A stretch of DNA of 64,000 nucleotides from NCBI GenBank assembly GCA_965207475.1, contig OZ242278.1, positions 551,127 through 615,126 of the forward strand, written 5' to 3'. Shown piece by piece: positions 1 through 64,000 of this stretch (its first letter is position 1; each line of letters begins with the position of its first letter). The DNA is from Gammaproteobacteria bacterium. Lineage in GTDB: Bacteria > Pseudomonadota > Gammaproteobacteria > UBA4575. The position numbers and the translations under genes were made by a program. A model generated the notes under the pieces. It was not told the origin of the DNA. It made no database searches and was given only the letters and a program-made list of their open reading frames with translations.

Positions 1-264
1 AGCCAGCGCTATTTTGGCCCCCACGCCGTTCACTTTTAACAGATCCCTGAACAGCCCCCTGTCCTGGATGTTCTTGAATGCGTACAGGGTCTGTGCGTCT
101 TCCCGCACAAGCAGGTGAGTATACACGACAACGTTTTCGCCACAGTCCGGCAGCTCATAGAAGGTTGACATCGGGGCTTCCAGTTCATAACCGACACCCT
201 GCACATCAAGCAAAAAATAAGGAGGGTGTTTTTCAATGACGTCTCCCTGCAAGCGCCCGATCAT
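1..264 (-). CDS. ruvA: Holliday junction DNA helicase RuvA, N-terminal part (gene continues beyond window start)
   Basis: Manual minus-strand translation from the ATG at ~264 gives [39 protein letters not shown]...[10 protein letters not shown], the canonical RuvA N-terminus. Its ATG overlaps the ruvC stop (ATGA). It is missing from the ORF track because it is open at the window edge. Confidence 0.85.
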
Positions 265-806
265 GCCTGACACCCGGGACTGGATACGCGAGGACCCACA
301 GCCAGCATGGACGAATGGGCGTGGCACAGCGATACAGCCAGCGCATCCGCCTCGTCAGCCTGCAAAACACCCCGCAGGCCCAGCAAGCTCAGCACCATGT
401 GCTGGACCTGCTGCTTGCTCGCCGCACCATTGCCGACCACTGCCTGCTTCACGAATCTGGCACTGTATTCACTCACCGGGACCTGAAACTGTACCGCGGC
501 ACTGATCGCCGCCCCCCTGGCATGGCCGAGTTTCAGCGCAGAGGAAATGTTACGCGAAACGAACACTTCTTCGACAGCCACCTCGTCCGGCCGGTACTGC
601 TCAATGATTTCCGTAAGATTTGTGAAAATCAGGCCCAGTCGCTCTGCAATTCCAGTTTTCTCACCTGGAGCCTTAACACGGATGTTCCGGCTGAAAATGT
701 AGCGACTGTCCCTGCCATCACTTTCAATAATGCCAATTCCCGTGGTTCGCAAACCTGGGTCGATACCAAGTATCCTGGTGGAAGCACATCGTTTCAGTTC
801 CGTCAT
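261..806 (-). CDS. ruvC: crossover junction endodeoxyribonuclease RuvC
   Basis: [17 protein letters not shown]-terminus and [16 protein letters not shown]-terminal motif; ~175 aa; yebC-ruvC-ruvA synteny. Confidence 0.9.
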
Positions 807-822
807 GCGAAAGGTTCAGCAG

Positions 823-1563
823 CTAGGCCATTTCAAAGATGGTGTCCGGAATCTCGGCATTTGAATACACATTCTGTACATCATCCAGTGTATCCAGTGT
901 ATCCAGCAGGCGAAGCATGGTTTCGCCATCCTTTTCAGACAATGGGACTGCCGTACTGGCACGCATCGTAATTTCTGCGGAATCCGGCACCAGGCCCCTG
1001 GCTTCCAGCGCCTGTACAACTGCTGGAAACTCATCGGCACCGGTAATCACTTCAAGGCCCCCGTCCTCCATGTCCACGATGTCGTCAGCACCTGCTTCCA
1101 GCACACTCTCCATGACCAAATTTTCATCTGCGCCCGAAGCAAACCGGATCACCCCTGTATTGGAAAACAAGTAAGCGACCGAGCCGGAAGTCCCCAAATT
1201 GCCGTTGAACTTTGCAAACACATGCCTGATCTCGGAAACCGTACGGTTGCGGTTGTCGGTCATGCAGTCGATCAGTACCGCAGCACCGCCGGGGCCATAG
1301 CCCTCGTAACGCACCTCCATGTACCCCTCACCTTCCAGTTCGCCTGTGCCCCGCTTGATGGCGCGCTCAATCGTATCTTTCGGCATGTTGGCAGAGTAAG
1401 CCTTGTCAACTGCCGAGCGCAGACGCGCATTGGAATCAGGGTCGCCCCCGTCACGGGCCGCTACTGTAATCTCTCGGATTAATCGGGTGAATAATTTACC
1501 GCGCTTGGCGTCTTGAGCTTTTTTATGATGCTGGATATTGGCCCATTTACTATGACCAGCCAT
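823..1563 (-). CDS. yebC: YebC/PmpR family DNA-binding transcriptional regulator
   Basis: [32 protein letters not shown] is a canonical YebC/TACO1 N-terminus; 246 aa. Confidence 0.92.
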
Positions 1564-1611
1564 CGGATCCCCTCTAGTAGATCAATACGGTTAGTTTAGC
1601 ACTTCCCGATT

Positions 1612-2235
1612 TCAAGTGACATTTCCGGTACGTAAAAACTCGTCCACCAGCGCCGCTACAGGCTTTGCAAGCAGCATTCCGGTATGACTGTATGGAATCA
1701 GCCTGTGTACATCACAAAAATCAGTCCTAGTTTCCGACACGGCCACTGTGCCGTCGTTCGGAGTGTCAAGGGATGCCCCCAGAATCTGGCCGATTCCATG
1801 TCCCCGTGTCCCTGCCAATACAGCCAGAGGACGGGTCCCTTTCCATGCCGGGACATTTCCAAGCAAGGAATCAGCGCTCGCGCCCATGAAACTGGCTGTC
1901 AGGAACTTGTGCCTTGACAGATACCGCGCCAATCCGCTGCCGGTCAGCGGGGTACCCAGCATGACGACCCTCCCGGGCCTGACCGAATCGACAGACTGGA
2001 AGTAATGCATCAATACGATGCCTCCAAGGCTGTGCGCAACAAAATGTATGACCTCCACATCCAGCCTTTCAAGGAAATCCCCGAGAAGCCGCGCATTATG
2101 CCCGGGTGTATATCTCAGGCTCCGATAGGAGAACTGCCTGCAACAATGCCCGAGCCTGGCCAGGTAGTGGGCCATGGGCTGCATGCACAATCCATGCATC
2201 CAGATTCCATGAATGCAGACTACAATCTCACGCAT
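1612..2235 (-). CDS. alpha/beta-fold hydrolase (esterase/lipase-like)
   Basis: IHGIWMHG oxyanion region and AHSLGG nucleophile elbow (GxSxG); 207 aa. It sits between yebC and nudB, which are adjacent in E. coli. Confidence 0.6.
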   Translation of the reverse strand: MREIVVCIHGIWMHGLCMQPMAHYLARLGHCCRQFSYRSLRYTPGHNARLLGDFLERLDVEVIHFVAHSLGGIVLMHYFQSVDSVRPGRVVMLGTPLTGSGLARYLSRHKFLTASFMGASADSLLGNVPAWKGTRPLAVLAGTRGHGIGQILGASLDTPNDGTVAVSETRTDFCDVHRLIPYSHTGMLLAKPVAALVDEFLRTGNVT

Positions 2236-2244
2236 CGGCCTGCA

Positions 2245-2676
2245 TCATTCAGGGACCCAGCGCAGTATCGCCGCCTGATTGGTATGTGAGAATGCAAGGT
2301 CGGCAGCATGCAGCCGCGGCAGCCATTGAAACTCCACATGCTCCCTGGGATCCAGCCTGATATCCACTTTCTCCGGAAGCCGCAGCCTGTACACATGTTC
2401 CTGGTTCATGACCACACCCGGGGCATAGCGTTTGCGCCAGATCGAGTAAATCTCAAAACTCTGTACAGAATGGCAATCACGGACCGCCTGATTCACCAGG
2501 CCGGTTTCTTCACGCAGCTCGCGGATGGCTGCATCGATGGGCTCCTCACCCCATTCCAGGCTGCCTGTTACCGACTGCCAAAAGTCGCTCGGGTACTTGC
2601 GCCGCAGCAACAGGACCTCGCTGCACTGCGTGTACACGATCACCAATACTGATTCGGGACGTTTGTGATCTACCAA
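2245..2676 (-). CDS. nudB: dihydroneopterin triphosphate diphosphatase (NUDIX hydrolase NudB)
   Basis: Strong similarity to the E. coli NudB pattern (DFWQSVTGS...RELREETG Nudix box; RKRYAPGV); position adjacent to aspS. Confidence 0.85.
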   Translation of the reverse strand: MVDHKRPESVLVIVYTQCSEVLLLRRKYPSDFWQSVTGSLEWGEEPIDAAIRELREETGLVNQAVRDCHSVQSFEIYSIWRKRYAPGVVMNQEHVYRLRLPEKVDIRLDPREHVEFQWLPRLHAADLAFSHTNQAAILRWVPE

Positions 2677-2816
2677 ACTGCACTACCCGGCATGATTAAA
2701 AAAACATCCAGCCATGGAATATTGTAATGCAAATAGCTGCACGGGTTTGAAGACCCCCGCTAGGGATGTGGATGGATGCAAGCGGGGCAAATCGTCTCCG
2801 CCCCCTTGTCATGGCT

Positions 2817-4616
2817 TCACTCTGAGCCGGGGCGCAATCGAATATGCAGTTCCCTGAGCTGCCGGGTGTCAGCAGGCGAAGGGGCATCCGTCAGCAGGCA
2901 CGTGGCATTCTGGGTTTTTGGAAAGGCCATGACATCGCGGATCGACTGGCTGGCCGTCATCAGCATCACGAGCCGGTCCAGCCCAAAGGCTATGCCCCCG
3001 TGAGGCGGTGTGCCAAAGTCAAGGGCTTGCAGCAGGAACCCGAATTTTTCCTGTGCCTGTTTCGCATCAATTTGCAGTACCTCAAAAATTGCGGCCTGCA
3101 TTTCCTTTTTGTGAACGCGCACCGAACCCCCGCCTACTTCGGTGCCGTTCAGCACCATGTCATAGGCCTTGGAAAGCACTGTACCCGGGCTCTCTGCCAG
3201 CTCTTCCGGAGTTTCGCAGGCAGGTGTCGTAAACGGATGATGCAGCGCGGTCCAGCGTCGGGAATCCGGGTCCCGTTCAAACATTGGAAACTCCACCACC
3301 CACAATGGCCGCCAACCCTGCTCCACGAGGTTCAGGTCATGGCCCAGCCTGACCCTTAATGCGCCCAGTGCGGCATTCACGATCCTCCTGTTATCCGCGC
3401 CGAAAAACAGCAGGTCCCCATTCGCAGCACCGGACAGCTGTACCATCATCCTGATGACGTCTTCCGGGAAATACTTGAGTATCGGCGACTGGAGTCCCGA
3501 CTGGAAATCGTCGACCTCCACACACTTGATGTACGCCAGTCCCCTGGCCCCGAACTGTGCAACAAATTCCGTGTAATCGTCGATCTCCTTGCGGGTCAGT
3601 GCCGCACCCCCGGGCACCCTGAGCATCGCCACACGGCCGGCTTCATCCTTGGCGGGTCCACTGAAAACCTTGAACGAAACCTGCTTCATCAACTCGGTCA
3701 CGTCCACCAGTTCAAGCGGATTGCGCAGGTCAGGCTTGTCGCTGCCATAGCGCAGCAAAGCCTCCGCATAGCTTATTCTTGGAAAAGGTTTCTCCAGGCT
3801 CACATCCATGACCCGCTCGAACAGGTCACAGATCATGTCCTCCATCAGCGACATGATCTGCGCCTCATCCATAAATGACGTCTCAATATCCAGCTGCGTG
3901 AATTCCGGTTGCCGGTCGGCACGCAGGTCTTCATCGCGAAAACAGCGAACCACCTGGTAATAACGGTCAAACCCGCTTGCCATCAGCAACTGCTTGAACA
4001 GCTGCGGTGATTGCGGCAAGGCAAAAAAACTGCCCGCCTGGGTCCGGCTGGGTACAAGGTAATCACGGGCACCCTCAGGGGTTGCACGAGTCAGGAACGG
4101 GGTTTCGATATCCAGAAACCCGTGTGTATCCAGAAAACTTCTCAGGACACGCGTAACGTCGGCCCTGGTCCGGAGACGCCCTTGCATGTCAGGACGCCGC
4201 AGATCGATGTAGCGGTAGCGCAAACGGGTTTCTTCATGAACTTCCTCGTCATCCAGCTGGAACGGAGGCGTTTCAGATTCATTCAGCACTTCAAGCGACC
4301 CCGCTAGGATCTCGACCTCCCCGGTAGGCAAATCAGGGTTGGCTGTCCCGTCAGGACGAACCCTGACATTCCCCTCAACCTGCAGCACGTATTCATTCCG
4401 GATTCTCTCCGCCTGCTCAAAGATGACGGGCGCCTCAGGATCAAACACGACCTGCACAACCCCCTCATGGTCACGCAGGTCCACAAAAATGATGCCCCCA
4501 TGATCACGCCTCCGGTTTACCCAGCCGCACACTGTGACCTTCTTGCCTACAAGTGCCCCGGTAACCTGTCCACAATAATGAGTTCGCATATCCATCCCAC
4601 AGACTACATCCAGCAA
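2817..4616 (-). CDS. aspS: aspartate--tRNA ligase
   Basis: 599 aa; class II aaRS motifs ([32 protein letters not shown]) typical of bacterial AspRS. Confidence 0.97.
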
Positions 4617-4749
4617 TGCATCCTTCGTATTCCGGTTACTGGCGAAACGCCGTGCTTCCTCTCCGTCTCAATCCGGCCCGTTCAGAATCCCCATGCAGGC
4701 AGGAGCGGGAGGTGCCATGGAGTCACAACCCGTCAACGCTTTGGGATAC

Positions 4750-5076
4750 TTAGGTGCTCTGCCTGGAATCGGATGACTTGCTGCCGGATTTCGATGGCTG
4801 CTTTGCGCCGTTACTTTTTTCACTCGGCTTGGCCTGTTTGCCTTCACCCGGTTTCTGTGAATCACCTGAAGCCAGATTTCGCTTGTTTTCAGCCTTGAAA
4901 TCTGTCTCATACCAGCCTGAGCCGCTGAGCCTGAACCGGGCAGCCGAAACCAGCTTTCTCAGGGTAGACCGCGAGCATTCAGGACAGACCGTCAGCAGCG
5001 GATCACCTGCTTTCTGAAGAATATCATAGCGATGGCCACAGGCCTCGCATTCATACTCGTAAATGGGCATCGTCAA
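4750..5076 (-). CDS. FmdB-family zinc-ribbon protein (putative regulatory protein)
   Basis: MPIYEYECEACG...CPECS double CxxC zinc ribbon with a low-complexity K/S/G-rich tail. Start probably at the second Met (~5070). This family is commonly encoded next to aspS. Confidence 0.7.
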   Translation of the reverse strand: MTMPIYEYECEACGHRYDILQKAGDPLLTVCPECSRSTLRKLVSAARFRLSGSGWYETDFKAENKRNLASGDSQKPGEGKQAKPSEKSNGAKQPSKSGSKSSDSRQST

Positions 5077-5357
5077 AATACCTGAAAGTCGAAATAATTC
5101 CTTACCGGAAGCGGCTTGCTGGTGACTTCTTCTACCGTGGCATTTTCAGGGCCTGCATGCAACCAGTGCCCGAACCGGTCCAAAGCCTCCGGCTTGCCAC
5201 AGGCTACCACTTCCACATTTCCATTGGACAAGTTTTTTGCATAGCCTGTGATACCGTGCTGCCTAGCGAAATTTCTCGCGGATACCCTGAAAAATACCCC
5301 CTGCACCGTTCCGGACACTGTAAACACGATACATGAATAGTCAGGATTATGGTTCAT
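5073..5357 (-). CDS. acyP: acylphosphatase
   Basis: VSGTVQGVFFRVSARNFARQHGITGYAKNLSNGNVEVVACG matches the acylphosphatase signatures; 94 aa. Confidence 0.85.
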   Translation of the reverse strand: MNHNPDYSCIVFTVSGTVQGVFFRVSARNFARQHGITGYAKNLSNGNVEVVACGKPEALDRFGHWLHAGPENATVEEVTSKPLPVRNYFDFQVF

Positions 5358-5448
5358 CCAGTAGCAATAATCCGATTGGAACTTCCGTCAAACAGAGCGG
5401 TTCAAAACTCACCGCCGGACGTGTAATCATACGGAAATCAACCAAAAA

Positions 5449-5820
5449 TTGCATGGAGAAATACAAGTGGAACATTCAAATCCAGTAATTTACTTCAATC
5501 CCAAATGCTCAAAATGCCGCATGACACTCAAACTGATCCAGGATCGGGGTAAACATCCCGAAACCGTTGAATACCTGAGAGAACCTCCTACTCGCACAGA
5601 ACTCCAGCGCATACTGAAACTGCTCGGCATGACTGCCGAACAGTTATTGCGCAAAAAAGAGCCCGCCTACCGGGAATCCGGCCTGAACGAGTCTTCGGAT
5701 GAAGAGGAGATACTGGACGCGATGATGAAATTCCCCATATTGATTGAACGGCCCATTGTCATTCACAACGACAGGGCAGCAATCGGCCGCCCACCTGAAA
5801 TGGTTCTGGAAATTCTGTAG
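5449..5820 (+). CDS. ArsC-family protein (glutaredoxin-type arsenate reductase-like, YfgD-like)
   Basis: VIYFNPKCSKCR...ERPIV follows the E. coli ArsC/YfgD pattern (IYHNPACGTSR...NRPIV). The true start may be a few codons downstream of 5449. Adjacency to hda is conserved in E. coli (yfgD-hda). Confidence 0.75.
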   Translation: MHGEIQVEHSNPVIYFNPKCSKCRMTLKLIQDRGKHPETVEYLREPPTRTELQRILKLLGMTAEQLLRKKEPAYRESGLNESSDEEEILDAMMKFPILIERPIVIHNDRAAIGRPPEMVLEIL

Positions 5821-5852
5821 TGCACGACAGGCCTGGCCCTGACCTGACCCTG

Positions 5853-6587
5853 TCAATGCTCTTGTTCCAGCACCGATTTTACAAAGGGGATCGTGATTTT
5901 CCGCTGCATGGCCAGGGAATGCTGATCAAGTCGGTCAAGCAGTTCCACGAGGTACACCAGGCCTCTCGGGTAACGCCTGAGCAGGTAAGCGCACACCTCC
6001 TTGGGCACGCTCAGGCCACGAGCCTTTGCGTGCAACTGCAGGGCAGTCCCCTTGTCCTCGTCTGACAAGGGCTGCAGCCTGTACACCATTCCCCACCTTA
6101 GCCTGGAAGCGAGATCCGGCAATGAAACTTCCAGGTCACTTGGCTTGCTGGCCGCCGAAATGACCAGGCTCTTGCCACCCAGCCATGATTCATTGATGAG
6201 CCGAAATAAGGCGTGCTCCCAGTCCCGGTCACTCAACACGCAGTCGACATCATCCATGCAGATCACATCAAGCTGCTGCAAGTCGTTCAGCACTCCCGGA
6301 TCGGAATCAGAGCCGGACAACACTTTCATCGGCAGGTAGACTGCTTTCAGATCACTCGCTGCCAGCCGGTTACAGGTTGCCTGAAGCAGGTGCGACTTGC
6401 CACTCCCGCTGTGCCCCCAGAGAAAATATTGCCTGGGTTCTTCTGCAGCCTGCGCAAGGCCATCGAGTTGCTGTAACAACCCGTTTTCCTTCCGGCATAC
6501 GAAGGTGTCAAACGTCGCATGCTGACGCAACACGATGTCGAGTGGACGCTGTTGCAGAAACAATGAAGAGTCATTCACTGCATGCAA
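5853..6587 (-). CDS. hda: DnaA regulatory inactivator Hda
   Basis: Walker A GHSGSGKSHLLQA; C-terminal QRKITIPFVKSVLEQ matches E. coli Hda (QRKLTIPFVKEILKL); ~240 aa. Confidence 0.9.
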   Translation of the reverse strand: MHAVNDSSLFLQQRPLDIVLRQHATFDTFVCRKENGLLQQLDGLAQAAEEPRQYFLWGHSGSGKSHLLQATCNRLAASDLKAVYLPMKVLSGSDSDPGVLNDLQQLDVICMDDVDCVLSDRDWEHALFRLINESWLGGKSLVISAASKPSDLEVSLPDLASRLRWGMVYRLQPLSDEDKGTALQLHAKARGLSVPKEVCAYLLRRYPRGLVYLVELLDRLDQHSLAMQRKITIPFVKSVLEQEH

Positions 6588-6611
6588 TGTGAACTGGGAC
6601 TGATGAACCTT

Positions 6612-7175
6612 TCAGGCCTGCTTGCCAGGCTGTCTGCTGGCCACCCTTCTGGACCTTTCTTCCATGAGGTACTCCAAACTGCTGGCAGCCGTCGTTAACA
6701 CCGTCAGCGCAATCAATACCTGAATGATAATGACGGGTAATGCATTCAGTTGATCGTACACCACAGTAAGAACCAGTACGATCTGGACAAACGTATTGGA
6801 CTTGCTGATCAGTGTCGGCTGTATCTCAAGGCGGCGTGTCGCGAAATTATAGGCAAGTGCACCGGCCAATATGGCGACATCCCGCAGAATGACGATGAAC
6901 ACCAGCCAGTGCGGCAAGAGGTTCAGGGCACCCAGGGTGACGTAGGCGCTGATCAGCATTGCCTTGTCGGCAGCCGGATCCAGGTAGGCACCCGATACAG
7001 TCTTCCACTCGAAGCACTTTGCCAGATACCCGTCCAGCGCATCCGACAAACCCATCAGGACAAGGAGCAGCAAGGCATTGTAAAACTGTCCATCGAAAAG
7101 CCACAAAACCAGTAGCGGGACTGTGGCAAGACGGAGAGCCGTGATAAGATTCGGAATGTATCTCCAGTTAGACAT
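6612..7175 (-). CDS. CDP-alcohol phosphatidyltransferase family protein
   Basis: Membrane protein with the DALDGYLAR-like motif (SDALDGYLAKCFEWKTVSGAYLDPAADK). The track ORF extends to 7274, but the likely start is MSNWRYIPNLITALR (~7175). Confidence 0.7.
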   Translation of the reverse strand: MSNWRYIPNLITALRLATVPLLVLWLFDGQFYNALLLLVLMGLSDALDGYLAKCFEWKTVSGAYLDPAADKAMLISAYVTLGALNLLPHWLVFIVILRDVAILAGALAYNFATRRLEIQPTLISKSNTFVQIVLVLTVVYDQLNALPVIIIQVLIALTVLTTAASSLEYLMEERSRRVASRQPGKQA

Positions 7176-7363
7176 GATAAGGCTTCCGTCCCTAGAGTAT
7201 ATAATCCAAAGCCGAATTGTAAAATACTTGCTGTTCTGAGCCCAGATAGTATAAGCAAGCAGAATCCGAATCAATCTGCAATTCTGTCAGCATTCCGGAT
7301 AACAGGTTTCAGGAACAAAATTTCAGATACTTTTCGAAAGTTACTTTATATCCACAAACAGGA

Positions 7364-8389
7364 ATGGGGCTCACATACAAAAATGCCGGTGTAGACATTG
7401 ATGCCGGCAACCGGCTCGTAAAACGGATCGAACCCTTGGTGCGCAAAACCTTTCGCTCCGAGGTAATCGATTGCCCGGGCAGCTTTGGTGCCCTCTTTGC
7501 CCTGCAGTCGGATTCCTATGAAAATCCAGTCCTGGTGTCCGGTACGGATGGTGTCGGCACCAAGCTGCGCCTCGCGCAACAACTCGACGATCATTCAACC
7601 ATCGGCATCGACCTGGTTGCCATGTGCGTGAATGACATCATCGTGCAAGGTGCCGAACCCCTCTTTTTTCTTGACTACTTTGCTACCGGAAAACTTTCTG
7701 TTGAGCAGGCAGAGGTCGTGGTGTCGGGCATTGCCAGAGGCTGTATGGATGCGGGCGCGGCACTTGTTGGGGGAGAGACCGCCGAGATGCCAGGCATGTA
7801 TGCACCGGGCGAATACGACCTGGCCGGGTTCTGTGTCGGGGTGGTCGAACGTGACGAGGTGATCGACGGGAAGAGCATAAGCGAAAGAGATGTGCTGATC
7901 GGCCTGGCTTCCAGTGGCACGCACTCAAATGGCTATTCCCTGATCAGCAAAATCATTGACACCGCAGGAAGTTCGCTCGATGAAAAACTCGGGGCGGAAA
8001 CCCTGGGCGATCTCCTGCTTAAGCCTACCGTGATTTATGCGAAAGTGGTCAGACAGCTCGTCAAAACCCTGGATATACATGGCTTGTGCCACATTACAGG
8101 CGGTGGCCTGTTGGAGAACGTACCCCGAATTATCCCGGACAACCTGGTTGCCAGGATAGACACCCGGACATGGAAACGTGCTGAAATATTTGACTGGCTG
8201 CAATCCGCCGGACAGATCAAGGACGAAGAGATGTACAGGGTTTTCAACTGCGGCATAGGCATGCTGGTTGTCCTGCCCGGGGAACATGTGGACGAAGCCA
8301 TCAGGATTTGCCGGCGAGCCGGGCAAACTGCCGAAGTGGTCGGTATGATTACCCGCTCAAACTCGGGCAACAAGATAGAACTGCTGTAA
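7364..8389 (+). CDS. purM: phosphoribosylformylglycinamidine cyclo-ligase (AIR synthetase)
   Basis: [16 protein letters not shown]-terminus; 341 aa; followed by purN. Confidence 0.96.
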
Positions 8390-8393
8390 GACC

Positions 8394-9065
8394 GTGCTGA
8401 TGGACCCTGTATCAATTGCCATCCTGTTCTCCGGAAATGGCACCAATATGCAATCCATTATCCATCACGTTCAGCGGGGACACATCAATGCCCGGATCGC
8501 ATGCGCCCTCAGCAACCAGACCGGGGCCTACGGACTGACTCGAGCCCAAAAAGCCGGAATCCCCACACACATCGTCAGACATGACAGGTATCAAACCCGC
8601 AAGGCGTTTGAAGAGGAACTCATTCGTGTCCTGGAGCGGTACCAGGTCAAGGTGATCGTGCTGGCTGGCTTCATGCGTATACTGAGTGAAGTGTTTGTAG
8701 ACCATTTCAGACACAGGATACTGAACATACACCCTTCGCTGCTTCCGAAGTATCCGGGCTTGCACACCCACCGGCGAGTGCTGGATGCAAAGGAATCGAA
8801 GCATGGGTGCAGCGTGCACTTTGTCACGGAAGGCCTTGATGAAGGGCCTGTCGTGATCCAGGCTGAAGTTCCGGTGCTTGTCGCGGATGAAATAGAGAGC
8901 CTGACACGCAGGGTGCTGGAAAAAGAGCATCTGGTATTGCCTCTGGCCATGAAATGGCTCTGCCAAGGCAAGCTGTACTGTAATGATGGCACCGTTTATT
9001 TTGACGGTGCTGCACTCAAGACACCGATACAGCTGTCTGAATCCCATTGCAGGGAGCTGGAGTGA
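8394..9065 (+). CDS. purN: phosphoribosylglycinamide formyltransferase
   Basis: IAILFSGNGTNMQ N-terminus and NIHPSLLPKYPGLHTH formyltransferase motif; 223 aa. Confidence 0.95.
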   Translation: MLMDPVSIAILFSGNGTNMQSIIHHVQRGHINARIACALSNQTGAYGLTRAQKAGIPTHIVRHDRYQTRKAFEEELIRVLERYQVKVIVLAGFMRILSEVFVDHFRHRILNIHPSLLPKYPGLHTHRRVLDAKESKHGCSVHFVTEGLDEGPVVIQAEVPVLVADEIESLTRRVLEKEHLVLPLAMKWLCQGKLYCNDGTVYFDGAALKTPIQLSESHCRELE

Positions 9066-9796
9066 AAAAAACCACGGCAATAGCCCTCCTCTATTTCCTG
9101 CTTGCCGCACCTGGATGGGCTTGCTTTGAGGCACCGCTCAGGGCGCAGGACCTTCCTCCTGAATTCGAGGCCGTATACGAAGTCCGCAAAGCCAGTCTTG
9201 GCGCCGAGATGCGACTGAGCTTCAGGAAAGGAGATAACAGGCTTGTATACGAGTCCAGGATTTCTCCCGTCGGGATCGCAGCGCTCATTGTCGGTAACCA
9301 AGAGGCCTTATACCGTGCAGTTTTCGAGAAGACCGGGGATCGCTATCTTCCTGTCGAGTTCCGGCATGAAGTGACTGGGGAAAACACGAAACTGAACGAA
9401 CACTATGCATTCGACTGGAACGAGCATACTGCACAGGTCCGGTACAAGGACAAAACCGGCATCCTGGAGATACCACCGCACACGTTTGACACTTTTTCAA
9501 TGCAACTCTTCATGATGAGAAAGCCGGCCGCCGGAAACAGTGACCGCACCTGCTCCATCATTTCAAGAGGCCGGCTGGCAAACCTGGAATACGGGCTGGA
9601 GCCCGACCTTCGCATCAAGACAAAGTTAGGCAGCCTTGCTGTAAACAAGGTTGTGCGAAAGAAATCAGGTGGCAAAAATACCACTTACACGGAATGGTAT
9701 GCCGAATCCCTGCATTACATACCGGTCAGATCAGAAAAATCAAGGGATGGCAAGACCGAGTTTTCCGCACATATCACGGAACTGCGCTGGCTGTAG
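9062..9796 (+). CDS. DUF3108 domain-containing secreted protein
   Basis: Signal peptide (KKTTAIALLYFLLAAPGWA). Conserved position downstream of purN as in Pseudomonas. Probable GTG start at 9062 overlapping the purN stop (the track ORF begins at 9047). Confidence 0.65.
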   Translation: MKKTTAIALLYFLLAAPGWACFEAPLRAQDLPPEFEAVYEVRKASLGAEMRLSFRKGDNRLVYESRISPVGIAALIVGNQEALYRAVFEKTGDRYLPVEFRHEVTGENTKLNEHYAFDWNEHTAQVRYKDKTGILEIPPHTFDTFSMQLFMMRKPAAGNSDRTCSIISRGRLANLEYGLEPDLRIKTKLGSLAVNKVVRKKSGGKNTTYTEWYAESLHYIPVRSEKSRDGKTEFSAHITELRWL

Positions 9797-9809
9797 AGAT
9801 GCTGCCCGG

Positions 9810-11147
9810 CTACACGCCGGCAATCGTCATATCGTCCACCTGCAACGAGGGGGTAACGACGGTTCCACGACAATCAACATCGTTTCCTATTGCCGTGATT
9901 TTCCGAAACATGCTTTTCAGGTTTCCGGCAATCGTGATTTCCTGAACCGGATACTGGACCTCGCCATCCTCAATCCAGTAGCCCACAGCTCCCCGCGAGT
10001 AGTCACCTGTTACCGTGTTCACACCATGGCCTATGAGTTCGGTCACCAGTAATCCGCGTTGCATGCTGCTGATCATTTCATCCAGGGTCTGCTGGCCGGG
10101 GTGCAGCATCAGGTTGTGGATTCCCCCTGCATTGCCTGTCGATTTCATCCCCAGTTTGCGTGCTGAATAACTGTTCAACACATACCCGTTCAGCACCCCG
10201 TCTGATACGAGAGTACGCGGTTGTGTCGCGACCCCTTCCATATCGAATGAGCTGCTGCCCAGTCCTGCCGGAATATGCGGGTCCTCGGTAATGGTTACCC
10301 GATCAGAAAAAACCTCTTTACCCAGCCTGTCCAGCAAGAATGACGCCTGCCGGTATAAAGCGCTTCCGGATATTGCCGATACGAAATGGTACAGCAGCGA
10401 CCGCGCCAGGCCGGCTTCAAATATCACGGGTGAAGTCTGGGTCACCATCTTTCTGGCACCAAGCCTCCTGATGGCACGCTGTGCCGCCTGCCTCCCAACC
10501 TCTTCAGCCGACTGCAGCCCAGTCGGGTTGCGGGACGTGGTAAACCAGTAGTCTCTCTGCATGGTACCTCCCTGCCCGGCGATGACGGAACACGATAGGC
10601 TGTGCCGGGTCGAGGTATAGCCGCCGACGAAGCCATGGGTATTTCCATACACGTGTGTTCCGCGACCGGTACTGACACTGGCCCCTTCCGAGTTTGAAAT
10701 TTCCTTGAATTCGCGTGCCCGGTTCTCGCACTCAACGGCCACTTCCACAGCCTCTTCAGGCGTAAGGTCCCACATGCAGTCAAGTCCCAGATCCGGTATT
10801 TCCGTAGCCATCCGGTCCGCGTCCGCCAGGCCGGCACACGCATCCTGTTCCGTAAACCCTGCAATGTTGTGGGCGGCAGTCACAGCATCCCGGATTGCAG
10901 CCGGTTCAAAATCAGTCGTACTTGATGAGCCCTTCCTGTCACCTGCATAAACCGTCACGCCGAGTCTGCGTCCATTATGGTGTTCCAGTGTCTCCACCTC
11001 GCCCAGACGGGCCGTGACCGACAGGCCATGCTCTACATCGACGGATGCCTCAGCAGACGTGGCACCCAGTTTCCTGGCCTCATCGATACAAAACTGAACC
11101 AGTCCCTCGAGCCGGTCCACAGCACTGGATGTATGCGACAGCTCCAT
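9810..11147 (-). CDS. pmbA: metalloprotease PmbA (TldE)
   Basis: 445 aa, TldD/PmbA family without the HExxxH motif; start overlaps the tldD stop by 1 nt. Confidence 0.88.
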   Translation of the reverse strand: MELSHTSSAVDRLEGLVQFCIDEARKLGATSAEASVDVEHGLSVTARLGEVETLEHHNGRRLGVTVYAGDRKGSSSTTDFEPAAIRDAVTAAHNIAGFTEQDACAGLADADRMATEIPDLGLDCMWDLTPEEAVEVAVECENRAREFKEISNSEGASVSTGRGTHVYGNTHGFVGGYTSTRHSLSCSVIAGQGGTMQRDYWFTTSRNPTGLQSAEEVGRQAAQRAIRRLGARKMVTQTSPVIFEAGLARSLLYHFVSAISGSALYRQASFLLDRLGKEVFSDRVTITEDPHIPAGLGSSSFDMEGVATQPRTLVSDGVLNGYVLNSYSARKLGMKSTGNAGGIHNLMLHPGQQTLDEMISSMQRGLLVTELIGHGVNTVTGDYSRGAVGYWIEDGEVQYPVQEITIAGNLKSMFRKITAIGNDVDCRGTVVTPSLQVDDMTIAGV

Positions 11148-12607
11148 CAGCTTGTCGTGCCGCCTACCGTGAGGCCATCAATGCGTAACGTGGGCTGCCC
11201 CACTCCCACCGGCACGCTTTGCCCTTCTTTTCCGCACGTGCCGACACCCGAGTCCAGCTGTAAATCATTCCCGACCATGCTGACGCGCGTCAGTACATTT
11301 GGACCATCACCGATCAGTGTCGCCCCCTTGACCGGCCTGGTAACCTTTCCTTTCTCTATCAGGTATGCTTCCGAGGCGGAAAATACAAACTTTCCGGAGG
11401 TGATATCCACCTGTCCGCCTCCAAAATTCACGGCATAGAATCCGGAATCCACCGAGCTGATAATTTCACCTGGATCGTACTCTCCAGCAAGCATGTAGGT
11501 ATTCGTCATGCGCGGCATGGGCAAATGGGCATAGGATTCACGCCTGCCGTTCCCGGTCGAATCCGTGTTGGATAATCTCGCATTCAGCTTGTCCTGCATA
11601 AAATTCTTGAGCACTCCATCTTCAATCAGTACGGTACATTGGGTGGCGGTTCCCTCATCGTCGATGTTCAGTGAACCTCGACGGTTCGACAGCGTGCCGT
11701 CATCCACGACCGTCACACCCTCGTTGGCAACACGCTCTCCAATCCGGCCGCTGAACGCAGAGGTCCCCTTATAGGTAAAGTCCCCCTCCAGCCCATGGCC
11801 GACCGCTTCATGCAGCAGCACGCCTGGCCATCCGGGTCCCAGCACTACGTTCATCGTGCCGGCAGGTGCATCCACCGCTTCCAGGTTCAGCAGTGCCATG
11901 CGCACTGCTTCGTGCACGTAAGATTGTGCCCGGTCTTCCTGGGCAAAGTATTCGTAGCCGAATCGACCGCCGCCGCCCGCACTGCCCTGCTCGATACGGC
12001 CGGAATGCTCCGCGATGACGGAAACATTCAGTCTCACCAGAGGACGCACATCTGCTGCGATCTGGCCCTCACTGCTTGCCACCAGTACCAGTTCATGTGT
12101 ACCCGCCAAAGACACCATCACCTGCTTTATGCGCGGATCCTGCTTGCGTGCAAGACTGTCCAGGTTTCGCAACATGTCCACTTTTTCCGTCTCGCTCAGG
12201 GAATCAAGGGGGTTGTAGGGCATGTAAAGATTATTGCCCGTGAAGGTTTTCCACCCTTGTTGTACGGACCCGCTCTTTCCACCTCTGGCAATTGCGCGGG
12301 CCGTCTTGCAGGACTCCAGCAAGGCAGGCAGTACAATTTCATCCGAATAGGCAAATCCGCTTTTTTCGCCTTTTATGGCCCGGATACCGGCTCCCTGGCT
12401 CAGGCTGTAACTTGCATCCTTGACGATCCCGTCCTCAAGCGACCAGGCTTCCTGCTTCCTCAACTGGAAATAGATGTCCCCGGCGTCTGCCGATGAGTCC
12501 AGCAACACCGAAAAGGCCCTGGTCAAGTGTGCATCATCCAGGCCAGAGGGTGTCAGAATGGTCTGTCTGGCCACGTCGAGAGGATTTTCCATACTATCTG
12601 AATTCAT
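11147..12607 (-). CDS. tldD: metalloprotease TldD
   Basis: 486 aa; contains the [12 protein letters not shown] zinc-binding motif diagnostic of TldD. Confidence 0.9.
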
Positions 12608-12619
12608 TTTGCTCGCACC

Positions 12620-13435
12620 TCATTTCAGTCGGCGATGGTGTATACAGGGAAAGGTTTTTCGAAGGGACTCCAGGTAATCCAGGTCAATTTTACCCAGTGC
12701 CATGCCCGCACCATGCCTGACACGATCCAGCACCCTGCCCCAAGGGTCTACAATCATGCTGTCTCCATACGTGGCACGCCCATTGATGTGGTAACCTCCC
12801 TGAGCAGATGCTATCACATACATGACATTTTCGATTGCTCGCGCCCGAATCAAGCTCTCCCAGTGTGCCTGACCGGTTACGGCAGTGAATGCTGCCGGCA
12901 GAACCGTGATCTGGACACCCGTATCGAGCATATTTCTGAAGAGTTCGGGGAAACGAAGGTCATAGCAGACTGCCAGTCCAATCTTGCCGAACGGCGAATC
13001 CACAACCCGAACCCCCGTCTCGCCGAATTCAATCGTTTCGGACTCGATATAGCTTTCATCCGCATCCACAAGGTTCACGTCAAACAGATGAATCTTGTCG
13101 TAGCGTGCAACGCAGGCTCCCTGATCATCATACACCAGGCAGGCGGCATAGATTTTCTGCGGATCCGGACATTCAATTGGCACCGTGCCCCCCACAATCC
13201 ATATTTTGTGAAGCCTGGACTGCTGGGCGAGAAAGTTCTGGATAACCCCTTCGCCTTGCGGTTCACGGACAGCCACCTTATCCTGCTCGCGCAGCCCCAT
13301 GATGGCAAAGTTTTCAGGCAAGACGACCAGGCTCGCACCGGCTTTTGCAGCCTGCTTGATCAAACGTCCCGTCTCGTGCAGGTTGGCCTCGACATTGGGG
13401 CCGGAGGCCATCTGTATCGCGGCAGCTTTGAACAT
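12620..13435 (-). CDS. carbon-nitrogen hydrolase family protein (nitrilase/omega-amidase-like)
   Basis: 271 aa; LVVLPE catalytic Glu region and AVCYDLRFPE Cys region of CN hydrolases; synteny with yhdP and tldD as in Pseudomonas. Confidence 0.8.
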   Translation of the reverse strand: MFKAAAIQMASGPNVEANLHETGRLIKQAAKAGASLVVLPENFAIMGLREQDKVAVREPQGEGVIQNFLAQQSRLHKIWIVGGTVPIECPDPQKIYAACLVYDDQGACVARYDKIHLFDVNLVDADESYIESETIEFGETGVRVVDSPFGKIGLAVCYDLRFPELFRNMLDTGVQITVLPAAFTAVTGQAHWESLIRARAIENVMYVIASAQGGYHINGRATYGDSMIVDPWGRVLDRVRHGAGMALGKIDLDYLESLRKTFPCIHHRRLK

Positions 13436-13536
13436 CTACAGTACCAAAATCTTGAATGATGCCCGTTCAGGCAGTTGCCTGGTACACACCAGGACAGGGT
13501 TGCCTGGATGAGCGAGCCCGACTCCCTGAAGGCTGT

Positions 13537-16500
13537 CTACGGAAACTCTTCATCCGGTTCATTCCCCGATTCATTCTCGGGGTCACCCTTCGAAGCCTGT
13601 GTGGCAGGCCCCGCCTCGGCAGCCTTCCCCGCAACCGGCTCGATCTTCGGGTCGTCCCAGCTGCCGGTCATGTGATAAGTCACCTCGACCACCCTGTCTA
13701 CTGCCTTATCCACATGAATTCCTATCTTTTCAGCAATTTTCCCCAAGATGTAGATTCCACCTACTCCAGCCGGTCCCATTGGAATTCCCAGCCAGGGCAG
13801 GCCTCCACTGACATGAGGCGTGACGGTAACCAGCTGATCATAGTCCCTGGCCACAATTCCCGTACGCCCCTCAATTTCTATATTCGCGGAGGGACCCTTG
13901 ATGCGCAGGTCCTCGGTGGTCAGATTGCCGTCCCTGAAGGCCAGGTTGCCGCGAATCTTATCAAACGCATAGCCCTCGGAGAAGAAGTCGGAAAAGTCCA
14001 GGGCAAGCCTCCTGGAAATTACGCTGATATTCAGCAAACCAATCAAACGGCCGGCTCCCGGCTCAACCGATACGATCTCTCCGTCCTTCAGCCTGATACT
14101 GGATGAGCCGGCAAAGGAGTCAAGGGAAAACTGGTACGGCGCCCCTTCCCAGTGAAAGCTGGACGACAAAACCCCTTCCCCTTTTTCGACTCCCGTTTCA
14201 AACCCCAGTCCGACCAGTGAATCACGCAAATCCTCCGTGACCATTACAATGTCAAACTTGGAAGTCTGGACCTCTTCCGGACCTGTCCTCCATGCTCCGC
14301 TGGCTGTGATCTCCAAGCTACTCCCTTCTGCGGAAACGGAATCAACCACCATCCCCTCCGGAGACGGAGAGGTTTTTAATGCAACGTTATAAACGGGAAG
14401 ATCACCAATCTCGAACTTCGTGGCTGCAATGTCCAGTGCCGGAAGGTTTCTGGGGTCTACCGAAAAACTGAGGGCCTCATCAGGCTTGTCGTATCGAAAA
14501 TGTTCAAAACTTGCGGTGAGAACGCTGTCCGCCTGCGGCGACAACGGATACTGGAAGTCACCACTTATGTTCGATGAGCGGATTTTTCCGTTCCAGAACT
14601 GAGTATCCTTCTCCATGCTGAATCTTGCATTTTGCGTGGCAAGACCAAATGCCGAGATTTCATCGGCCTGGATGTCAATTGAATCAAGCCCCAGGGAGTT
14701 TTGACCGTCACCGGACTGAAGTATCTCCAGCCACTCGGTGATGTCCAGCAAATCAAATTTCCCGGTAACCTTCACCCCCCGGTCAGGCAGCTCGAACCGG
14801 TCATTTTCGGTCCTGACTTCCAGGGCGGAAATCTGTGCGCCGGCTGGGTCCGGCAGGGCTTGTATGTAGATGCTGTCTTCAAAACGGACGGATAGTGGAT
14901 GAGAGGCTCCGTCCTGATGCCGGGTATGCATCACAAACGCCGAGGATGAATCCTGTTCCTTGGCAAAAGGCTCTGGCAAGGTAATGGACACGCCCGCCAG
15001 ATCACTCTCTATACGAATCTCCACTGACTCGTCCTTACCAAGATTTCCAAATTGCGGCAAGACAAAGGTTGCAGAGACGGGGGTCTTCCCGCGCAGGTAT
15101 TCAGATGCCCTGGACTGGTTTGCAGTCATCCATCTGTCCAGGTCGAGCGCACCGGCGAGCTGCACGCGGGTGCGTCCATTTTCCAGCAGTGCCGCTTCGA
15201 CATCAAACTCAGAACCAAACAGCTTGGCACGTACCCCCGTACCCTCCGCACCCTGTTTGGTAAACTTCAACTTGCCATGCACGCCAGTAAAGGGAAGCGA
15301 GGCCTTGCGCAGGACAAGATCTGCACCCTTGAACTCGATCAGTCCGTCCACGTGCCTTTCCTTTTCCAGCTTTCGTGTGAGTGTCCATGCAATATTCAGG
15401 TTCAGGCCCACCTCCCCATCGGCCGAGATATGACCGGGGATTTGGCTGTCCTGCGGAATCAGTGCAGACTGCTCAAGAAAAACCAGGGTGTCGCTGGCAG
15501 GCCCGCTGCCACGGCCATGGATCGTCAACCGGGGTAACCGGACGTCTTCGATCGAAGTCGTAAAGGCATGAATCCTGGAATCCAGAACCCGGGCTTCGGT
15601 GCCCTGGACGTGAAACTCGCCATTGTTGACTTCCACGTCTGCAGCGATATTCCGAATCATCGGCCAGTTTTTACGGTATTCAAGCAGTCCCTCCTCCACC
15701 TCGGCCTGCAGTTCGAACCTTCCGGAACGGCCGTCAAAGGGAAATCGCCCGGCATCACCGTTGAACAGGAACCTGGCATGGCTCAACGTACCCTGCTTGA
15801 TTGCCTCACGTAACCAGCGGACAAGCTTCTGGTTCATCCTTTTATGCGGTAACCAGTCCTTCAGGGCCGAAAGACTGGCCCGCGCCACTTCGCCCTGAAG
15901 ATCGGCATAGGATTTGCCAGGTTCAATCTGGACAATGCCCTGCAAGCTCGCGTCCACTTCTTCGGCAGCCAGCGATACCCTTTCCAGCGCAAGCACGACC
16001 CTCTCGCCCGAAAGCTTCCACTTGACCAGTCCTGTAATCTGCTGGCTCGGGAAGGTATTTTCTGCCAGCTGGCGAGCCTTGACTTCCACTGCAGGCGAGT
16101 CGATTTCAAGACTGCCCTGCAGGTGATTGCCGGTCACCCGGCCAGACAGGGATGATACCTCCAGTTCGTATTCCGGAACGGTCATGCCCAGGCCATCCAG
16201 TGCGGCCTCGTACGCATATTTTGCCAGGTGCTCTTCCTGCCAGAGCGCCGAGAATCTTATGTCACGGATCTCTCCCTCAGGATGCACGTTGCGCACCCAC
16301 CCCGAAAGGCGCTCAGAAAACGGCGAGAAATTTTCCAGTGTCTCGAGCATGTCGGCCAGGTTGACATAATCCAGGGCCGCCGTGACCTCCGGATGTGCGG
16401 TTTCACAATCCCTGCACCTGATTTCATATTTTCCACCCGCCCACTTGCCTTCTGCTGTCCTGATATCGCTGTCAACCAGAGCAAGGTGCCAGCTGCTTGC

Positions 16501-17433
16501 CGATCCACTCAACTGAAAAACCGTTTCCAGCGCCATGATTTCATGTCCGGAATACCGGGCCGGATCTTCCGCATTGCGAAACCCGAGATCAAGAAGAGCC
16601 AGGCTTCCCCGGAATGACCGGTCGTCCCGGGAATTGATGTTGCCCCAGATCTCGAAATCCGCATGACCGGAATGAATCCCGGCAGAAAACCTCGGGAAAA
16701 ATCGCCCCAATAGCCCGATAGTGATACGGTCACCTTTCGCGTACAGCGTACCCCGGACACCGTCCAGCCCCTGTTCCAGGCCTTCCATGTCAGCGGCCAG
16801 TGCGAGGGCAGTTCCCTGTGCATCCGGCAAATGCAAACTGGAAGCCACTCTCAATTTGCCCCCATTGAAATCGAAGACAACATTCGAGCGCTCGGCACGG
16901 AAGTCGAGATCCAGCACTTCATCCCTGTAATCGATGGAGGTATCCACCAGTTTGACGCGAAAACCACCGGCTTCATCAACGCCGGTCCTTGCAGAAATCC
17001 TTTCGCTGATATCGATACCGTTCATGACGATTCGCTGGTCATCCGTCCGCAGGATTTCGAGATTGCCACCATCCAGCTGCAGTTCCGCGACGGCAATTTC
17101 CCCGTCTTTCAGGCTCTGGAACAGGTCGACCGAGACCACCGCCTTTTCTGCAAGCAGCAACTGTTCCTGACCTGAACCGTCAGTGTCAACGGACAAGCCA
17201 TGGACCGTGACCTGTGGATCATAGCCGTGCCATTCGACATGTACCGTCTCGATGCGAACCGGCTTGCCCACCAGGGATGAAATGCTTTTCTGGATGGCCG
17301 GAAGATAATCCTGGTATAGGGACGGATACAAGCGGACGATGCTGCTTGCAACGGCTGCCAGTACCAGGATACCTGCAAGCGTGTACTCACTTGCAAACAG
17401 CAGCCTGCGCCATATTGGAAGATTCGCCTTCAC
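13537..17433 (-). CDS. yhdP: AsmA-family inner membrane protein YhdP (DUF3971/TamB-like)
   Basis: 1298 aa with an N-terminal TM anchor; size and rng-yhdP-tldD synteny match E. coli YhdP; 4-nt ATGA overlap with rng. Confidence 0.85.
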   Translation of the reverse strand: MKANLPIWRRLLFASEYTLAGILVLAAVASSIVRLYPSLYQDYLPAIQKSISSLVGKPVRIETVHVEWHGYDPQVTVHGLSVDTDGSGQEQLLLAEKAVVSVDLFQSLKDGEIAVAELQLDGGNLEILRTDDQRIVMNGIDISERISARTGVDEAGGFRVKLVDTSIDYRDEVLDLDFRAERSNVVFDFNGGKLRVASSLHLPDAQGTALALAADMEGLEQGLDGVRGTLYAKGDRITIGLLGRFFPRFSAGIHSGHADFEIWGNINSRDDRSFRGSLALLDLGFRNAEDPARYSGHEIMALETVFQLSGSASSWHLALVDSDIRTAEGKWAGGKYEIRCRDCETAHPEVTAALDYVNLADMLETLENFSPFSERLSGWVRNVHPEGEIRDIRFSALWQEEHLAKYAYEAALDGLGMTVPEYELEVSSLSGRVTGNHLQGSLEIDSPAVEVKARQLAENTFPSQQITGLVKWKLSGERVVLALERVSLAAEEVDASLQGIVQIEPGKSYADLQGEVARASLSALKDWLPHKRMNQKLVRWLREAIKQGTLSHARFLFNGDAGRFPFDGRSGRFELQAEVEEGLLEYRKNWPMIRNIAADVEVNNGEFHVQGTEARVLDSRIHAFTTSIEDVRLPRLTIHGRGSGPASDTLVFLEQSALIPQDSQIPGHISADGEVGLNLNIAWTLTRKLEKERHVDGLIEFKGADLVLRKASLPFTGVHGKLKFTKQGAEGTGVRAKLFGSEFDVEAALLENGRTRVQLAGALDLDRWMTANQSRASEYLRGKTPVSATFVLPQFGNLGKDESVEIRIESDLAGVSITLPEPFAKEQDSSSAFVMHTRHQDGASHPLSVRFEDSIYIQALPDPAGAQISALEVRTENDRFELPDRGVKVTGKFDLLDITEWLEILQSGDGQNSLGLDSIDIQADEISAFGLATQNARFSMEKDTQFWNGKIRSSNISGDFQYPLSPQADSVLTASFEHFRYDKPDEALSFSVDPRNLPALDIAATKFEIGDLPVYNVALKTSPSPEGMVVDSVSAEGSSLEITASGAWRTGPEEVQTSKFDIVMVTEDLRDSLVGLGFETGVEKGEGVLSSSFHWEGAPYQFSLDSFAGSSSIRLKDGEIVSVEPGAGRLIGLLNISVISRRLALDFSDFFSEGYAFDKIRGNLAFRDGNLTTEDLRIKGPSANIEIEGRTGIVARDYDQLVTVTPHVSGGLPWLGIPMGPAGVGGIYILGKIAEKIGIHVDKAVDRVVEVTYHMTGSWDDPKIEPVAGKAAEAGPATQASKGDPENESGNEPDEEFP

Positions 17434-18941
17434 AGGGGTACTACATCAAACTGTTCCTGCGAATACAGGGACTCAACCTGAAGCTTTATCGTTTTGCCGA
17501 TATAGTCCTCCAGTTCAGCCAGGCTGGTAGACTCCTGGTCCAGCAGCAGGTCCACCACAGGCTGTGACGCAAGTACCAGCAGTTCATTCGTCTCATACTG
17601 GAGCGCTTCGCGCAGGATCTCGCGAAACAGCTCAAAGCACACCGTTTCAGCGGTCTTGATATAACCGCGACCGGCGCAGGAAAAGCAGGGCTCGCACAAG
17701 ACGTGCTGCAGGCTCTCCCGAGTGCGCTTGCGCGTCATTTCAACCAGTCCCAAAGGCGATACCTCACAGACCTGGCTCCTGGCGCGATCCTTGGCCAGCG
17801 ACTTCTCAAAGATACGCAGGACCTGGCGCTTGTGCTCCTCGTCTTCCATGTCTATGAAATCAATGATAATGATGCCGCCCAGATTGCGCAGTCGAAGCTG
17901 CCGGGCAATGGCCTGGGCCGCTTCCAGATTGGTTTTGTATATGGTCTCTTCAAGGTTCCGATGGCCCACGAAACCTCCAGTATTGACATCGATGGTCGTC
18001 ATCGCCTCAGTCTGATCAAAAATGAGGTGGCCTCCTGATTTAAGGGTCACTTTCCTTTGCAGGGACTTTTGCAGCTCGTCTTCTATCGAGTACAGGTCAA
18101 ACAGGGGACGGTTTTCCGAATAATGCGTGATGCGATCGGCAATTTCAGGGACAAGCCTTTGGGAAAATTCCTTCACGGCCTCATAAGTGAACCGCGAATC
18201 AATTCTGATAATCCCGACATCCTCGATAGACAGGTCACGCAACGCCCGGACTGCCAGGGGCAAATCGGAATACACCTGGTCCACGGAGGACACGCGAATG
18301 ACTTTTTCCACGATCGTTTCCCAGAGATTCAGCAGAAACTTCAAATCCCTTTTCAGGTCATCCTCGTCCACGCCTTCCGCAGCGGTTCTCAAAATACATC
18401 CGCAGTCGGCATTCGATGTGTCAAGCAGGCTTTTGGCAAGCTCAGTCAGGCGAGTCCTTTCCTCCTGGTCTTCAATGCGTGCAGACAACCGGACATCGTT
18501 CGAATAAGGCAGCAGCACCATGTAACGGGAGGGCACGGTGATGCTGGTCGTAAGACGCGCTCCCTTGGTGCCCAGCTGGTCCTTCACGACCTGAACGAGC
18601 AGCTGCTGCCCTTCGTGCAGCAAATTCGTGATGGACTCGCCATGAGACTGTGCGCTCCCCTCGTCAGGGCTTTGCCCACTTGATTCGACCTGCCTGGTTC
18701 GGGAACTTTTCGGCAAATACGCGACATCGGAACTGTGAATAAATGCAGCCTTGGGCAGTCCTATGTCCACGAATGCCGCGTCCATGCCGGGCATGACCTT
18801 GCTCACGCAGCCCTTGAAGATATTACCCACCAGGCCCTGCTTGCCAACACGCTCAATCTGTACTTCCTGCAGCATGCCGTTTTCAACAATCGCTACCCGG
18901 GTTTCCCGGGGTGTGACATTGATCAGGATTTCTTCACTCAC
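17430..18941 (-). CDS. rng: ribonuclease G (RNase E/G family)
   Basis: 503 aa; S1 domain N-terminus (LINVTPRETRVAIVENGMLQEVQIER) and RNase E/G catalytic core; upstream of yhdP. Confidence 0.92.
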   Translation of the reverse strand: MSEEILINVTPRETRVAIVENGMLQEVQIERVGKQGLVGNIFKGCVSKVMPGMDAAFVDIGLPKAAFIHSSDVAYLPKSSRTRQVESSGQSPDEGSAQSHGESITNLLHEGQQLLVQVVKDQLGTKGARLTTSITVPSRYMVLLPYSNDVRLSARIEDQEERTRLTELAKSLLDTSNADCGCILRTAAEGVDEDDLKRDLKFLLNLWETIVEKVIRVSSVDQVYSDLPLAVRALRDLSIEDVGIIRIDSRFTYEAVKEFSQRLVPEIADRITHYSENRPLFDLYSIEDELQKSLQRKVTLKSGGHLIFDQTEAMTTIDVNTGGFVGHRNLEETIYKTNLEAAQAIARQLRLRNLGGIIIIDFIDMEDEEHKRQVLRIFEKSLAKDRARSQVCEVSPLGLVEMTRKRTRESLQHVLCEPCFSCAGRGYIKTAETVCFELFREILREALQYETNELLVLASQPVVDLLLDQESTSLAELEDYIGKTIKLQVESLYSQEQFDVVPL

Positions 18942-19088
18942 TGTTTCATCCCCATCGCCTCATGCATGCAGGCCAAACACCTGTCCCGGCATGGACAGGC
19001 AACGGCACGCGGTGTCGAGATGCAGGAACGTCCTGCCTGTACCGATACACTGGACACCCCTGTTAGCCACCCGGCCCGATACTCCCTG

Positions 19089-19814
19089 CTATGCAACGGT
19101 AGCCTGGCGATACAGGCCATGACTGCGGATATAGTTCCAAACCGTACCGGGCAGCAGATACCTGGGTTGGCCACCTCCTGCTATGCACTGGCGTATCGCC
19201 GCGGATGAAATCTCGATTTCCTTTTCAGCACTGAAAAATATATTCCCGCAAGGTGCCTGATGAAGCACTGAAATCTCGTTCGTGCCATGCTGCGAAAGCA
19301 GTTCACGCTCACAGCCCGTGTCTTCCAGCGCATAACCGGGACGCCGCAACAGCATGATATGACAAATGGACAGGATTTGATCGTATTCATGCCAGGTGCA
19401 AAACTGCAGGAAAGCATCCAGGCCCAGGATCAGCACCAGCGCACAGTCCGTGCCGGCTTCCCCGCGAATTTCCCTCAGGGTATCCACCGTGTAAGAGGGT
19501 CCTGGCCTTCGCAGCTCCCGATCATCCACCACCAGCCCGGGGGTTGACCCCGCTATGAGGTTCAGCATATGCAGCCGGTGCTGCGCACCGGCGTGAGTCG
19601 CCTGCTTGTGCGGGGGCTCCCGGCAGGGCAAAAACCGGATTTCCTCAAAATCAAACTTCTGCAACAAGGCGGATACCAGCGTGATATGCCCGAAATGGAC
19701 CGGGTCAAACGTACCGCCAAATATGCCTAACACACCCCTATCCCGACCAGCCAGGGAAGCCGGAGCGCCCGAACAAATTCGGGTCCGAGAGCCCGCGCGG
19801 CACAAGGCAGGCAT
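19089..19814 (-). CDS. nadD: nicotinate-nucleotide adenylyltransferase
   Basis: LGIFGGTFDPVHFGH (H/T)xGH motif. The track ORF starts 2 nt after the proA stop, but its A/R/G-rich N-terminal 27 aa are probably not translated. The likely true start is a GTG at ~19733 (VLGIFGG), with GGGA 8 nt upstream, giving a ~214-aa protein. Confidence 0.85.
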   Translation of the reverse strand: MPALCRAGSRTRICSGAPASLAGRDRGVLGIFGGTFDPVHFGHITLVSALLQKFDFEEIRFLPCREPPHKQATHAGAQHRLHMLNLIAGSTPGLVVDDRELRRPGPSYTVDTLREIRGEAGTDCALVLILGLDAFLQFCTWHEYDQILSICHIMLLRRPGYALEDTGCERELLSQHGTNEISVLHQAPCGNIFFSAEKEIEISSAAIRQCIAGGGQPRYLLPGTVWNYIRSHGLYRQATVA

Positions 19815-19816
19815 AT

Positions 19817-21097
19817 CTACTCACGAATATTCCCATTACCCAGCACGATGAACTTCTCGCTGGTCAGGCCCTCCAGGCCTACCGGTCCCCTTGCATGCAG
19901 CTTGTCCGTGCTGATGCCTATCTCTGCTCCCAGTCCATATTCGAACCCGTCTGCAAATCGTGTGGAAGCATTCACCATGACTGAGCTTGAGTCTACGCAA
20001 CGCAAAAACTGCTGTGCAGCGGTGTCATTGTCAGTGACGATGGCATCCGTATGGTGGGAACCGTAGGTCCGGATGTGTTCCACGGCCTGGGAGATGCCCC
20101 CAACAATCCGCACAGCAAGCACCGGGGCCAGGTACTCTTCATGCCAGTCCTGCTCTGTGGCCGGTGCGATACCTGGCAGCAGGGAGCAGGTTTCGGTGCA
20201 GCCCCGCAGCTCCACCGCCTTGAGTTCCAGGCGCTGCCTGATCTCAGGCAGGACGCTTTCTGCAATGGCGCGATCCACCAGCAGGGTTTCCATGGCATTG
20301 CATACACCGAACCGCTGGGCCTTGGCGTTGACTGCAATCTCGACCGCCATGGTCGTATTGGCGTCTTCGTGGATATAGACATGACACACGCCATCCAGGT
20401 GCTTGAGCAGCGGGATCTGCGATTCCCGGCTGATTCGCTCTATCAGCCCCTTGCCTCCCCGGGGAATCACCAGATCGATATGCCGCCTGCTTTGCAGCAG
20501 TTTTCCGACGGCACCCCGGTCAGTGGTATTGATCATCTGAACGATATCCCAGGAAAGGCCCGCCTGCTCAAGGCCGGCATGAATGCATGCAGCGATTGCC
20601 CGATTGGAATGAAGCGCTTCCGAGCCGCCACGCAGGATGGTCGCATTGCCAGACTTGATACACAGGGCCGCTGCGTCCGCGGTAACATTGGGACGTGACT
20701 CGTATATGATCAGTATCACACCGATCGCAACACGCATCTTGCCCACCCTGATACCGCTCGGGCGCATTTCCAGGGGCGTAGTCTGCCCGACCGGGTCCGG
20801 CAACCGGGCAACCTGCTCGACCCCGTTAGCCATGGCCTGGATTCGATTGTCGTTCAACTCCAGACGGTCCAGCAAGGCAGCATTCAGACCACGGTCTTTC
20901 CCTTCCTTCAAGTCACGCGAATTCTCTTTCCTGAGCAGGTTGCCCGAAGCAAGTATCTGTTCGGCAACGTTTTTCAGTGCCAGATTCTTGGTGTCCGTTT
21001 CAGCACGGCCTATCTCGCTTTTTGCAGAGGCCGCGCCACGGGTCACCTCTGCGATGTAACGCTCGATTGACCCGTTCTGGTCTTCAGTTTTGTTCAT
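19817..21097 (-). CDS. proA: glutamate-5-semialdehyde dehydrogenase (gamma-glutamyl phosphate reductase)
   Basis: 426 aa aldehyde dehydrogenase-family protein with the ProA C-terminus [22 protein letters not shown]. Confidence 0.95.
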
Positions 21098-21148
21098 AAT
21101 GCCTGGAATGTTTTCAGGTCGTGCAAAGGCATCTGGGAAATGGTCAAG

Positions 21149-22153
21149 CTACCCTGCCAGTTGTATGGCAAGCCCCAATTGTACCAGTTCACGCCAAGGA
21201 TTACCGTGAGCCTGACCCTTGATCACCTGATCCACCCATGCACACTGCCTTAACAGGAATGAGGGCTCCTGACCATGGGTGGATGCGGGCAGGCTGACAT
21301 GCAGGAGGCTGGTGCGGGTGACACCTGTCAGCCGGTCTGAGCCGCCAGGATTCCGGTGGTCTCTTGCCTCGCCTCGACGGCCGGCCAGCATCCTGACCCG
21401 CTCAGCCATTGCCCACAGCACCAGGGGAGGCTGGACGTCTTCCTTTTCGAGTCCGCGCAGGATCCGGATGCATCGCAAATGATCCCTGGTGGAAAGCGTG
21501 TCATTGAGTTCCTTCAGGGAATAATGGCTGCTATCCGTCAACACCCTGCTGACGGATTCGAGAGTCAGTTCTCTCGAATCACTCACGAGAACGATTTTCT
21601 CGAGTTCCTGTACGCCTGCAACCAGATTTCCCTCCACATGCTGTGCGATCAGCGCAACGACTTCATTGCCCGCGGCAAATCCCTCTTTCCTCAGCTTCTG
21701 CCGGACCCAGTTTTCAGTTTCCCGGTAATTCAGGGGCCATACACGCACGATGACGCCTGCCTTGTCCACGGCCTTCACCCACGCAGAACCCATCGCACTG
21801 CGGTCCAGCCTGGGCGCCTGGATCAGGAGCGCCACGTCCGGATGCAGGCCTTGCAGGAAACCTGCTATCGCTTTTGAGCCGCTTGCTCCGGGTTTTCCCC
21901 CGGGAATCCGCAGGTCCACGAGAGTCCGCTCACCGAACAGGGACCTGTCATGTCTTGCGGCATCCAGCCTGGACCAGTCAAACCCGGGTTCGGAGGTCAG
22001 GATTTTCCTGTCCGTAAATCCCGTGCCGGACAAGCGTTTCCGGTACATGTCTGCCGCAAGCATATGCTGGTAGGGCTCATCTCCCGAAACAAGAAATACC
22101 CGGCACTCTGACCGGTTCAGGACGTCTTTCAGTTGAGAAAAGCGTATTTGCAT
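21149..22153 (-). CDS. holA: DNA polymerase III subunit delta
   Basis: 334 aa; HolA family; in E. coli the order is lptE-holA-nadD, mirrored here. Confidence 0.85.
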   Translation of the reverse strand: MQIRFSQLKDVLNRSECRVFLVSGDEPYQHMLAADMYRKRLSGTGFTDRKILTSEPGFDWSRLDAARHDRSLFGERTLVDLRIPGGKPGASGSKAIAGFLQGLHPDVALLIQAPRLDRSAMGSAWVKAVDKAGVIVRVWPLNYRETENWVRQKLRKEGFAAGNEVVALIAQHVEGNLVAGVQELEKIVLVSDSRELTLESVSRVLTDSSHYSLKELNDTLSTRDHLRCIRILRGLEKEDVQPPLVLWAMAERVRMLAGRRGEARDHRNPGGSDRLTGVTRTSLLHVSLPASTHGQEPSFLLRQCAWVDQVIKGQAHGNPWRELVQLGLAIQLAG

Positions 22154-22272
22154 GCAGGGAGCCCCGGAAACTGGACGAAAGCCCAGACCCGGCTCAGAAG
22201 TTACAGGAAAGCGGATAAACAGTAAAATACTCTGTTAAGCTCTGCCACCATCAGACTTGCAGTATCGCACAT

Positions 22273-23151
22273 ATGAAAATTGATCGAATCGGGATGATCG
22301 GCCTCGGCATCATGGGCAGGCCCATGGCCATGAACCTGATCAAGGCCAACTACAGGCTGGGGTTCTACGCCCGCCGGGAACAGTCACTTGAGGCCTTTGA
22401 ATCGAACAGCGTGGAACGCTTCAAGACCCCCCGCGAACTGGCTCAACACTGCCAGGTGACGATCACGATCGTATCGGACACCCCGGATGTGAAGGAGATC
22501 GTCAGCGGTCCGGATGGCCTGATCCACGGGGCTTGCGAAGGGCATCTCGTTGTGGACATGAGCACGATCTCGCCGCAGGTAACCCGGGTCCTGGCAAGGC
22601 AGCTTCAGGACAGGCGCATTGACATGCTGGACGCCCCGGTATCCGGCGGTGAACAGGGAGCCATCGACGCCACGCTTTCCATCATGGTGGGAGGAAGGGA
22701 AGAAATCTTCAACCGGACCTTGCCCATACTGCAATGCCTGGGGAAAAACATCACGCTTGTCGGCACGCATGGCGCCGGACAGGTCGCCAAGGCCTGCAAC
22801 CAGATTCTTGTGGCACAAACCATGTCTGCTGTGGCAGAAGCCTTCCTGCTGGCGAAATCTCTTGACGTGAACCCGGGAAAAGTGCGGGAAGCGCTACTCG
22901 GCGGATTTGCATACAGCAGGATTCTCGAGGTTCATGGCAGGCGCATGCTGGAAAATTCCTACCAGCCCGGATTCAAGGCCGAGCTGCATTACAAGGACAT
23001 GGGTATTGCGCAGTCCAGCGCAAGTGAGCACGGAATCTCCATGCCGGGTACCGATCTTGTTTCCGGTTACCTGGAAAAGATCGTCGACTCAGGCGAGGGT
23101 CACCTGGATTCATCGGCGATTGCAAAACTGATACTTGGCCAGACCGAATAA
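22273..23151 (+). CDS. NAD(P)-dependent oxidoreductase, 3-hydroxyisobutyrate / tartronate-semialdehyde reductase family
   Basis: N-terminal Rossmann motif IGMIGLGIMGRPMAMNL; 292 aa; family-typical catalytic Lys region. It is the only plus-strand gene within the leuS...nadD block. Confidence 0.8.
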   Translation: MKIDRIGMIGLGIMGRPMAMNLIKANYRLGFYARREQSLEAFESNSVERFKTPRELAQHCQVTITIVSDTPDVKEIVSGPDGLIHGACEGHLVVDMSTISPQVTRVLARQLQDRRIDMLDAPVSGGEQGAIDATLSIMVGGREEIFNRTLPILQCLGKNITLVGTHGAGQVAKACNQILVAQTMSAVAEAFLLAKSLDVNPGKVREALLGGFAYSRILEVHGRRMLENSYQPGFKAELHYKDMGIAQSSASEHGISMPGTDLVSGYLEKIVDSGEGHLDSSAIAKLILGQTE

Positions 23152-23178
23152 GCCGTAACGGTCGAGCCGGGCTGACGG

Positions 23179-23688
23179 CTACTCGTCCTGGATCGACATG
23201 GCCCGCAAACGGTAGACGATCAGCCTGGCCGCATGCTTGCGCATCTCATCCATCAGCCTCTGTTCCTCTTCGGCGGAACTCAGCACGTCCCTCTTGTCAA
23301 AAACAAAGGCCCGGTTCAGGCTGATACTTTGCCCGTTGAGCAGATAGCTGTCGTCCGGACGCCTCACGTCAAACGCGATGCTCAAGACCAGATCGTATTC
23401 CCGGGCTTTCCCGTCGCTGTCCAGTGAAAGCACCTCCTTCTCGGCGCTTTCGGACAGAATTTCAAGCCGTGCTGCCGCCTGTTCGTCGCCCACGACACGA
23501 ATCTTGTTTGACTCAAGAAAATTCCGGGCAAACTGCATCAGTACGCGGCTCGAGCCGGGACCCTGCAGCGAGATGCTTTCGATACCGTGATCGGCATCCC
23601 CGCCACTGCCCGCAAGCCGAAAGCCGCAGCCCGGCAGCATGCCCGACACGATCAGCAATGGTAAAAGAAGACCCAGATAATGACGCAT
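23179..23688 (-). CDS. lptE: LPS-assembly lipoprotein LptE
   Basis: Lipobox LPGCGF after a signal peptide; 169 aa; immediately downstream of leuS, a universally conserved pairing. Confidence 0.88.
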   Translation of the reverse strand: MRHYLGLLLPLLIVSGMLPGCGFRLAGSGGDADHGIESISLQGPGSSRVLMQFARNFLESNKIRVVGDEQAAARLEILSESAEKEVLSLDSDGKAREYDLVLSIAFDVRRPDDSYLLNGQSISLNRAFVFDKRDVLSSAEEEQRLMDEMRKHAARLIVYRLRAMSIQDE

Positions 23689-23693
23689 GGCGG

Positions 23694-26165
23694 CTAGTTT
23701 ACAACAATATTTACGATTCGACCCGGTACAACGACCACCTTGGTGATCTCACGATTTTCAATAAACCGCAAAACATTTTCATTGTCCCGTGCGGCTTGCT
23801 CAATGCCATTGTTATCCATCCCCGCAGGCACGCTGACGGTGCCACGCTTTTTCCCGTTGACCTGCACCACCATCTCCACAACCTCCCTTTTCAGGGCACC
23901 TCTGTCCAGACTGGGCCAAGCGGTTCGATAAACCGGTTCCTCATGGCCCAGCCAATGCCACAGGACATGGCAGGCATGCGGCAGGATCGGTGCAAGCATC
24001 CGAACCACCGCTTCCAGTGCTTCCTGGCAGACCTTGCGTCCTGTCGGCGACGGATCCTCAAAATCCGCAATCGCATTCACCAGCTCCATGTTTGAAGCGA
24101 CTGCCGTATTGAATGCGTAACGCCTGCCCATGCTGTCGGTAACCCTTTTTATGGTCTCGTGGGTCTTCCTGCGCAGTTCCGCCTGACCGGTATCCAGGCC
24201 CTCCGGAGCGATGCCGTTCCTGTGGGCCATTCCGTGCTCAACATGGCTTTCGACCAGGCGCCACAGCTTGTTGATAAACCGGTAGGAACCTTCGACCGCA
24301 GAGTCGGACCATTCGAGGTTATGCGAAGGAGGCGCGGCAAAGATCACAAAGAGCCGCACCGTGTCCGCGCCGTATTTGTCAATCAGCTCCTGGGGGTCCA
24401 CGGTATTGCCCCTGGATTTTGACATTTTTGCACCGTCTTTCAGCACCATCCCCTGCGTCAGCAGGTTCATGAACGGTTCATCATCTACAGACATGCCTGC
24501 ATCGCGCATCAGCTTGTGAAAGAACCTTGCATACAGCAGATGCAATACCGCATGCTCGACCCCTCCCACATACTGGTCGACCGGCATCCAGTACCGTGCC
24601 CTGTCATCCAGCATCGAAGAATCATTGTCCACACTGCAGTAACGCGCAAAATACCAGCTCGACTCGAAGAAGGTGTCAAACGTATCCAGTTCTCGCGTGG
24701 CAGCACCCCGGCATTTCGGACAGCTGACCTCGTAAAACCCCGGGGCCGACTGCAGGGGGGACAAACCCTTGTCGAAATCAACTTCTTCCGGCAACACCAC
24801 AGGCAAATCCCGATCAGGAACCGGTACTGCCCCGCAATGACTGCAGTTTATTATGGGAATTGGACAGCCCCAGTAACGCTGCCGGGAAATACCCCAGTCA
24901 CGCAGCCGGTAGTTGACGAGCCGCCGCCCCTTGTCACATCGCTCAAGCTCCCCTGCAATGGCATCAAAGGCCTGGTCCGAACTCAGGCCATCAAACTGTG
25001 CGGAATCCTGCAACCAGCCTTTTTCAAGAAATGCACATCGAGAGACGTCAACGCTGGCGCTGTCCTTGTCCGGATACACTACGGGCCGCACCGGCAATCC
25101 GAATGCTGATGCGAATTCCCAGTCGCGCTGATCATGAGCCGGCACGGACATGACGGCACCCGAGCCGTACTCGATCAGTACAAAATTCGCGATCCAGATC
25201 GGAATCCTGTCCTTTGTCATGGGATGCACCGCATACAGCCCGGTATCCATCCCCTTTTTCTCCAATGTGCTGATCTCGGCCTCGGAAACCCTTGTAGAGG
25301 CGCATTCCTGCAGGAACGCAGCAATTTCTGGCGAATCTTCCGCAGCCTGGACCGCCAGCTCATGTTCCGGGGCGACCGCAATATAGGTCACACCGAACAA
25401 CGTATCGGGACGGGTCGTGAACACGTTCAGTGTGTACTCGCTGCTCACATCGAATTTAATTTCTACACCTTGCGAACGGCCAATCCAGTTGGCCTGCATG
25501 GTTTTTACCTGGTCAGGCCAGCCCTCCAGCTGTTCCAGGTCTTTCAGGAGATCTTCGGCATATGCGGTAATTTTCAGAAACCACTGGGTGACTTCCTTGC
25601 GCTCGATCCGTGCGCCGGACCTCCATCCATGGCCTTCAATAACCTGTTCGTTCGCAAGTACCGTCTGGTCGACAGGATCCCAGTTGACCATGGCCTTTTT
25701 CCGGTAGACGAGCCCCTTCTCATACAACCTGGTGAAAAACCACTGCTCCCAGCGGTAATACTTCGGGTCGCACGTCGCAAGCTCCCGGCTCCAGTCATAG
25801 GCATAGCCGAGGCGCCGGAGCTGGGTCCGCATGTAAGCGATATTCCCATACGTCCATTCTGCCGGCGGGACACCGTTTTGGATTGCCGCGTTTTCCGCCG
25901 GCAGTCCGAAGGCATCCCAGCCCATGGGCTGCATGACGTTCTTCCCGGTCATCCGCTGGTAACGGCTGATGACATCTCCAATGGTGTAATTGCGCACATG
26001 GCCCATGTGCAAGTGTCCGCTCGGGTAGGGGAACATGGACAGGCAATAAAACTTTTCACGCTGCTCATCTTCTTTCGCTTCAAAGGCCCGGAGCCGGTCC
26101 CACTCTTGCTGCACCAGAGGCTCGATTTCATGCGGGTTATAGGTGGCTTGGCTCGTATTCTGCAT
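23694..26165 (-). CDS. leuS: leucine--tRNA ligase
   Basis: 823 aa; class I aaRS motifs ([16 protein letters not shown] region, KMSKS as MSKSRGN). Confidence 0.97.
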
Positions 26166-26293
26166 CGGTTACAGCTTGTGAAAGATCGAAAGAATACCAG
26201 CATGCATTGCCCGGCAACAATAAGCAGTACCGGGGCAAGACTTGCTGACCCTGGATTCCAGGCGACCCGCCCACTGGAAAACACCGGTACCCA

Positions 26294-27718
26294 TCAACGA
26301 CCGTAGTCATCCTCATATCGCACGATATCATCCTCACCCAGGTAGCTTCCGGACTGGACTTCTATGAGCTGAAGCAGATCTGAACCAGGGTTTTCAAGAC
26401 GGTGCCGGGTACCAGCCTGGATATACGTGGACTCGTTCTCGCCCAACAGGAAGACTTCCTCGTCCCGGGTAACCCGAGCCGTTCCCTTTACGACGATCCA
26501 GTGCTCGTCACGGTGGCGATGCATCTGCAATGAAAGAGACTGGCCCGGATTGACCGTGATCCGCTTGACCTGAAAGCTGTCCTGGGTATCCATGACTTCA
26601 TAGGTCCCCCAAGGCCGGTGGACCTTGGGATGAATTTCCGCTTCGCTGCGCCCGTCCTCCTGCAGCCGGGCAACGACGTCCCTGATCTCCTGAGCTTTTT
26701 CACGTGGGGCCACCAGGACCGCATCGGCTGTCTCAATGACTACCAAATCCCTGGTTCCGACTGTCGTCACAAGGCGATGACTGGAGCGGATGTAGCACCC
26801 CTCGCAGTCTTCCTCGACAACATCCCCGGATGTCACGTTGCCACGCCCGTCCCGGGACATGGACTCCCAGAGGGCCTGCCAGGATCCTATGTCGCTCCAC
26901 CCGCTGTCGAGCCGCGTGACCGCAGCCTTGTCAGTACGTTCCATCACGGCATAGTCGACCGAAATGCTAGGTGCCATGGAAAAGGCTTGCCTGTCCAGGC
27001 GAACAAAATCCAGGTCGCGTTTCCGATTTGCATGCGCTTCCTGGCATGCCTCAAAAATCTCCGCTTGCAGGCGCTTGACTTCACTCAGGTACAATCCTGC
27101 CGAGAACAGGAACAGCCCGCTGTTCCAGAGGTAACGGCCACTTTCCAGGTAAGCCCTAGCCGTTTCAGAATCCGGCTTCTCCACGAATTCCTGTACCTCA
27201 TAGATCTCGCTTGAAGAGGAATCCAGGGGGGCCGCATCGTCGTATCTTATGTACCCGTAGCCGGTTTCAGCCCGATCGGGAACGATGCCGAAAGTCACCA
27301 GCCGGTCGACCGCAACCCGTACGGCGCGGGACACAGCGAGCCGAAACTGCTCCATGTCCTGCACGATGTGGTCGGCTGGAAGTATCAACAGGAAGGCATC
27401 GGGACCCCGGTCAAGCACATGCATGGCCGCAATGGTTATGGCCGGTGCCGTGTTACGCCCGGTTGGTTCAAGAATAATTTCTGCCGGAAGACCGGCGCGC
27501 CGCAATTGCTCGGCCGCCATGAAACGGTGTTCATCATTGCATAGCACCAGCGCCTCATTGACATTCTCCAGATTGCGGACCCGTTCAACCGTGGCCTGGA
27601 ACAGACTCTTGTCTCCCGTGATCGGAATAAACTGCTTGGGATAAAGCTTTCTGGAGAGAGGCCACAGGCGTGTGCCCGAACCTCCCGACAGGATGACAGG
27701 GATGATGGATGCCGTCAT
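26294..27718 (-). CDS. manC: mannose-1-phosphate guanylyltransferase / mannose-6-phosphate isomerase (type II PMI, ManC/AlgA-like)
   Basis: N-terminal nucleotidyltransferase domain (IPVILSGGSGTRLWPLS) plus a C-terminal cupin. Start chosen at the internal ATG (27718), which overlaps the lnt stop (ATGA); the track ORF extends to 27787, into lnt. Confidence 0.88.
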   Translation of the reverse strand: MTASIIPVILSGGSGTRLWPLSRKLYPKQFIPITGDKSLFQATVERVRNLENVNEALVLCNDEHRFMAAEQLRRAGLPAEIILEPTGRNTAPAITIAAMHVLDRGPDAFLLILPADHIVQDMEQFRLAVSRAVRVAVDRLVTFGIVPDRAETGYGYIRYDDAAPLDSSSSEIYEVQEFVEKPDSETARAYLESGRYLWNSGLFLFSAGLYLSEVKRLQAEIFEACQEAHANRKRDLDFVRLDRQAFSMAPSISVDYAVMERTDKAAVTRLDSGWSDIGSWQALWESMSRDGRGNVTSGDVVEEDCEGCYIRSSHRLVTTVGTRDLVVIETADAVLVAPREKAQEIRDVVARLQEDGRSEAEIHPKVHRPWGTYEVMDTQDSFQVKRITVNPGQSLSLQMHRHRDEHWIVVKGTARVTRDEEVFLLGENESTYIQAGTRHRLENPGSDLLQLIEVQSGSYLGEDDIVRYEDDYGR

Positions 27719-29259
27719 GAATGTCTCATCTCGCGATCTGGCCGATTCAAGGATAGGGTCTTGGATCGAGTCCTGTGCCAATGACAAAGCAAGATTATAA
27801 GGGAAATACAGGACAGGATTGCCAGGATTGTCCAGTTTCCCATGCGCGAGTAAGGTGTCTGACCTTCATGCGGTCGGATATTTGCCCGCACGACATCTTC
27901 CTGAAACTGGGAAGAGCGAGCCACAATCAAACCCTTTGGATCAATCACCGCCGAAATCCCCGTACTGGTTGCACGCAACAGGTATCGTCCCGACTCGATG
28001 GCCCTAGAACGCGAGATCTCCAGGTGCTGTTCGGGCGCATAGGAATCCCCGAACCAGGCGTCATTGCTGATATTGACCAGGAAATCGGCCTCGGGCATGG
28101 CTTCGATTATTTCGTTTCCATACACCACTTCATAGCAGATCGATGCACCGACCAGGTAGCCCTTGAGCTTGACCAGTGGCCGCCCTTTACCCGCGGATAT
28201 GTCGGACATCGGAAGATCGATATGGCGTGCCAGGAACGTTGCGAGATCCCGAAAGGGAATATACTCCCCGAAGGGCACCAGGCGGCGCTTGGAGTAAAAG
28301 CTTCTCTCCTCGCCAAAGGTCATCAGCGAGTTGTATACCCCCCCGGTAAGCTGATCATAGGTAAACAGGCCGACCAGAAAATCCGTACCGGATTCCTTCG
28401 CGATTTCTTCGAGGTCCGGGATGAATGAGTCCCTGACCTTGTAGAAGTAGGTAGGGATGGCGGATTCCGGCCACACGATGATCTCTGCATCCAGGTTTGC
28501 CTCGCTGAGCTGCTTGTACCGGCTCAGGATGCCCGCATGTTTTGTGCGGTCCCATTTCTCTTCCTGCGAAATATTTCCCTGAATCAGGGCGATACCGAGC
28601 GGCTCTCCGGCCGGGGTTGTCCAGGCCAGTTGACGGGTAACCAGCATCAGCACTGCTGCAAGCACCAGCACTGCAAGGGAAACGAGTTTTTCCCGGACTG
28701 CCGCAAAAACCAGTACGGCAGCCAGGCAGCCCGTGAGCACCGCCACCCATGATGCGCCGTAACTGCCCAGGATCGGTACAACGCCCTGTAACGGGCTGGA
28801 ATGATGTGCGTGTCCCATCAATAGCCACGGAAAGCCGGTAAATATCCAGCCACGCACCCACTCCGAAATCGTCCAGAGTGTCGCAAACGCAAGTGCGCCA
28901 CGAAGGCACAATGCCTGGCCCGAACACAGTTTCGAGAAAAGCAAAGTGGAAACTGCCGGAAACAGGGCAAGCACGGCTACCAGGAGCGTCACGAGAAAAA
29001 TACCCAGCCATACCGGTGCGTGGCCATACTCGTGAATGCTGTTGAATGTCCATGAAATACCCAGCCCGAAAAACACAAGCCCGAAAACGAGCCCCAGGAG
29101 AAATGCAGTCCCGGGCGAGCGTCCAGCGAGGGCGACGTACAGGGCTGCCGGGCAGACGAGTGTCAGCCACCACCATGAAAACGGTGCAAAACCGCAAACG
29201 AGCAAGGCCCCTGCTGCGACTGCGAGCAGGAACGCGACACTACTGGAAAGAATGGGCAT
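27715..29259 (-). CDS. lnt: apolipoprotein N-acyltransferase
   Basis: 514 aa; N-terminal polytopic membrane region plus a C-terminal CN-hydrolase domain; lnt-corC-ybeY-ybeZ-miaB synteny identical to E. coli. Confidence 0.93.
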   Translation of the reverse strand: MPILSSSVAFLLAVAAGALLVCGFAPFSWWWLTLVCPAALYVALAGRSPGTAFLLGLVFGLVFFGLGISWTFNSIHEYGHAPVWLGIFLVTLLVAVLALFPAVSTLLFSKLCSGQALCLRGALAFATLWTISEWVRGWIFTGFPWLLMGHAHHSSPLQGVVPILGSYGASWVAVLTGCLAAVLVFAAVREKLVSLAVLVLAAVLMLVTRQLAWTTPAGEPLGIALIQGNISQEEKWDRTKHAGILSRYKQLSEANLDAEIIVWPESAIPTYFYKVRDSFIPDLEEIAKESGTDFLVGLFTYDQLTGGVYNSLMTFGEERSFYSKRRLVPFGEYIPFRDLATFLARHIDLPMSDISAGKGRPLVKLKGYLVGASICYEVVYGNEIIEAMPEADFLVNISNDAWFGDSYAPEQHLEISRSRAIESGRYLLRATSTGISAVIDPKGLIVARSSQFQEDVVRANIRPHEGQTPYSRMGNWTILAILSCISLIILLCHWHRTRSKTLSLNRPDREMRHS

Positions 29260-29313
29260 GTGTCACCGAAAGGATGCTATCCGGTTTCCCGGCAAACTGC
29301 TGTACGCTGGTTC

Positions 29314-30162
29314 CTACGAATGCTCTGGATTGCTTGAAACACTGAGCAGGTGAAGCCTGCGCCGGTCTGAACGCATCACTTCCACGATGAAACGGTCAAT
29401 TTTTATGCGCTCACCCTTTTTGGGCAGATGACCAAACTTGCTCAGCACCAGACCTCCGAACGTTTCAAACTCCGCGTCACTGTAGCGCGTGGAGAAAAAC
29501 TCGTTGAAATCCTCGATGGGTGTCAACGCCTTGACACCGTACTGTCCTTCAGAATGCTCGAATATGTAATGATCCTCCGTCACATCATGCTCGTCCGTGA
29601 TGTCCCCGACAATCTGTTCCAGCACATCCTCGATCGTCACAAGCCCGGAAACTCCACTGTATTCATCCACAACGAGCGCCATGTGATTGCGGCTGTCCTT
29701 GAACTCGTTCAGCAGCGTATTCACCCGCTTGGACTCGGGGACGACCACTGCGGGGCGCAATACATCGTCCATGCTGAAATCTCCCTGTCTGCCCTTCATG
29801 AAATGGCGCAGCAGATCCTTGGCCAGCAGGATTCCCAATACCTCGTCCTTGCTCTCACCCACGACCGGGAATCTTGAGTGTGCCGAGTCTATGATGACCG
29901 GCAACATGTCCTGCAGGCTGCTGCCACGGCGCACGACCACCATCTGTGAACGCGGAATCATGATATTTTTCACCTGGATCTCAGACACCTGGATCGCGCC
30001 TTTGATCATTTCCAGAATGTCGCTGTCTATCACGCCACCGGCCTCGGATCTTTGCAGCAGCTGAATGATCTCCGCACGGTCTTCCGGGTACTTCTTCAAA
30101 ACCATCTTCAGGTAGGCGGGCATGTGTAGCCACCGCATGGCTGTATCAAGAAATTTCGGCAT
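29314..30162 (-). CDS. corC: CBS-domain magnesium/cobalt efflux-associated protein CorC (YbeX)
   Basis: Near-colinear with E. coli YbeX (IMIPRSQM, HSRFPV, VVVPESKRV, LVTIEDVLE, GHLPKKGE). Confidence 0.93.
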   Translation of the reverse strand: MPKFLDTAMRWLHMPAYLKMVLKKYPEDRAEIIQLLQRSEAGGVIDSDILEMIKGAIQVSEIQVKNIMIPRSQMVVVRRGSSLQDMLPVIIDSAHSRFPVVGESKDEVLGILLAKDLLRHFMKGRQGDFSMDDVLRPAVVVPESKRVNTLLNEFKDSRNHMALVVDEYSGVSGLVTIEDVLEQIVGDITDEHDVTEDHYIFEHSEGQYGVKALTPIEDFNEFFSTRYSDAEFETFGGLVLSKFGHLPKKGERIKIDRFIVEVMRSDRRRLHLLSVSSNPEHS

Positions 30163-30168
30163 GATCGT

Positions 30169-30612
30169 TCAATACGGGTTGTCCACGCCCAGCCTGTCCA
30201 ATATCCCGATCTCAAGGGCCTCCATTTCCCGGGTGCGCTGATCATCATCGTGGACAAATCCCTGCAAATGCAAAATTCCATGCACGAGCAGGTGCGCCCA
30301 GTGAGAGCGGAGATCTTTCCCCTGGTGAACGGCCTCCTCGGCCACGACGGGCGCACAGATGACAACGTCCCCCAGAAAACGGATGCCCAGTTCTTCCGGC
30401 AGGGAGGCAGGAAAAGACAGTACATTCGTGGCCTTGCCGGACTTGCGGTATTTGCTGTTCAGGGACTCCCCCTCGTTCCTGTCCACAATACGCAAACAGG
30501 CCCAGCTCGCTTCGCCTGAAGAGTCTATCTCTGCCGCCCATCTCCTGAATTCAGACTCAGGGGGCACCTGACAGCCTGCAGCCGCCACCTGGATATCAAG
30601 CAGCACGGCCAC
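30169..30612 (-). CDS. ybeY: rRNA maturation endoribonuclease YbeY
   Basis: HWAHLLVHGILHLQGFVHDDD zinc-binding H3xH5xH motif; 147 aa. Confidence 0.93.
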   Translation of the reverse strand: MAVLLDIQVAAAGCQVPPESEFRRWAAEIDSSGEASWACLRIVDRNEGESLNSKYRKSGKATNVLSFPASLPEELGIRFLGDVVICAPVVAEEAVHQGKDLRSHWAHLLVHGILHLQGFVHDDDQRTREMEALEIGILDRLGVDNPY

Positions 30613-30626
30613 TTCTGGGATACCCG

Positions 30627-31601
30627 TCAGCCCGGATCATTGCCATAGGCCCGGATAATTTTCTTGACCAGCGGATGACGCACGACATCCCGGGCATTGA
30701 ACTCGCAAATGGAGACCCCCTCGGTTTCTCCCAGGATCCGCCTGACGTGTTTCAGGCCTGATTCCTTGGTGCCGGGCAGATCAATCTGCGTGATGTCGCC
30801 CGTAACGATGGCTTTCGAGCCAAAGCCAATGCGGGTCAGGAACATCTTCATCTGTTCGATCGTGGTGTTTTGCGCCTCATCCAGGATGATGTAGGCATCA
30901 TTCAGGGTCCGCCCGCGCATATAGGCCAAGGGGGCAATTTCTATGACATTCCTGTCAACGAGCTTGCTGACTTTCTCATAGCCCAGCATTTCGTAGAGGG
31001 CGTCATACATGGGCCTCAAGTACGGGTCGATTTTCTGGGCAAGATCTCCTGGCAGGAATCCCAGCCTTTCTCCGGCTTCCACGGCGGGTCTCACCAGGAC
31101 GAGCTTGCGGATCCTGTCTCGTTCCAGTGCCGCGACGGCGCACGCGACGGCAAGATAGGTCTTGCCGGTGCCGGCAGGGCCGATGCCGAACACCAGGTCG
31201 CTTTCCTCGATCAGCTGTACATACCGTTGCTGGTTGAAGCCACGGGGCTTGATGGCACCGCGCTTGGTGTGAACCGTGCGAAGGGAAGACTTGAGATTCT
31301 GCTCGGCGATGTTCGCAAGCTCGGATTCCTGCAGATGCAGGTGCACGTCCGAGGAGGAGAGAATCTGGTCTTTCGTAGAATCGTAAAGTTCCTTTAGAAC
31401 CTCTACCGCTGCATTGGTGGCCCTGGCCTCGCCGCTGATCGAAAAGGCATTGCCCCGGTTGTTGATTTCAACACCGAGTCTTTTTTCAAGCTGGTGCAGG
31501 TGCCCATTGAGAGGCCCGCAAAGGTTGGCGAGTCGCGGATTGTCTGCAGGCTCCAGGGATATATTTACGGAATGGACTTCGCTAGGCAAAAGTACAGACA
31601 C
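30627..31601 (-). CDS. ybeZ: PhoH-like ATPase YbeZ
   Basis: Walker A GPAGTGKTYLAV; 324 aa; PhoH family; conserved position between miaB and ybeY. Confidence 0.93.
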   Translation of the reverse strand: MSVLLPSEVHSVNISLEPADNPRLANLCGPLNGHLHQLEKRLGVEINNRGNAFSISGEARATNAAVEVLKELYDSTKDQILSSSDVHLHLQESELANIAEQNLKSSLRTVHTKRGAIKPRGFNQQRYVQLIEESDLVFGIGPAGTGKTYLAVACAVAALERDRIRKLVLVRPAVEAGERLGFLPGDLAQKIDPYLRPMYDALYEMLGYEKVSKLVDRNVIEIAPLAYMRGRTLNDAYIILDEAQNTTIEQMKMFLTRIGFGSKAIVTGDITQIDLPGTKESGLKHVRRILGETEGVSICEFNARDVVRHPLVKKIIRAYGNDPG

Positions 31602-31603
31602 CC

Positions 31604-32941
31604 CTACATTGCTGTCTCATGGAAGGCACCCCGCAAAGAATTTGAATATACCCCGGTGATCTCGAGACGTACAAACCTGCCCCGCACATCACGCGGCGCA
31701 TCGAAATTGACAACACGGTTGTTTTCGGTTCTCCCGGAATACTCCTGGCCCGACTTTCTCGAGTGTCCCTCAACCAGCACCATCTGATCCGTGCCCAGCA
31801 TGGCTTGGGAACGGTCCATGGATGCATTGCGAATGGTTTCCTGCAAGCGCTGAAGCCTGTGCTTCTTCACATCCAGCGAAACGGGATCCTCAAGTGATGC
31901 CGCGGGCGTGCCGGGCCGGCGACTGTAGATGAAGCTGTAGGACTGGTCGAAACCCACTTCTTCCACCAGCTCCATCGTGTCCTCGAAATCCTGGTCCGTT
32001 TCGCCCGGAAAACCGACAATGAAGTCTGATGAAATACTCACATCCGGCCTGTGCCTGCGCAACTTTCTGATGATGGACTTGTACTCCAGTGCCGTGTACC
32101 CGCGTTTCATAGCAGAGAGTATCCTGTCAGAGCCACTTTGGACCGGCAGGTGCACATGATTTACGAGTTCGGGAATCTCAGCATACGCATCGATCAGGTT
32201 GTCCGAAAATTCTACAGGATGGGAACTAGTATACCTTATCCGTTCTATGCCTTCGATATCGCTTACATAGTAAAGCAGCAGGGAAAAATCCACGATATTC
32301 CCGTGGCGGTCCAGCCCGCGGTACCCGTTCACGTTCTGGCCCAGCAATGTGACCTCGCGTGCACCCTGCCCGGCCAGCAAACCGATTTCATGCAACACAT
32401 CATCCAGTGGCCTGCTGAACTCTTCACCCCGCGTATAAGGCACTACACAATACGTGCAGTACTTGCTGCAGCCCTCCATGACTGAGACGTAGGCAACGGG
32501 ACCCTGGTGCCCGGGTTCAGGCAGGCAGTCGAACTTCTCCATCTCCGGGAAGGAAATATCGATGACCGCTTTCCTGCCCGTTGCCGCCTGGTCCAGCAAA
32601 TCGGGCAAGCGGTGAATCGTCTGGGGGCCGAACACAACGTCTACCTGTTTTGCGCGTGCTGCCAGGGACTCCCCTTCCTGACTGGCCACACATCCCCCGA
32701 CACCGATCAGGACATCCGGATTCTTTTCCTTCAAGGGTCGCCACCGACCCAGTTGTGAAAACACTTTTTCCTGTGCCTTTTCACGAATGGAGCATGTGTT
32801 GAGCAACAGGACATCGGCCTTGGACGGTTCATGGGTGATTTCAAAACCACAACCGTGGCGAAGTGCATCCAGCATCCTGCTGGAATCATACTCATTCATC
32901 TGGCATCCCTGTGTTTTGATGAATACTTTTTTAGACATCAA
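31604..32941 (-). CDS. miaB: tRNA-2-methylthio-N6-dimethylallyladenosine synthase
   Basis: 445 aa; N-terminal MTTase domain [20 protein letters not shown]; radical SAM CxxxCxxC (CSKYCTYC); TRAM C-terminus. Confidence 0.96.
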
Positions 32942-32985
32942 GGCTTTCCAAAAAACATATCAGTGTCTTCCGAATCTATTCGATC

Positions 32986-32993
32986 TGTATAAT
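32986..32993 (+). promoter_or_regulatory. candidate extended -10 promoter element (TGTATAAT) upstream of the LPS-kinase-family gene
   Basis: tCTGTATAAT lies ~170 nt upstream of the 33165 start in the miaB-divergent intergenic region. It is the same 9-mer (CTGTATAAT) as the one upstream of pseF. Confidence 0.3.
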
Positions 32994-33164
32994 ACCAGAC
33001 AGTACACGTAACGAAAGCCGTGAGGAAATAACACGAGTATCCGGAAACTTTTCATTTCGACATCCCGCAGGTTCAAGTACATCCCCTGCTCTTGCAGACA
33101 AACGCCATACCACACAAAAATACGATTCATACCTTCCAGAGAAACACTTTCAGTCCGGCTAGAG

Positions 33165-34073
33165 ATGCTATACCACTACAGTCGCACGCAGACCCTGCAC
33201 CAAGGCCGATACAAGGATGGGCAGTACATCACTGCCCCGGATTCCGAATACGCAGAAATGCTGACAAACTGGATTACTTCAGGCGATTTCATGGCCTACG
33301 AAGATGAGCGGTTTCGCCTCAAGCAGGCCCAGGGGCGGCCCCGTAACCTCCTGTACAGTTTTCACCTGCCCGGGATGCAGCAGGCCATGGTGATGAAGGT
33401 CTCGCACATCAGTCCACGGTACCGGCTGTCAAGAAAAATAGACCTGTTCATAACAGGCCTGTACAAGGATTACTGCAAAATCAGTTTTCATGGTGCGATG
33501 GCGCTGCACGAACAGGATCTTCCTGTTGCCAGACCGCTGGCTTTCTGGACCTTCAGGCAGGGCTGCTTCAGGAAAAAAAGCTATTTCTTGTGCAGCAAGC
33601 TTCCCGGCAGTCAATCCCTGAAACAATTGCTGGAATCCTGCCGGCAAAACAATTCTCATCCAGACTTCCACGGAATGGCCAGAAAACTGGCGTCCCTTGT
33701 ACGAAGCATTCATGCTGCCGGTCTGCGCCATGGCGACCTGCATACGGGTAATTTCCTTGCGCATGCCACGGAGCCTGCAGGCAGCCAGGCAAAAAAAATG
33801 CCTGAGTTTAATTTCTTTCTTGTGGATTATGACAAGTGTTCAGAAGTCAAGCTGAAACATCCATGGATAAAAACCGTGTACGACCTGAAAGACTTGAGCG
33901 GCCTGGTCATGCCCACCGTCCGGGACGAGGAATTGCTGGAAATGTACTTCAATGAAACCCCTTCCCCCCGTTCCATCAGGATTTTCAGGTTCTGGAAAAA
34001 CGGTGGTATCAACCTGCGCCGGAGACTGCTGGGACTTCCCCCGAAAAAGGAAAACCGGCATCTTGCAAGCTGA
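33165..34073 (+). CDS. lipopolysaccharide kinase (Kdo/WaaP/InaA) family protein
   Basis: Catalytic loop HGDLHTGNFL and downstream DYDK (DFG-like), typical of the Kdo/WaaP kinase family; 302 aa; reduced GC; first gene of the glycan island. Confidence 0.5.
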   Translation: MLYHYSRTQTLHQGRYKDGQYITAPDSEYAEMLTNWITSGDFMAYEDERFRLKQAQGRPRNLLYSFHLPGMQQAMVMKVSHISPRYRLSRKIDLFITGLYKDYCKISFHGAMALHEQDLPVARPLAFWTFRQGCFRKKSYFLCSKLPGSQSLKQLLESCRQNNSHPDFHGMARKLASLVRSIHAAGLRHGDLHTGNFLAHATEPAGSQAKKMPEFNFFLVDYDKCSEVKLKHPWIKTVYDLKDLSGLVMPTVRDEELLEMYFNETPSPRSIRIFRFWKNGGINLRRRLLGLPPKKENRHLAS

Positions 34074-34096
34074 CTGATGGCCCTGGAAACCTGTTC

Positions 34097-35413
34097 ATGA
34101 CCAAAAAGAAAAACATCCTCCTATGGAAGTTCGCGGATCACTATACGCGTGGCCTGAAAGACCATCTCGCCGACGATCTGGAAATCAAGGTATGGATCGA
34201 CAAGAAGAAATTCAAAGTGCCCACGCATCACATGGATGACCTCTACAAGCAACTGAAGTTTTCGGGACACAGCCCCCGACTGAACATGGATTATCAGCAC
34301 CAGAAGACGTTCGTGGACATTTACAGGAAGGTCATGAGACACACAAATGTCTTCATGTACATGTACAGTCGGTACCCGGCACTCAACGGGGAACACAATT
34401 TCATTGACATGATGGATGCGATGCACGTCTACACCCACCAGTTCATTGACATCCTGACCACCCATCATATCGACTATGTGTTCATGAGCAGGATTCCTCA
34501 CCGGGGTCCTGACCTGATTCTTTACCTGGTCGCCAAGGCACTGGATATCAAGGTCTTCATGCTCCAGCAGACTATTCTGAAAGGCAAGGCGTTTCTGGCC
34601 ACTGACATGCACGAAGTCGGCTCATTGGCCAGTGAAAACGAGGACCTGAAACCGGAAAAGATCCAGCAAAAACATCGAAACGCACTGTATTCAATCAGTA
34701 CCAGGCGAAGAACCAACCCCTACCTCAAGGCTTTCCTTTACCTGTTCAGGTTCGACCTGGACCTGTTGCTGTACCAGATCATGAATGCCCGAAAGAGCAG
34801 CGAATTCAAACGCAACTACACCTCTGCCCTGGCAGGCTCGTTACCCCAGGGAAGATTCGTCTATTTTGCCCTGCACCTGCAGCCTGAATTGACCACGGTC
34901 AGCTGGGGCGGTGAATTCGTAGACCAGGTGCTCGCCATTGAACATCTCAGGTCACTGCTTCCACAAGACTGGAGTATCGTGGTGAAGGAAAATCCCTTGC
35001 AGACTTTTCACTCGCGCGGCCCGCTGTTTTTTGCAAGGCTGAAGAAAATTCCAGGCGTATTCTATGTCGGCAAGGACACGGATACCTTTGACTTGATAGA
35101 AAAGGCAGAATTTGTTTCGACGGTAACAGGAACCGTCGGCATGGAGGCGCTGCGATTCGGCAAAAGAGTACTTGTCTTCGGCAGTGCCCCATACAAGGAA
35201 TTTCCAGGCGTCATCCGCTACTCGGACCGGTTGACCCTGGATGATATCCTGTCAGTACAATTCACCCACCAGGAAGTTGAACTCGCTCACGCCAGGCAAA
35301 AATCAAACATGGTCGATGCGGTAACTACCCCTGACGGCGCCAAAGCCGAAGATTTCTCAGCAGAAGACAACTTTCAGAACCTAGCAGAAATCATCAACCA
35401 AGCCACCAGGTAG
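34097..35413 (+). CDS. capsule-polysaccharide-biosynthesis (KpsS/KpsC-like, PF05159-type) putative keto-sugar glycosyltransferase
   Basis: 438 aa. Motif series (FALHLQPE, IVVKENP, VSTVTGTVGMEALRFGKRVLVFGSAPY) resembles the retaining beta-Kdo transferase (KpsS/KpsC) family. It is not PseG-like: no N-terminal G-rich loop. Assignment is by motif recall only. Confidence 0.4.
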   Translation: MTKKKNILLWKFADHYTRGLKDHLADDLEIKVWIDKKKFKVPTHHMDDLYKQLKFSGHSPRLNMDYQHQKTFVDIYRKVMRHTNVFMYMYSRYPALNGEHNFIDMMDAMHVYTHQFIDILTTHHIDYVFMSRIPHRGPDLILYLVAKALDIKVFMLQQTILKGKAFLATDMHEVGSLASENEDLKPEKIQQKHRNALYSISTRRRTNPYLKAFLYLFRFDLDLLLYQIMNARKSSEFKRNYTSALAGSLPQGRFVYFALHLQPELTTVSWGGEFVDQVLAIEHLRSLLPQDWSIVVKENPLQTFHSRGPLFFARLKKIPGVFYVGKDTDTFDLIEKAEFVSTVTGTVGMEALRFGKRVLVFGSAPYKEFPGVIRYSDRLTLDDILSVQFTHQEVELAHARQKSNMVDAVTTPDGAKAEDFSAEDNFQNLAEIINQATR

Positions 35414-35440
35414 ACCCGCTTGCAGGATGATCTCTCTTTT

Positions 35441-37668
<2,228 letters not shown>

Positions 37669-38052
37669 TCAGGTTGCAATTTCCCATATCCATCTACTCG
37701 CCTGCTCTGCCCAAGAGTGTTACAGCTGTTGCAGCACTACAGGGCAGATAATCAAGAAACCTTCATTACCTGAAACTTCTAAATGCCCTGTTTTCGTATC
37801 AGACAAATTACCTTATTTGGCAGTCATGCTTATTTTCGGTGGAAATCTGGCAAATAACCAATACTGTTTGTTATAAAAGCCGGCCCCGTCAAGTATTGAG
37901 TTCGTGTCCTTCTGATATGATAGTTTTCCATCAAAAACACCAGAGACCAGTAACAGGCATGATCAGGATCTTCTCGAAACTTCTTTAGATCATATCCTCC
38001 GAATGACAATAAAATCTCTTTTGGACAATATGCAAGCCTCAAGCGAAATGCC

Positions 38053-38060
38053 TGTATAAT
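38053..38060 (+). promoter_or_regulatory. candidate extended -10 promoter element (TGTATAAT) upstream of pseF
   Basis: cCTGTATAAT lies 125 nt upstream of the pseF ATG in a 570-bp AT-rich divergent intergenic region; no well-spaced -35 is present. Confidence 0.35.
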
Positions 38061-38184
38061 CTAGCTGAACTGCATCATGGAAGCTGAGAAAATACCCGGA
38101 TCACCCATAATCAATTTCACGACACAGTGATTCAATCTAATCCCGGGCTCCAAACAAGGTTTTACCGACGATGTTTCAGCAGGA

Positions 38185-38889
38185 ATGAGTGAAGCAGTCG
38201 CACTTATCCCAGCGCGTGGTGGCAGTAAGCGCATTCATCGAAAAAACGTAAGAAATTTTCACGGGCGCCCGATGATTGCATGGCCGATAGATGCAGCGCA
38301 CCGTTCTGAGCTATTTAATCGTATAATCGTATCGACAGATGACCATGAAATTGCTGAAACGGCACGCAGAGAAGGGGTAGACGTTCCGTTTCTCAGGCCA
38401 TCTGAGTTGGCCAATGACAAAGTTGGGATCATGCCCGTGGTCCAACACGCAATTCAAGAACTGCATAATGCGGGGATTTTGATCCGCGATCTGTGCCTGA
38501 TCTATGCGACAGCCCCCTTCATTAGGAGCTCCGACCTAAGGAGAGGCCAAGCTATCCTTCACGCCGAACGCAGCGACTTTGCAATATCAGTCACAAGTTT
38601 TCCTTTTCCCATACAACGTGCCCTAAAGAAAACCATGGATGGGCGACTGGCAATGTTTCAGCCCGAAGACTTCAATTCCCGGTCTCAAGACCTGGAACCT
38701 GCATACCATGATGCGGCCCAGTTTTGTTGGGGAACAGCGGAGGCCTGGATTGAAAATCGGTGTATATACGGTTCCAACTCCGTGCCAGTCATGCTTCCTC
38801 GCCACCTTGTACAAGATATAGACAACGAAGAAGACTGGGTAACCGCTGAATGGATGTTCAAAGCGCTTAAAGATGCTGGTGAAATTTGA
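38185..38889 (+). CDS. pseF: pseudaminic acid cytidylyltransferase (CMP-NeuAc synthetase family)
   Basis: N-terminal ALIPARGGSKRI motif of acylneuraminate/pseudaminate cytidylyltransferases; 234 aa; ~48% GC. Confidence 0.8.
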   Translation: MSEAVALIPARGGSKRIHRKNVRNFHGRPMIAWPIDAAHRSELFNRIIVSTDDHEIAETARREGVDVPFLRPSELANDKVGIMPVVQHAIQELHNAGILIRDLCLIYATAPFIRSSDLRRGQAILHAERSDFAISVTSFPFPIQRALKKTMDGRLAMFQPEDFNSRSQDLEPAYHDAAQFCWGTAEAWIENRCIYGSNSVPVMLPRHLVQDIDNEEDWVTAEWMFKALKDAGEI

Positions 38890-39037
38890 CCAGCAGTATT
38901 TCACTCCATCTTAAATCCCTGAAAGCACCGAAAACAAACATACCTCTATCTTGCAGTTGGAACTTGTAGCGGCAGTATTGCCGAAAGACAAACCTGCAAC
39001 ACTTACTGATTCGCCAGCTTTCACGCTTTTCCATCTC

Positions 39038-40099
39038 TCAGCATACGTGTGCTACTTCTGAAACTTTTATCCTTTCTCCTTTGGCATATGAATGCTCGGA
39101 AGCTTTTCCAATAAGTGATTTCCAGTACCGCGGATGTAAACCAAAACCTGGCCTGATTATGCGGATATTGTCAGTGCTGAATATATCCCCTTCTGCTATG
39201 TATGACACAGCATAAATAGACCGTCTATAACGCAGTGACTTCATTTCGTTGACAGATATTCCAAAGCTTTCAGAGCCAATAGATTTTTTAACCAATGCAG
39301 CATCCTCAACAAGTTTCGAAAACTCAGCTTCATCTGCTGAAAAAGAACTATCCACCCCTTCATTCAGGCGTGATTTTGTGAAATGCTTTTCTATAACCGA
39401 GGCACCCAGTGCAATGCTCGCCAATGCGGCCTGATTGCCTACTGTATGATCAGAAAACCCGACGATACATTGATGTTTCTTAGCTAGAAGAGGTATAGAC
39501 GCCAAGTTTACATCGTCGACATTTGCTGGATAATCAGAGGTACATTTCAAAAGAACAAGATTCTCACACCCACTGTCACGGGCAACAGCCACTGCTTCAT
39601 CAATCTCATCTTCAGCAGCGAGACCAGTCGAGATGATCAGCGAACGACCTGTCTCTGCCACTTGTCGAATTAACGGATAATGAACATTCTCAAAGGAAGC
39701 TATCTTATAGGCACATGGTGACAATTTTTCCCAAAACTCGACAGACGTTTCATCAAACACGGAACTGAAGCACTCAAGCTCAATTGTTTTGCAATACTCA
39801 TAAATACTTCTCACCCAATCCCAGTCTGTGTACGCTTTCTTGTACAAGCCATACAGTGTTTGACCAGCCCAGAGACTGTCTGCTTCAGAAATTAGAAAAT
39901 CTTCATTATCAGAATCTATAGTAAGTGTATCTGGAGTGTATGTCTGAAGCTTAAGTGCATTTGCACCCGCCCTTTTTGCAGCTTTTGCGATCTCTATTGC
40001 TTGCTCATAGGACTGGTTATGATTGCCTGACATTTCCGCAATAATATAAGGCCGATACTCAGGCCCAACGGGGACATCCCCCATATATACAACCATCAT
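39038..40099 (-). CDS. pseI: pseudaminic acid synthase (NeuB-family nonulosonic acid synthase)
   Basis: 353 aa NeuB family (IIAEMSGNHN...) with a C-terminal SAF/antifreeze-like domain. Assigned as PseI by the pseB/pseC context. Start overlaps the formyltransferase stop (TAATG). Confidence 0.85.
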   Translation of the reverse strand: MMVVYMGDVPVGPEYRPYIIAEMSGNHNQSYEQAIEIAKAAKRAGANALKLQTYTPDTLTIDSDNEDFLISEADSLWAGQTLYGLYKKAYTDWDWVRSIYEYCKTIELECFSSVFDETSVEFWEKLSPCAYKIASFENVHYPLIRQVAETGRSLIISTGLAAEDEIDEAVAVARDSGCENLVLLKCTSDYPANVDDVNLASIPLLAKKHQCIVGFSDHTVGNQAALASIALGASVIEKHFTKSRLNEGVDSSFSADEAEFSKLVEDAALVKKSIGSESFGISVNEMKSLRYRRSIYAVSYIAEGDIFSTDNIRIIRPGFGLHPRYWKSLIGKASEHSYAKGERIKVSEVAHVC

Positions 40100-40926
40100 T
40101 ACTCTCCAAGCTTGCTCAGCAATTCAGAAATTCTGTTATCGTCTGAATTTATCCGCCTCACTATTTGCGCTGCCTCATCCGGTGCCTTGGCAAATGCAAG
40201 TCTCATCAAATCCATCCAATTTACATTATTATTTCGCCGGGCTGTTTCTATCTCATCAATCAACGACAACTTGCCATGTAAAATCGCAACATCAAGTTCA
40301 TCAAGCCGAGAGACCTCTTCGACAATATTCGAATCCCAACCAGAAAATTCATCTGGAAGATCCTCGACATGATGGTATGACCCATCACCCCTCTGCTTGA
40401 ATGGCACAAATTCATTGCACAGGAGTGCACTTAAATTATCTGAAAACAGCGTTTCAATCTCTCGAACAAGCCTGGTATGAGTATCCCTAAACGTTAGCTC
40501 CTCTTGATCGAAATTTACGTATTTTTGAAAGAGTATTTCGCCAGTATCGATACCTTCATCGACGCAATGTATGGTAACTCCGCTTGGAGTACCCTCGAAA
40601 AATGACCAGAAATTAGGATGTGCGCCCCTGTTGTAAGGCAAATAGCCAATGTGGAGATTAATTATTGCCCGTCTGGCTGTGGAAAGCACGTTTGGCGACA
40701 TAATGTGCCTGTACCCGAAACATATGACTAAATCATATTCAGAAACATCATGGATTTCCTGTTCAGTTTGCCAAACCTCGCAATTATTCCTAAGGAGTAA
40801 ATGTATAAGCGTGGTTTTGTTTTCGTCATATCCTAGAAACAAAACTTTTTGTTTATTCTCTACTGCAGTTTGCTCTTCGGCAGAAACTAAACGAGGTCTC
40901 GTCATCACCTTGTACTCAGCCAACAC
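40099..40926 (-). CDS. formyltransferase-domain protein (Fmt/PurN-like N-terminal domain + ~120-aa acidic C-terminal region)
   Basis: N-terminal DLVICFGYRHIMSPNVLSTARRAIINLHIGYLPYNRGAHPNFWSFFEG...GVTIHCVDEGIDTGEIL matches the formyl_trans_N catalytic core (N...H...D). 275 aa; ~42% GC; translationally coupled to pseI. Confidence 0.7.
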   Translation of the reverse strand: MLAEYKVMTRPRLVSAEEQTAVENKQKVLFLGYDENKTTLIHLLLRNNCEVWQTEQEIHDVSEYDLVICFGYRHIMSPNVLSTARRAIINLHIGYLPYNRGAHPNFWSFFEGTPSGVTIHCVDEGIDTGEILFQKYVNFDQEELTFRDTHTRLVREIETLFSDNLSALLCNEFVPFKQRGDGSYHHVEDLPDEFSGWDSNIVEEVSRLDELDVAILHGKLSLIDEIETARRNNNVNWMDLMRLAFAKAPDEAAQIVRRINSDDNRISELLSKLGE

Positions 40927-41216
40927 TCCAGCTAAAACAAATTTTACTAAAGGGTATCATCTGATGTATTTCAAGGTACATTGAACGTTCCAACCAGTTC
41001 TTGCAGTAGAATGAGGAAATTCCTCAATACCATAGACCAAAGCATGCCTTGTCAGTCGATGATTTCTTGTTCTCTGTGCCTGATGAGTTAATCCATGGAT
41101 GCATTTACCATGAACTGGAATGACAAATCTTTTTATCAGCAAGTATTGAACATCCCTGAAAGCCAGCCTCCAAACCGAAACCTTCCTCAGTTCCAGAAAT
41201 CATGGTCACACCAAAT

Positions 41217-41654
41217 CTAGAAAGGAATATCATCATCAAATTCATCACTTGATGCGCTGGAAGCTGTCTGTTTCGATTCCGGGCCAGGCGGCGCTTCCTG
41301 CGTTATTGCAGTGCTGCCCTTACTGCCCAGCATCTGCATGTCATTCGCCACAATCTCAGTGGTATACCGGTCATTTCCACCCTGGTCCTGCCATTTTCGG
41401 GTCTGCAGCCGCCCTTCCACGTAAACCTGGGAACCTTTCCTCAGGTATTCCCCTGCAATTTCGGCCAACCTGCGGAAAAACACCACGCGGTGCCATTCGG
41501 TCTTCTCGACCTTTTCACCCGAATTCTTGTCCGTCCAGGATTCGGTTGTCGCCAAAGTGATGTTACAAACTGCCTGGCCGCTTGGCATGTACTTAACCTC
41601 GGGGTCTTGCCCCAGGTGGCCGACCAATATTACCTTGTTGATGCCTCTTGCCAT
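41217..41654 (-). CDS. ssb: single-stranded DNA-binding protein
   Basis: [22 protein letters not shown]-fold N-terminus and the canonical acidic C-terminal tip DDDIPF. True ATG at ~41654 with AGGA RBS; the track ORF extends to 41804. Confidence 0.93.
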
Positions 41655-41853
41655 TTTGATGTCCTGCTGGATAGGTTCTTGAGTGCCACTTCGTAACTTG
41701 AGAAATTCCCGGACCCGGTACATAAGGCCGCACCCTCTGCCCACCTGCCAAGCCGGGTAAGTAAGATGCCTGTAAAGAGTGCCTCTAGCTGGTTTTGCAC
41801 TCAAGACAACTTAACACGTATATTAACGTATTTATCCAGTCGCAATTGAAATA

Positions 41854-44706
41854 ATGAAGAAGATTTCCATCCGGGGTGCACGGACACACAATCTTCAGAA
41901 TGTCAGCGTTGACCTGCCTCGCGATAAACTCATCGTCATCACGGGTTTATCCGGCTCGGGCAAGTCGTCCCTGGCTTTCGACACGATCTTTGCAGAGGGA
42001 CAGCGCAGGTACGTTGAATCCCTGTCAGCCTACGCCCGTCAGTTCCTGTCGCGCCTGGAAAAGCCGGATGTCGACTCCATCGACGGCCTGTCGCCCTCCA
42101 TTTCCATCGAACAAAAAGCAAGTTCCCACAATCCGCGCTCCACGGTCGGAACCATCACCGAGATTTACGACTACCTACGCCTGCTCTATGCACGTGCTGG
42201 AATTCCGCGCTGTCCCACGCACCAGATCGACCTGCATGCCCAAACGGTAAGCCAGATGGTCGACAAGGTACTGTCGCTGGAAGAAGGCAAGAAACTCATG
42301 CTCCTGGCACCGGTCGTTCAAAATCGAAAGGGAGAGCACTTGCAGGTGATGTCCAGGCTGCTGGCCCAGGGTTTTCTCCGCGCACGAATCGACAACGAGG
42401 TGCATGAACTCGACTCACCCCCGAAGCTGAGCCTGAGGCACAAGCATACCATTGAAGTCATCGTGGACAGGTTCAGGGTCAGGAAAGACCTGAAGCTCCG
42501 GCTGGCGGAATCTTTCGAGACGGCACTGAAGCTTGCAGACGGCATTGCCACCGTCCAGTCGATGGATCATCCGGATGAGGAGGCACTGGTATTCTCTGCG
42601 AAATTTGCCTGCCCGAAATGCGGCTACAGCCTGAACGAGCTCGAGCCTCGCCTGTTTTCTTTCAACAACCCGATCGGTGCATGCTCTGCATGTGACGGAC
42701 TGGGTACCGAGGAGTTCTTTGACCCGGAACTGGTAGTCACCAACCATGAAGTCAGCCTGGCCGGAGGTGCCATCCGGGGATGGGACCGCCGAAACGCCTA
42801 TTACTTCAACTTGATCCAGTCCCTTTCCAGGCACTACAAGTTTGATATCGAGGCTCCCTGGGCTGAACTGGATGACAGGATCCGGGACATCATCCTGTAC
42901 GGCAGTCAAGGCGAGTCCATCCGCTTCAAATTCACAAATGAGAAGGGCAAAACCTACCAGAGCCGACATGAATTCGAAGGCATCATCCCCAACATGGAGC
43001 GGCGATTTCATGAGACGGGGTCCAGTGCCGTACGCGAGGAACTCAGAAAATACCTCACTACACAGGTATGCCAGCTATGCGGAGGCGCCCGGCTGAACAG
43101 GGAGGCACGCAACGTATTCGTCAATCAGCACAACCTGCCCTCCGTTACCTCCTGGTCCACAGAAAAAGCCCTGGAATATTTCAATAACCTTAATCTTTCC
43201 GGACACTTGGCTGCAGTAGGTGAAAAGATTATTCACGAAATATGTCAGCGCCTTGATTTTCTTGTAAATGTCGGGCTGGATTACCTGGCACTTGACCGTA
43301 CTGCGGAGACCCTGTCAGGCGGCGAATCACAAAGGATCAGGCTTGCAAGCCAGATCGGTTCCGGACTGGTCGGTGTCATGTACATACTGGATGAGCCGTC
43401 TATCGGCCTGCACCAGCGTGACAACAAGCGACTGATCAAGACACTGAACTACCTGCGGGACCTCGGGAATACCGTGATCGTCGTGGAGCATGATGAAGAA
43501 GCCATACGAAGTGCCGACCATGTCGTCGACATGGGTCCTGGTGCAGGGGTCCATGGAGGCAGGCTGGTCGCCCAGGGTTCACCGGCCGAGATCGAGAGAA
43601 ACCCGGCTTCCCTAACCGGACAGTACCTGTCCGGAAAGCGCATCATCCAGGTGCCGCCGATGCGCTTGCCCTTCCACAAAGACAGGACGATCCGGATCGT
43701 GGGTGCCAGCGGGAACAACCTGCAGGGAATCACAGTAGACATCCCCCTGGGCTTGCTGACGGTAGTCACGGGCGTTTCAGGTTCGGGGAAATCCACACTG
43801 GTGAACGATACGCTGTACAGGTATTGCATGCGCCACCTGTACGGCTCGAGTGTCCTGCCTGCGACGTGTACGGAAATCCAGGGTCTGGACCAGGTGGACA
43901 AGGTGGTGGATATTGACCAGAACCCGATCGGGCGTACGCCACGCTCCAACCCGGCTACCTACACGGGTCTGTTCACACCCATACGTGAGCTGTTTGCCAG
44001 TATCCCTGAAGCACGGTCGCGAGGATACAAACCGGGGCGCTTCAGCTTCAATGTCCGGGGTGGAAGATGCGAGGCCTGCCGGGGTGACGGGGTCATCAAG
44101 GTGGAAATGCACTTTTTGCCCGACATCTATGTTCCATGCGAAATCTGCCAGGGGAAACGCTACAACCGTGAGACCCTCGAAATACAATACAAAAATAAAA
44201 ATATCCACCAGGTGCTGCAAATGACCGTCGAGGATGCCATCGGTTTTTTCGGTGCGATTCCCGTCATCAAGCGCAAGCTTCTAACACTCATGGATGTTGG
44301 CCTGTCCTACATTTCACTGGGCCAGAGCGCGACGACACTGTCAGGCGGAGAGGCCCAGCGTGTGAAGCTTTCGCGCGAGCTGTCCAAACGAAGTACGGGA
44401 AAAACCCTGTATATCCTGGATGAGCCCACTACCGGCCTGCACTTTCACGATGTTGAGCAGCTGCTCAAGGTACTGCACCATCTACGTGACCAAGGCAATA
44501 CCATCGTAGTCATTGAACATAACCTCGATATCATCAAAACTGCCGACTGGATCATCGACCTGGGTCCTGAGGGAGGTAATGGCGGAGGAAGGGTCGTTGC
44601 AAGCGGTACTCCGGAAGAAGTGGCATTTTCGCAGGATTCCTTCACCGGGGAACACCTGAAATGCGCCCTGAACATGAACATCATGCCCAAAGAACAATCA
44701 GCCTGA
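41854..44706 (+). CDS. uvrA: excinuclease ABC subunit A
   Basis: 950 aa; near-colinear with E. coli UvrA (GARTHNL, two ABC modules, Zn fingers); divergent from ssb as in E. coli and Pseudomonas. Confidence 0.98.
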
Positions 44707-44722
44707 TCAGGGTTTCCCTGGA

Positions 44723-45454
44723 TCAGTCGAACTCGACACCTGTACCGACGGTGATTCCCAGGTTCTCGGCAGCAGACCCGTCCCTGGCTGCAATTTCTAC
44801 CAGGTTGTTCGAGTTGCAGTACCAGAACCCTTCACCTTTCTCCACGCAGTAGAACGCCTCGGCATACCTCAGGCACCGGCCATTGACTCTCAAGACCCGG
44901 CTGGTATCGGATGGATGGAAGGTTATTCCCGTAATTGCATTGCCAAAACGGTCTGTATGTATAACTTCGTAAAGACTGTCAGGCCATCCCGCTCCTTGCA
45001 TCTCACGTGCCGATACAGGTTTCAGGTCCGGCCTTGAGCCTGACACGATGTTCGCAGCAACCGGTGCAAACACATCCCGCCCATGGAAAGTCCTGGATGC
45101 CGGCTCACCCTGCAAGAGAATCTCAAACAACTCCGCTTTGGCAAGTTTTCGATACATGATTGAAAGCAGGCCGTTATCAGGTCCGATAAAGGTATGCCCG
45201 TCTCCCTCCATCAAAACCGGAGCCCGGCTCGACCCGACACCAGGGTCTACTACTGCCACTACAACAGACCGTTGCGGGAGGTATTCCAGGTACCCTGCCA
45301 GCAAATAGGCGGATGCCTTGGGATTCATGCCGGGCAGGCAGTGGTCCAGGTCGATCACCCTCGCATGGGAAGCCCTGCGGTAGATGACGGACTTGAGCTG
45401 GCCTACGTAGCCGCCTGATGATCCGTAGTCTGTTGCCAGAACGATAGGGCGCAT
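44723..45454 (-). CDS. SAM hydroxide adenosyltransferase / SAM hydrolase family protein (DUF62)
   Basis: 243 aa; LATDYGSSGGYVGQLK N-terminus and overall pattern of the PF01887 (fluorinase-like SAM hydrolase) family. Confidence 0.65.
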   Translation of the reverse strand: MRPIVLATDYGSSGGYVGQLKSVIYRRASHARVIDLDHCLPGMNPKASAYLLAGYLEYLPQRSVVVAVVDPGVGSSRAPVLMEGDGHTFIGPDNGLLSIMYRKLAKAELFEILLQGEPASRTFHGRDVFAPVAANIVSGSRPDLKPVSAREMQGAGWPDSLYEVIHTDRFGNAITGITFHPSDTSRVLRVNGRCLRYAEAFYCVEKGEGFWYCNSNNLVEIAARDGSAAENLGITVGTGVEFD

Positions 45455-45536
45455 CGGGGGGTTGTAGCCTTCGAAGCTGCTTTACTAGGCAGGGAAATCC
45501 AGAGCTGCCTGCCTGGACCGGGTGTCAGGCAACCGG

Positions 45537-45908
45537 CTATTCTTCTTCAATCGGCCGGTCTACGAGCTCAACCAGGGCCATGGGCGCTTTATCACCCGGT
45601 CGAAATCCGCATTTCAAAATGCGTGTATACCCGCCGGGCCTCTCCCTGTATCGTGGTCCGAGTTCAGTAAAGAGCTTGCCTACACTGGCCTTGTCACGCA
45701 GCCTTGAGAAGGCCTGTCGACGTCTTGCGACGCTGTCTTCCTTGGCAAGGGTGATCAAAGGCTCCGCATAACGCCGCAGTTCCTTTGCCTTGGGCAAGGT
45801 GGTCTGGATGACTTCATGCGAAAACAAGGAATTTGTCATGTTGCTCATCATTGCCTTTCGATGAGGGCTGTTCCGGTTTAGCCTTCGGCCTGACTGGCGA
45901 TGTCTCAT
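45537..45908 (-). CDS. rplQ: 50S ribosomal protein L17
   Basis: [20 protein letters not shown] canonical L17 N-terminus; last gene of the alpha operon. Confidence 0.96.
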
Positions 45909-45929
45909 AGCAGTATCCTGTCAATATAA

Positions 45930-46919
45930 TCAGACAAATACCTTGCGGTCTTCACGTAAATTCGGAGGTGGCCAGTTTTCTAGGCGCATGCCCAGTGACA
46001 AGCCGTGTGTCCCCAGCACATCCTTGATTTCCGTCAAGGACTTCTTGCCCAGATTGGGTGTTCTCAGCAATTCCACCTCGGTACGCTGAATGAGGTCACC
46101 GATATAGTATATTTTCTCCGCCTTCAGGCAGTTTGCAGAACGCACCGTAAGTTCCAGGTCATCTACCGGGCGCACCAGGATAGGATCAATTTCAGGCTCG
46201 ACCTCGTCGGGCTCTGCCTGCTCGTCCCCCTGCAGGTCTACAAATACAGACAATTGCTGCTGCAGGACACCTGCAGCCTTGCGTATGGTTTCTTCAGGAT
46301 TCACTGTTCCGTTCGTTTCCAGGTCAAAAATAAGCTTGTCCAGGTCCGTACGCTGTTCCACACGCGCACTTTCAACCGAGTACGCGACTCTTCGAACCGG
46401 GCTGAAGCTGGCATCAAGAAGCAACGAGCCAATCTGGCGGTCCTCATCATTCCTGCGCTGGGTAGCAGGCTGGTACCCTCTGCCCTTTGCAACTTTCAGG
46501 GTCATGTCCAGTGTGCCCTGTTCCGTCAGGTGAGCGATCACGTGTTCCTTGTTTATGATTTCCACATCGTGGTCAACGGCAATATCTCCAGCCGTTACGA
46601 CTCCAGGCCCTTTTTTATACAGGGACAGTGTTGCATCGGATCTTTCGTGCATGACCACCGCCACACCCTTCAGGTTTAACAGTATGTCGACGACATCTTC
46701 CTGTACGCCTTCGATAGCCGTGTATTCATGCAGAACCCCTTCAATCTGCACTTCCACGATTGCACAACCGGGTATGGATGATAACAGTATTCGTCTCAGT
46801 GCATTTCCCAGCGTGTGACCGAAACCGCGGTCCAGAGGCTCCAGCACGACTTTGGCATGACATTCGTCAGTTACCTGAACATCAACAACTCTCGGCTTCA
46901 GCAACTCATTGGTGCCCAT
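45930..46919 (-). CDS. rpoA: DNA-directed RNA polymerase subunit alpha
   Basis: 329 aa; N-terminus LKPRVVDVQ...; alpha NTD/CTD pattern. Confidence 0.97.
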
Positions 46920-46942
46920 CTGCGATAACCCCTTGCATGTAA

Positions 46943-47563
46943 TTACTTCGAGTACAACTCAACCACGAGTGACTCATTGATATCCGGAGGCAACTCGTCG
47001 CGCTCCGGAACGGATTTGAATCTGCCCTGCATCTTCTTGATGTCGACTTCGACCCATTCAGGAATCCCGATTTGCTCCGCAGCATTCAATGCGTCCTGTA
47101 TCCGCAGCTGCTTTCTGGATTTTTCACGCACTGAAATCACATCATCAGGAGAAACCTGGTAGGACGGAATACTCACTACGATTCCATTCACCTCTATCGC
47201 CTTATGGCTGACCAGTTGCCTGCATTCAGCGCGGGTGACCCCGAAACCCATCCTGTATGCGACATTGTCCAGTCTGCATTCCAGGAGCTTCAGCAAATTT
47301 TCGCCGGTAGAGCCTTTGAGACGCGAAGCCTTCTTGTAATAGTTTCGGAACTGGCGCTCAAGAACGCCATAAATGCGTCGCAGTTTCTGCTTTTCCCGCA
47401 GCTGCATTCCGTAGTTCGACGCCCGGCTGCGCTTGTCCCCGTGCTGGCCGGGCAGCTTGTCGATCTTGCACTTTGAATCGAGTGGCCTGGCCCTGCTTTT
47501 CAAAAACAGGTCCGTACCTTCACGGCGACTGATCTTACACTTGGGTCCTAAATAACGTGCCAT
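46943..47563 (-). CDS. rpsD: 30S ribosomal protein S4
   Basis: [23 protein letters not shown] canonical S4 N-terminus. Confidence 0.97.
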
Positions 47564-47574
47564 CTTATCCCGCC

Positions 47575-47964
47575 CTATACTCTGCGTCGCTTTGGAGGAC
47601 GACAGCCATTATGTGGAATCGGGGTCACGTCGTTTATGTCGGTGATCTTGTACCCGATCGCATTCAGCGCACGGACGGCCGATTCACGCCCCGGACCCGG
47701 TCCCTTGATCCTGATCTCCAGGAATTTCAGCCCGTATTCCAGGGCCTGTTCCCCTGCACGCTGCGCGGCAGTCTGTGCGGCAAAAGGCGTGCTCTTGCGA
47801 GACCCCCGGAAACCGGAACCTCCCGAAGTGGCCCATGCCAGTGCATTACCTTGCCGGTCCGTGATCGTCACAATGGTATTGTTGAACGAGGCATGAATGT
47901 GCGCCACGCCATCCGTAACGGTACGCTTTGCTTTCTTTCGTGAGCGTGTTGGTGTTTTCGCCAT
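47575..47964 (-). CDS. rpsK: 30S ribosomal protein S11
   Basis: [30 protein letters not shown] canonical S11. Confidence 0.97.
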
Positions 47965-47987
47965 AGATTCGCCTTTACCCGCCTAGA

Positions 47988-48344
47988 TTAACGTTTGACC
48001 GGACGCCTTGGACCCTTGCGGGTACGCGCATTGGTGCGCGTGCGCTGTCCATGCAGAGGTAGTCCACGGCGGTGCCGGATACCTCGATAGGTCCCCAGGT
48101 CCATGAGTCTTTTGATATTTACGGTAATTTCACGGCGCAAATCGCCCTCTACACGGTATTTTGCGACTTCCGTGCGCAAACGGCCCACTTCATCCTCGCT
48201 TAAATCCTTGATCTTGGTGCTGGCCTGGACCCCTGCGGCAGCACATATCTTCCGGGACGTTGAACGGCCGATTCCGTAAATTGCCGTCAAGGCAATCTCT
48301 GCATGCTTATGCACCGGTACATTTATGCCAGATATACGAGCCAT
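47988..48344 (-). CDS. rpsM: 30S ribosomal protein S13
   Basis: [26 protein letters not shown] canonical S13. Confidence 0.97.
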
Positions 48345-48444
48345 TCGATCACCCAGAAAGAGAATTGTCCGAAGACTTGAAAGAACAGAGAGTTTTAACA
48401 GTCAAGCAGTCTAAATCCATATCGAATCCTATCTTCAAAATTGC

Positions 48445-48558
48445 TCAGCCCTGGCGTTGCTTGTGCCTGGGGTCCGTACAGATCACGCGCACCACCCTGT
48501 TGCGCCGAATGACCCTGCAGTTCCTGCACATTCTTTTAACCGATGCCCGTACTTTCAT
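48445..48558 (-). CDS. rpmJ: 50S ribosomal protein L36
   Basis: Manual translation gives [37 protein letters not shown] (37 aa); below the track's 60-aa cutoff; expected position between secY and rpsM. Confidence 0.9.
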
Positions 48559-48574
48559 GACGTCCTCTCTTCAA

Positions 48575-49918
48575 TTAACGTATATTTCCAGCCCGTCCGT
48601 AGCCCTTGAGATTCGCTTTCTTCATCAGGCCTTCGTACTGGTGCGACATCAAATGTGCTTGCACCTGGGACATGAAATCCATCACTACCACGACAATGAT
48701 CAGCAATGAAGTGCCCCCGAAATAAAACGGCACGCTGTATTTCAGGATGAGAAACTCGGGCAACAGGCAGACCAGGGTAATATAGATGGCCCCTACAGCC
48801 GTCAACCGCGTCAGGACACCATCGACATAGCGTGCGGTCTGCTCCCCCGGACGGATGCCCGGAATGAATGCACCCGAACGCTTCAGGTTGTCGGCCGTCT
48901 CCCGGGAATCAAAAACGATCGCCGTATAGAAGAAGCAGAAGAACACGATCGCCAGCGCATACAGCATGACATATAAGGGCTGTCCGGGGGATATGGCATT
49001 GGCCATATTCTGCAGCCAGGAGAAATTGCCGGTCGAACTGCTGGACCACTGTAACAACGTGGCCGGGAACAGGATGATACTCGAGGCAAATATCGGCGGG
49101 ATCACACCCGACATGTTCAGCTTCAGCGGCAAATGACTGGACTGTGCGGCAAACATTTTTCTTCCCTGCTGCCGCCGGGCATAGTTCACCGTGATGCGAC
49201 GTTGCCCCCTTTCCGCAAAAACAACGATCGCCGTCACCGCGACGGCCATCAGGAAAAGAAACAATGCAAAGGCCTCGCCAATGGCCCCTTGCGCAACCAG
49301 GTCAAGGGTGCCTCCGATTGCCGCCGGCAACCCGGCCACGATACCGGCAAAGATTATGATGGAAATACCGTTCCCGATGCCTCGTTCGGTAATCTGTTCC
49401 CCGAGCCACATCAGGAACATCGTTCCCGTAACCAGGCTGATCGTGACGGTAAACATGAATCCGATTCCCGGGCTGAGTGCTACCTGCTGATTCTGCAGGG
49501 CGACGGACACGCCGATTGCCTGAAAAGTCGCGAGGAAGACCGTGCCGTAACGGGTGTACTGCGTGATCTTGCGCCTTCCCGACTCACCTTCCTTTTTAAG
49601 TTCCTTGAGAGTGGGCATCACCGCACTCATCAGCTGCATGATGATCGATGCAGAGATGTAAGGCATGATGCCCAGCGCGAAAATGCTCAGGCGTTCCAGC
49701 GCACCCCCCGAGAACATGTTGAACATCCCGAGGATCGTACTGCTCTGCTGATCAAAAAATCTTGCCATGGCACCGGGATCAATTCCCGGTACAGGGATAA
49801 ATGTCCCGATTCGATATACAATCAGCGCAATCAGCACGAACACCAGCCTTTTGCGCAACTCGGTGACCCGGCCAAGACCAGCGAGGGTACCCACGGCATT
49901 TGTGCTGGCCCGGACCAT
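48575..49918 (-). CDS. secY: preprotein translocase subunit SecY
   Basis: 447 aa polytopic membrane protein with SecY signatures ([21 protein letters not shown]). Confidence 0.97.
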
Positions 49919-50361
49919 CAGGCTTGCACCTTCCCGCCTGCCGCTTCAACCGCCTTCCTGGCACCCGGTGTGAACTCCAGGCCTTTGGTGTTCACGGCCG
50001 TGTCAATCGTACCTGACAGGATAACCTTGGCGCGTTTGGCCGCAGCATGGACCAGGCCGGCATCTTTCAATGCCTGGATATCCACCGGATCGGCATTGAC
50101 TTTTGCAAGCTCATGCAGGCGAAGCTCAGCGGTCTCAGCCGTCTTGCGTGAGCGAAACCCTATCTTTGGCAAACGCCGTTGCAGCGGCATCTGGCCCCCT
50201 TCGAAGCCAACCTTGTGATAACCGCCGGCCCGTGAGCGCTGGCCCTTGTGTCCGCGGCCACACGTCTTGCCAAATCCCGTGCCCATGCCTCGCCCCGCAC
50301 GCTTGCGCGTGGTGCGGCTGCCCGGTGCCGGCTTCAGGTTGTTCAGGCTGAGACTGTTCAT
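49918..50361 (-). CDS. rplO: 50S ribosomal protein L15
   Basis: [20 protein letters not shown]...[12 protein letters not shown] canonical L15. Confidence 0.96.
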
Positions 50362-50366
50362 GACCT

Positions 50367-50549
50367 TCAGGCTTCCTCGACTTTCAGCATGTAGGATATT
50401 TTCCTGATCATGCCACGATTTTCCGGCGTGTCGGCAACCGTGACCGGGTTATGGATACGCCGGATACCCAGGCCATGCGCACAGGCCTTGTGCACATCAA
50501 GCCTGCCGTTCAGACTCTTGACCAGTGTAACCTTCAGCTGCCCGCTCAT
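50367..50549 (-). CDS. rpmD: 50S ribosomal protein L30
   Basis: 60 aa; [27 protein letters not shown] canonical L30. Confidence 0.95.
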
Positions 50550-50570
50550 GATTCAACCCTTGCAATGCAA

Positions 50571-51077
50571 TTACGAAAGAATTTCTTCTATGGTTTTACC
50601 GCGTTTGGCAGCAATGTAATCAAGATCCTGCATGGCGCACAACGTGTTGACAGTGGCCTGCACCACGTTGATCGGATTCTTCGAACCAATGCATTTCGAC
50701 AGGATGTTCTTGATGCCGACAACCTCGAAAACAGCCCTCATGGCACCGCCAGCAATGATGCCTGTCCCCACGGAGGCAGGCTGCATGATAACTTTTGCCG
50801 CTCCGTATTGCCCGATAACCGGGTAGTGCAGGGTCCCGTCCTTGAGCGGCACGTGCCTCAGTTCCTTGCGTGCCTTTTCCATGGCTTTCCGGATCGCCAA
50901 AGGCACTTCACGGGCTTTTCCATAACCGATTCCAACCTTGCCGTTACTGTCCCCGACCACTGTCAGGGCAGTAAACCCGAACTGGCGACCACCCTTCACG
51001 ACCTTGGCAACTCGATTCACTGCAACCAGTCTTTCTTCAAGACCATCGGAAATTCTTGCGGGTTCTTTTACTACCAT
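50571..51077 (-). CDS. rpsE: 30S ribosomal protein S5
   Basis: [27 protein letters not shown] canonical S5. Confidence 0.97.
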
Positions 51078-51098
51078 CGGAACATGACTACCTGCTGT

Positions 51099-51452
51099 TT
51101 AAAACTTTAATCCGGCTTCGCGGGCGGCATCGGCCAATGCCTTGACACGGCCATGATACTTGAAACCCGAACGGTCAAAAGCAACTTCTCCCACGCCTTT
51201 TTCCTTTGCACGCGCAGCAATGACCTTCCCGACTTCCCGGGCAGCCTCTATGTTGCCGGTATACTTCACTGCCTTACGCAGATCCGCTTCCAGGGAAGAA
51301 GCATGTGCCACGGTTACTCCTGCATCAGGAGATATGACCTGTGCATACGTATGCCTCAGCGTCCGGTGAACACACAACCGGTGTACATTCAACTCGGAAA
51401 TCTTGCTGCGGGTCTTGCGTGCCCGGCGCATTCTTGCTGCTGTATTACCCAT
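51099..51452 (-). CDS. rplR: 50S ribosomal protein L18
   Basis: C-terminus [25 protein letters not shown] canonical L18. Start trimmed to [15 protein letters not shown] by alignment with E. coli L18 (track ORF to 51461). Confidence 0.95.
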
Positions 51453-51465
51453 GTCTTGCAACCAG

Positions 51466-51993
51466 TTATTTCTTCTTCGCTTCCTTGCGAATCACTCTCT
51501 CGCCGGCATACCTCACTCCCTTCCCCTTGTAGGGTTCCGGGGGCCGGTATGCGCGTATTTCTGCGGCCACTTGCCCTACTTTCTGCTTGTCCATGCCCGT
51601 GACAACAATTTCGGTCTGGCTGGGCGTTTCAACCTTGATTCCGTCTGGCACCGGGTAGTCGACCGGATGCGAGAAACCCAGCGTCATCTTGAGCACCTTG
51701 CCTGCAGATTGGGCACGATAGCCTACCCCTACAAGCTCCAGCCTGCGCTCGAAACCCTTGCTCACACCCGTTACCAGGTTATGGATCAATGCCCGCATCG
51801 TGCCGGCCATGGCGACGTTGCTGGTCCTGTCCATGACCACCCGGATCTGGTTATCCGTTTGCTCGACACAAACGTCACGGTGAATATCCAGGGTCAATTC
51901 CCCGACCGGACCTTTCGCGGCAAGCTGCCGGTCCAGCAGTTTCACGTCCACTTCTGACGGAATCTCAACGGGTTGTCTTGCGATTCGTGACAT
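51466..51993 (-). CDS. rplF: 50S ribosomal protein L6
   Basis: [19 protein letters not shown] canonical L6 N-terminus (track ORF to 52008). Confidence 0.95.
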
Positions 51994-52016
51994 ACTGTAC
52001 TCAAGCAAACTGGAAC

Positions 52017-52412
52017 TTATTCAATCGTACACAACACTTCGCCGCCATGGCCTGCTGCACGGGCGGCCCGGTCCGTCATGACACCCTTTGAGGTGGAAAC
52101 CACTGCAATGCCCATGCCTCCCAGGATCCTTGGCAGGTCGTTGACCCCTTTATATTTCCTCAGACCGGGCCTGCTTACCCGCCTGAGCCGGGTAATGACC
52201 GGCTTGCCCAGGTAGTACTTGAGCGTGATGGTAAGCTCCGCCTTGGACTGCACCTTGCTGATCTCGAAATCCTCAATAAAGCCCTCTTCCTTGAGCACAC
52301 TTGCAATGGATGCCTTCAAGCCCGATGAAGGCATGGTCACGGTCACTTTTCTGGCGCTCTGGCCGTTGCGTATGCGCGTCAGCATGTCCGATATGGGGTC
52401 ACTCATACTCAC
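52017..52412 (-). CDS. rpsH: 30S ribosomal protein S8
   Basis: [20 protein letters not shown] canonical S8. Confidence 0.97.
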
Positions 52413-52447
52413 GTTCTTGATCCTCTATCCTGCTTCATCCCGAATCC

Positions 52448-52753
52448 CTACCAACTGGCCTTGATCAGGCCCGGTATATCCCCGCGCATGGCAGCTTCGC
52501 GCAGCTTGTTTCGTCCGAGCCCAAACTTCCGGTAGTATCCCTTTGGCCGGCCTGTAATGCTGCAGCGGTTACGCAGTCGCACCGGGCTGGCATTCCTGGG
52601 CATCTTTTGCAATTGCAGCATGGCTTCCTGTTTTTCATCGTAACTGGTTGTGGGACTCTTTATGATAGCCTTGAGTTTCACCCGCTTTTCAGAACATCTG
52701 CGCACAACCTTGTTGCGCTTCTTCTCACGTTCGACCATCGATGACTTTGCCAT
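52448..52753 (-). CDS. rpsN: 30S ribosomal protein S14
   Basis: 101 aa; [13 protein letters not shown]...[17 protein letters not shown] canonical S14 (long, non-zinc form). Confidence 0.96.
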
Positions 52754-52767
52754 GCCTCACCTGTCCT

Positions 52768-53307
52768 CTATCGCTTGAATGGAAAACTGAAGGCTTCGAG
52801 CAATGCCTTCGCTTCCAAGTCTGTTTTCGCCGAAGTTGTAATCGCAATATCCATGCCGCGGATCGCATCAATCTTGTCATAGTCAATTTCCGGAAAGATA
52901 ATCTGTTCGGTGATGCCCAGGCTGTAGTTGCCGCGCCCGTCAAACGACCTGGGATTGAGCCCCCGAAAGTCCCGTACGCGCGGGATTGCAATGCTGATCA
53001 GCCTGTCCAGAAATTCATACATTCGTGTCTTGCGCAGGGTCACCTTGCAGCCTATGGGAAAATCCTCGCGGATGCTGAACCCGGCAATTGATTTTCGGGC
53101 CTTGGTCACCACGGCTTTCTGCCCGGCAATCTTCTCCATGTCCGCAATGACTTCCTTTATTGTTTTCTTGTCACGTGCCGCTTCGCCTACACCGATATTC
53201 AAGGTGATCTTTTCGATACAGGGCACCTGCATGATATTCCCATACCCAAGCTTTTCCATGAGTTGCTTGCGAACGGTGTCCAAGTAGTAATCCTGAAGTC
53301 GTGGCAT
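52768..53307 (-). CDS. rplE: 50S ribosomal protein L5
   Basis: [29 protein letters not shown] canonical L5. Confidence 0.97.
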
Positions 53308-53315
53308 AAGCGTTC

Positions 53316-53633
53316 CTAGATATCGATCACTTCATCATTGGACTTGAAGTAGCGGACCTTTTTATTGTCCTCAAGCGTTTTGAACCCCACACGGTCCCCC
53401 TGGTTCGTGGCAGGATTGAACAGCATGACATTCGACACATGAATCGGCATTTCCTGCTCGTTGATCCCTCCGGAAACTCCGGCGTTCGGGTTGGGTTTCT
53501 GGTGTTTTTTCACAACGTTTATGTTTTCCACCACTACGCGCTCTTCATCAATCACTCTCAGTACAGTCCCCCGCCGGCCCTTGTCCTTGCCGGCAGTCAC
53601 AATCACATCATCGCCTCTTCGAATTCTTTGCAT
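53316..53633 (-). CDS. rplX: 50S ribosomal protein L24
   Basis: [22 protein letters not shown] canonical L24 N-terminus (track ORF to 53651). Confidence 0.95.
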
Positions 53634-53684
53634 TATTGCCAGATCTTGCAAGCTTTCCTGCTTTACGACCGCCTCCGGATGAAC

Positions 53685-54053
53685 CTACAGTACTTCAGGA
53701 GCCAGGGATATGATTTTCATGAAGCGTTCTGTACGCAATTCACGTGTCACGGGCCCGAATATGCGGGTCCCCACCGGCTGCAACTGGTTATTCAGCAGCA
53801 CTGCTGCATTGCTATCAAACTTGACCAGCGATCCGTCAGTACGACGAACACCCTTGGCCGTGCGCACCACCACTGCATTGTATACTTCACCTTTCTTCAC
53901 CTTCCCGCGAGGAATGGCGTCCTTGACGCTGACCTTGATGACGTCGCCGATCCCGGCATAACGGCGCTGAGACCCGCCCAGCACCTTGATGCACTGCAGC
54001 TTTCGTGCCCCGCTGTTATCTGCCACTCCCAGCATGGATTGCATCTGGATCAT
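53685..54053 (-). CDS. rplN: 50S ribosomal protein L14
   Basis: [27 protein letters not shown] canonical L14. Confidence 0.97.
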
Positions 54054-54063
54054 GTAAACCTCG

Positions 54064-54336
54064 TCACCCCTGTTGCTCTGCGCTCTGCTTGATGACTTCT
54101 ACCAGCCGCCACGATTTCTTCTTTGAAACAGGGCGGCATTCACGGATCGAAATCTTGTCACCAACCGTGCATACATTGTCCTCGTCATGCACGTGCAGCT
54201 TGGTAGAACGGCGGATATACTTTTCATACAGCGGATGCTTGACCTGGCGTTCCAGCAGGACCACCACGGTCTTGTCCATCTTGTTGCTGATCACCCTGCC
54301 GTGCAGTGTGCGAACTTTCTTGACCTCGTCAGTCAT
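54064..54336 (-). CDS. rpsQ: 30S ribosomal protein S17
   Basis: [23 protein letters not shown]...KLHVHDE matches the S17 N-terminus (track ORF to 54372). Confidence 0.95.
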
Positions 54337-54544
54337 GCTTACCTCTTGTGCCGCCCTCGGCCAGCTTTTCATTCATGATCGTCTTGACCCGGGCAATGCT
54401 TCTCCTGTTTGCCTTGAACTGGTGCACACGGGTCAGCTGGCCAATGCCGGACTGCATGCGCAGGTTAAACTGCTCTTTACGCAAATCAAGCAATTCCCTG
54501 TTCAGCTCGTCCAGGTTTTTCTTGCGCAGTTCTTCTGTAGTCAT
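54329..54544 (-). CDS. rpmC: 50S ribosomal protein L29
   Basis: [31 protein letters not shown] canonical L29; 71 aa, with a short C-terminal extension that would overlap the rpsQ start by ~8 nt. Confidence 0.9.
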
Positions 54545-54549
54545 ATCGC

Positions 54550-54963
54550 TTACATCACACTACGTGAAACAAACATGGTCCGGACCGGCAATTTTGCGCC
54601 CGCCAGCCTGAACGCTTCCCGGGCCACCTTCTCATCCACCCCTTCCATCTCATAAAGCACCTTGCCGGGCTGAACCTTGGCCACCCAGTATTCGACATTG
54701 CCTTTTCCCTTGCCCTGCCTGACTTCCAGGGGCTTCTTGGTCACCGGTACATCCGGAAACATGCGGATCCAGATTTTACCACCACGCTTGATATGGCGTG
54801 TCATGGCACGGCGGGCAGCCTCAATCTGCCGGGCCGTAACCCGTCCCCTGGTCACAGCCTTCAGGCCGAACTCTCCAAAACTGACCCGGTTGCCATTCAT
54901 CGCCAGCCCACGGTTGCGGCCCTTGTGCTGCTTGCGGAATTTTGTGCGTTTTGGCTGTAGCAT
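54550..54963 (-). CDS. rplP: 50S ribosomal protein L16
   Basis: [21 protein letters not shown] canonical L16. Confidence 0.97.
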
Positions 54964-54994
54964 CTATCCGTTCCTGAGATTCATGTATCCGCAG

Positions 54995-55669
54995 CTACCT
55001 GTCCGGATTCTCGTCCGTTTCCTTGGGATCCATGCCGAATACATCACCCTTGTATATCCAGGTCTTGATGCCAATGATCCCGTAGGTGGTCTTGGCCTCG
55101 GCAAAACCGTAATCAATGTTGGCGCGCAACGTGTGCAGGGGCACTCGGCCTTCACGGTACCATTCACTGCGCGCGATTTCCGCACCATTCAGTCGACCCG
55201 CAACATTCACCTTCACACCCAGTGCTCCGAGACGCATCGCGTTGCCCACTGCACGCTTCATGGCACGACGGAACGTGATCCGGCGTTCCAGCTGCTGGGC
55301 GATGCTCTCTGCCACAAGCTGCGAATCGATTTCCGGCTTGCGGATTTCCTCAATATTGATTTTTACATTGTTCACGCTCAGGCCCGTCCGCCGCGCGACT
55401 TCCAGACGCAAGGCCTCGATATCTTCCCCCTTCTTGCCTATCACGATTCCAGGACGTGCAGTGTGTATGGTAATGAACGCTGCCCGTGCAGGACGGTTGA
55501 TCTGGATTCTGCTGACAGAAGCCTGGGAAAGTTTCTTCTTCAAATAATCCCGAATCTCGAGATCACTGCTCAGGAAATCAGCATAATCCCTGCCGTCCGC
55601 ATACCACTTGGAGGTCCAGTCGGTAGAAATGCCTAATCGCAGCCCGGTTGGATGTACCTTTTGTCCCAT
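54995..55669 (-). CDS. rpsC: 30S ribosomal protein S3
   Basis: [24 protein letters not shown] canonical S3. Confidence 0.97.
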
Positions 55670-55771
55670 GATTCCTCTTCAATTCAGTTGCTACAGCTTC
55701 AAGTAAATGTTTTATGTCTCTGTGTCTAAAGTCTGACAGTTAACCTGGCATCGCCTGCCCTGCATGTCGCC

Positions 55772-56107
55772 TCAACCGTCACTGACGACCACCGTGATGT
55801 GACTCGTGCGCTTCATGATTCGCGCGGCGCGTCCCTTGGCCCGTGCACGAAAACGGCGATGTGTCGGACCGTCATCAACGAAAATTTTCTCGACCTTCAG
55901 TTCATCAATGTCCGCACCTTCGTTATGCTCGGCATTTGCAATCGCAGACTCCAGAACCTTCTTGATGACTCCCGCCGCCTTTTTCGGGCTGAACGAAAGG
56001 ATCTCAAGTGCCCGGTCCACGGCCTGACCACGTATCTGGTCCGCCACGAGCCTTGCCTTGCGCGGGGTAATGCGAATAAAACTCAGTCTTGCCGAAACCT
56101 GCATCAC
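55772..56107 (-). CDS. rplV: 50S ribosomal protein L22
   Basis: [11 protein letters not shown]...[24 protein letters not shown]...[11 protein letters not shown] canonical L22. Confidence 0.96.
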
Positions 56108-56379
56108 TATCTCGCCTTCCGGTCTCCCGAATGACCCCTGAATGTACGGGTGATGGCAAACTCGCCAAGCTTGTGCCCCACCATGTTTTCACTGATCAAA
56201 ATCGGCACATGCTGTCGCCCGTTGTGCACCGCAATCGTGACGCCCACCATTTCGGGCACGACGAATGAACGCCTTGACCAGGTCTTGATCGGCTTCCGGT
56301 CGTTGCTCGCAACCGCCTTCTCGACTTTTTTCATCAAGTGATGGTCTACAAACGGACCCTTGCGCAATGACCTAGGCAT
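56107..56379 (-). CDS. rpsS: 30S ribosomal protein S19
   Basis: [22 protein letters not shown] canonical S19 N-terminus (track ORF to 56400). Confidence 0.96.
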
Positions 56380-56410
56380 GTTCCGATCCCGCAACTTCAA
56401 AATTCATGGG

Positions 56411-57241
56411 TTACCTTCTGTTTCTCCGCCGCACTATCAGGCGGTCCGTACGATGATTTTTCCGGGTCTTGAACCCTTTTGTGGGCATGGCCCAGGGCGA
56501 CACCGGATGACGCCCGCCCGAGGTACGTCCCTCGCCGCCTCCATGCGGATGATCGACCGGGTTCATGGCCACCCCTCTCACTGTCGGGCGGACCCCACGC
56601 CAGCGTTTTGCACCGGCCTTTCCCAGCTTGCGCAAGTTGTGCTCGCTGTTGCCAACTTCCCCTACCGTTGCACGGCATTCCAGCAGGACCTTGCGCGTCT
56701 CGCCCGAGCGCAAGCGCAACGTGGCGTAACTGCCTTCACGTGCCACGATCTGGACCGCGGCCCCCGCACTGCGCCCAATCTGCGCCCCCTTGCCCGGTTT
56801 CATTTCAATGCAGTGCACGACGGTTCCTACCGGGATGCTTCGAAGCGGCAGCGTGTTCCCGATTTTGATCGGTACCTGCTTGCCTGAGATGACCTCGCTG
56901 GATGCCGAAAGGTTTTTGGGGGCGATGATGTAACGCCGCTCCCCATCAGTGTACTTGAGCAGTGCGATATTGGCGCTTCGGTTCGGGTCATATTCAATTC
57001 TTTCCACTTGTGCAGAGATGTCGTCCTTGTCACGCCTGAAATCGATTACCCGGTATCGCCTCTTGTGTCCGCCACCCCGATGCCGGGTAGTAATGCGCCC
57101 GGCATTGTTGCGCCCGCCACTGCTCCCCTTGTCGCGCAACAGGGCCTTGCAGGGTTCGCCCCTGTGCAGATCGGGTGTCTTGACCTGGACAGTGAAGCGT
57201 CGTCCGGCCGATGTAGGCTTTGCTTTTACCAATGCCATCAC
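56411..57241 (-). CDS. rplB: 50S ribosomal protein L2
   Basis: 276 aa; [22 protein letters not shown] canonical L2. Confidence 0.97.
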
Positions 57242-57253
57242 AAATCCCTGCTG

Positions 57254-57559
57254 CTAGCTGAACCCGCCCAAATTGATATCGCTGCCGGATTCCAGGGTCA
57301 CCACCGCTTTTTTCCAGGCCGCACGCCTGCCGGGCCGACCTCCGAAATTCTTGCGCTTGCCCTTCATGCTGATCGTATTGACATCGGTAACCTTGACGTC
57401 AAACAGCTTCTCCACCGCCTGCTTGATTTCGTGTTTCTTCGCATCCCGAACCACGCGAAACACATGCTGGTTGTCCCTGTCAGCACTCGTGGCCGTCTTC
57501 TCCGAAACATGCGGAGACAACAGCACAGTCATGATACGTTCCTCGCTCACTGCAGCCAC
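57254..57559 (-). CDS. rplW: 50S ribosomal protein L23
   Basis: [17 protein letters not shown]...VTLESGSDI canonical L23. Confidence 0.95.
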
Positions 57560-58152
57560 TGTTCAATCTCCTGAAGTGCCGCCCTGGTGACCACCACGTG
57601 CTCGAACCTGAACAGGCTGACAGGGTCCAGACCGCCCACCTCCGTCACTTCCACTCCCGGCAGGTTGCGCACGGAAAGGTAAAGATTCTTGTCTGCCTCT
57701 TTCGTGACGATCAGCGCGGAGTCCAGTGCAAGTTCCTGCAGCCTGGCCAGGGCCTGTTTCGTACTGGGCGCGGTGACCGAGAAATCCTCTACAACATGCA
57801 GGCAATCCAGGCGGACCAGCTCCGACAAGATACTGGCATAGGCTCCCTTGACCATTTTCTTGTTCAGTTTCTGGCCAAAATTGCGCGGCTTGGCTGCAAA
57901 GGTCACCCCGCCTGACCGCCACAATGGACTGCTCGCCGTGCCTGCGCGCGCGCGCCCTGTGCCCTTTTGCCGCCAGGGTTTGGCACCACCGCCCCGCACC
58001 TCGCTCCGGCTCCTGTTGGCCTTGGAGCCACTGCGGGCACCGGCAAGATATGCCGTGACGGCCTGGTGCACCAGAGGTTCATTGAAACTGCGTGAAAAGA
58101 TATCATCCGATACCGTCACAGTAGATTCCGAGTTGGAGATTTTCAGTTCCAT
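57547..58152 (-). CDS. rplD: 50S ribosomal protein L4
   Basis: 201 aa; [15 protein letters not shown] canonical L4. Confidence 0.97.
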
Positions 58153-58165
58153 ACTTCAGTCCCTG

Positions 58166-58870
58166 TCAGCCTTTATCCCCACCGGATTCACCTGCAGTCT
58201 CCTCTTCCCTCTCCTGCGCCGGCATGTTGACCTCACCGGCATCCACTGGACGCACCACCACATCCCCACCGGGAGCTCCCGGCACGGAACCCTTGACCAG
58301 AAGCAGGTCCTGGCCCGCATCGACCTGAACGACTTTCAGGTTCTTCGTCGTGACCCGGACACCGCCCATCTGACCCGCCATCTTCTTTCCCCTGAATACA
58401 TGACCCGGGTCCTGGCACTGCCCGGTTGAACCGGGCGCGCGGTGGGATATGGAGTTCCCATGCGTGGCATCCTGCATTCTGAAATTGTGACGCTTGACCG
58501 TGCCGGCAAAACCCTTGCCTTTCGACACTCCCGTCACGGAAACCTTCTGGCCAACTGAAAAAATGCTGACATCCAGTTCGGAACCCACGACCAAGGCTTC
58601 AAGCTGTTTCTTCTCGGGCCTGAACTCATGCAGCCCCTTCCCCGCCCGGACACCCGTCTTGGCAAAGTGGCCGGACATTGGCTTGTTGATATGCGAAGCC
58701 TTTCTGTCGCCGTACGTCACCTGTACTGCGCCATAGCCGTCAACCTCCTGCTGGCGAAGCAGCGTGACACGGTTGCTGGGCATATGCAAAACCGTCACGG
58801 GCACGGATTCACCCGTGTCCATGAATATGCGAGTCATGCCAACTTTTGTCCCAACAAGTCCCAGCGCCAT
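58166..58870 (-). CDS. rplC: 50S ribosomal protein L3
   Basis: [16 protein letters not shown] canonical L3; ~234 aa, with an acidic C-terminal extension (…[15 protein letters not shown]) relative to the ~209-aa E. coli L3. Confidence 0.95.
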
Positions 58871-58923
58871 AATTGTGTTACGTCCGATCCAGATTGAACT
58901 GGAGTTTCATCTCCCCGTACACT

Positions 58924-58957
58924 GCGACCCGTCATGGGTGTCCCCATGACGGGTCGC
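58924..58957 (-). other. perfect 15-bp stem / 4-nt loop hairpin inside the 195-nt rpsJ-rplC spacer
   Basis: GCGACCCGTCATGGG-tgtc-CCCATGACGGGTCGC read directly from the sequence. No U-tract follows on the transcribed strand, so it is not a classic intrinsic terminator. Confidence 0.6.
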
Positions 58958-59065
58958 ATAAAACTCCACATTATCCCAAATTTGAGTATTTCAGGAAAGC
59001 ATTATCTTTAAACCCCGTCACCTTGCATAAGGAAAGCAGCTTCCTGAACGGATTGACCCGGGAAC

Positions 59066-59380
59066 TCAGCTCAGCTTGATCTGGACATCCACACCCGCCG
59101 CGAGGTCCAGCTTCATCAGGGCATCCACAGTTTTATCGGTGGGTTCGACGATGTCCATGATGCGCTTGTGTGTGCGAATCTCGTACTGATCGCGCGCATT
59201 CTTGTCCACGTGGGGAGAGATCAGCACGGTAAACCGTTCCTTTTTGGTAGGCAACGGAATCGGGCCCTTGACCCTGGCGCCTGTCCGCTTGGCCGTTTCC
59301 ACGATCTCGCTGGCAGAACGATCAATCAGGCGGTGATCGAATGCCTTGAGGCGGATACGTATTGTCTGTCCCGTAGCCAT
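59066..59380 (-). CDS. rpsJ: 30S ribosomal protein S10
   Basis: [29 protein letters not shown] canonical S10. Confidence 0.97.
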
Positions 59381-59414
59381 CTTTGAGTATCACGGATCAG
59401 GCTGGTGCTACCTG

Positions 59415-60605
59415 TCATTCAATGATGTTGGACACTTTGCCTGCACCGACCGTACGCCCGCCTTCCCGGATCGCGAAACGCAACCCTTTTTCCATGGCGA
59501 TCGGGGCAATCAAGGAAACCATCATGTGCACATTGTCTCCCGGCATTACCATTTCCGTGCCACTGGGAAGGTCGACCGCACCGGTAACATCCGTGGTGCG
59601 GAAGTAGAACTGGGGACGGTAGCCGTTGAAGAACGGGGTATGCCGCCCGCCTTCTTCCTTGCTGAGGATGTAAACCTCCGCCTCGAACTTCGTATGGGGG
59701 GTAATGCTGCCGGGCTTGCACAGTACCTGTCCGCGCTCCACCTCGTCCCGCTTGGTGCCGCGCAGCAGGACTCCGACATTGTCGCCTGCCTGGCCCTGAT
59801 CGAGCAGCTTGCGGAACATCTCCACACCCGTACAGGTGGTGATCGAGGTCTCGCGAATCCCCACAATCTCAATCTCGTCGCCGACCTTGACCACGCCACG
59901 CTCGACACGGCCCGTAACCACCGTTCCGCGTCCGGAAATCGAGAATACATCCTCAACAGGCATGATGAAGTCGCCGTCAATGGCCCGCTCGGGTTCCGGG
60001 ACAAAACTGTCCATCTCCTCGACGAGCTTGAGGATGGAGGGCACACCGATGTCAGAGCTGTCCCCTTCGAGCGCTTTCAATGCAGAACCTATGACGATCG
60101 GCGTATCATCGCCTGGAAACTCGTAGGTGGACAGGAGATCCCTGACTTCCATTTCGACCAGTTCCAGCAACTCGGGGTCATCGACCTGGTCGGCCTTGTT
60201 CATGTACACGAGGATATGGGGAACCCCTACCTGTCTTGCAAGCAGGATATGTTCACGGGTCTGGGGCATCGGACCGTCGGCGGCACTCACCACGAGTATC
60301 GCACCGTCCATCTGTGCAGCACCTGTGATCATGTTCTTGACATAGTCCGCATGGCCCGGACAGTCCACATGGGCATAGTGCCGGTTGACGCTCTCGTACT
60401 CGACATGGGCCGTAGCAATCGTGATACCCCGCTCACGCTCTTCCGGTGCATTGTCAATCTGGTCATAAGTCCTGTATTCACCTCCGTGTGATTCCCCCAT
60501 GACCTTTGTCAACGCCGCAGTCAAAGTAGTCTTGCCATGGTCCACGTGACCGATCGTCCCCACATTCACATGAGGTTTGGTACGCTGAAACTTCTCTTTG
60601 GACAT
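59415..60605 (-). CDS. tuf: elongation factor Tu
   Basis: [31 protein letters not shown] canonical EF-Tu start; the track ORF (to 60650) begins at an upstream TTG overlapping the fusA stop. Confidence 0.97.
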
Positions 60606-60646
60606 CTTCTCTACCTCGTAAAATATCTTGATTACAACGGCCGGGC

Positions 60647-62746
60647 TCAACCATTCTTCTTGATGATTGCGTCCGCCAAATTAGCAGGAACCTCTTTGTA
60701 TTTGTTAAATTCCATCGAATAAGTCGCCCGACCCTGTGTGGCAGACCGCAGGTCCGTGGCATACCCGAACATCTCCGCCAACGGGACCTCGGAAGCAACC
60801 ACCTTCCCGGAAGGGCTGTCCGTCATTCCTCCCACCATGCCGCGACGCCTGTTCAGGTCACCCACTACATCCCCCATGTGCTCCTCGGGGGTGACCACTT
60901 CAACTTTCATGATCGGTTCAAGCAATCTCGGATCGGCCAGCCTGGCCCCGTCCCGGAAAGCCATGGACCCGGCTATTTTAAATGCCATTTCGGAAGAATC
61001 CACGTCATGAAATGACCCATCATACAAGGTAACCTTGACGTCTACTACCGGATAACCCGCTATCACACCATTGTATACGGCCTCCTTGACCCCTTTTTCC
61101 ACGGCAGGAATATACTCTTTGGGCACCACCCCGCCCACGATCTCGCTTGCAAACTCGAAACCGTCACCCGGCTTGAGCGGCTCAATCCTCAGGTACACAT
61201 GCCCGTACTGGCCGCGCCCGCCCGACTGGCGGACGAACTTGCCTTCCTGCTTGACACTCTTGCAAATGGTCTCCCGGTAAGAGACCTGGGGCGCACCCAC
61301 GTTGGCCTCCACACTGAATTCGCGTTTCATGCGATCGACGATGATTTCCAGGTGCAGTTCACCCATGCCGGAAATGATCGTCTGGCCTGACTCATCGTCG
61401 GTGCGTACCTGAAACGAAGGGTCTTCCTGGGCCAGTTTCTGCAGGGCAATTCCCATTTTTTCCTGATCGGATTTCGTCTTCGGCTCCACCGCCACGGAAA
61501 TCACCGGATCGGGGAATTCCATGCGCTCCAGGGTGATTACATTGTCGAGGGCGCACAGGGTCTCACCGGTCGTGATGTCCTTCAAGCCGACCGCGGCCGC
61601 GATGTCCCCGGCCCGTACCTCCTTGATCTCTTCACGGGAATTGGAATGCATTTGCAGAATCCGGCCGATGCGTTCCTTCTTTCCCTTAACCGGGTTATAG
61701 ACGGTATCGCCCGAACTCAGCACGCCGGAATACACCCGGAAAAATGTGAGGGTCCCCACATACGGGTCGGTGGCAATCTTGAAGGCCAGCGATGCAAACG
61801 GATCATCATCCGAGGCGTGACGCTCTGCCTGGGAACTGTCCTTGTCATCCAGGATACCCTGGATTGAAGGCACATCGGTGGGTGAAGGCATGAACTCCAC
61901 GATGGCATCAAGCATGGCCTGCACACCCTTGTTCTTAAAGGCCGTACCGCAAAGGGTAGGCACGATTTCATTGGACAGGGTCCGTATGCGCAGTCCCTTG
62001 CGAATGTCTTCCTGTGACAGGGTGCCCGTTTCCAGGTACCGGTCCATGATTTCCTCTGAAGACTCGGCTGCCGCCTCAATCAGTTCGGCCCGCCATTTGT
62101 CGCATTCTTCCTGCATGTCCGCGGGAATCTCATCTTTCGCAAAGGTCGTCCCCATGTCATCTTCATTCCAGTAGATGGCCTTCATCTCGATCAGGTCCAC
62201 CACGCCTTTGAAGTTCTCCTCGGCACCGATTGCAAGCTGTATGGGCACTGCCTGGGAATTAAGCCTTTCCCTGATCTGGTTCACGACATACAGGAAATTC
62301 GCGCCGGTCCGGTCCATCTTGTTGACGAAGGCCATGCGCGGAACCTTGTACTTGTTGGCCTGGCGCCATACGGTTTCCGACTGGGGCTCGACGCCCCCCA
62401 CCGCACAAAACACGGCACAGGCCCCATCCAAGACACGCAGCGAACGCTCCACCTCGATCGTGAAGTCCACATGTCCCGGAGTATCTATGATGTTGATACG
62501 GTGCTCGTCGAACTGGTTGTCCATTCCATTCCAGAAACAGGTGGTTGCCGCGGAAGTAATGGTGATCCCCCGTTCCTGCTCCTGTTCCATCCAGTCCATC
62601 ACTGCCGCACCGTCATGCACCTCTCCAATCTTGTGAGAGATGCCGGTATAGAACAGTATGCGTTCCGTAGTCGTGGTCTTTCCGGCATCGATATGCGCCA
62701 TGATCCCGACATTACGGTAACGCGATATGGGTGTCTTGCGTGCCAC
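60647..62746 (-). CDS. fusA: elongation factor G
   Basis: [25 protein letters not shown]. The GTG start at ~62746 is preceded by AGGA; it gives ~700 aa and removes the track ORF's spurious 95-nt overlap with rpsG. Confidence 0.96.
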
Positions 62747-62768
62747 AGTCCGGATCCTGAACCTGAAA

Positions 62769-63245
<477 letters not shown>

Positions 63246-63267
63246 CTACTTCAAGGAATGCGGGGCA

Positions 63268-63642
63268 CTATGACTTGGGTTTCTTGGCACCGTATTTCGA
63301 CCGCGCCTGCATGCGGTCCTGCACGCCCTGGGTGTCCAGGCTGCCCCGGACGGTATGATACCGGACACCCGGCAGGTCCTTTACACGGCCTCCCCGAATC
63401 AGTACGACCGAGTGCTCCTGCAGGTTGTGCCCTTCACCGCCTATATAGCTGGTCACCTCGAACCCGTTGGTCAGGCGCACGCGCGCAACCTTGCGCAGTG
63501 CGGAATTCGGCTTCTTGGGAGTGGTCGTGTACACGCGCGTGCACACACCCCTTTTCTGGGGGCAACTGGCCAGCGCAGGCACACTGCTCTTTTCCACCTT
63601 GCGCTTGCGCGGTTTCCGGACCAACTGGTTGATTGTAGCCAT
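63268..63642 (-). CDS. rpsL: 30S ribosomal protein S12
   Basis: [24 protein letters not shown] canonical S12 start (track ORF to 63684). Confidence 0.97.
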
Positions 63643-63668
63643 ATGTTTTCTATACCTGAAATAAACAA

Positions 63669-63691
63669 CAGGCCGATGGAACATCGGCCTG
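63669..63691 (-). terminator. candidate rpoC intrinsic terminator/attenuator hairpin
   Basis: CAGGCCGATG-gaa-CATCGGCCTG, a 10-bp perfect stem ~100 nt after the rpoC stop. On the transcribed (minus) strand it is followed by UUGUUUAUUU, which runs into the rpsL RBS. Confidence 0.55.
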
Positions 63692-63791
63692 CACTATAGC
63701 GGCGGAATTGTAGAAATCCATGGCCGTGCTGTCAAGCAGGAAGTCCGTAAACAGTGACTTTTCGGGAACGCATCATGCAGTCTTTCAACGG

Positions 63792-64000
63792 TCAGGCACC
63801 CGAGGCGACGCCGGTCGTCTCCGATTTGCTGTCCGCCGCTGAAAGTTCTTCCGTCATTGCACTTTCTACCATGTCCTCGGCCAGCACGTCGTCTCCTTCA
63901 GACTCATCGCCGGCCTCCTCATCGAACATGCTGCTGCGGCGCTCTTCGTGATAGGCCAGGCCGGTACCGGCCGGGATCAGGCGGCCCACGATCACATTTT
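63792..64000 (-). CDS. rpoC: DNA-directed RNA polymerase subunit beta', C-terminal end (gene continues beyond window end)
   Basis: [17 protein letters not shown] followed by an acidic tail is the conserved beta' C-terminus; the stop lies at ~63792, upstream of rpsL. Confidence 0.9.

Follow-up and report, generated by a model that had tools for sequence, protein, structure and literature searches.

What is made by the short run of glycan genes that interrupts the core genes miaB and ssb in this uncultured gammaproteobacterium, and is it a resident system or a foreign one? The host, related to sponge symbionts, has a genome of about 2 Mb, and the window, by which we mean the whole 64-kb stretch of DNA analysed, otherwise holds housekeeping genes. 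To the left the block is bounded by miaB (31604..32941, minus strand; TIGR01574, 587.5 bits), which is also the left flank in the related loci L002 and L005, and to the right by ssb (41217..41723, minus strand; TIGR00621, 183.7 bits), where the version of the locus in L165 likewise ends. As placed by the initial annotation, seven ORFs occupy the interval at 33165–40926, and the strand switch that it described is present: all genes from leuS to miaB lie on the minus strand, after which the order of strands is + + - - + - -. On balance we favour a resident, functional surface-glycan locus, for which decoration of the core of lipopolysaccharide (LPS) or lipooligosaccharide with a formylated pseudaminic acid is the most probable role.

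The four enzymes that had been named as PseB, PseC, PseI and PseF hold up in profile searches, each scoring above the cut-off of its NCBIfam equivalog model. For PseB, the inverting UDP-GlcNAc 4,6-dehydratase (36595..37614, minus strand), the score is 552.5 bits against a cut-off of 407.75 (TIGR03589), and for PseC, the UDP-4-amino-4,6-dideoxy-N-acetyl-beta-L-altrosamine transaminase (35441..36598, minus strand), whose ORF shares 4 nt with that of pseB, it is 552 bits against 423.5 (TIGR03588). The pseudaminic acid synthase PseI (39038..40099, minus strand) reaches 423.2 bits against 340.25 (TIGR03586), and the CMP-pseudaminic acid synthetase PseF (38185..38889, plus strand) 291.3 bits against 205.7 in an alignment beginning at residue 5 (TIGR03584). 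These matches support the assignment as a pseudaminic-acid locus. Reading PseI as NeuB was rejected, the NeuB model giving 263.7 bits, under its cut-off of 399.65, as was assignment to a legionaminic or sialic pathway, the models of which remain far under their own cut-offs. Between pseB and pseF lies an AT-rich divergent intergenic region of 570 bp (37615..38184; GC 41.1%), in which blastx against all relatives found no gene relic and promoter-like sites occur at chance level only. Of the six enzymes that make Pse5Ac7Ac by the canonical pathway in Campylobacter jejuni and Helicobacter pylori, four are thus found as clear equivalogs. Here, however, PseJ stands for PseH, no PseG occurs within 64 kb, and there is a KpsS-type rather than a Maf-type transferase.

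The formyltransferase (40099..40926, minus strand; true start likely the ATG at 40905) clears the Pfam gathering score for PF00551, and its best matches among solved structures are 6ci2 and 6ci4, 'formyltransferase PseJ' (E 1.2e-32). The catalytic motifs N-x-H and D-T-G are conserved, and by homology we regard the protein as a PseJ homologue. PseJ is known to replace PseH in the route to Pse5Ac7Fo (Reimer et al. 2018, as cited in PMC11040635), and one PseF has been found to use Pse5Ac7Fo and Pse5Ac7Ac about equally well, with kcat/Km values of 4.85 and 4.71 (PMC11040635). The nearest known system is therefore the PseJ pathway of Anoxybacillus kamchatkensis, which yields 7-formamido CMP-pseudaminic acid (Reimer et al. 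2018; PDB 6ci2/6ci4/6ci5/6edk), and as in that species the PseJ-type enzyme is clustered with PseB, PseC, PseI and PseF in the usual place of PseH. Homology to the crystallised protein is clear over 141 residues (E 1e-32), with the catalytic motifs kept, but the latter lacks a conserved C-terminal extension of about 55 amino acids carried by the protein described here. The two systems further differ in that the host here is a Gram-negative uncultured gammaproteobacterium, that its locus is devoid of PseG, and that pseJ is translationally coupled to pseI, its stop codon overlapping the pseI start. PseJ lies directly upstream of PseI in most long metagenome loci as well. The 7-N-formyl pseudaminic acid route via PseJ is already known. 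Judging by their family matches, all enzymes of the locus fall in families already described, which makes it a fairly ordinary case.

On this basis we infer the exact sugar as follows. PseB and PseC would convert UDP-GlcNAc into UDP-4-amino-4,6-dideoxy-beta-L-AltNAc, the 4-amino group of which would be formylated by the PseJ-type enzyme in PseH's stead. After removal of UDP, a step for which the window holds no gene and for which PseG is presumably encoded elsewhere, condensation of the free sugar and PEP by PseI would yield Pse5Ac7Fo, which PseF would activate to CMP-Pse5Ac7Fo. The KpsS-like transferase would then place Pse5Ac7Fo on its acceptor, most probably the LPS or lipooligosaccharide core, and the co-transcribed WaaP-like kinase would modify that same core.

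It is the lack of the UDP-sugar hydrolase PseG in the locus and window that leaves a gap in this pathway as written. Searches of all frames across the 64-kb window turned up neither PseG nor PseH: phmmer seeds all gave E > 0.3 and two PseG HMMs gave nothing at E < 0.01, while the same two HMMs do detect PseG in about 45 other loci. So could pseG have been lost, leaving the locus in decay and unable to make pseudaminic acid? The distribution of the gene would allow for it, PseG being missing from the window and from the L005 and L008 loci, yet present in the relatives L002, L007, L010, L003 and L167. However, all seven ORFs are intact and under purifying selection, with dN/dS of 0.04-0.20 against L005, a strain whose dS is near 0.2, and of 0.04-0.14 against L008 at dS > 1, and the arrangement without pseG persists in two anciently diverged lineages. 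We consider a broken pathway very improbable, and PseG is probably encoded elsewhere in this genome. The absence of PseG and PseH stands, but most of the supposed non-canonical content of the locus has an explanation: the formyltransferase is a PseJ homologue, and the KpsS-type transferase has a precedent in Acinetobacter baumannii KpsS1.

This 438-aa transferase, a putative CMP-pseudaminic acid transferase (34097..35413, plus strand), begins 23 nt past the end of the kinase gene. Its match to PF05159 is weak and covers only residues 286-372 (29.1 bits against a cut-off of 20), and the sequence lacks a literal YE dipeptide. The best matches of its AlphaFold model (pLDDT 85.9) are the retaining Kdo transferases KpsC, WbbB and KrkA, its dN/dS against L005 is 0.11, and in the majority of 80 genome loci, drawn from many phyla, its homologues adjoin PseB/C/F/I genes. 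KpsS1 of A. baumannii, in family GT118, is described as a KpsS-type retaining Pse5Ac7Ac pseudaminyltransferase (Walklett et al. 2024, as cited in PMC12887879). Going by that description, the two are alike in being PF05159/KpsS-type enzymes encoded next to Pse biosynthesis genes, with a fold akin to that of KpsC and WbbB. Because of the linkage of the family to Pse genes, the fold of retaining ulosonic-acid transferases and the precedent of KpsS1, the protein is probably a pseudaminyltransferase as well. KpsS1, however, works in a Wzx/Wzy capsule locus, whereas here the transferase is partnered by a WaaP-like kinase and, in relatives, by genes for the LPS inner core. Enzymes of the KpsS family also start capsules on lipid acceptors, and in Rhizobiaceae the KpsS-like family occurs in apparent K-antigen clusters and is duplicated in L041, L043 and L068.

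The 302-aa kinase is the first gene of this conserved two-gene unit (33165..34073, plus strand), and the pair is kept, 23-24 nt apart, in L001-L011. Its PF06293 match of 46.9 bits exceeds the cut-off of 21.3, and the top Foldseek match of its AlphaFold model (pLDDT 82.9) is the heptose kinase WaaP of Pseudomonas aeruginosa (6dfl, E 2.7e-10). Its Pfam family and eukaryotic-like kinase fold are those of WaaP and KdkA, and so are its catalytic Lys, HxD...N and DxD residues. K78, H189/D191/N196 and D221/D223 are invariant or nearly so in 20 homologues; dN/dS against L005 is 0.20. Judged by model and motifs, this is a WaaP-like kinase with its catalytic residues intact. It nevertheless falls far under the equivalog cut-offs for KdkA (46 bits, cut-off 142) and RfaP (30 bits, cut-off 170), and relatives carry a separate, genuine kdkA in addition to it. 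The subfamily is small: of 1.84 billion representatives, 64 clusters match at E <= 1e-30.

Whether LPS, capsule or protein is the target had been left open, and the gene context of relatives now favours the LPS core. L008 has the order pseJ-DUF6165-GT9-kdkA-waaA; in L009, waaA, kdkA and GT9 are followed by the kinase–transferase pair; L003 carries waaA-kdkA-GT9 and, further downstream, the pair and then GT25; and L167 reads kinase-PseG-DUF900-KpsS-like-GT9. Within the window, the locus does not adjoin waaA, GT9 or kdkA. Rhizobial K-antigens contain pseudaminic acid derivatives, and a capsule or K-antigen polymer might likewise be fed here, the KpsS-like enzyme starting or extending a Pse glycan on a phospholipid anchor in the way that KpsS uses Kdo. 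Its membership of the PF05159 capsule-synthesis family, the presence of KpsC among its nearest solved structures, and the one or two copies of the family beside Pse genes in several Rhizobiaceae loci (L041, L043, L068) all speak for this. Still, we deem it unlikely, as the 64-kb window and the 21-kb loci of close relatives contain no kpsM/T/D/E, kpsC, wzx, wzy or wzz (nor does the window hold any other kps gene), and the partner genes in the clade are the WaaP-like kinase, a heptosyltransferase, kdkA, waaA and GT25. Since PseB/C/I/F also serve flagellin glycosylation, the same enzymes could in principle serve to O-glycosylate flagellin or pilin, a use known from Campylobacter, Helicobacter and Aeromonas. 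That is exceedingly improbable: neither the window nor the relatives' loci have a Maf-type transferase or a flagellar or pilin gene, and the transferase that is linked to the Pse genes is a KpsS-type enzyme.

How long has the locus been in place? A drop in GC across the block is real, its genes ranging from 41.9% to 53.9% against a mean of 55.6% (sd 2.1) for 40 others, but miaB and ssb are at 54.0% and 53.2% instead of the 56-58% first given. In GC3 the outliers are confined to one part of the block. Against a background of 0.642 (sd 0.035), pseB is at 0.553, pseF at 0.468 (z = -5.0), pseI at 0.359 (z = -8.2) and pseJ at 0.406, whereas values are host-like in the kinase gene (0.630), in that of the KpsS-like enzyme (0.658) and in pseC (0.604); compositionally foreign are only pseF, pseI and pseJ (0.36–0.47 versus 0.64). 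This GC drop, the GC3 of these three genes at 5-8 standard deviations under background, and the mere 33% identity of PseI to the synthase that L002 has in this position are what one would expect had the whole 7.8-kb block been recently acquired as a foreign island. We find this quite unlikely, given the host-like genes at its other end. Moreover, the stretch from kinase through pseF is syntenic with L002, its nucleotide identity of 73-76% equals that of the core genes on either side (74.5%), and dS against L005 (0.15-0.26 in the block, 0.12-0.20 in the flanks) matches as well. No integrase or tRNA occurs in the 64-kb window, in agreement with the initial annotation, and no repeats were found flanking the block. 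Horizontal acquisition, as proposed there, can thus hold at most for the pseF-pseI-pseJ end, since the divergence of kinase, transferase, pseC and pseB from the relatives keeps pace with that of the flanking core genes.

The host-like, syntenic kinase, transferase and pseC, together with a different right-hand cassette in a relative, mark the block as a variable glycan hotspot of long standing rather than a mobile island, as had been suspected. In this relative (L002/L165, about 75% nucleotide identity) the miaB-ssb slot is filled by a version of 13.9 kb, with the same left half and another right half: miaB, FkbM, kinase, KpsS-like, MBL, MT, PseC, PseB and PseF are followed by PseG-like, PseI-like, WbqC, FAD oxidoreductase, MT and ssb. 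The slot is probably a fixed hotspot in the clade, in which the part comprising kinase, transferase, pseC, pseB and pseF would be vertically inherited, while the distal cassette, which would set the N-acyl decoration of the sugar, would be swapped between lineages. In L009, a WbuX/HisH/HisF amidotransferase set is present instead.

Seven ORFs, in the strand order + + - - + - -, occupy positions 33165-40926. On their left is miaB (31604-32941) and on their right ssb (41217 to about 41723), both on the minus strand, with uvrA divergent from ssb. The stretch upstream of the block, leuS-manC-lnt-corC-ybeY-phoH-miaB, is a single long minus-strand run. Four of the seven exceed the cut-offs of the NCBIfam equivalog models for pseudaminic acid (Pse) synthesis: PseB, the inverting UDP-GlcNAc 4,6-dehydratase (TIGR03589, 552.5 bits, cut-off 407.75); PseC, the aminotransferase (TIGR03588, 552 bits, cut-off 423.5); PseI, the pseudaminic acid synthase (TIGR03586, 423.2 bits, cut-off 340.25); and PseF, the cytidylyltransferase (TIGR03584, 291.3 bits, cut-off 205.7). 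On pseB the FnlA and LegB models score well under their cut-offs, the LegC-family model reaches 229 bits on pseC (cut-off 420), and the NeuB model 263.7 bits on pseI (cut-off 399.65). Since the legionaminic and sialic acid models all fall below their cut-offs, the Pse pathway proposed in the initial annotation stands. The same holds for the kinds of enzyme it had named for the remaining three genes, which score above the Pfam gathering thresholds of PF06293 (Kdo/WaaP kinase), PF05159 (capsule synthesis, KpsS/KpsC) and PF00551 (formyltransferase).

Among solved structures, the best matches of the 275-aa formyltransferase are 6ci2, 6ci4, 6ci5 and 6edk, all described as "formyltransferase PseJ" (E 1.2e-32 over 141 residues), followed by the formylation domain of LgrA (3e-26), with VioF, WlaRD, ArnA, Fmt and PurN at E 1e-15 or weaker. 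The catalytic I-N-L-H-I (Asn-x-His) and D-T-G motifs align with the PseJ residues, and are invariant in four homologues of the clade. Judged by its sequence, the enzyme is thus a PseJ homologue. The pseJ stop codon overlaps the pseI start, and PseJ is likewise found directly upstream of PseI in most of the long metagenome loci retrieved with a PseJ profile. PseJ is credited with completing a route to 7-N-formyl pseudaminic acid, Pse5Ac7Fo, which was about as good a substrate as Pse5Ac7Ac for a PseF (PMC11040635). PseJ occupies the position of the acetyltransferase PseH in the pathway, and as carbon numbering carries the 4-amino group of the hexose to N7 of the nonulosonic acid, the predicted product is Pse5Ac7Fo. 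Four PseH seeds, searched with phmmer against all frames of the 64-kb window, gave only matches at E > 0.5. The lack of this GNAT N-acetyltransferase, on which the description of the locus as non-canonical had in part been based, is therefore real, but it represents a known PseJ variant of the pathway rather than an anomaly. Unlike the crystallised PseJ, and a homologue in the related locus L003, the window protein carries at its C-terminus a conserved helical extension of about 55 aa (40099-40270) without a Pfam match; it is shared by the orthologues in the conspecific-level chromosome L005 and in L008, a locus of the proteobacterial MAG SB0662_bin_53, and is present in about half of 80 metagenome PseJ homologues.

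PseG, the UDP-sugar hydrolase of the pathway, had also been reported missing, and the searches agree. Two HMMs that recover PseG in about 45 other loci yielded nothing at E < 0.01 in the 64-kb window, block included, and tblastn and phmmer were likewise negative; blastx against all relatives revealed no gene relics in the four intergenic regions of the block. The same HMMs are positive in the related loci L002, L007, L010, L003 and L167, and find nothing in the L005, L008 or L009 loci. None of the 48 matches of a PseG-like query from L002 fell on the L005 contig or on L001, a near-identical metagenome contig, with a divergent query in a word-dependent search being insensitive. We considered whether another protein of the block could stand in for PseG. 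For the C-terminal extension of PseJ this was rejected, as the long form of PseJ co-occurs with a PseF-PseG fusion in two of the compared loci (L090 and L091), and for the KpsS-like protein and the kinase as well, as both co-occur with PseG in L002, L007, L010, L003 and L167. In L010 and L003, PseG is located several kilobases from the synthase, and PseJ-PseI modules in metagenomes are often distant from the other Pse genes. The simplest reading is therefore that pseG is encoded at a distance in the same genome.

The KpsS-like protein (34097-35413, plus strand) matches PF05159 with 29.1 bits (cut-off 20) over residues 286-372 only, and a profile of its family matches KpsC chains at E 5e-7. An AlphaFold model built from 20 homologues (pLDDT 85.9) has as its top Foldseek matches KpsC (GT107), WbbB (GT99) and KrkA (GT140), all of which are retaining Kdo transferases, at E 7e-8 to 2e-6, with the weakest KrkA chains at about 2e-5; with TM-scores of just 0.3-0.46, the match is one at the domain level. 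Next in resemblance come hydrolysing and non-hydrolysing UDP-GlcNAc 2-epimerases. A scan at one genome per species yielded 443 relatives of the protein; most of the 80 best loci have PseB, PseC, PseF or PseI within 10 kb of the KpsS-like gene, and these Pse-linked loci span Flavobacteriia, Opitutales, Selenomonadaceae, Burkholderiales, Rhizobiaceae, Melainabacteria and others. As a working assignment, the protein is a putative CMP-pseudaminic acid-dependent glycosyltransferase. A KpsS-type pseudaminic acid transferase is known from A. baumannii, KpsS1, the founder of GT118, and its YE motif is proposed to hold the catalytic base (PMC12887879). In the window protein there is no YE dipeptide; the invariant acidic residues of its family are D139, E264, D276 and E282. 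A search of plasmids with this transferase returned three weak matches to hypothetical proteins. In L008 the KpsS-like gene (284-1562) is broken into two ORFs that overlap (318 and 118 aa), which reflects either a frameshift in a short-read assembly or a real pseudogene.

The gene preceding the transferase (33165-34073, plus strand) encodes a 302-aa kinase that matches PF06293 with 46.9 bits (cut-off 21.3), and in structure its model (pLDDT 82.9) is best matched by WaaP (6dfl, E 2.7e-10), a kinase of LPS heptose. K78, the catalytic lysine, H189, D191 and N196 of the HxD...N loop, and D221 are invariant, and D223 is nearly so, the latter two forming a DxD metal site. It is an orthologue of neither KdkA (45.8 bits, cut-off 142) nor WaaP/RfaP (29.6 bits, cut-off 170), and constitutes a separate small subfamily: a word-indexed search found 24 homologues, and a profile search run exhaustively over 1.84 billion representatives gave 64 members at E <= 1e-30. 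In the window, as in L002, L003, L005, L009 and L010, the kinase gene comes first and the transferase follows after 23-24 nt; in L012-L014 the transferase is preceded by weaker kinase homologues (34-38% identity). In some members, of about 515 aa (P0228, P0230, P0237, P0255 and P0276), the subfamily domain is C-terminal and the N-terminal part is a second kinase-like region, and one of 1052 aa (P0268) is a fusion with a glycoside hydrolase family 2 domain. The fused forms, being mostly tandem kinases plus this single hydrolase fusion, give no hint of the substrate. In L013 (4962-7401), L014 (4113-5498) and L166 (7640-9968) the kinase repeatedly has a GFO/IDH/MocA oxidoreductase and a radical SAM enzyme in its vicinity, and these neighbourhoods, whether or not a KpsS-like gene is present, lack Pse genes within 10 kb, a hint that in distant members of the clade the pair can serve a different sugar.

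As to what is being glycosylated, the 64-kb window contains no waaA, kdkA or heptosyltransferase gene, and it is the relatives that are informative. L008 has the same pseI-pseJ module, and directly after pseJ follow DUF6165, a GT9 heptosyltransferase, a full-length Kdo kinase and waaA. In L009, waaA, kdkA, GT9 and DUF6165 are located ahead of the kinase-transferase pair; in L003, waaA-kdkA-GT9 is upstream of it and a GT25 gene comes after it. L167 has the order kinase, canonical PseG, DUF900, KpsS-like, GT9, and L166 has GT9 near a kinase that belongs to the subfamily as a more distant member. No capsule or O-antigen export genes were found in these stretches of L003, L008, L009, L166 and L167. 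The LPS inner-core neighbours together with the lack of export genes in the relatives favour a glycan that would decorate the LPS or LOS core. The DUF6165 protein (129 aa) directly adjoins GT9 in both L008 (8140-8529) and L009 (8471-8860), between the Pse and the LPS inner-core genes.

The block had been described as one of low GC (about 42-50%) between core genes of 56-58%. Its GC content is indeed below that of its surroundings overall, but the measured values for miaB and ssb are slightly lower than stated (54.0% and 53.2%), and the deviation is not uniform. Against 40 other window genes (mean GC 55.6%, sd 2.1; GC3 0.642, sd 0.035), the kinase (0.630), the KpsS-like gene (0.658) and pseC (0.604) match the background in GC3, whereas pseB (0.553), pseF (0.468), pseI (0.359) and pseJ (0.406) are outliers, with z-scores from -2.6 to -8.2. 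Signs of mobility are lacking, as had been noted: there is neither an integrase nor a tRNA in the 64-kb window, the block has no meaningful flanking repeats, and its neighbours are housekeeping genes, which argues against a mobile island. No Rfam family is found between 30 and 45 kb of the window, and promoter and terminator counts are no higher than chance. The rest of the window is likewise housekeeping in character (ruvC, aspS, hda, purMN, pmbA/tldD, yhdP, rng, rpoA, secY, ribosomal proteins, tuf and fusA). The sole glycan-related gene outside the block is of the manC type (GDP-mannose pyrophosphorylase / mannose-6-phosphate isomerase; 26294-27787), and it lies within a housekeeping operon between leuS and lnt, a position it also has in L002.

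Comparison with relatives clarifies the history of the locus. The region 24097-45412 is 99.4% identical to the 615-kb ENA metagenome contig L001, and 94.7% identical and fully colinear with L005, a closed 2.045-Mb chromosome (OZ244849.1). Relative to L005, the block genes have dS values of 0.15-0.26 and the flanks 0.12-0.20, with dN/dS of 0.04-0.20 for all seven block genes, which indicates that the ancestor shared by these strains already had the block and that selection has maintained it. The transferase is also encoded on closed chromosomes of 1.8-2.4 Mb from Candidatus Oxydemutatoraceae, Ca. Oxydemutator and Ca. Porisulfidus; Oxydemutator has been described as a dominant symbiont of sponges (PMC11685487). 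The genome of L002 and L165 has flanking genes 74.5% identical to those of the window at the nucleotide level, and a miaB-ssb interval of 13.9 kb. This interval begins with an FkbM methyltransferase, the kinase, the KpsS-like gene, an MBL-fold protein, a methyltransferase, PseC, PseB and PseF, and continues with a divergent PseG, a PseI-like synthase (325.6 bits, just below the PseI cut-off), WbqC, an FAD oxidoreductase and a methyltransferase before reaching ssb. From the kinase to pseF, identity between window and L002 is 73-76%, equal to that of the core flanks, while beyond pseF the two have nothing in common and the synthases are just 33% identical. The same transferase is carried by SB0662_bin_53, a MAG that we take to be sponge-derived.

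Other relatives fill the place of the distal cassette differently: L009 with a WbuX/HisH/HisF amidotransferase set and a PseH-like gene, and L003 and L010 with NeuB-like synthases together with WbqC and PIG-L genes, L003 having extra methyltransferases. The tailoring genes beside the same pair are located at 11362-13893 in L009 (WbuX/HisH/HisF, acetamidino-type), at 11110-15231 in L165 (WbqC, FAD oxidoreductase, methyltransferases) and at 15696-20923 in L003 (WbqC, PIG-L deacetylase, methyltransferases and a short PseJ-like formyltransferase). The shared left part and the differing cassettes point to a conserved hotspot, in which the distal cassette that sets the decoration of the sugar is exchanged. 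Thus the proposal of an old replacement in a glycan hotspot fits the pseF/pseI/pseJ end, but not the rest of the block.

Taken together, the most likely product of the locus is CMP-Pse5Ac7Fo, made along the known PseJ route, with a KpsS1-like enzyme transferring the sugar, probably to the LPS core and together with the WaaP-like kinase. The initial annotation was thus right in its observation, was in need of correction on composition, and finds support for its interpretation in part. These findings would add an uncultured Gram-negative lineage near sponge symbionts to the range of the PseJ/Pse5Ac7Fo route, which has been characterised in a single Gram-positive thermophile. They also show one chromosomal slot being kept while its N-acyl module is swapped, for formyl here and for amidotransferase or WbqC/methyltransferase sets in relatives, as would be expected if host cells or phages exert diversifying pressure on a surface epitope. 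The kinase and KpsS-type pair, repeatedly found near heptosyltransferase, kdkA or waaA, is a candidate for the addition of nonulosonic acid to the LPS core. All enzyme families involved have already been described, and current knowledge is not overturned; the novelty is a modest one, and consists of a conserved kinase-transferase pair limited to this clade and a pseG-less arrangement that has lasted under selection.

A more far-reaching reading would have CMP-Pse5Ac7Fo synthesised free of PseG, with a non-orthologous enzyme or an altered step order replacing the PseG-type UDP-sugar hydrolase. The kinase and the KpsS-like protein would in addition form a new two-enzyme unit on the LPS core of sponge-associated symbionts, with the acceptor or even the pseudaminic acid residue as a possible substrate for phosphorylation by the clade-specific kinase, and the exchangeable N-acyl cassette would then serve evasion of host or phage. 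We regard this combination as improbable, and prefer the PseJ route with a distant pseG.

Two smaller observations concern individual genes. Within pseB, the exact 19-nt direct repeat ATGATCCAGTGCCGCCTGT occurs at 37258-37276 and 37557-37575, 299 nt apart, with none expected by chance; the copies are read in different frames (TGGTGS and QAALDH), and the repeat is confined to the window and the near-identical L001, being found neither in L005 nor in any other locus. Finally, uvrA is one intact ORF of 950 aa in the window (41854-44706), whereas in L001 (17758-20611) it is called as two genes of 687 and 267 aa, which at 99.4% identity suggests a frameshift or an assembly error on that contig.

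Follow-up and report, generated by a model that had tools for sequence, protein, structure and literature searches.

A putative pseudaminic acid transferase encoded beside a Kdo/WaaP-family kinase in a gammaproteobacterial pse gene island

Dedicated transferases for pseudaminic acid (Pse) are scarcely characterised, and in the literature consulted the described cases are KpsS1, shown in vitro, and a Tannerella enzyme, supported genetically. KpsS1 of Acinetobacter baumannii is a demonstrated retaining Pse5Ac7Ac alpha-2,6 transferase of family GT118, as cited in PMC12887879, where Glu132 of a YE motif is proposed as the catalytic base. A PF05159 protein of the Pse O-antigen cluster of Escherichia coli O165 has been classed as KpsS1-related (PMC4487303), and it is this protein that stands proxy for KpsS1 in our comparisons with the KpsS1 type. 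In Tannerella forsythia, Tanf_01245 / BFO_1060 is a Pse/Leg transferase of the protein O-glycan and is encoded beside a nonulosonate module (PMC5420450). A further set of relatives comprises the retaining beta-Kdo transferases KpsC/KpsS (GT107), WbbB (GT99) and KrkA, the last of which is called GT140 in PMC12887879.

Here, we describe a kinase gene and a transferase gene that adjoin a Pse biosynthesis module in the genome of a gammaproteobacterium. The window, by which we mean the whole 64-kb stretch of DNA that was analysed, contains the following features at this locus:

31604-32941 (miaB) to 41217 onward (ssb/uvrA): bounds of the island, which beside the gene pair holds pseC, pseB, pseF, pseI and a formyltransferase-like gene
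33165..34073, plus strand: kinase gene, 302 aa, ATG start; Kdo/WaaP-family kinase paralog
34074..34096, plus strand: spacer between kinase and transferase genes, 23 nt, from the sequence
34097..35413, plus strand: transferase gene, 438 aa, ATG start; putative CMP-pseudaminic-acid transferase, PF05159
35441..36598, minus strand: pseC (UDP-4-amino-4,6-dideoxy-AltNAc transaminase), TIGR03588, 552 bits, cut-off 423.5
36595..37614, minus strand: pseB (inverting UDP-GlcNAc 4,6-dehydratase), TIGR03589, 552.5 bits, cut-off 407.75
38185..38889, plus strand: pseF (CMP-pseudaminic acid synthetase), TIGR03584, 291.3 bits, cut-off 205.7
39038..40099, minus strand: pseI (pseudaminic acid synthase), TIGR03586, 423.2 bits, cut-off 340.25
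40099..40926, minus strand: formyltransferase-like gene abutting pseI, PF00551, E 1.8e-18

An earlier note on this DNA had placed two plus-strand genes 23 nt apart at the left edge of an island, and both the coordinates and the spacer were confirmed: the pair forms the left edge of a region of lower GC content (45-52%, against about 55-56% in the flanks). Both open reading frames are real genes, chance ORFs being excluded by their Pfam matches and by full-length homologs of both proteins in other assemblies (43-100% identity). The two genes are probably co-transcribed; spacers of 9-24 nt also separate kinase and transferase in four other loci (L001, L002, L084 and L086), and promoter and terminator scans around the pair gave no signal above chance. 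Neither product has transmembrane segments, and the pI of each is at least 9.0. Four of the six enzymes of the CMP-Pse pathway (PseB, PseC, PseH, PseG, PseI and PseF) pass equivalog cut-offs in the window, namely PseB, PseC, PseI and PseF; tblastn of the whole 64 kb found neither PseG nor PseH, and the pathway is therefore incomplete there. PseG may be encoded elsewhere in the genome. The formyltransferase-like product, whose best NCBIfam match is a sugar N-formyltransferase (67.7 bits, below the cut-off), could possibly be an N-formyl or N-acyl transferase that replaces PseH, and in locus L085 a formyltransferase-like domain is fused to PseI. The pseF product presumably makes the donor substrate of the 438-aa protein, which is the sole glycosyltransferase of the island that carries pseB, pseC, pseF and pseI.

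Both proteins score above the Pfam gathering cut-offs, a check that the earlier note had proposed. The transferase matches PF05159 (Capsule_synth; E 9.1e-7, 29.1 bits against a cut-off of 20) over residues 286-372 only, and the kinase matches PF06293 (Kdo/WaaP; E 2.9e-12, 46.9 bits against 21.3) over residues 113-244. Because both matches are partial, family placement needed structural and profile evidence. All 25 aligned members of the transferase family match PF05159 (best E 6.6e-13), and the family profile matches KpsC and WbbB by sequence. The protein has the two-domain GT-B-like fold of retaining ulosonic-acid transferases (GT99, GT107, GT118 and KrkA-type), and its top structural matches are WbbB (GT99; the best), KpsC (GT107) and KrkA. 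TagF/TagB-type enzymes gave no better Pfam or fold match than the Kdo transferases, and assignment to the unrelated TagF-type family, which the earlier note had named as a refuting outcome, is not supported. The family is large and unnamed, with 2,751 clusters at E<=1e-30 (at least 2,700 clusters at 50% identity). Judged from its sequences and gene neighbourhoods, it is far larger than the characterised families and tracks modules for Pse and other nonulosonates: members lie beside nonulosonate genes across Bacteroidota, Verrucomicrobiota, Campylobacterota, Rhizobiaceae, Selenomonas and archaeal MAGs, and among 70 distant family loci a nonulosonate-pathway gene is found within 10 kb in 54 and a PseB of at least 50% identity in 34. 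A tblastn search of plasmids with the transferase returned only six partial matches, all of them hypothetical proteins.

We place this family as a probable sister to the KpsS1 type. The hhalign comparison with the O165 proxy (99.1%, E 5e-19, 271 columns) spans residues 97-379 and hence both domains, and BLASTP gives 26% identity (E 4e-14), with identity about 20-26% overall. Alignments of the family profile to single KpsS or KpsC sequences, or to a KpsS alignment, cover only residues ~285-401 (KpsS 88.6%, KpsC-N 96.4%); BLASTP against KpsS gives 23% identity at E 0.01, full-length similarity to GT107 was not found, and only about 75-115 residues align with the retaining beta-Kdo transferases. 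The transferase is thus far closer to the O165 protein than to KpsS, for which E is about 3e-6 over the C-terminal part only. The O165 protein and the window transferase both belong to PF05159, are encoded next to a Pse biosynthesis module, and have in common an L-H-x-[QH]-P-E loop, in which Glu occupies the position of the nucleophilic Asp of Kdo transferases. The earlier proposal of Pse transfer is strengthened by this two-domain homology and by the nonulosonate gene neighbours across phyla. The matches listed in a database search with E. coli KpsS were all KpsS orthologs, with identities of 63% or more. In the Pse O-antigen cluster of E. coli strain S42, pse genes are paired with a GT52-type transferase, and that cluster was for this reason of no use for comparison.

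The motif series that the earlier note had associated with KpsS and KpsC is present in this PF05159 protein, as HLQPE (residues 260-264), VKENP (296-300) and STVTGTVGMEALRFGKRVLVFG (341-362), but in variant form, with HxxxE for QxxxD and NP for HP, which sets the protein apart from the retaining beta-Kdo transferases. The first two motifs map as follows:

34874..34888, plus strand: HLQPE loop, residues 260-264; His260 at the motif Gln position and Glu264 at the nucleophilic Asp position of QxxxD
34982..34996, plus strand: VKENP, residues 296-300; counterpart of the CMP-binding HP, with Asn299 for His

A literal QxxxD is absent, and the loop reads H260-L-Q-P-E264-L-T266. Since alignments to KpsS and KpsC stop at the CMP-binding half, motif equivalence was bridged through the O165 protein. 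Going from the transferase family to the O165 protein and on to KpsS, His260 corresponds to Gln and Glu264 to Asp, the latter equivalence resting on an alignment chain in which one link has only 62% hhalign probability. Gln262, Pro263 and Glu264 occur in 25 of 25 family members and His260 in 23 of 25; with Glu264 invariant at the Asp position, a carboxylate is therefore conserved there, but as Glu. The HLQPE loop and the HP-equivalent are 35 residues apart, compared with 34-38 in KpsC, KpsS and the O165 protein, and residues 264-266 have low confidence in the structure model. Another register, in which Gln262 would be the QxxxD Gln and Thr266 would replace the Asp, was dropped because the O165-to-KpsS alignment and strand-anchored spacing gave the equivalences above. 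At the CMP-binding site, where a literal HP is likewise absent, K-E-N299-P300 aligns to VKVHP of KpsC and IKHHP of KpsS; the window transferase has Asn-Pro, whereas the O165 protein has His-Met and KpsS His-Pro. Among 113 full-length homologs KENP is found in 107, and EHP or DHP in 6. In contrast to the KpsS1 type, the YE glutamate (Glu132 in KpsS1, E128 in O165) is missing: O165 Y127-E128 aligns to Met130-Ser131 (family consensus F-s), and slightly downstream stand an invariant His135 (25/25) and a near-invariant Asp139 (24/25). The 80 loci of the genome scan were found by HLQ and VKENP pattern seeding, which makes motif conservation among them circular; motif statistics were therefore taken from the k-mer-seeded homolog set.

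Genomic context also separates the window from these relatives. It differs from the KpsS1 type in being a minimal island without wzx or wzy and in having a kinase partner, and from the retaining beta-Kdo transferases in a donor context that is Pse, without kps export genes. The Tannerella enzymes resemble it in that a nonulosonate transferase is encoded beside a nonulosonate module, and there is weak C-terminal nucleotide-binding similarity (matches in 9 of 25 family members, the best at E 2.4e-7). However, they carry HP and D/E-D/E-G motifs and are described as TagB-like, and the window transferase scores 19.5 bits on the Tannerella model NF046086, against a cut-off of 200, and is not of the same family.

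For the kinase, two active-site elements carry the argument:

33729..33752, plus strand: kinase catalytic loop HGDLHTGN, residues 189-196; from the translation
33825-33827, plus strand: kinase metal-binding Asp221 (LVDYD), 3' of the catalytic loop

The HGDLHxGN loop of the Kdo/heptose kinase family, reported in the earlier note, is indeed present as HGDLHTGN, and PF06293 is matched by 22 of 24 kinase homologs. The beta3 lysine K78 and residues H189, D191, N196 and D221 show no variation across 20 sequences, which settles the check on the catalytic Asp and Asn (D191 and N196). The protein has the full residue set for an active protein-kinase-like fold and is predicted to be active; a pseudokinase is ruled out, as all catalytic residues are invariant. 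It is predicted to be soluble, with a pI of 9.7 and a strongly basic C-terminal tail. Membership of the LPS-core kinase family holds at the level of PF06293, but the protein is neither KdkA nor WaaP. Its best NCBIfam match is KdkA (E 3.7e-12) and the second is RfaP (E 3e-7); scores on the equivalog models are 45.8 bits for KdkA (NF002475, cut-off 142) and 29.6 bits for WaaP/RfaP (NF011703, cut-off 170). These sub-cut-off scores, together with the true KdkA that coexists in relatives (213 bits in the related genome L002), rule out both identities, and because of that coexistence the paralog must have another substrate. KdkA acts on a 3-deoxy-2-ulosonic acid borne by a lipid-linked glycan, a substrate class that resembles Pse chemically; the window kinase and the true KdkA from a related genome share 27% identity over a 132-residue alignment. 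WaaP (RfaP, the LPS core heptose(I) kinase) is the closest structural match in a comparison set that had no KdkA structure, but identity to it is about 15%, and the window kinase differs from it in an extra N-terminal segment, in the basic C-terminal tail, and in being linked to a nonulosonate transferase without waaG/waaQ-type core genes. The kinase is confined to one clade of ~2 Mb gammaproteobacterial MAGs.

Of 14 independent kinase loci in that clade, 11 have the kinase gene immediately 5' of the transferase gene and in the same orientation. In one more the two genes are 6 kb apart within a single Pse cluster, and in the remaining two (L087 and L088) the kinase belongs to a glycan cluster that has no member of this transferase family. 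That the genes adjoin in 11 of 14 loci whose kinases span 34-93% identity speaks for a functional link, and the kinase-linked transferases form one clade (32/32). The pairing suggested by the earlier note thus stands as recurrent adjacency but not as an obligate two-gene module, which is ruled out by the kinase-only loci and by the absence of the kinase from 70/70 distant transferase family loci. The gene pair is thus separable, and kinase and transferase may each act on a different residue. In three related genomes, waaA-kdkA-heptosyltransferase genes adjoin the pair or are close to it. The gene order in L008 is tolC-like, waaA, kdkA, GT9 heptosyltransferase, kinase, transferase; in L002/L010 the pair is 6 kb from waaA-kdkA-GT9 and adjoins a GT25 LOS-type transferase; and L007 has a kdkA homolog within 10 kb of the pair. 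In several clade members (L009-L013) PseB/PseC are not encoded close to the pair, and their donor may therefore be a nonulosonate other than Pse.

We favour, with moderate confidence, a role for the pair in Pse capping and phosphorylation of a cell-surface glycolipid, with the LPS/LOS core as acceptor. Gene context points to CMP-Pse as the donor, and homology to a retaining mechanism and to the residue roles. An LPS-core acceptor is suggested by synteny in the three related genomes and by nothing in the window, where a search for an LPS link turned up neither waa genes nor kdkA nor a further glycosyltransferase; phosphorylation of the transferase's acceptor or product by the kinase is likewise something we infer. 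According to this model, PseB, PseC, the formyltransferase-like enzyme, PseI and PseF would make CMP-activated Pse. The 438-aa transferase, a predicted soluble, basic, peripheral-membrane enzyme, would use CMP-Pse, most likely working on the cytoplasmic side of the inner membrane with a lipid-linked glycan as the acceptor of Pse. If it resembles its structural relatives, catalysis would proceed via a covalent sugar-enzyme intermediate, in which Glu264 would replace the usual Asp nucleophile, Asn299-Pro300 would take over CMP binding from His-Pro, and the base acting on the acceptor hydroxyl would probably be His135 or Asp139. The 302-aa protein, as a putative ATP-dependent sugar kinase and lineage-specific paralog of the WaaP/KdkA superfamily, would then add phosphate to the same glycoconjugate, its target most likely being the LPS/LOS core oligosaccharide.

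The least improbable of the alternatives, and a possible one, is that the same enzymes serve another acceptor and that the kinase modifies core or glycan independently, having only the variable glycan island in common with the transferase. Repeat units are the targets of characterised or predicted relatives, namely KpsS1 and Gtr59 in Acinetobacter K loci and the O165 protein, whose gene lies between wzx and wzy, and Tanf_01245 acts on a protein O-glycan. However, neither the window nor the 20-kb surroundings of the pair in the kinase-linked clade showed a wzx, wzy, ABC transporter or initiating transferase. The pair in L086/L012 adjoins GT-D, GT2 and GT11 genes and a giant Ig-repeat protein, as another acceptor would predict, whereas in L008 it abuts waaA-kdkA-GT9 and in L002 it is near the same genes. 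As for the kinase, independence is consistent with its occurrence in L087 and L088 without the transferase family, but is at odds with the conserved adjacency described above.

KdkA phosphorylates Kdo at O4, and Pse is, like Kdo, a 3-deoxy-2-ulosonic acid whose 4-OH is free. In this respect, the kinase might phosphorylate the transferred nonulosonate itself, for example at O4, giving a phospho-Pse epitope. We regard this as doubtful. The order of the NCBIfam matches, with KdkA ahead of RfaP, the free 4-OH common to Kdo and Pse, the need for another substrate in genomes that retain a true KdkA, and the tightly conserved kinase-then-transferase gene order all speak for it; kinases without the transferase family in L087 and L088 speak against it, as does a best structural match, in a comparison without a KdkA structure, to WaaP, a heptose kinase. 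In addition, a limited literature search found no report of phosphorylated Pse or of a kinase acting on Pse-containing LOS. A more inclusive proposal, which we consider unlikely in its entirety, is that the transferase family is a very large sister of GT118 that handles Pse and related nonulosonic acids with a rewired active site (Glu nucleophile, Asn-Pro and His/Asp base), and that the clade-specific kinase phosphorylates Pse-capped lipooligosaccharide, possibly Pse itself. If true, this would amount to a phospho-nonulosonate surface epitope new to description, in one ~2 Mb gammaproteobacterial clade.

A further, improbable reading makes the pair a chain-terminating or capping module that would place a nonulosonate cap and a phosphate cap at the glycan non-reducing end, for export or length control. 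WbbB, the top structural match of the transferase, adds a beta-Kdo cap, and WbdD, which combines a kinase with a methyltransferase, adds a phosphate cap. An FkbM-family methyltransferase gene immediately precedes that of the kinase in L001/L005, L002/L010 and L087, which recalls WbdD and could yield a phosphomethyl cap there. Nevertheless, no methyltransferase is found next to the kinase in the window, neither an ABC transporter (Wzm/Wzt) nor a polymerising glycosyltransferase occurs in any context examined, and the kinase is WaaP-like. Finally, it is very improbable that the transferase uses CMP-Kdo and acts like KpsS/KpsC as a beta-Kdo transferase on a lipid acceptor: it is a PF05159 member and every one of its nearest solved structures is a Kdo transferase, but pseF is in the island while kdsB, kpsF-type and kps export genes are not found near the pair, the family co-localises with nonulosonate genes in 54/70 loci, and the O165 Pse-cluster protein is its far closer relative.

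If Pse capping with phosphorylation of the LPS/LOS core is correct, current understanding is not overturned; rather, a known enzyme class is extended. The transferase bears on whether a Glu nucleophile and loss of the CMP-binding His are compatible with retaining Kdo transferase chemistry, which passes through a covalent intermediate, and its family would supply annotators with a rule by which to recognise Pse transferases. With the kinase as its partner, it points to an LPS core that bears both Pse and phosphate in a small-genome lineage of marine gammaproteobacteria. The names of several related MAGs (Ca. Porisulfidus and an SB-series bin) suggest sponge association, in which case surface-glycan mimicry would be a plausible theme.

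We show that the kinase and transferase genes described in the earlier note are real, that they lie where it placed them and that its family assignments were right:

33165-34073, plus strand: kinase gene, 302 aa, PF06293 (Kdo/WaaP kinases), E 2.9e-12
34097-35413, plus strand: transferase gene, 438 aa, PF05159 (Capsule_synth), E 9.1e-7

Both domain scores exceed the gathering threshold, with each match spanning only part of its protein. Separated by 23 nt, the two genes stand at the start of an island of lower GC content (45-52%, versus about 55-56% in the flanks), bordered by the housekeeping genes leuS, manC, lnt, corC, ybeY, phoH and miaB on the left and ssb, uvrA, rpoA, rpsD and secY on the right. 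The remaining island genes are pseC, pseB, pseF and pseI, all four above NCBIfam equivalog cut-offs, and a formyltransferase-like gene. The lower GC content suggests horizontal exchange of this glycan island (32942-41216). The island is a variable cassette: in the comparison loci L001 and L005 the same miaB-adjacent site holds other cargo (FkbM methyltransferase, a metallo-hydrolase-like gene, a methyltransferase, WbqC and an FAD oxidoreductase), and a nearly identical island is found in L007, near a kdkA homolog.

Structural comparison of the 438-aa protein gave figures of 14.3 with WbbB (GT99), 13.8 and 13.7 with the two modules of KpsC (GT107), 11.3 with the best generic GT-B/epimerase, 11.0 with KrkA (GT140 per PMC12887879) and 9.0 with Cps3D, the best TagF-like enzyme. 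Since WbbB and KpsC rank above Cps3D, the TagF-type assignment that the earlier note had named as refuting its proposal finds no footing. At the sequence level, KpsC (E 9e-8) and WbbB (E 3e-4) are also matched by the family profile. No curated NCBIfam model for this transferase family was found, the sole match being BFO_1060, a Tannerella Pse/Leg-transferase family, which scores 19.5 bits (cut-off 200). The family is large: HMMER, run over all 1.84 billion representative proteins, gave 2,751 clusters at E<=1e-30. The window pair offers a way into this extensive, uncharacterised group of nonulosonate transferases.

The proposal that this enzyme transfers pseudaminic acid (Pse) gained strength from two directions. 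Window proteins were used to search 80 related loci taken from species-representative genomes, 70 of them distant (29-37% identity) and spanning Bacteroidota, Verrucomicrobiota, Campylobacterota, Rhizobiaceae, Selenomonas, cyanobacteria and one archaeal MAG. A nonulosonate-pathway gene lies within 10 kb in 54 of these 70 distant loci, a PseI/NeuB-family synthase is present in 42, and PseB of at least 50% identity in 34. Two PF05159 subfamilies, KpsS1 and Gtr59, are known to adjoin nonulosonate modules (PMC4487303), and KpsS1 is, as cited in PMC12887879, a retaining Pse5Ac7Ac transferase and the founder of GT118. The E. coli O165 O-antigen cluster (pseB-C-F-G-I, wzx, a 477-aa PF05159 protein, wzy) encodes a protein classed as KpsS1-related (PMC4487303), which the window family matches over both domains (hhalign 99.1%, E 5e-19, 271 columns; BLASTP 26% identity, E 4e-14). 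KpsS and KpsC align far more poorly, and over the CMP-binding half only. Judged through this O165 proxy, the 438-aa enzyme appears more closely related to KpsS1-type proteins than to KpsS or KpsC. Given the nonulosonate synteny and the O165 homology, the donor is very probably CMP-Pse from the island's own PseF, and Kdo is an unlikely transferred sugar. In the E. coli S42 Pse O-antigen cluster (L090:17404-19295) there is no PF05159 transferase; beside the flippase gene is a short gene (94 aa) with a GT52-family annotation that looks fragmented (a 282-bp CDS, then a 519-bp hypothetical). Pse modules thus seem to have at least three unrelated classes of enzyme as partners.

The motifs quoted in the earlier note are all present in the translations, although as variants (HxxxE, NP) rather than the canonical KpsS/KpsC forms. 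Retaining Kdo transferases have a conserved QxxxD, comprising Gln and the nucleophilic Asp, and a CMP-binding HP motif, and in KpsS1 the glutamate of a YE motif is proposed as base (PMC12887879). When aligned with E. coli-type references taken from a plasmid record, VKENP falls on KpsC VKVHP and KpsS IKHHP, so that Asn299 takes the place of the His of the HP motif; among 113 full-length homologs, this position is Asn in 107 and His in 6. The loop L-H260-L-Q-P-E264 aligns with O165 L-H-Y-H-P-E, which in turn aligns with KpsS L-Q233-V-Y-N-D237 (62% probability), so that through this chain His260 would occupy the position of the motif Gln and the invariant Glu264 that of the nucleophilic Asp. This assignment agrees with the distance between the acid and the HP equivalent (35 residues, versus 34 in both KpsC-N and KpsC-C, 38 in KpsS and 34 in O165). 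Y127-E128 of the O165 protein corresponds to the YE motif of KpsS1, whereas the aligned residues here are Met130-Ser131, with His135 (25/25) and Asp139 (24/25) conserved just downstream. We conclude that this family is a sister of the KpsS1 type in which all three signature elements are altered, although the fold is retained and the nucleophile position is still acidic. Catalysis could proceed with net retention through a covalent Pse-Glu264 intermediate, on a loop modelled with low confidence.

Unless another part of the genome supplies pseG, the Pse pathway encoded by the island (33165-40926) is incomplete: tblastn found neither pseG (UDP-sugar hydrolase) nor pseH anywhere in positions 1-64000. 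The same layout is seen in L004 and L007, the nearest relatives, whereas PseG is clear in L085 (288 bits) and a weakly PseG-like gene occurs in L001. Two adjoining genes bear on the pathway:

39038-40099, minus strand: pseI
40099-40926, minus strand: formyltransferase-like gene, PF00551, best NCBIfam match a sugar N-formyltransferase (67.7 bits, below cut-off)

The second ends at the base where pseI begins, and L085 (13407-15044) encodes this domain and PseI together as a single fused protein of 545 aa. This enzyme may replace PseH, N-formylating the PseC product to give 7-N-formyl Pse.

For the kinase, a search of 5.8 billion proteins gave only 24 homologs, all from gammaproteobacterial MAGs of about 1.5-2.5 Mb labelled Ca. 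Oxydemutatoraceae, Ca. Porisulfidus, Chromatiales or only Gammaproteobacteria. Identification as KdkA (45.8 bits, equivalog cut-off 142) or WaaP (29.6 bits, cut-off 170) was rejected, and related genomes have a true KdkA of 213 bits as well as the kinase paralog. In 14 independent loci with at least 10 kb of context, the kinase lies directly upstream of the transferase on the same strand in 11, at the opposite end of the same Pse cluster in one (L085, with PseG in the upstream slot), and in a glycan cluster without the window transferase family in two (L087, L088). It is absent from all 70 distant transferase loci, and the kinase-linked transferases form one clade (32/32); linkage of the pair is thus strong within one lineage without being obligate. 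In these variable clusters the kinase behaves as one glycan-decorating enzyme among several, beside methyl-, sulfo- and carbamoyl-transferases. Both proteins are basic and lack transmembrane segments, and the 35-residue tail that closes the kinase contains 10 Lys/Arg, features that fit enzymes held peripherally at the inner membrane, on its cytoplasmic side.

No acceptor-identifying genes occur within the window. In L008 the order is tolC-like, waaA, kdkA, GT9 heptosyltransferase, kinase, transferase; in L002/L010 the pair follows waaA-kdkA-GT9 at a distance of 6 kb and is itself closely followed by a GT25 (LOS-type) transferase; and the kdkA homolog of L007 is within 10 kb. No wzx, wzy or ABC-transporter genes were found in any context of the clade. 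Together with this synteny in three genomes, their absence leads us to favour, with some reserve, the LPS/LOS core as acceptor, with a core sugar or Pse itself phosphorylated. It is plausible that the kinase acts on the acceptor of the transferase, and the product could be a phosphorylated, Pse-bearing LOS in a little-studied bacterial lineage. The main rival, a repeat-unit or protein-glycan acceptor with the kinase acting independently, would suit the two clusters where the kinase occurs apart from this transferase family, and is doubtful against the missing flippase, polymerase and exporter genes. Phospho-Pse as such, which adjacency to the transferase would allow, is improbable. In three independent genomes (L001:8171-8980; L002:8379-9029; L087:9229-10050) the gene directly before the kinase encodes an FkbM-family methyltransferase, an arrangement that recalls WbdD, an O-antigen terminator with kinase-plus-methyltransferase logic; this methyltransferase is absent from the window, and a chain-terminating cap is a shade less probable again. 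Kdo transfer, despite the KpsC-like fold, is very improbable beside the Pse genes.

Divergent clade members carry a GFO/IDH/MocA oxidoreductase gene and a radical-SAM gene of about 450 aa just upstream of the pair (L084:6622-8983; L086:5255-7610; L012:4962-7401; L013:3108-5498), which suggests an extra conserved sugar-tailoring step without counterpart in the window. In Ca. Porisulfidus-type genomes, a glycan cluster of GT-D, GT2, GT11 and the kinase-transferase pair lies beside a gene for a giant protein, of 2,403 aa in L086, whose matches to Ig-like/CARDB-type repeats are weak (L086:16356-21317; L012:16345-21252). Two further genes lie to the right of the island:

41217-41804, minus strand: ssb, longest ORF, 195 aa, TTG start
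44723-45454, minus strand: 243-aa gene resembling (R)-S-adenosyl-L-methionine hydrolase, though its 176.7 bits do not reach the cut-off of 350

The SSB domain begins at residue 55; translation probably starts about 50 codons further in, and the intergenic region that ssb shares with uvrA (41854 onward) would then be wider. The 243-aa gene has uvrA on one side and the rpoA-rpsD block of ribosomal genes on the other.
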